Shown here: positions 1 through 18,318 of the stretch, in pieces
Layout of the letters: each line of letters starts with the position of its first letter
Numbering within the stretch: the stretch's first letter is position 1
Assembly: GCA_037447605.1 (NCBI GenBank)
Contig: JBBHKD010000030.1
Location: 1 to 18,318, forward strand
DNA length: 18,318 nt
Source: Zygnema circumcarinatum SAG 698-1b
Lineage: Eukaryota; Plantae; Zygnematophyceae
Direction of reading: 5' to 3'
The notes under the pieces: generated by a model
What the model was told of the DNA's origin: nothing
The model's database searches: none
Seen by the model: only the letters and a program-made list of their open reading frames with translations
Made by a program: the position numbers and the translations under genes

Positions 1-1110
1 ACTGTATGCTTTTACATCTGGCAAGATCAGTTTGACCGCCTCGATGTTGTGGAGTCCTGGATTACTTGCATGTACTTTGAGCTATCTTAAGCGCTTTGGC
101 TAAGTCGGCTTTAGTACTACCATCAAATACATGAGGCCTCACAGATGGTAGGCCGGTATGGAATGGTCATGTAGCCTCCAGCGCGGTCACGAGGCTCCAT
201 CTCTCCTTTGAGAGTCTACCACTTTTACCCAATCCTTAGGGGTTGGCGGTGGGGACACAATCTTGCATATGATTTTTGCAAGAATATCCGGAGCATATTT
301 CTCACGACTCATAAATACTTCCCTCGGCCCCCCTCTTCATTTGAGTCCCTAATAGGTACTCGGCTTCCACGAGATCGGACATCACGAGTTTGTCTTCATA
401 AAGATCTTTGAGATCTGAATGCTGCGTCATGGATTGGCTTATGACAATCAAATCGTCCGCATTATATGCCAAGTACACCATCTTGTCTCCTTCTCCACTT
501 CCTGTAGGCGGGTGATCTGTTTTAGTCTGGTAAATCCGGATTAACTTCATGAATTGTCGATTTTCTCGTACCCGGTCACGGGCACTTTTGCTTGGTAGGT
601 ACAAGCTCTTCACCAACACACTTTTACAAGTTTTCCTTACATACCTTGTAGTCCCTTGAGGTTGGTCATATAGATTCTTCCTCTAGATGGCGTAGTACGA
701 GGAAGCGGTCTTAATATCTAGTGGTGCCGCGTCGTGTCCTCGGAGAGTGCGATGGAGATTAGGGATCACGAGAGAGTTGAATTTGATATTTAGACAAAGG
801 TCTCACGGGTAGTCTAGTGTCCGTGCTAGCGTTGCCGCTGCTGACCGGTCGGCTTTGTACTTTATCAGTAAGCCCCGTCAGGATTTCCTTTTGATTTTAA
901 GACCCATTGCATCTATGGTCTTTTACGCCGTGAACGCTGCTCCAGAGCGCCACGTGCCATTCTCGGACGGTATGGCAACTCCTTTGTCGATAAGCAGGTA
1001 CTCAGCGCTTATTCGCGTCCATTACTCTCTCCAAGCGGCTTGCGGTTTGGGGCTCGAATCTTCACCATCGAGCAGTTGCCATGGTACGCAAAATCCGAGA
1101 GTCGATTAGG
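1..1110 (-). pseudogene. pol: Degenerate Ty1/copia reverse transcriptase (RVT_2-type pol fragment)
   Basis: Minus-strand translation with frameshifts gives the copia RT motifs in order: WVLKSKGNPDG..KYKA (~850-910), DIKTA..EE.IY.DQPQG (~660-725), KSLY..KSARD and YLAYNADDLIV (YVDD equivalent), MSDLVEAEYLLG (ORF 302-619), KY..DIL...MQDC.P, IPYR...MYLM. The frame is broken repeatedly. Confidence 0.85.
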
Positions 1111-1240
1111 AGCGCCTTGATCTCGGCCTCCGCCCGACAATTTCTTGCCGGGGTGTCCGTCACGGAGTGCTGCGTAGAGGTCCAAACGCACGAGGAGAAC
1201 TTGTCGGCCGGGTTCCCTGCGTGGTGAATCAATCACGGAT
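1..1240 (-). mobile_element. Internal fragment of a Ty1/copia LTR retrotransposon, interrupted at ~1240 by gypsy A1
   Basis: Copia RT remnant at 1-1110. The sequence up to 1240 lies upstream of RT (integrase-RT linker position) and stops where the A1 LTR begins. The copia ends are outside the window. Confidence 0.7.
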
Positions 1241-1969
1241 TGATTAGCGGCTTCTGATCACCCCAAAAGGAAGAGGGTTATAGAGCGTGGCTTTATGTTT
1301 CCATCGATAGGTACCCTAGCGGTTAGGGCATCCGGATGCCTTATATATAGGAGCGGCGGGAGTCTGAGTTGTTCCTGAAGCGGTTGCGTGGGAGCCGCCA
1401 TAATCTCTATGGGCCGCGTCGGCCAGGTCCCCTCCTCTCGGCGTAGGGAGGATCACGAGCTAACGGCACCGCAGGACCAATCCGGTCCGCGGTGGATCAC
1501 GGGCCGCGGCGGATCCCCAGAATTGTGCGGATTGCGTCAGATGCGATCGCGGTCACCGATGTCTGGACCTGATTTGTCGGTCGGGCGCTGGCGTAGCAGC
1601 GTAGAGCTCGGCAGATGCACCGGCGTACGGCGGCAGCGTACGCGTCAGCGGTGCCGCAGCGGAGAATACGGCGAGCGACCGTCACGTTAGCCGCCTCGAC
1701 TCGGTATTCGGTGAGAGAGAGGGACCGCGTGGCAGTGCGCCGATTGGGCGACCTAACTTCGATCCTCCATCTTTGGTAGGGTTCCAGCGAGGGGAAGTGT
1801 ATAGGGGCGTGGGTGACGGTCGTCACCCAACCAACATACCGGCATACGGTTGCACGCCCGTCCCGGGCTGCTCCCCACTCTGAAGCTCTCTCTCTCTCTT
1901 GCTCTCTCTCCCGCTGAACTCTGGTGTGTGATTCCGCGCAGGCTGAAGGGGCGGATTTCAGCCGTTACA
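1241..1969 (+). repeat. 5' LTR of gypsy A1 (family A LTR)
   Basis: Starts TG and ends GTTACA. Homologous to 10156-10912 and 16653-17405 (CTTCTGATCACC, GCGTGGCTTTATGTTT, GTCGTCACCCAACCAACATACCGGCATACGG, CT tract). Followed by a PBS. Confidence 0.88.
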
Positions 1970-1970
1970 T

Positions 1971-1983
1971 TGGTATCAGAGCC
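1971..1983 (+). promoter_or_regulatory. Primer binding site, tRNA-iMet (A1)
   Basis: TGGTATCAGAGCC, 1 nt after the LTR terminal CA. Complementary to the 3' end of plant initiator tRNA-Met. Confidence 0.92.
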
Positions 1984-2022
1984 GCGTTGCGGCCTTCTTC
2001 TTTTGGGAGAACCTAGTGGGTC

Positions 2023-2887
2023 ATGGTGACCACTCAGCAGGAAGTAGGAGGGACGGGGCCCTGGGGCCGCCACCTCCGCCTCGGGTTCAGGAGCGAGGAT
2101 GGAGGGAGACCTTGCCAGGGGAGCTGCGGAGTCCACATGGAGGGCCGAGTCAGAAACCCCACGGATGACCAAGGTCATCCGTTTCTCCCTCGGATTCCAC
2201 CCGTGCGGCGCTCGGCAGAATCAGCAGATCATGATGAGGCCCGATACTTGTGGGCGTCCTTGAAAGATGAAGAGAGGATTGTGAGGCGGGAGTGGATGTA
2301 GCGGCGTCGCCACCATGGCACGTACGAGGCGGTGGGCGACATGGAAGCTCACGGTCGCCCGAAGCGATTGGACCGCGCTCGAGATGGAGTTCGGGAACTG
2401 GCGGAGAGGCTCCGAATCATCGAAGAAGGTATGCCCCGAACCCCCCCTCAGGCTGTAGAGGCAGTGGATGCGGCAGGTCCTGGGGAAGGGGTTAGGCAAA
2501 CCACTCCGGTGGCGTCGTCTGTCCCGACGCCCCAACCGGCTGCCGGAAGCAGCCGGCAGAAGTCCGGACCCCCTGGTTTTTCCATGGGGGGAAGCCACTC
2601 CCATGGGGGTGGCGAACCGCCACCACCAGCGATGGGGACCCGTGGTGCTGGCGGCGGAGGAGAGGATCGATCCTCAGTTGCTCCTCATAACTACTGAGAT
2701 GCGACGAGGTCGGGCAAAAGGTAGCCCGCTTTCCTTTTTGGGGCGAACATCCTGCGGGCTGGCACCGATTGGCGGTGGATTTGCGGAATCAAACAAGGGG
2801 TTACCTTCTTCGCGACCAGCATCCCCCTCCGGTGGGTAGCTTTCTTAGCACCCAGCACTCGAAGGAGCCGCATACGTGTGTATGAGG
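2023..2887 (+). pseudogene. gag: gag, N-terminal part (A1), frameshifted and truncated by insertion of B
   Basis: Starts GTCATGGTGACCACT (MVTT), as A2 does at 10964. 2700-2887 aligns to A2 11640-11815, ending at the ..PAL.GAAY.VYE motif region. Confidence 0.75.
2882..2887 (+). repeat. Left target-site duplication of element B (ATGAGG)
   Basis: ATGAGG precedes the TG of the B LTR and recurs at 18058-18063 after the terminal CA. The uninterrupted homologous site in A2 (11810-11815) has one copy. Confidence 0.85.
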
Positions 2888-3535
2888 TGTAGCGTGCCCT
2901 TCTGGCGGCGTGACCACGGAAGTACTCACTTAGTGTCTTATGACTATCCTTCATCTCGGCGCTGGCGGGATAGGTTAGGACGCTGCCAAGACCGCAAGAG
3001 GTCTTGGGCTCGATCCTTGTTACAGGCAAGGGATCTCTTTTGGATCGTACTGGTCGTCCGTACGGGTGTACGGACGCACCGACATACGGATCCCGCAGCC
3101 AGGGATCTGGCCGCGCGCCGCCGCACGTCGGCGCGCCGCACGGCGGCGTGACCCGCGAGATGCGGCGGCATCTTTGACGAAGAGTACCGTCCGATGCTAT
3201 GCGGACGGTACGTGAGCCGACTTCTGTCGGCAGCGATCGCCCGGTACGCGGCAGCGCCAGCGTCTCGGCAGCGCCCGTGAGGCTCTGGCGGCGAGACCCG
3301 CGGGCTTGTCCACCGGCCGATAACTTCGGCTAAGGATCTCCGCCAGCGGCCAGACTCTGATTAAGGCAGTCAGCTCGGTCCTCCCATCGCGGTAGGGGGT
3401 TGAAGGGGGCTTCCGGGGGCCTGCGCTCAGGGGAGAAGCTCTTTGTACCAGCATTGAGCTCAGCTCCTCTCTCTCTCTCTCGCTTCCTCTCTTGACACTT
3501 AGACTCCGAGCAGCTGCCGGGGGCAGGTTGTTGTG
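2888..3535 (+). repeat. 5' LTR of element B
   Basis: Starts TGTAGCG. Colinear with 17411-18057 (GATAGGTTAGGACGCTGCCAAGACCGCA, GATCTCTTTTGGATCGTACTGGTCGTCCGTAC, GCTCTTTGTACCAGCATTGAGCTC, CT tract, GGGGCAGGTTGTT). The 3' end and PBS (~3533-3553) are garbled, so the right boundary is approximate. Confidence 0.82.
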
Positions 3536-3599
3536 CTCAGTGAGTTTAGAGGCTATGAGGAATTTCTTTTGGGAGGGACCAGCCGCATTTGCGGCGCGA

Positions 3600-5293
3600 T
3601 TCATGCAAGCTGGCGGCAGCGAGATGGCGTCGCCACTCCCACCTCCCCTCTCTGGGTGGAGGAGGGCGTGGACATGAGGCGCGAACGGCGCTGGAAGCAG
3701 CCGCTGGACGGGCCCCGGGCCGCTGACCCCACCTGGAAGCTGCCCCTTCTTCTTCCGCGAGGGGCGGAACTCAGCGACCAGCCGCTGCGGGAGGAGCAGC
3801 GCCCATTCGCGGCCCGCGGAAGCGGCGGCGCCCTCCACTGGCGCCCGGCGAAGGTCGGAAGAGACTTACTCGGCCGGGGCGAAACACCCGAACACCAGGT
3901 GGAAGTGTGGGGGGTGCCCCATCCCGATGGATGGGGATGAAGTCCTCCCATGCGGCCCGGAGGCCCGGCGGTTGAACTCTGGCGCTTTTCAGCCCGGCGG
4001 AGGAGGCTGGCGGCACCGAGATGGCGAGCGGCGGGGCTTGGCGTTCGGCTGGCGAGGGCGTGGGGCGCCTCCTGGCCGAGATCTTTGAGCGGGGCCAGCA
4101 AAACCGCGAGGACCCTCCCCCCTCCGACCCAGCCCCGGTAAGCCCACAACCCTCACAGCCAGCATTTCTTGTCTGATGGGAAGTGACAGCACTCACAGGG
4201 GAAATAGAGGCTACGGCGCTTCGTAGGTATTACAGGACCCTCACTTTCATTCAGGCTGCCTCACGGCGGTGGAAGTGGAGTCCCGCAGCGCTCCCGACCA
4301 CGGTACGGGAGCTCCGCCAGCTGGCTGCTTCCCGCCGGCGGGAGGCGTACGCCCGTTCCTTTGAAGGAAGGTGGCGGACGCCCGGCGGCAATCACCTTTT
4401 GGCTGATGTATTTGGCCCGGTGGGGCGGCCGGTAAAATTCGCCCGGCGCACGACCTCCCGAGAAATGTCGAGGCGAGGTCCCCTCCCGTCTCACTACGGG
4501 GGATGCGGCTGCTATCGCGATTACCCAATTGATCATTAGGTAGAGGCCGATGCGTGGGTACAGTAATGTACCAATGCCCTCCCGCAATGGGTGAACTTTG
4601 CTTCACCAGCTTTTGAGGCGTGGCATGGGTGTCTATCTTGGGCCGCCAAGGCTTTTAATCGGTAAAGACTTTGAGAGTTGAGTCGAACTTCTCAAACACT
4701 GGCATCCACAGGATCCCGATGTTGCAGGGCGAGTTCGATGCATGCGGTAGGCGTGGAAATTTAATTCCTACGAGAATTGCGCGTCGCGGCTTGGGCTTAT
4801 TTACCAGAAAAGTTCCCACCTGGTCCAGAAGAATTCTTCTTAAATTCAGCCATGGATTGAAAGCTTAAAATACGTTGAGGAAAGCGACTTGTTGAATGTC
4901 CTGCATTACCTTGGAACAGCAGGGACAGCCTATGGATGATGGTGATGTTTGCGGTGCGGTCCAAGCGGCGTTGCACCTCTGAGGATGGTGCGGGGAGTTC
5001 CGTCCCCTGGCGATGCTTGGACGCGATTGACGACGGCGCCAAAGCTGATGCGCCCGGTGACGACTGGGGAAATAGCGAGAGGAAATTTCCTTCCCTCTCA
5101 CCCGGCGGCACCAACGACCCGCGGCCGCCAAAACTTGCTCCACCGAGGAGATGGAGGCTTTGCTTGGCAGCGGAAAACAGAGATGTTTGGATTCGCGAGG
5201 AAAGTGGGGCATAGGTCTTATGACTGCCCATCTTTCAAGAAGGATAGGAAGGGGAAAGGGCCGGCGGAAAACGGCTCCCCACCGGCAGCTTAG
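3600..5293 (+). pseudogene. gag: gag of element B (retrotransposon gag core and CCHC knuckle), frame broken; start approximate
   Basis: 4585-4870 yields fragments QWVNFASPA, ELLKHWHPQDPDVAGR and PGPEEFF..FSHGLKA, matching A2 gag (AWVSFAYPA, ELIKHFGALDPGLEAR, PGQAEFFFHFRNGLKP). Damaged knuckle at 5184-5227 (..GHRSYDC). C-terminus DRKGKGPAENGSPPAA*. Confidence 0.72.
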
Positions 5294-5310
5294 GGGTCTC
5301 TGCTGGTGGG
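5266..5310 (+). promoter_or_regulatory. Candidate -1 ribosomal frameshift signal (element B)
   Basis: G_GAA_AAC in the gag frame (5266-5272), 5-nt spacer, stem CCCACCGGCAG/CTGCTGGTGGG (5278-5288/5300-5310), with gag TAG (5291-5293) in the loop. Same layout in A2. Confidence 0.7.
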
Positions 5311-5478
5311 CTTGACAGTAGGGGGGGCAGCGCATTAGCTGCCATCACTAGTGTAGAATGTTGTATTCCAAGGGCGGATGACATTCTTAAAGTGATTGGG
5401 GGAGTTTTCAGCGGGAATCTGTTGTTTGTGTGCGATGCATTCCCTGCTGATTATTCATTGCCACCTGCTATGCTTGTG

Positions 5479-5488
5479 NNNNNNNNNN
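5479..5488. other. Assembly gap (10 N); four more at 8226-8235, 12062-12071, 12846-12855 and 13650-13659
   Basis: Runs of exactly 10 N. Comparing A2 with B shows the true gaps are longer: the protease N-half and the GPF region of B, and the whole protease-to-RT start of A2, are missing. Confidence 0.97.
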
Positions 5489-8235
5489 CAGATTTCTGGC
5501 AGCGTCAGCGTGAAGTTGAAGATGCAGTTTTACTCCGGGGTAGTCAACTGCTTGTTGACATTGTTGGCCCCAAGGACAGACTTCATCTTGGGGAGCAAAT
5601 GGCTGACGCTTATGGGCGCTCAGCTAGATTTTGTTATCCCTAACTGCGTCCTCCGCAGTGAGGGAAGACGCATAACGCTGCAACCAGGCACTCCTTCGGG
5701 ACCAGCCTCGTCGCAGTCATCTTTGTCGTTTCTGTGCTCCGCCATGCAATTGGGCAAAGCACTAAAAACGAGTAGCATCTTGTTTATGGTGCAAGTCATG
5801 ACGGCAACCGAGGACGCTCATGACGGGGATCAGGAATGGCAACCCACTGCGGGTGAAACAATGCCATCTGTCCCAACTGTGTTTCAACCTTTGTTGAAGG
5901 CGTTTGAGGATGTGTTCCCAGACGATCTGCCAAGGGGTTTGCCTCCAGCCCGAGGGGTGGGGCATACCATACCCCTTGAACCAGAAGAGACACCTCCTTG
6001 GAGGCCTATCTATAGGCTTAGTCCAAAGGAGACTGAGGAGATGCGTAAGCAACTCGCTAGTCTGTGTGATAAGGGCTGGATTGAACCCAGCCAGAGTCCC
6101 TTTGGGGCTCCTATCCTTTTTGTCGGCAAAAAGGATGGGTCTTTACGAATGTGCATCGATTACCGGGCACTGAACAAGATCACGGTAAAGAACAGGTTTG
6201 CTTTACCGCGAATAAATGATCTGCTGGATCGTCTGCAAGGGGCGAAGGTGTTCACCTCGCTCGACCCCTTGCGGCGGGGCTCCGCTCCAGTCCGTGTCAC
6301 CGGTCTTGATGTTCTAAAGAGCGGCATTTCGGGCCTTGGGTGGTCACTTCGGTACAAAGGTCTTTACCTTTTGGACGACCAGCGCTCGGCGCTTTACATT
6401 CAAAAGGCGTGATGAGCGAAATGTTGCGATGCGGCATGGATGACTGTCCTTGTCTGCACCGGATGATATCACGGTATTACGGCTAAGACGGGGCCGTACG
6501 ACATCTTGTGCATATGCGCCAAAGTGTTACGAGGTGTTCGCGAAACTTACACGTTTTATGCGGCGAGAAAGAAGTCAACCAACTTCATGCAACGAGAGTT
6601 GTTGTATCTTGGGCATATCTTGAACGATCAGGGACTGAAACCTGATCCAGCCAAGGTGTCTGCTGTAAAGACATGGGCTGTACCGGCTGATCTTCATCAG
6701 TTGCGGTCTTTTCTTGGATTTTGCGAATTATTTTTTAAGTAAGTTTATCAAGGCTTTAGTAGTTGGTAACTCTTACCAATTTGACCGCGTTCGTTATGGC
6801 GTATGCATGAACACGAGGAGTGCCGGGGCGGCATTTGATGGTGTGAGACATGCGCTTGTGACAGCACCTACGTTGAGGTTGGCTGATCCGCGGTTGCCAT
6901 ATGAAGTGGTATGTGACGCTTCGGGGTTCGCTTTGGGTGCGGTCTTGTTCCAAGGCGACCAACCTGCTTCACGAAATTATAAGATGAACAGTGAGCGAAA
7001 CTGCCTGCATGACCGGGGAAGCTCTTGGCGTTGTTCACGCCACGAGGACATGGCGTTGTATTTGGAGGCGGTGTGATCCCTGGCCCGGTCGCAGGACCAC
7101 CGTCCAGCGGCGTTCCTCTCCACTCCGTGAGACTCTTTTCGAGGCCCGGCGGCGAGCCTGGCCCCAGTGCGAGTTCCTCCATGATTCGGCTGCAAGTGAG
7201 GCGGGAGGCTGAATATAGCGGACCAGCTGGCGAGGCAACCCATTCATCTAGCACGGATGATCGCATTTCCGTCATTTCAGTGTTAGTGATGCGGATGAAG
7301 GGTGGAGCCGAAGGGCCCGTAGCCAGCGTTTACATCTCCCGTTATGTTTGTCATGAAGCCCCTCCACCCGGTGACGCTGATCAACCCTCTAACTCTCTCG
7401 ATTCCGGACAGATGGTCGGGGAGGGTACAGCGTGATCCGCTTTGTTCTGGGCGGCCAAGGCAATGGCTATAAGAACAAGCTTGTGCTTCGGGACGGTTTT
7501 TGGTACCACGATAAGCAGTTAGTTGTACCCAAGGCTGGATCTGTACGGCAGCTCATACTGAATGAGATGCACGATCCTCCGTACAGAGGCCATATGGGAG
7601 TTGCCAAAACCCGTGAAGCACTGCTCCGAGAATTCTGGTGGCCCGGAATTACAGCGGACGTGGAGGCATATGTACTCGCATGCCCTACTTGTCAACGGGA
7701 TAAGCCTCGCACGGGACCTGTGCCTGGCTTGCTCCAGCCCCTCGCCCCTCCTTACAAGAAGTGGGAGAGTGTGGGTATGGATTTGATCCATGAGACTTGT
7801 GGCGACTAGGGGTTTTTGACTTCATCCCACCGTGTTTGTGGAACCCGCTGAGCAGATGGTGCATTTTGGAATGCTAGCAGGCGGTGAGGGCGGCGAGATG
7901 CTGCGGTATATGTTGACAGGGTAAGATTAGAGCATGGACTTTCAATCTGAGATCATCTCAGATCGTGATACCCGATTCACAGGGCATTTCTGGAAAGAGA
8001 TCCTCCGGATTATCGGGACTAAGCAGGCTATGAGTACAGCCTTCCACCCTCAGACAGATGGCCAAACTGAGTGGGTGAACCGGATTCTGGAAGACTATTT
8101 GAGGCATTATGTGGGACCCATCCCGGATGGATGGGATGAACTGCTCCCGGTGGCTGAGTATGCCATTAACAATGCATTCCAGGAATCAATCGGTACCACT
8201 CCTTTCTTCTTGAACTTTGGTCAGCNNNNNNNNNN

Positions 8236-8340
8236 CGTGAAATGGTTGGGCTATGGGGTTGAACATAGCACGTGGGAACGTGAGAGCAATCTGACAAATT
8301 GCAAGGAGCTCCTGAGGTTGTACTGGGAGGCGCAGACCGC
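8236..8340 (+). other. Chromodomain (C-terminal part) of the element B integrase
   Basis: VKWLGYGVEHSTWERESNLTNCKELLRLYW fits the chromodomain consensus VKWxGyxxxxxTWEpexnL..c.ell..y. Confidence 0.9.
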
Positions 8341-8425
8341 TGGTGAGCGGGCGAGGGCGGCTAGGGGGGTTCCCGAACTGTTGGTGCAAGGAGGGCCCGA
8401 GGGGGGGCAGCCTTCAAGGAAGGGA

Positions 8426-10004
8426 TAAATACATGCCCGGATGAAGCTCAAAACTTTCTTCATCTTCCACTTGGGCCACATACCGCTTCCTCCACAAACT
8501 GCCTTCCATCCACCCCTTGCCAGGTGCGCACAGCGGAAAACTAAACGCGTCACCTACAAGAACACTTCAACTCCTCCATGGTCTTGGCTCCTCAAGTCCA
8601 CGCTCCTCCAATGATCTCCTCGTGTGGAGCAACACACCGCCCATACAATGGCTGCCTCCACTCATCCACCACGTCAATCCAACACGAGGACTCACATGAC
8701 AAATGATGCAGTAATAAGGAGAAAGCCCACGGCCATAAAACTCCTTAAACTTCAAGAGTGTAATACAAGCTCTTTGAGGAAATCTACATAATCCCTTATG
8801 CTAGATTCTCCTCCTCACATAATATCCTATTCTCGATAGCCTACACACACACGGCTACTGATGTAAAGCGCCTTTTGCCTCCGCAGACTCCTCTGCCTCC
8901 AACACATGAGGGACACATCATCTAACTTCTTCACTAAAGCAGCATGATGAGAGCTAGTTCTCACGACCTTACGTGCCTGGGCGGACTCCTCTACGCCTCA
9001 ACCTCTGCTTGCTCTTCCTAAACAACCGACGACAGAGCAGCATTACATTCAGAGAGAGTTGAGCTTGAGTTAGTGAGTGAGTTGAGTGAGAGAGCCAAGC
9101 TTGCTCTCTCTTAAGCAACCATGGCGATGTGACGTGACACAATTGTCACGTCACGGCCGGCCCTTGCATTCCGCTGAGTGAGCGCACTCAAAATTAGCGA
9201 CCAGCTAGTCGCCTCATAAACCTCACGGTGAGCGACCTGAACTATTGTCCATCGATGCAGTTCAGCGGCAGCGACCCTCGTGCTTCTTGGCGTAGGCCAT
9301 TACGCGTACACTCGAGCCAGCGAACCCACTCGCGAGTGGTCCACGTAAGCGGCGTCTCGATTCGCCGCCCGACATTCCCTTGTATGCGTTTCAGCGCGCA
9401 ACTTTGCTCTCCGGCGTTTGGCGCTTAACGCGCGACCAATCAGAATCGCTTCGTCGATGCCGGCGCACTTTCGCGCGCACCGGCAGCTTTGCGCTCCATT
9501 ACTCCACACTGTGGCTGCGACCAATGTGCCTCCAAATATCTCACAAGTTCTCCACCGACATTGCGAACCTGCGTCACGTCACACTCCGAGATGCGCCGAG
9601 TTTTGCGTGCTGTCTCGACCAATCATGTCGCTTCACACAAATCCGCCTCCCGCGCTTCCAAATCTCCGCTTCCGCAAACTTCCGCGTCGTCCGTACAATT
9701 CGCGCGCCGTCCGTACGGCTTCGCTTGCTCCAATCGTCAAGCGCACTCAGCGCCCCCTTTTAATTCGATCTAAGTCAAAGCCGCAAACCTCGACCCTAGA
9801 CTATTCCTAGACCTGCGTACAGTGCCCTAATGATCACGGGCACCCCCATGTTGATCCTACCACACCAAACATGACCGTTCATGCATGACATTGTCCCTAT
9901 ACCAGCACATTGATCTCACGGTCAACATTCATGCTAGGATTTAGAAACCACCAACACCTTGATGTACCCAATACATCAACAGCGAACTGTCCACGCAGCT
10001 ACTC
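8426..10004. other. ~1.58 kb segment unique to element B between the pol end and the conserved pre-PPT region
   Basis: Absent from the equivalent position of A2, where the pol end runs directly into GGACTTGGCCGGGATT. Bounded by GGAAGGGA at 8418-8425 and 10005-10012. Confidence 0.7.
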
Positions 10005-10128
10005 GGAAGGGACTTGGCCGGGATTAACTGAGCCCTCCATTACACCCACATGACGGTAGATACCTCTTAAAAGCTGCTTGAGGTGCCAGTTACTTTTCCC
10101 GGTGAGCGAGGCGTTCCGCATTACTCAC

Positions 10129-10135
10129 GAGGGTA
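10129..10135 (+). promoter_or_regulatory. Polypurine tract of element B (short)
   Basis: GAGGGTA directly before the 3' LTR TG. Context GTGAGCGAGGCGTTC..CATT.CTC..GAGGG matches the A2 pre-LTR region. Confidence 0.65.
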
Positions 10136-10155
10136 TGTGTGGCGTGCCTTCGGCG
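10136..10155 (+). repeat. First ~20 bp of the 3' LTR of element B
   Basis: TGTGTGGCGTGCCTTCGGCG resembles the B 5' LTR start TGTAGCGTGCCCTTCTGGCGGCG. The LTR continues at 17411 (TGACC..). Start is 10136 or 10138. Confidence 0.75.
10151..10155 (+). repeat. Left TSD of element A2 (CGGCG)
   Basis: Partner CAGCG at 17406-17410 (4/5, a CpG-type transition). The uninterrupted B 5' LTR has one CGGCG before TGACC (2906-2910). Confidence 0.82.
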
Positions 10156-10912
10156 TGTAGCTGGCCTTCTGATCACCCCAAGGGGAAGGGTATAGAGCCC
10201 GAAGCGTGGCTTTATGTTTCCATCAATGCGGTACCCTACTTGGTTAAAGCGCCGGATACCCTATAGAACGAGGAGAGTCTGAGTTCCGAACTATAAGAAG
10301 CTGGATTGCCCGTGGGGCCGCCACATAATCTATGGGCCCCGTCGGCGACAAGGTCCCCTCTCTCGGCCGTAGGGAGGATCCGCGAGGCTTTCGCGGCACC
10401 CGCAGGACCAATCCGATTCGCGATTGGGCGTCGAGGGCCGCGGCCGAATCCCCTTTAGGTACTTGCGATAAGGTAAAATGCGTTACTTGATTTACCCGAT
10501 AAAATGCAGACCTTGGTATCCCGGTCGAGCAGCGCCCAGCGCGCCAGGCTCCGGCCGTGCACAGCATCTGGCTTAGCGCTGCCAGCACGTCGCGCTTGCG
10601 CCAGCAAATGCGGCGAGCATTAAATGCGTTATACACCTCACGACCCATGCGAGTCGAGGAACCGTCGCGATTTGCCGTGGACAGCCCTTCTTCAATCCTC
10701 CATCTTTGGTAGGAGGTTCAGCGAAGGCGTATAGGGGCGTGGGTATTTGTCGTCACCCAACCAACATACCGGCATACGGTGGCACGCCCTTCAGGGGCTG
10801 CTCCCCACTCGGAAGCGCTCTCTCTCTCTCTCTCTCGCTCTCTCCCTCTCTTTGCTGAACCCTGAAGTGTAATTCCGCGCACGGCTGAAGGGGCTAGATT
10901 TCAGTCGTGACA
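10156..10912 (+). repeat. 5' LTR of element A2
   Basis: TGTAGC...GTGACA. 10748-10901 is identical to 17241-17394. Followed by a PBS. Confidence 0.92.
10730..10737 (+). promoter_or_regulatory. Possible TATA-like element of the family A LTR, upstream of a CT-rich tract
   Basis: TATAGGGG is present in all three A LTRs (1800-1807, 10730-10737, 17223-17230), ~85 bp upstream of a (CT)n tract (1886-1912, 10818-10853, 17311-17346). Function is inferred from position only. Confidence 0.35.
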
Positions 10913-10914
10913 TT

Positions 10915-10926
10915 TGGTATCAGAGC
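10915..10926 (+). promoter_or_regulatory. Primer binding site, tRNA-iMet (A2)
   Basis: TGGTATCAGAGC, 2 nt after the LTR terminal CA. Confidence 0.92.
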
Positions 10927-10963
10927 AGGTTTTCGTTTCTTTTTAGGAAGGAACCTGTTGGTC

Positions 10964-12265
10964 ATGGTGACCACTCGCCGGGCCGGAGGGGACCCGGGGC
11001 CCTCGGGGCCGCCACCTCCACCTCCCGTTCCCCGGGACGAGGAGATGGAGGAGAACTCGGAGACTACGCCCGTCCCTATGGAGGGCGAGTCGAGCCCGCG
11101 AGCCAAGGTCACCCCGGAGACCCTCGCCCCCTCTTCCACCCAGCAGGGCCCGTGGCTCGGCCAAAGCCTCAAGCCCGGGCCTACCCCATGATGGGCCCAC
11201 ATCACACCGATAGTAGCGGCCAGAAGATGAGAGCAGGATTGAGATTTGGGAAGAAGCCTGAGAAGCGAGCGTGAACACGTTGGCTGCTCAAGGAAGGTGG
11301 GCGACATGGAGCTCCGCGGTCCGCCCGTCACGGTGAACCGCTCAAGCGAGTTCGAACGCTTTGGACTGACCGGAGGATCGAAAGAAAGGTATGCCCCGAA
11401 CCCCCAGGCTGTAGGGCGGTGGATGCATGGTCACGGGAAGGGTTAAGCGGTACTCGGTGGCGTCGTCGTCGCCGGCGCCCCAACACGCTTTGACGGCCCG
11501 GCTGATCGGACCCCTGGTTTCCGCGAGGGGAGTCACTTACGGGGTGACCGAACCACCAGCGATGGGGACCCCGTCGTGCCTTCTTGGCGGAGAATCGATC
11601 CTGCGGACCGCTCCCATAACCCTGAAGGATACCCGGCGGAATCCGGGCCAAAGTAGCCCGCTTTCTTTTGGGGCGAACATCCTACCACGGACTGCTCGAT
11701 TGAGCAGTGGTTGGGTCAAACGAAGGGTTACCTTCTGGCGACCAACTGTCCCCCCCTGCATGGGTAAGCTTTGCTTACCCAGCACTCAGAGGAGCCGCAT
11801 ACCGTGTGTATGAGGGCCTCTCTGATGAGATTGGGGACGATTGGGATAAGTTCAGAGATGAACTTATCAAGCACTTTGGGGCCTTGGATCCCGGCTTGGA
11901 GGCCCGGGATAAGTTTCAGAACATGGTCCAAACCGGCAGCGTCAAGCAGTTTCTGCGAGACCTGCGACAAGTGGTGCCTCAGATCACCACTCACAAGCCT
12001 GGACAGGCTGAGTTCTTTTTCCACTTCAGGAATGGCTTGAAGCCACACCTGAGGAAGCAGCNNNNNNNNNNAGCAGCCGGAAGTGGCTGCCCGCCCACCC
12101 ACTGCACGGCCGCAGAAGTTGACTCCAGAGGAAATGGAGAAGATGCAGCGGGAGAACAAGTGTTTCCGTTGCCGCAAGGAGGGGCATAAGGCCCGAGATT
12201 GCCCTCTGAACTCCAAGGACAGGAAGGGCAAGGGGCCGGAAAACCCCAACCCACCAGCAGCTTAG
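10964..12265 (+). pseudogene. gag: gag of element A2 (gag core and CCHC zinc knuckle); 5' half frameshifted; one N gap
   Basis: MVTTRRAGG start. Clean core 11707-12061 (WVSFAYPALRGAAYRVYE..WDKFRDELIKHF..QTGSVKQF..FRNGLKPHLR). CFRCRKEGHKARDC (CX2CX4HX4C) at 12161-12202. TAG at 12263-12265. Confidence 0.88.
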
Positions 12266-12282
12266 GAGTCGTTGCTGGTGGG
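12238..12282 (+). promoter_or_regulatory. Candidate -1 ribosomal frameshift signal (element A2)
   Basis: G_GAA_AAC in the gag frame (12238-12244), 5-nt spacer, stem CCCACCAGCAGC/GTTGCTGGTGGG (12250-12261/12271-12282), with gag TAG in the 9-nt loop. Confidence 0.72.
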
Positions 12283-12855
12283 GACGATAGGCTGGGGAAT
12301 CAGGGAGTCGTGGCTGCCATCACAATTAGGAAATTGTTGTTCCTTCGACCTCTGGATATTGTGAAATTGATGGGCAGACCTTTCGGAGTGCATGACTTGT
12401 TTGTTTGTAATGCGCTTCCGGATGCAATTCCTTTATCCCCCGCCACTGTGGTGACTCTTTCTAAATTTATGGATGTAGTGATGAATGGTGATTGGCATGT
12501 CTTTATCCTCAATGTCATGGGCGATGATGTTCTCATGCAATGTGCCATGGATGCTTTGCATGTCATGGGAAACACCTCCATGTCTTGAAGTGCATGTTTG
12601 GTTCCTCAGCATGGCGGAGTTCGCACCTTTCCCCAGCGCCGCCTTCTTGGCGGTTGGTGAAGCGATTGAGGAAGGGCACCGCGTTGGTGCAAGGGATGGA
12701 AGGACCCACCAGCTTGCTGGTTGGCTCACCCTACACATTGGTGTGGAGGACGGCTCGTCCTCAACCCTCGCATATAGTGCGATCTATGTTCCATCTTGCC
12801 CATCGTGCCATGACCTTCATCGGATCAGCCAATGGCCACCCAGCANNNNNNNNNN

Positions 12856-14449
12856 ACAAGGGCTGGATAGAACCCAGTCAAAGCCCCTTTGGGGCGCCCA
12901 TCTTGTTCGTTGGGAAGAAAGATGGTTCGTTGAGGATGTGCATTGATTATCGCGCACTCAACAAGATTACTGTAAAGAATCGATTTGCTTTACCACGTAT
13001 CGATGATCTGTTGGATCGTCTTCACGGTGCCAAAGTGTTCACATCACTTGATCTTGCTCAGGGGTACCATCAGATCCGTGTTACGGAAGCTGATGTGCCA
13101 AAAACTGCGTTCCGAACGCCGATTGGTCATTTCCAATATAAGGTGTTGCCCTTTGGATTGACTAATGCTCCGGCGACTTTCCAGGCTGTGATGAACGAGA
13201 TGTTCATAGGCATGGATGACTTTGTTTTGGTTTACCTCGATGATATCCTTGTCTTCAGTAAGACGAAGGAGGAACATCTTGAACACGTTCGGAAAGTGTT
13301 TGAGACCCTGAGGGAAACACCAATTTTATGCCAAGAGGAAGAAGTGTCACTTCATGCAACGTGAGTTGCTTTATCTTGGGCATATTCTCAATGATCAGGG
13401 CCTTCGGCCTGATCCTGCCAAAGTTTCCGCGGTAGAAACTTGGGCGCCACCGACTGACTTGCATCAGTTGCGGTCTTTTCTGGGCTTTGCGAATTATTTT
13501 CGTAAGTTCATCCAAGGGTTTAGTAAACTCGTTACCCCCTTGACTAATTTGACACGTTCCGGTGTCCCCTTTACATGGACCCCTGAATGCCAGGATGCAT
13601 TCGAAGGTGTGCGCCATGCACTTGTTACCGCACCCACTCTCCGTTTAGCNNNNNNNNNNACAAGGGCTGGATAGAACCCAGTCAAAGCCCCTTTGGGGCG
13701 CCCATCTTGTTCGTTGGGAAGAAAGATGGTTCGTTGAGGATGTGCATTGATTATCGCGCACTCAACAAGATTACTGTAAAGAATCGATTTGCTTTACCAC
13801 GTATCGATGATCTGTTGGATCGTCTTCACGGTGCCAAAGTGTTCACATCACTTGATCTTGCTCAGGGGTACCATCAGATCCGTGTTACGGAAGCTGATGT
13901 GCCAAAAACTGCGTTCCGAACGCCGATTGGTCATTTCCAATATAAGGTGTTGCCCTTTGGATTGACTAATGCTCCGGCGACTTTCCAGGCTGTGATGAAC
14001 GAGATGTTCATAGGCATGGATGACTTTGTTTTGGTTTACCTCGATGATATCCTTGTCTTCAGTAAGACGAAGGAGGAACATCTTGAACACGTTCGGAAAG
14101 TGTTTGAGACCCTGAGGAAACACCAATTTTATGCCAAGAGGAAGAAGTGTCACTTCATGCAACGTGAGTTGCTTTATCTTGGGCATATTCTCAATGATCA
14201 GGGCCTTCGGCCTGATCCTGCCAAAGTTTCCGCGGTAGAAACTTGGGCGCCACCGACTGACTTGCATCAGTTGCGGTCTTTTCTGGGCTTTGCGAATTAT
14301 TTTCGTAAGTTCATCCAAGGGTTTAGTAAACTCGTTACCCCCTTGACTAATTTGACACGTTCCGGTGTCCCCTTTACATGGACCCCTGAATGCCAGGATG
14401 CATTCGAAGGTGTGCGCCATGCACTTGTTACCGCACCCACTCTCCGTTT
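12856..14449 (+). repeat. Tandem ~790 bp duplication of the RT block across an N gap (12856-13649 and 13660-14449)
   Basis: Both copies start ACAAGGGCTGGATAGAACCC immediately after a 10-N gap and read identically except for one extra G near 13314 in copy 1. Confidence 0.95.
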
Positions 14450-16279
14450 GGTTGGTAGCTTATGTGAAGTGGTTTGTGGCGGCTTGAGTTCGCCTTGGAG
14501 TGCGTCTTGTTTCGAAGGATGGTCAACCTACGGTATGAAAGTGCATAAAATGAATCGGCGGCGTAACTATTACGCAGCGAGCGAGGCGCTGCGGTGGTCC
14601 ACTTGCTCCCCGAGAACATGGCGGTGCTATTTAGAAGTAGCGGTCACGCTGGTCATACGACCACCGCCCGTACAGCACGTTCCTCTCCAACCCAAGCGAG
14701 ACCACTGTGTCTAGAAGCGGCCGAGCCGCGGCTGATGCAGGGATTCCTCAAGGTTTGTTGCCGGTGGGTTTTATGGGCCGGAGAAATTTGGTGTAAGGAA
14801 AAACCCGAGTAGGCGCTCTCGGCATCTTCACGGATGGTGCTTCGTCGACTTCAGTGTTGGTGGAGCGAGATGGCGAGTGAGGGGGCGGCCAACCCCGAGT
14901 CTCCGTCTCCAGTATGCTTTGTCATAGATCCCTCCACCAGTGACGCAGTCAACCCTCCTGCTCTCTCTGAACTCAGACAGATGATCCAGGAGGGGTATGC
15001 TGGTGATCCTTTGTTCCTGGATGGCCAAGGTAATGGCTATAAGGACAAAGTGGTGTCTAAGGACGGATTCTGGTACCACGGCCCGTGATTAGTCGTGCCC
15101 AGGCGGGGGCCCATGCTGGCGGCTCGATACGGGTAGAGCTACATGATCCTCCGTGCGAGGTCACATAGGTTGCCAAAACCGTGAGGCCGCTGCTCAGAAG
15201 TTGGTGGCTGCGGACTCACCGAGGGATGTGGCGTAATGGCGCACCGGCTTGTGTCCAACTTGTCAGCGAAACAAACCCCGCCTTTGGCGAAGGATCCACG
15301 GCCGGTACGCAGCCCCTCACCTCCTTTTCGGAAATGGGATAGTGTGGGTATGGACTGATCACCGAGATCTTCACAGCAGCACCTCGAGAACATGACTCCA
15401 TCCTGCGTCTTTGTCGTCATTTCGGCAAGATGGTGCATTTCGCCAACTACTAAGGCAATTTGGGGCCGGCAGATTACGCGATTTGTATGTTGACAAAGTA
15501 TGGAGCGGCATGGTCTTCGGTCGGTGTAATGGAAACCCGTGATCCCTGCGTTACGGCCATTTTTTGGGCCGGAAGTGCTCAAAATCGTGTAGGGACGAAG
15601 CAGGCGTTAGTCTGACTTTCCACCCACAAACCGATGGCCAGACGGAACGGGTGAACAGGATCCTGGAAGATTACCTCCGGCATTATGTGGGACCTACCCC
15701 GGATGGGTGGGACGAACTGCTCCCAGTGGCTGAGTATGCCATCAGTAAATGCTTACGAAGTCATTGGTACCACCCCTTTCTTCTTGAACTGGCCGGCATC
15801 CTCTAAATCCCACAGCCAAGGATCCAGCCCCGATCAAGAGTGGAACATGGTGATCCACGAAACCCGATCCTTGGGGCTGAGGGAGGGGTGATGGGACTCA
15901 ACCTCCCGCAGTCAGATCTTTTGTCCGACTAATGTCTGAGGCGCTGCAGAGGGCACGGCAGACCCTGCTAGCGGCCCAGTCGCGACAAAAGGCCTATGCT
16001 GACCGTCACCGTACCCAACTCACCTTCAACGAAGGCGATGAGGTGTTGCTAAGTACGGCGAACTTGAGACTCAAAGCTTATGGCGGAACACGTAAGCTGT
16101 GGCCCCGCTTCATCGGACCTTTCAGGGTCGTGAAGCGAATCAATGATGTCGCTTACAGGTTGGATTTACCATCCCACATGAAGGTGCATCCGGTCTTTCA
16201 TGTGGGTTTGCTAAAGGTCTACCGTAGCGATGGGAGGATCCAACCACCTCCCCCACCAGTGGAACTTGAAGGTGAACTT

Positions 16280-16450
16280 GAGTATGAGGTTGAAACCATT
16301 CAAGCCCACCGTCTTGTGAGCAAGGGTCGATCTTCCCGCGTCCGCGAATACCTGCGTGAAGTGGTTGAAATTTTATGGGGTTGAACATAGCACATAGGAA
16401 GCGAGGGCAACAACCAATTGCCGAGGAAGCTCATCAACTTTATGCTGGGA
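16280..16450 (+). other. Chromodomain of the element A2 integrase (partly garbled)
   Basis: EYEVETIQAHR..REYL, followed by GGTTGAACATAGCAC, the same nucleotides that encode GVEHST in the B chromodomain (8257-8271). Confidence 0.8.
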
Positions 16451-16645
16451 GGCGCGAGGCGCGGGGAAGCGGCGAGGCGACGCGGGGGGATTCCGGAGCC
16501 GTCCAGCGCAACTTGAGGAAAAAGGACTTGGCCGGGATTGCTCGGTGAGCCCTCGGTTATCCGCGTGGGATTCGGCGGCGTCGCAGTTGAAACTACGGTG
16601 CCTTTACTACCCCACTTAGCGTGAGCGAGGCGTTCACATTCTCCT

Positions 16646-16652
16646 GAGGGAA
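16646..16652 (+). promoter_or_regulatory. Polypurine tract of element A2 (short)
   Basis: GAGGGAA directly before the TG of the 3' LTR. Confidence 0.7.
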
Positions 16653-17405
16653 TGTAGCCAACCTTCTGATCACCCAAGGGGAAAGTTTACTTAGAGCCCG
16701 GCGTGGCTTTATGTTTTCCGTCAATCGCGATACCCTGGTTAAAGCATGCGGATACCCTATAGGGCGAGGAGTCCTAGGTTGAACCTTAAGAACTTCGTTT
16801 CACCGTGGGGCATACACCATCTCTATGGGCCCCACGTCGGCGACCAAGGTCCCCCTCCTCTGGCGTGAGGGAGGATCGCAGAACTAACGGCACCCGCGGG
16901 ACCAATCGGTCCGCTGATTGGATCAGGGCCCGGCCGGATCCCCAGAATTAAGCACGCGTCAGGTAAAGATGCGTTACTTGATTTGATAGTGCAGACGGCC
17001 TGTCGATCCGGAAGCCGGCGCCCTTGTAGAGCTCCGACCCGTGCGCCCAGCTTTGTCTGGCGGCCTTGGCGTCGCTGTGCGCCGCCATCTTGGCGAGCAT
17101 TACGTCGCGTTGTACACCTGCGACCCATGCGGGTCGAGAGAGGGACAAACCGGCGTTTTACCATTGGGCGGCCACTTCCCGATCCTCCATCTTTGGTTAG
17201 GAGGTTAGCCCGAGGGGAAGCGTATAGGGGCGTGGGTGACTGTCGTCACCCAACCAACATACCGGCATACGGTGGCACGCCCTTCAGGGGCTGCTCCCCA
17301 CTCGGAAGCGCTCTCTCTCTCTCTCTCTCGCTCTCTCCCTCTCTTTGCTGAACCCTGAAGTGTAATTCCGCGCACGGCTGAAGGGGCTAGATTTTAGTTG
17401 TGACA
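16653..17405 (+). repeat. 3' LTR of element A2
   Basis: TGTAGC...GTGACA, preceded by a PPT and followed by the TSD CAGCG. Confidence 0.92.
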
Positions 17406-17410
17406 CAGCG

Positions 17411-18057
17411 TGACCCTGGAGGCGTACTCATAGTGATACTATGACTATCCCTTCATCTCAGCGCCTGGCGGATAGGTTAGGACGCTGCCAAGACCGCAGG
17501 AGGTCTTGGGCTCGATCCTTGTGGCGTGCAAAGGATCTCTTTTGGATCGTACTGGTCGTCCGTACAGGTGTACGGACGCACCGACATATCTGAGATCCCG
17601 CGACCAGAAGATTTGGCCCGCACTGGCGCCCTTGCCGCGTCGGCGCCCTTCAGCGGCCGACCAGCGAATCTTGGCCCGGCATCTTTAACAAGTACGCGTC
17701 CGTCGCATGCGGATGAGCAGTCCCGACTACATCGGTCTGCCCGTCTTGCCCGGTAGCGGCAGCGCCCGGCGTCACCGGCGCGCCCCGTGAAATCTTGGCC
17801 CGAGACAGCTGAGCTTGTCTCGGCCGATAACTCGGCTAAGGATCTCCGCCACGCGGCGGGCTCTGATTGGGCAGTCCCGCTCCCGGTCCTCCATGCTAGT
17901 AGGGGGTTCGAAGGGGGGAGCTCAGGGGGGCTGCGCCGGGAGGGGAGACCATCCGAGCTCTTTGTACCAGCATTGAGCTCACGCTCCTCTCTCTCTCTCT
18001 CTTCCTCTCTTGACACTTAGACTCTCAGAGCAGCCTGCCAGGGGGCAGGTTGTTACA
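17411..18057 (+). repeat. Remainder of the 3' LTR of element B
   Basis: Colinear with 2911-3533. Ends GGTTGTTACA and is followed by the TSD ATGAGG. Confidence 0.88.
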
Positions 18058-18318
18058 ATGAGGGCCTCTCTGATGAGATTGGGGACGATTGGGATAAGTT
18101 CAGAGATGAACTTATCAAACACTTTGGGGCCTTGGATCCCGGCTTGGAGGCCTGGGATAAGTTTCAGAACATGGTCCAAACCGGCGTCCAGCGGTTTTAG
18201 CGAGACTGCCGCGGCAATGGTACCCAATCCTGCTTCGCTGGCTTTGGAAACGGTGAGTTCTTTTTCCACTTGAGGAATGACTTGAAGCCACACACGAGGA
18301 AGCGAGCTGCTTGAACTA
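18058..18318 (+). pseudogene. gag: Resumed gag core of element A1
   Basis: 18058-18185 matches A2 11810-11937 at 126/128 nt (EGLSDEIGDDWDKFRDELIKHFGALDPGLEA). It then becomes garbled but stays colinear. Confidence 0.9.

Follow-up and report, generated by a model that had tools for sequence, protein, structure and literature searches.

How is the pol region of a retrotransposon translated when gag ends at a stop codon and the coding sequence behind it continues in the -1 frame? This question is raised by both gag-pol junctions of the window, by which we mean the whole stretch of 18,318 bases of draft assembly analysed here (55.6% G+C). One junction lies near 5266, in a copy that we call B, and the other near 12238, in a copy that we call A2. 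An earlier note on this DNA, made from the letters alone, had proposed that each carries a cassette for programmed -1 frameshifting.

Elements in the window

The window is packed with Ty3/gypsy elements, whose domains Pfam recognises on the + strand in the expected order (Retrotrans_gag, zf-CCHC, RVT_1, RT_RNaseH_2, Integrase_H2C2, SH3_Tf2-1, Chromo). The Chromo domain was detected in B alone (7934-8425), and Pfam recognised no protease in the window. Domain order, chromodomain, LTR-like copies and primer-binding sites identify the elements as Ty3/gypsy chromoviruses (Metaviridae). The earlier note had them primed by initiator tRNA-Met (tRNA-iMet), and the primer-binding site of A2 bears this out. 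The features that frame the two copies are as follows.

1251-1969; 10156-10912; 16653-17405: three LTR-like copies, whose mutual likeness is only 70-76%
1971-1982, + strand: primer-binding site TGGTATCAGAGC, identical to that of A2 and of the iMet type, behind the LTR-like copy at 1251-1969; may be the 5' end of the element holding B
10915-10926, + strand: primer-binding site of A2, TGGTATCAGAGC, initiator tRNA-Met type, 2 nt past the LTR end at 10912
4949..5293, + strand: C-terminal gag frame (0 frame) of B, aligned with the gag of A2; zinc knuckle disrupted; ends with the TAG at 5291-5293
12074..12265, + strand: C-terminal gag frame of A2 with an intact CX2CX4HX4C zinc knuckle (zf-CCHC, E=5.5e-7); ends with the TAG at 12263-12265

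In a protein search based on the reverse transcriptase, the best identity was about 69% and the named relatives were Closterium, Volvox, Haematococcus and various seed plants; the source organism's own element copies are absent from the collection used. Such relatives are compatible with a host of the green lineage. Where they can be aligned, the DNA of B and A2 is about 70% identical, and the two copies represent families that have diverged by about 30%. Both copies are decayed and contain other frame breaks, and no intact copy was seen. A2 has additional frame changes within gag and near about 12540-12680, and in B the frame past the N gap at 5479-5488 cannot be tied to the frame before it. 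The assembly of the window includes five gaps of 10 N each and a 0.8-kb tandem duplication, 99.9% identical, with gaps on its borders.

Anatomy of the junction cassette

Each junction contains the same succession of parts, which is an observation on the letters themselves.

5266-5272, + strand: slippery heptamer GGAAAAC of B, in gag phase G_GAA_AAC
5273-5277, + strand: 5-nt spacer GGCTC of B, also present in B-type contigs from four sequencing runs
5278..5310, + strand: hairpin of B, with arms 5278-5288/5300-5310 (11 bp, one G-U) and loop 5289-5299
5291-5293, + strand: gag TAG of B, in the hairpin loop
12238-12244, + strand: slippery heptamer GGAAAAC of A2, in gag phase G_GAA_AAC
12245-12249, + strand: 5-nt spacer CCCAA of A2
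12250..12282, + strand: hairpin of A2, with arms 12250-12261/12271-12282 (12 bp, one G-U) and loop 12262-12270
12263-12265, + strand: gag TAG of A2, in the hairpin loop

Gag codons start at residue 2 mod 3 in both copies, so that the heptamer is read as G_GAA_AAC. The earlier note had described this in-phase heptamer in both families, followed by a spacer of exactly 5 nt without sequence conservation, a GC-rich stem of 11-12 bp and a gag TAG in the loop. Heptamer, spacer and stop codon can be read directly at the positions listed, and the two stems are those of the minimum-energy folds. Four of the five spacer bases differ between A2 and B while the length is unchanged, and 5 nt falls within the roughly 5-9 nt expected of -1 signals.

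In RNA folding, both hairpins are the minimum-energy as well as the centroid structure. The A2 hairpin folds at -23.6 kcal/mol (z = -4.35). That of B folds at -20.3 kcal/mol with a z of only -1.27 and is unexceptional against its own shuffles, because shuffles of such a GC-rich 43-mer fold well too. Five loci on the window's + strand can form an unbroken stem of 11 bp or longer with a loop of 3-12 and no more than one G-U, whereas block shuffles yield 0.3 on average. Two of the five are the cassettes, and both of these stems begin exactly 5 nt behind an in-phase heptamer. The heptamer GGAAAAC by itself is not rare (6 found, 2.7 expected), and an additional one in B, at 5172-5178, is in the wrong phase and has no hairpin.

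Positions 1-3 of the heptamer are GGA, not the GGG of a strict XXX triplet. After a slip by one base, the P-site codon would change from GAA to GGA, which keeps two Watson-Crick pairs and one G-U, and the A-site codon from AAC to AAA. The earlier note had regarded GGA as a tolerated variant of XXX, and this has a precedent in pea enation mosaic virus 2, where the first triplet GGA is functional in G_GAU_UUU (PMC5009743). Given such published exceptions, the GGA triplet would be expected to lower the efficiency of slippage and to leave its plausibility unharmed.

Five bases of the loop could pair with sequence farther downstream, at positions that are homologous in the two copies (12265-12269/12339-12343 in A2 and 5293-5297/5365-5369 in B). 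At this length and with so much G-U, the pairing is too weak to be counted as a pseudoknot. The covariance models of recoding elements in Rfam 15 gave chance-level matches only, all far under their gathering scores.

Two coding frames and their conservation

Behind the cassette, the 0 frame closes as quickly as the earlier note had stated, with the next stops at 5336-5338 in B and 12362-12364 in A2. The -1 frame is open across both junctions.

5248..5478, + strand: open -1 frame of B, from the last upstream stop to the N gap; homologous to the A2 segment
12190..12588, + strand: open -1 frame of A2, reaching into the expected protease region

Since the -1 frame opens only at 5248 in B and 12190 in A2, any shift would be confined to about 46 nt around the heptamer. 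The heptamer lies near the middle of this interval, which contains no other tandem-slippery motif. The conserved downstream -1 frame of the earlier note is borne out by the peptides that it encodes in B and A2, which share 46% identity across 72 aa (E=3e-14), and by the distribution of mismatches between the copies. Upstream of the cassette, mismatches favour third positions of the gag frame (21/41 vs 25/83, p=0.03); downstream, they favour third positions of the -1 frame (33/55 vs 40/110, p=0.005). The codon-position periodicity thus jumps by -1 at the cassette, and it indicates purifying selection on both frames since the two families split. In the -1 segment of either copy, no protease active-site motif could be recognised. 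A word search and a look-up in the ESM Atlas found no relatives of the post-slip peptide.

The cassette itself is more conserved than its surroundings. Leaving out the spacer, 36 of its 40 positions are identical in A2 and B, against mostly about 45-62% in the flanks (21-nt windows). Part of the nucleotide conservation at 12245-12265 could come from dual coding. The 3' arm lies past the gag stop and codes in a single frame, and not one synonymous position of GCT GGT GGG differs between the copies. Among the stem pairs, compared in these two sequences only, nine are invariant, two have a one-sided change (A-U/G-U and G-C/G-U) and one is lost in B. The earlier note had held that pairing is retained through G-U wherever the arms differ. 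This is true of two of the three differing pairs; the third, which closes the loop, is unpaired in B. As covariation, the G-U retention was overstated, given that not a single pair has changed on both sides. Without a compensatory double change between B and A2, the pattern in the stem is one of conservation, not covariation.

To see how far the cassette is shared, we aligned Logan contigs from four sequencing runs of the same organism, each from a different study, to 12072-12845 at a likeness of at least 80%. The element family proved extremely abundant. Four contigs span the junction with zero gaps, at 12087-12446 (60 differences), 12237-12568 (28), 12237-12404 (8) and 12253-12423 (23); such contigs come from three independent studies and are 83-95% identical to A2. 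Gap-free contigs as diverged as these imply that the frame relation is neither an assembly error nor private to A2. Among the variants listed, no well-supported variant or indel falls within 12223-12284, and variable sites are listed on either side. Summed contig depth is highest at 12228-12279 and drops more than twenty-fold past 12280, at the end of the 3' arm. The cassette lies in the most widely shared stretch, and conservation across families stops where the stem ends.

Contigs that match at the stem only have B-type flanks, and in all four runs their upstream ends read ...CCGGAAAACGGCTC or ...GCGGAAAACGGCTC. In the B-type contigs of all four runs GGAAAAC and the spacer GGCTC are kept together, and the indels farther upstream are in frame. 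A search of metagenomes with a 17-nt pattern of 5' arm and loop returned at least 80 loci, and those listed were all chance matches that had neither the heptamer nor the 3' arm.

Probable frameshifting, rival explanations and known systems

We consider it probable, at roughly three in four, that the cassette is a working -1 programmed ribosomal frameshift signal of gag-pol. Its bearers are chromodomain retrotransposons of the Ty3/gypsy kind, a group with a very high copy number, whose gag-pol recoding signal it would be. The re-pairing logic of -1 frameshifting, and the roles of spacer and structure in it, are established. In such a scheme, a ribosome translating gag would arrive at G_GAA_AAC, its P site holding tRNA-Glu paired to GAA and its A site tRNA-Asn paired to AAC, while the hairpin 5 nt downstream, at the mRNA entrance, would resist unwinding and impede translocation. 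A minority of ribosomes would slip one base back, upon which tRNA-Asn could re-pair perfectly with AAA, and tRNA-Glu with GGA through a G-U at the middle position. These ribosomes would continue in the -1 frame through an extra N-terminal pol segment, protease, RT, RNase H and integrase, and their product would join Gag to the -1 segment and pol, with the junction ...KGPEN then PQPTSSLGVVAGG in A2. Most ribosomes would end six codons on, at the TAG in the loop, and release Gag alone. The split between stopping and slipping would set the ratio of Gag to Gag-Pol. Slippage at this site, and its efficiency, we infer from the sequence.

An old frame mutation in a dead or non-autonomous lineage, amplified in trans, might leave the same two frames behind, with the cassette kept for coding, packaging or dimerisation. 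The state of the copies fits such a history: both are decayed and interrupted by several frame breaks, the knuckle of B is broken, a protease motif was seen in neither, the LTR-like copies have drifted to the 70-76% given above, and the stem has no compensatory changes. Against it, two families about 30% diverged share one frame relation, with periodicity first in gag and then in the -1 frame, and a shared dead mutation would not be expected to produce purifying selection on both frames. The remaining frame breaks are copy-specific, whereas the junction is free of indels in diverged copies from independent samples. The combination of an in-phase heptamer, a spacer fixed at 5 nt with free sequence and a rare long stem is also unlikely to arise by accident. 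We regard a dead lineage as improbable.

Much the same low probability attaches to a different route to pol, whether splicing, a subgenomic mRNA, internal initiation or termination followed by reinitiation; the hairpin would then have another use, and the conserved Glu-Asn codons would have left the heptamer as a by-product. Splicing is known in some plant elements, for example Ogre (PMC6317226), and the -1 ORF of A2 contains a TTG at 12199. One contig is continuous across a B-type junction in a run guessed to be RNA, and it is silent on minor isoforms. However, the coding constraint on the -1 frame starts directly behind the cassette, and the contigs contain no well-supported joint that removes the junction. 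In every subfamily seen, moreover, the heptamer is held as GGAAAAC, and the synonymous GAG/AAT variants did not appear, which argues against a mere by-product of codon use.

That the frame change is an artefact of a draft assembly of a collapsed repeat is very improbable: the gaps, the gap-bounded duplication and the lack of support for 12592-12617 in three DNA runs would speak for it, the last of these lying within a stretch (12577-12680) whose frame break is specific to A2, but the window holds the junction in both of its diverged copies, and contigs of three other studies cross it free of indels. The jump in periodicity, the absence of indels at the junction in independent samples and a spacer of constant length and free sequence count against all three of these explanations. 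Two further readings were rejected, namely stop-codon readthrough, as the 0 frame has more stops, the coding periodicity is in the -1 frame and pol would be unreachable, and transcriptional slippage, which needs more than the run of four A present here.

As a frameshift signal, the cassette would resemble several known systems, and -1 frameshifting at gag-pol is common in animal Ty3/gypsy elements and textbook for Ty3/gypsy elements at large. A parallel in origin is PEG10, a gene derived from a Ty3/gypsy LTR retrotransposon, which shifts at G_GGA_AAC (PMC4598141). The two have in common a Ty3/gypsy-derived gag-pol junction, the -1 direction, the change from AAC to AAA in the A site and a GC-rich structure that follows within a few bases (PMC4598141; PMC5009743). 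They differ in the heptamer, which in the cassette is G_GAA_AAC with a P-site tRNA-Glu that would re-pair through G-U, and in the stimulator, which is a pseudoknot in PEG10, whereas the cassette supports a hairpin only. PEG10 is also a domesticated host gene with a measured efficiency, whereas the cassette is known from sequence.

In architecture, the cassette is like the gag-pol signal of HIV-1 (U_UUU_UUA), in which a heptamer is followed by a plain GC-rich stem-loop of about 11 bp and no pseudoknot, and which sets the ratio of Gag to Gag-Pol (PMC4598141; PMC3561942). HIV-1 is unlike it in heptamer and spacer, in being an animal retrovirus and in being experimentally proven. Pea enation mosaic virus 2 has, like the cassette, a non-homopolymeric first triplet GGA, a 0-frame stop close by and a hairpin downstream, and its site works on plant ribosomes (PMC5009743; PMC4737148); it differs in that the shift serves the polymerase of an RNA virus, the A-site codon is UUU and not AAC, and long-distance RNA interactions take part. 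For fusagraviruses and papaya meleira virus, the identical heptamer GGAAAAC has been put forward as the shift site; there it stands just before the UAG of ORF1, and the next ORF is in the -1 frame (PMC4881467). Those are dsRNA viruses of fungi and plants, and in contrast to the likeness in heptamer and stop codon, their downstream structures are unrelated and the site is a prediction only.

A 2003 survey, as summarised in PMC5009743, counted 28 of 51 animal elements with pol in the -1 frame and not one such element in plants. In the tabulation of Neumann et al. 2019 (PMC6317226, supplementary file 5), one ORF prevails in the tRNA-Met-primed Tekay, Reina, Galadriel and CRM clades, which agrees with the view of the earlier note that -1 recoding is atypical for a tRNA-iMet-primed chromovirus. 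The same table gives a single stop codon between the frames for the algal Chlamyvir, and overlapping frames prevail only in the self-priming Tcn1 clade and in Selgy; it gives neither the direction of a frame change nor a recoding signal. Tcn1, comprising chromoviruses of mosses and club-mosses (83% self-priming), and Selgy, from Selaginella, are like the present elements in having gag and protease-pol in different, overlapping frames. In contrast to the mostly self-priming Tcn1, the present elements have the iMet-type site 2 nt past the LTR and so differ in priming from most of that clade; Selgy uses a tRNA-Ala primer and has no chromodomain. An iMet primer site combined with overlapping frames matches the prevailing layout of no clade in PMC6317226, when compared by layout and primer alone.

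The cassette represents no new mechanism; it is of the textbook kind, in a lineage where little of this kind has been documented. We suggest tentatively, with somewhat less than even confidence, that it is the working recoding signal of a tRNA-iMet-primed chromovirus lineage of a streptophyte alga, in which GGA is combined with a simple hairpin and possibly with a contact made by the loop over a longer range. If so, no -1 frameshift signal of an LTR retrotransposon would have been defined by sequence in the green lineage before it. Such a signal would explain how the ratio of Gag to Gag-Pol is set in a very abundant retrotransposon group of this genome, and it would show how the unrecognised protein segment between gag and protease gets translated. 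Since the 2003 survey, as summarised in PMC5009743, counts no plant element with pol in the -1 frame, and the 2019 table has overlaps only in Tcn1 and Selgy and no signal, a cassette defined in an alga related to land plants would close a small gap. Gene prediction is affected, too: unless it models the shift, it will break these elements up or put them in the wrong frame. If the frameshift reading is true, the elements could moreover serve as a naturally occurring cellular system in which to test frameshifting on ribosomes of the plant lineage.

Five related loci from other organisms (L001, L002, L083-L085) are each a single unverified copy, often decayed, and the B/A2 cassette is absent from all five. 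The position of pol relative to gag varies among them: L002 and L083 have it at -1, L085 and L001 apparently at +1, and in L084 the two share a frame. In L083, an in-phase G_GGA_AAG stands nine bases ahead of the gag stop.

The frame behind the cassette and its comparison elements

The proposed frameshift cassette (a GGAAAAC heptamer, a 5-nt spacer and a GC-rich hairpin with the gag TAG in its loop) is followed by an open frame, -1 relative to gag, that is conserved between the two diverged chromovirus copies B and A2, at 46% identity:

5290-5478, -1-frame segment of B
12262-12588, -1-frame segment of A2

The segment had no match in Pfam or Atlas, a word search gave no relatives, and no aspartic-protease active-site motif is recognisable in it in either copy. 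The C-terminal half of the B protease (DFILGSKWL) is seen only past an N gap. The gag of B contains another GGAAAAC at 5172-5178, 94 nt before the cassette; being out of phase and lacking a hairpin, it serves as an internal negative control. In L083, an AT-rich related chromovirus from a metagenome assembly, the gag and protease frames also stand in a -1 relation (1040-1100), with an in-phase G_GGA_AAG nine bases upstream of that element's own gag stop; stops further along its -1 frame indicate that this copy has decayed.

Other hairpins and a possible loop contact

Besides the cassettes, the + strand of the window holds only three long uninterrupted hairpins:

6110-6139, + strand, hairpin within the RT region of B
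9128-9155, + strand, hairpin forming an almost perfect palindrome (TGTGACGTGACA...TGTCACGTCACG), within the "cargo" downstream of the B chromodomain
16173-16206, + strand, hairpin in the A2 integrase C-terminal region

In both A2 (12265-12269 with 12339-12343) and B (5293-5297 with 5365-5369), loop bases of the cassette hairpin can pair with bases ~70 nt further 3', and the positions involved are homologous between the copies. This pairing, 5 bp of which two are G-U or altered on one side, is possibly a long-range contact, at a level within chance.

Copy-specific breaks, duplication and array layout

The second frame break of A2 (12577-12680) is copy-specific: across it, contigs from other samples of the organism differ from A2 by several indels of 1-4 bases each, and 12592-12617 has zero support in three DNA runs. 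At 12846-14449, a 0.8-kb piece of the A2 reverse-transcriptase region occurs in two tandem copies with 99.9% identity, each opened by a 10-N gap (12846-12855, 13650-13659); this duplication is probably a scaffolding artefact, not biology. Three LTR-like copies share only 70-76% mutual identity:

1251-1969, LTR-like copy
10156-10912, LTR-like copy
16653-17405, LTR-like copy

They stand in the order LTR-internal-LTR-internal-LTR, and a further internal region starts past 17405, where 17408-18054 is similar to 2908-3532 and 18058-18303 to A2 gag (11810-12058). This layout and the low identity suggest either ancient recombinant arrays or a collapsed repeat that was assembled chimerically.
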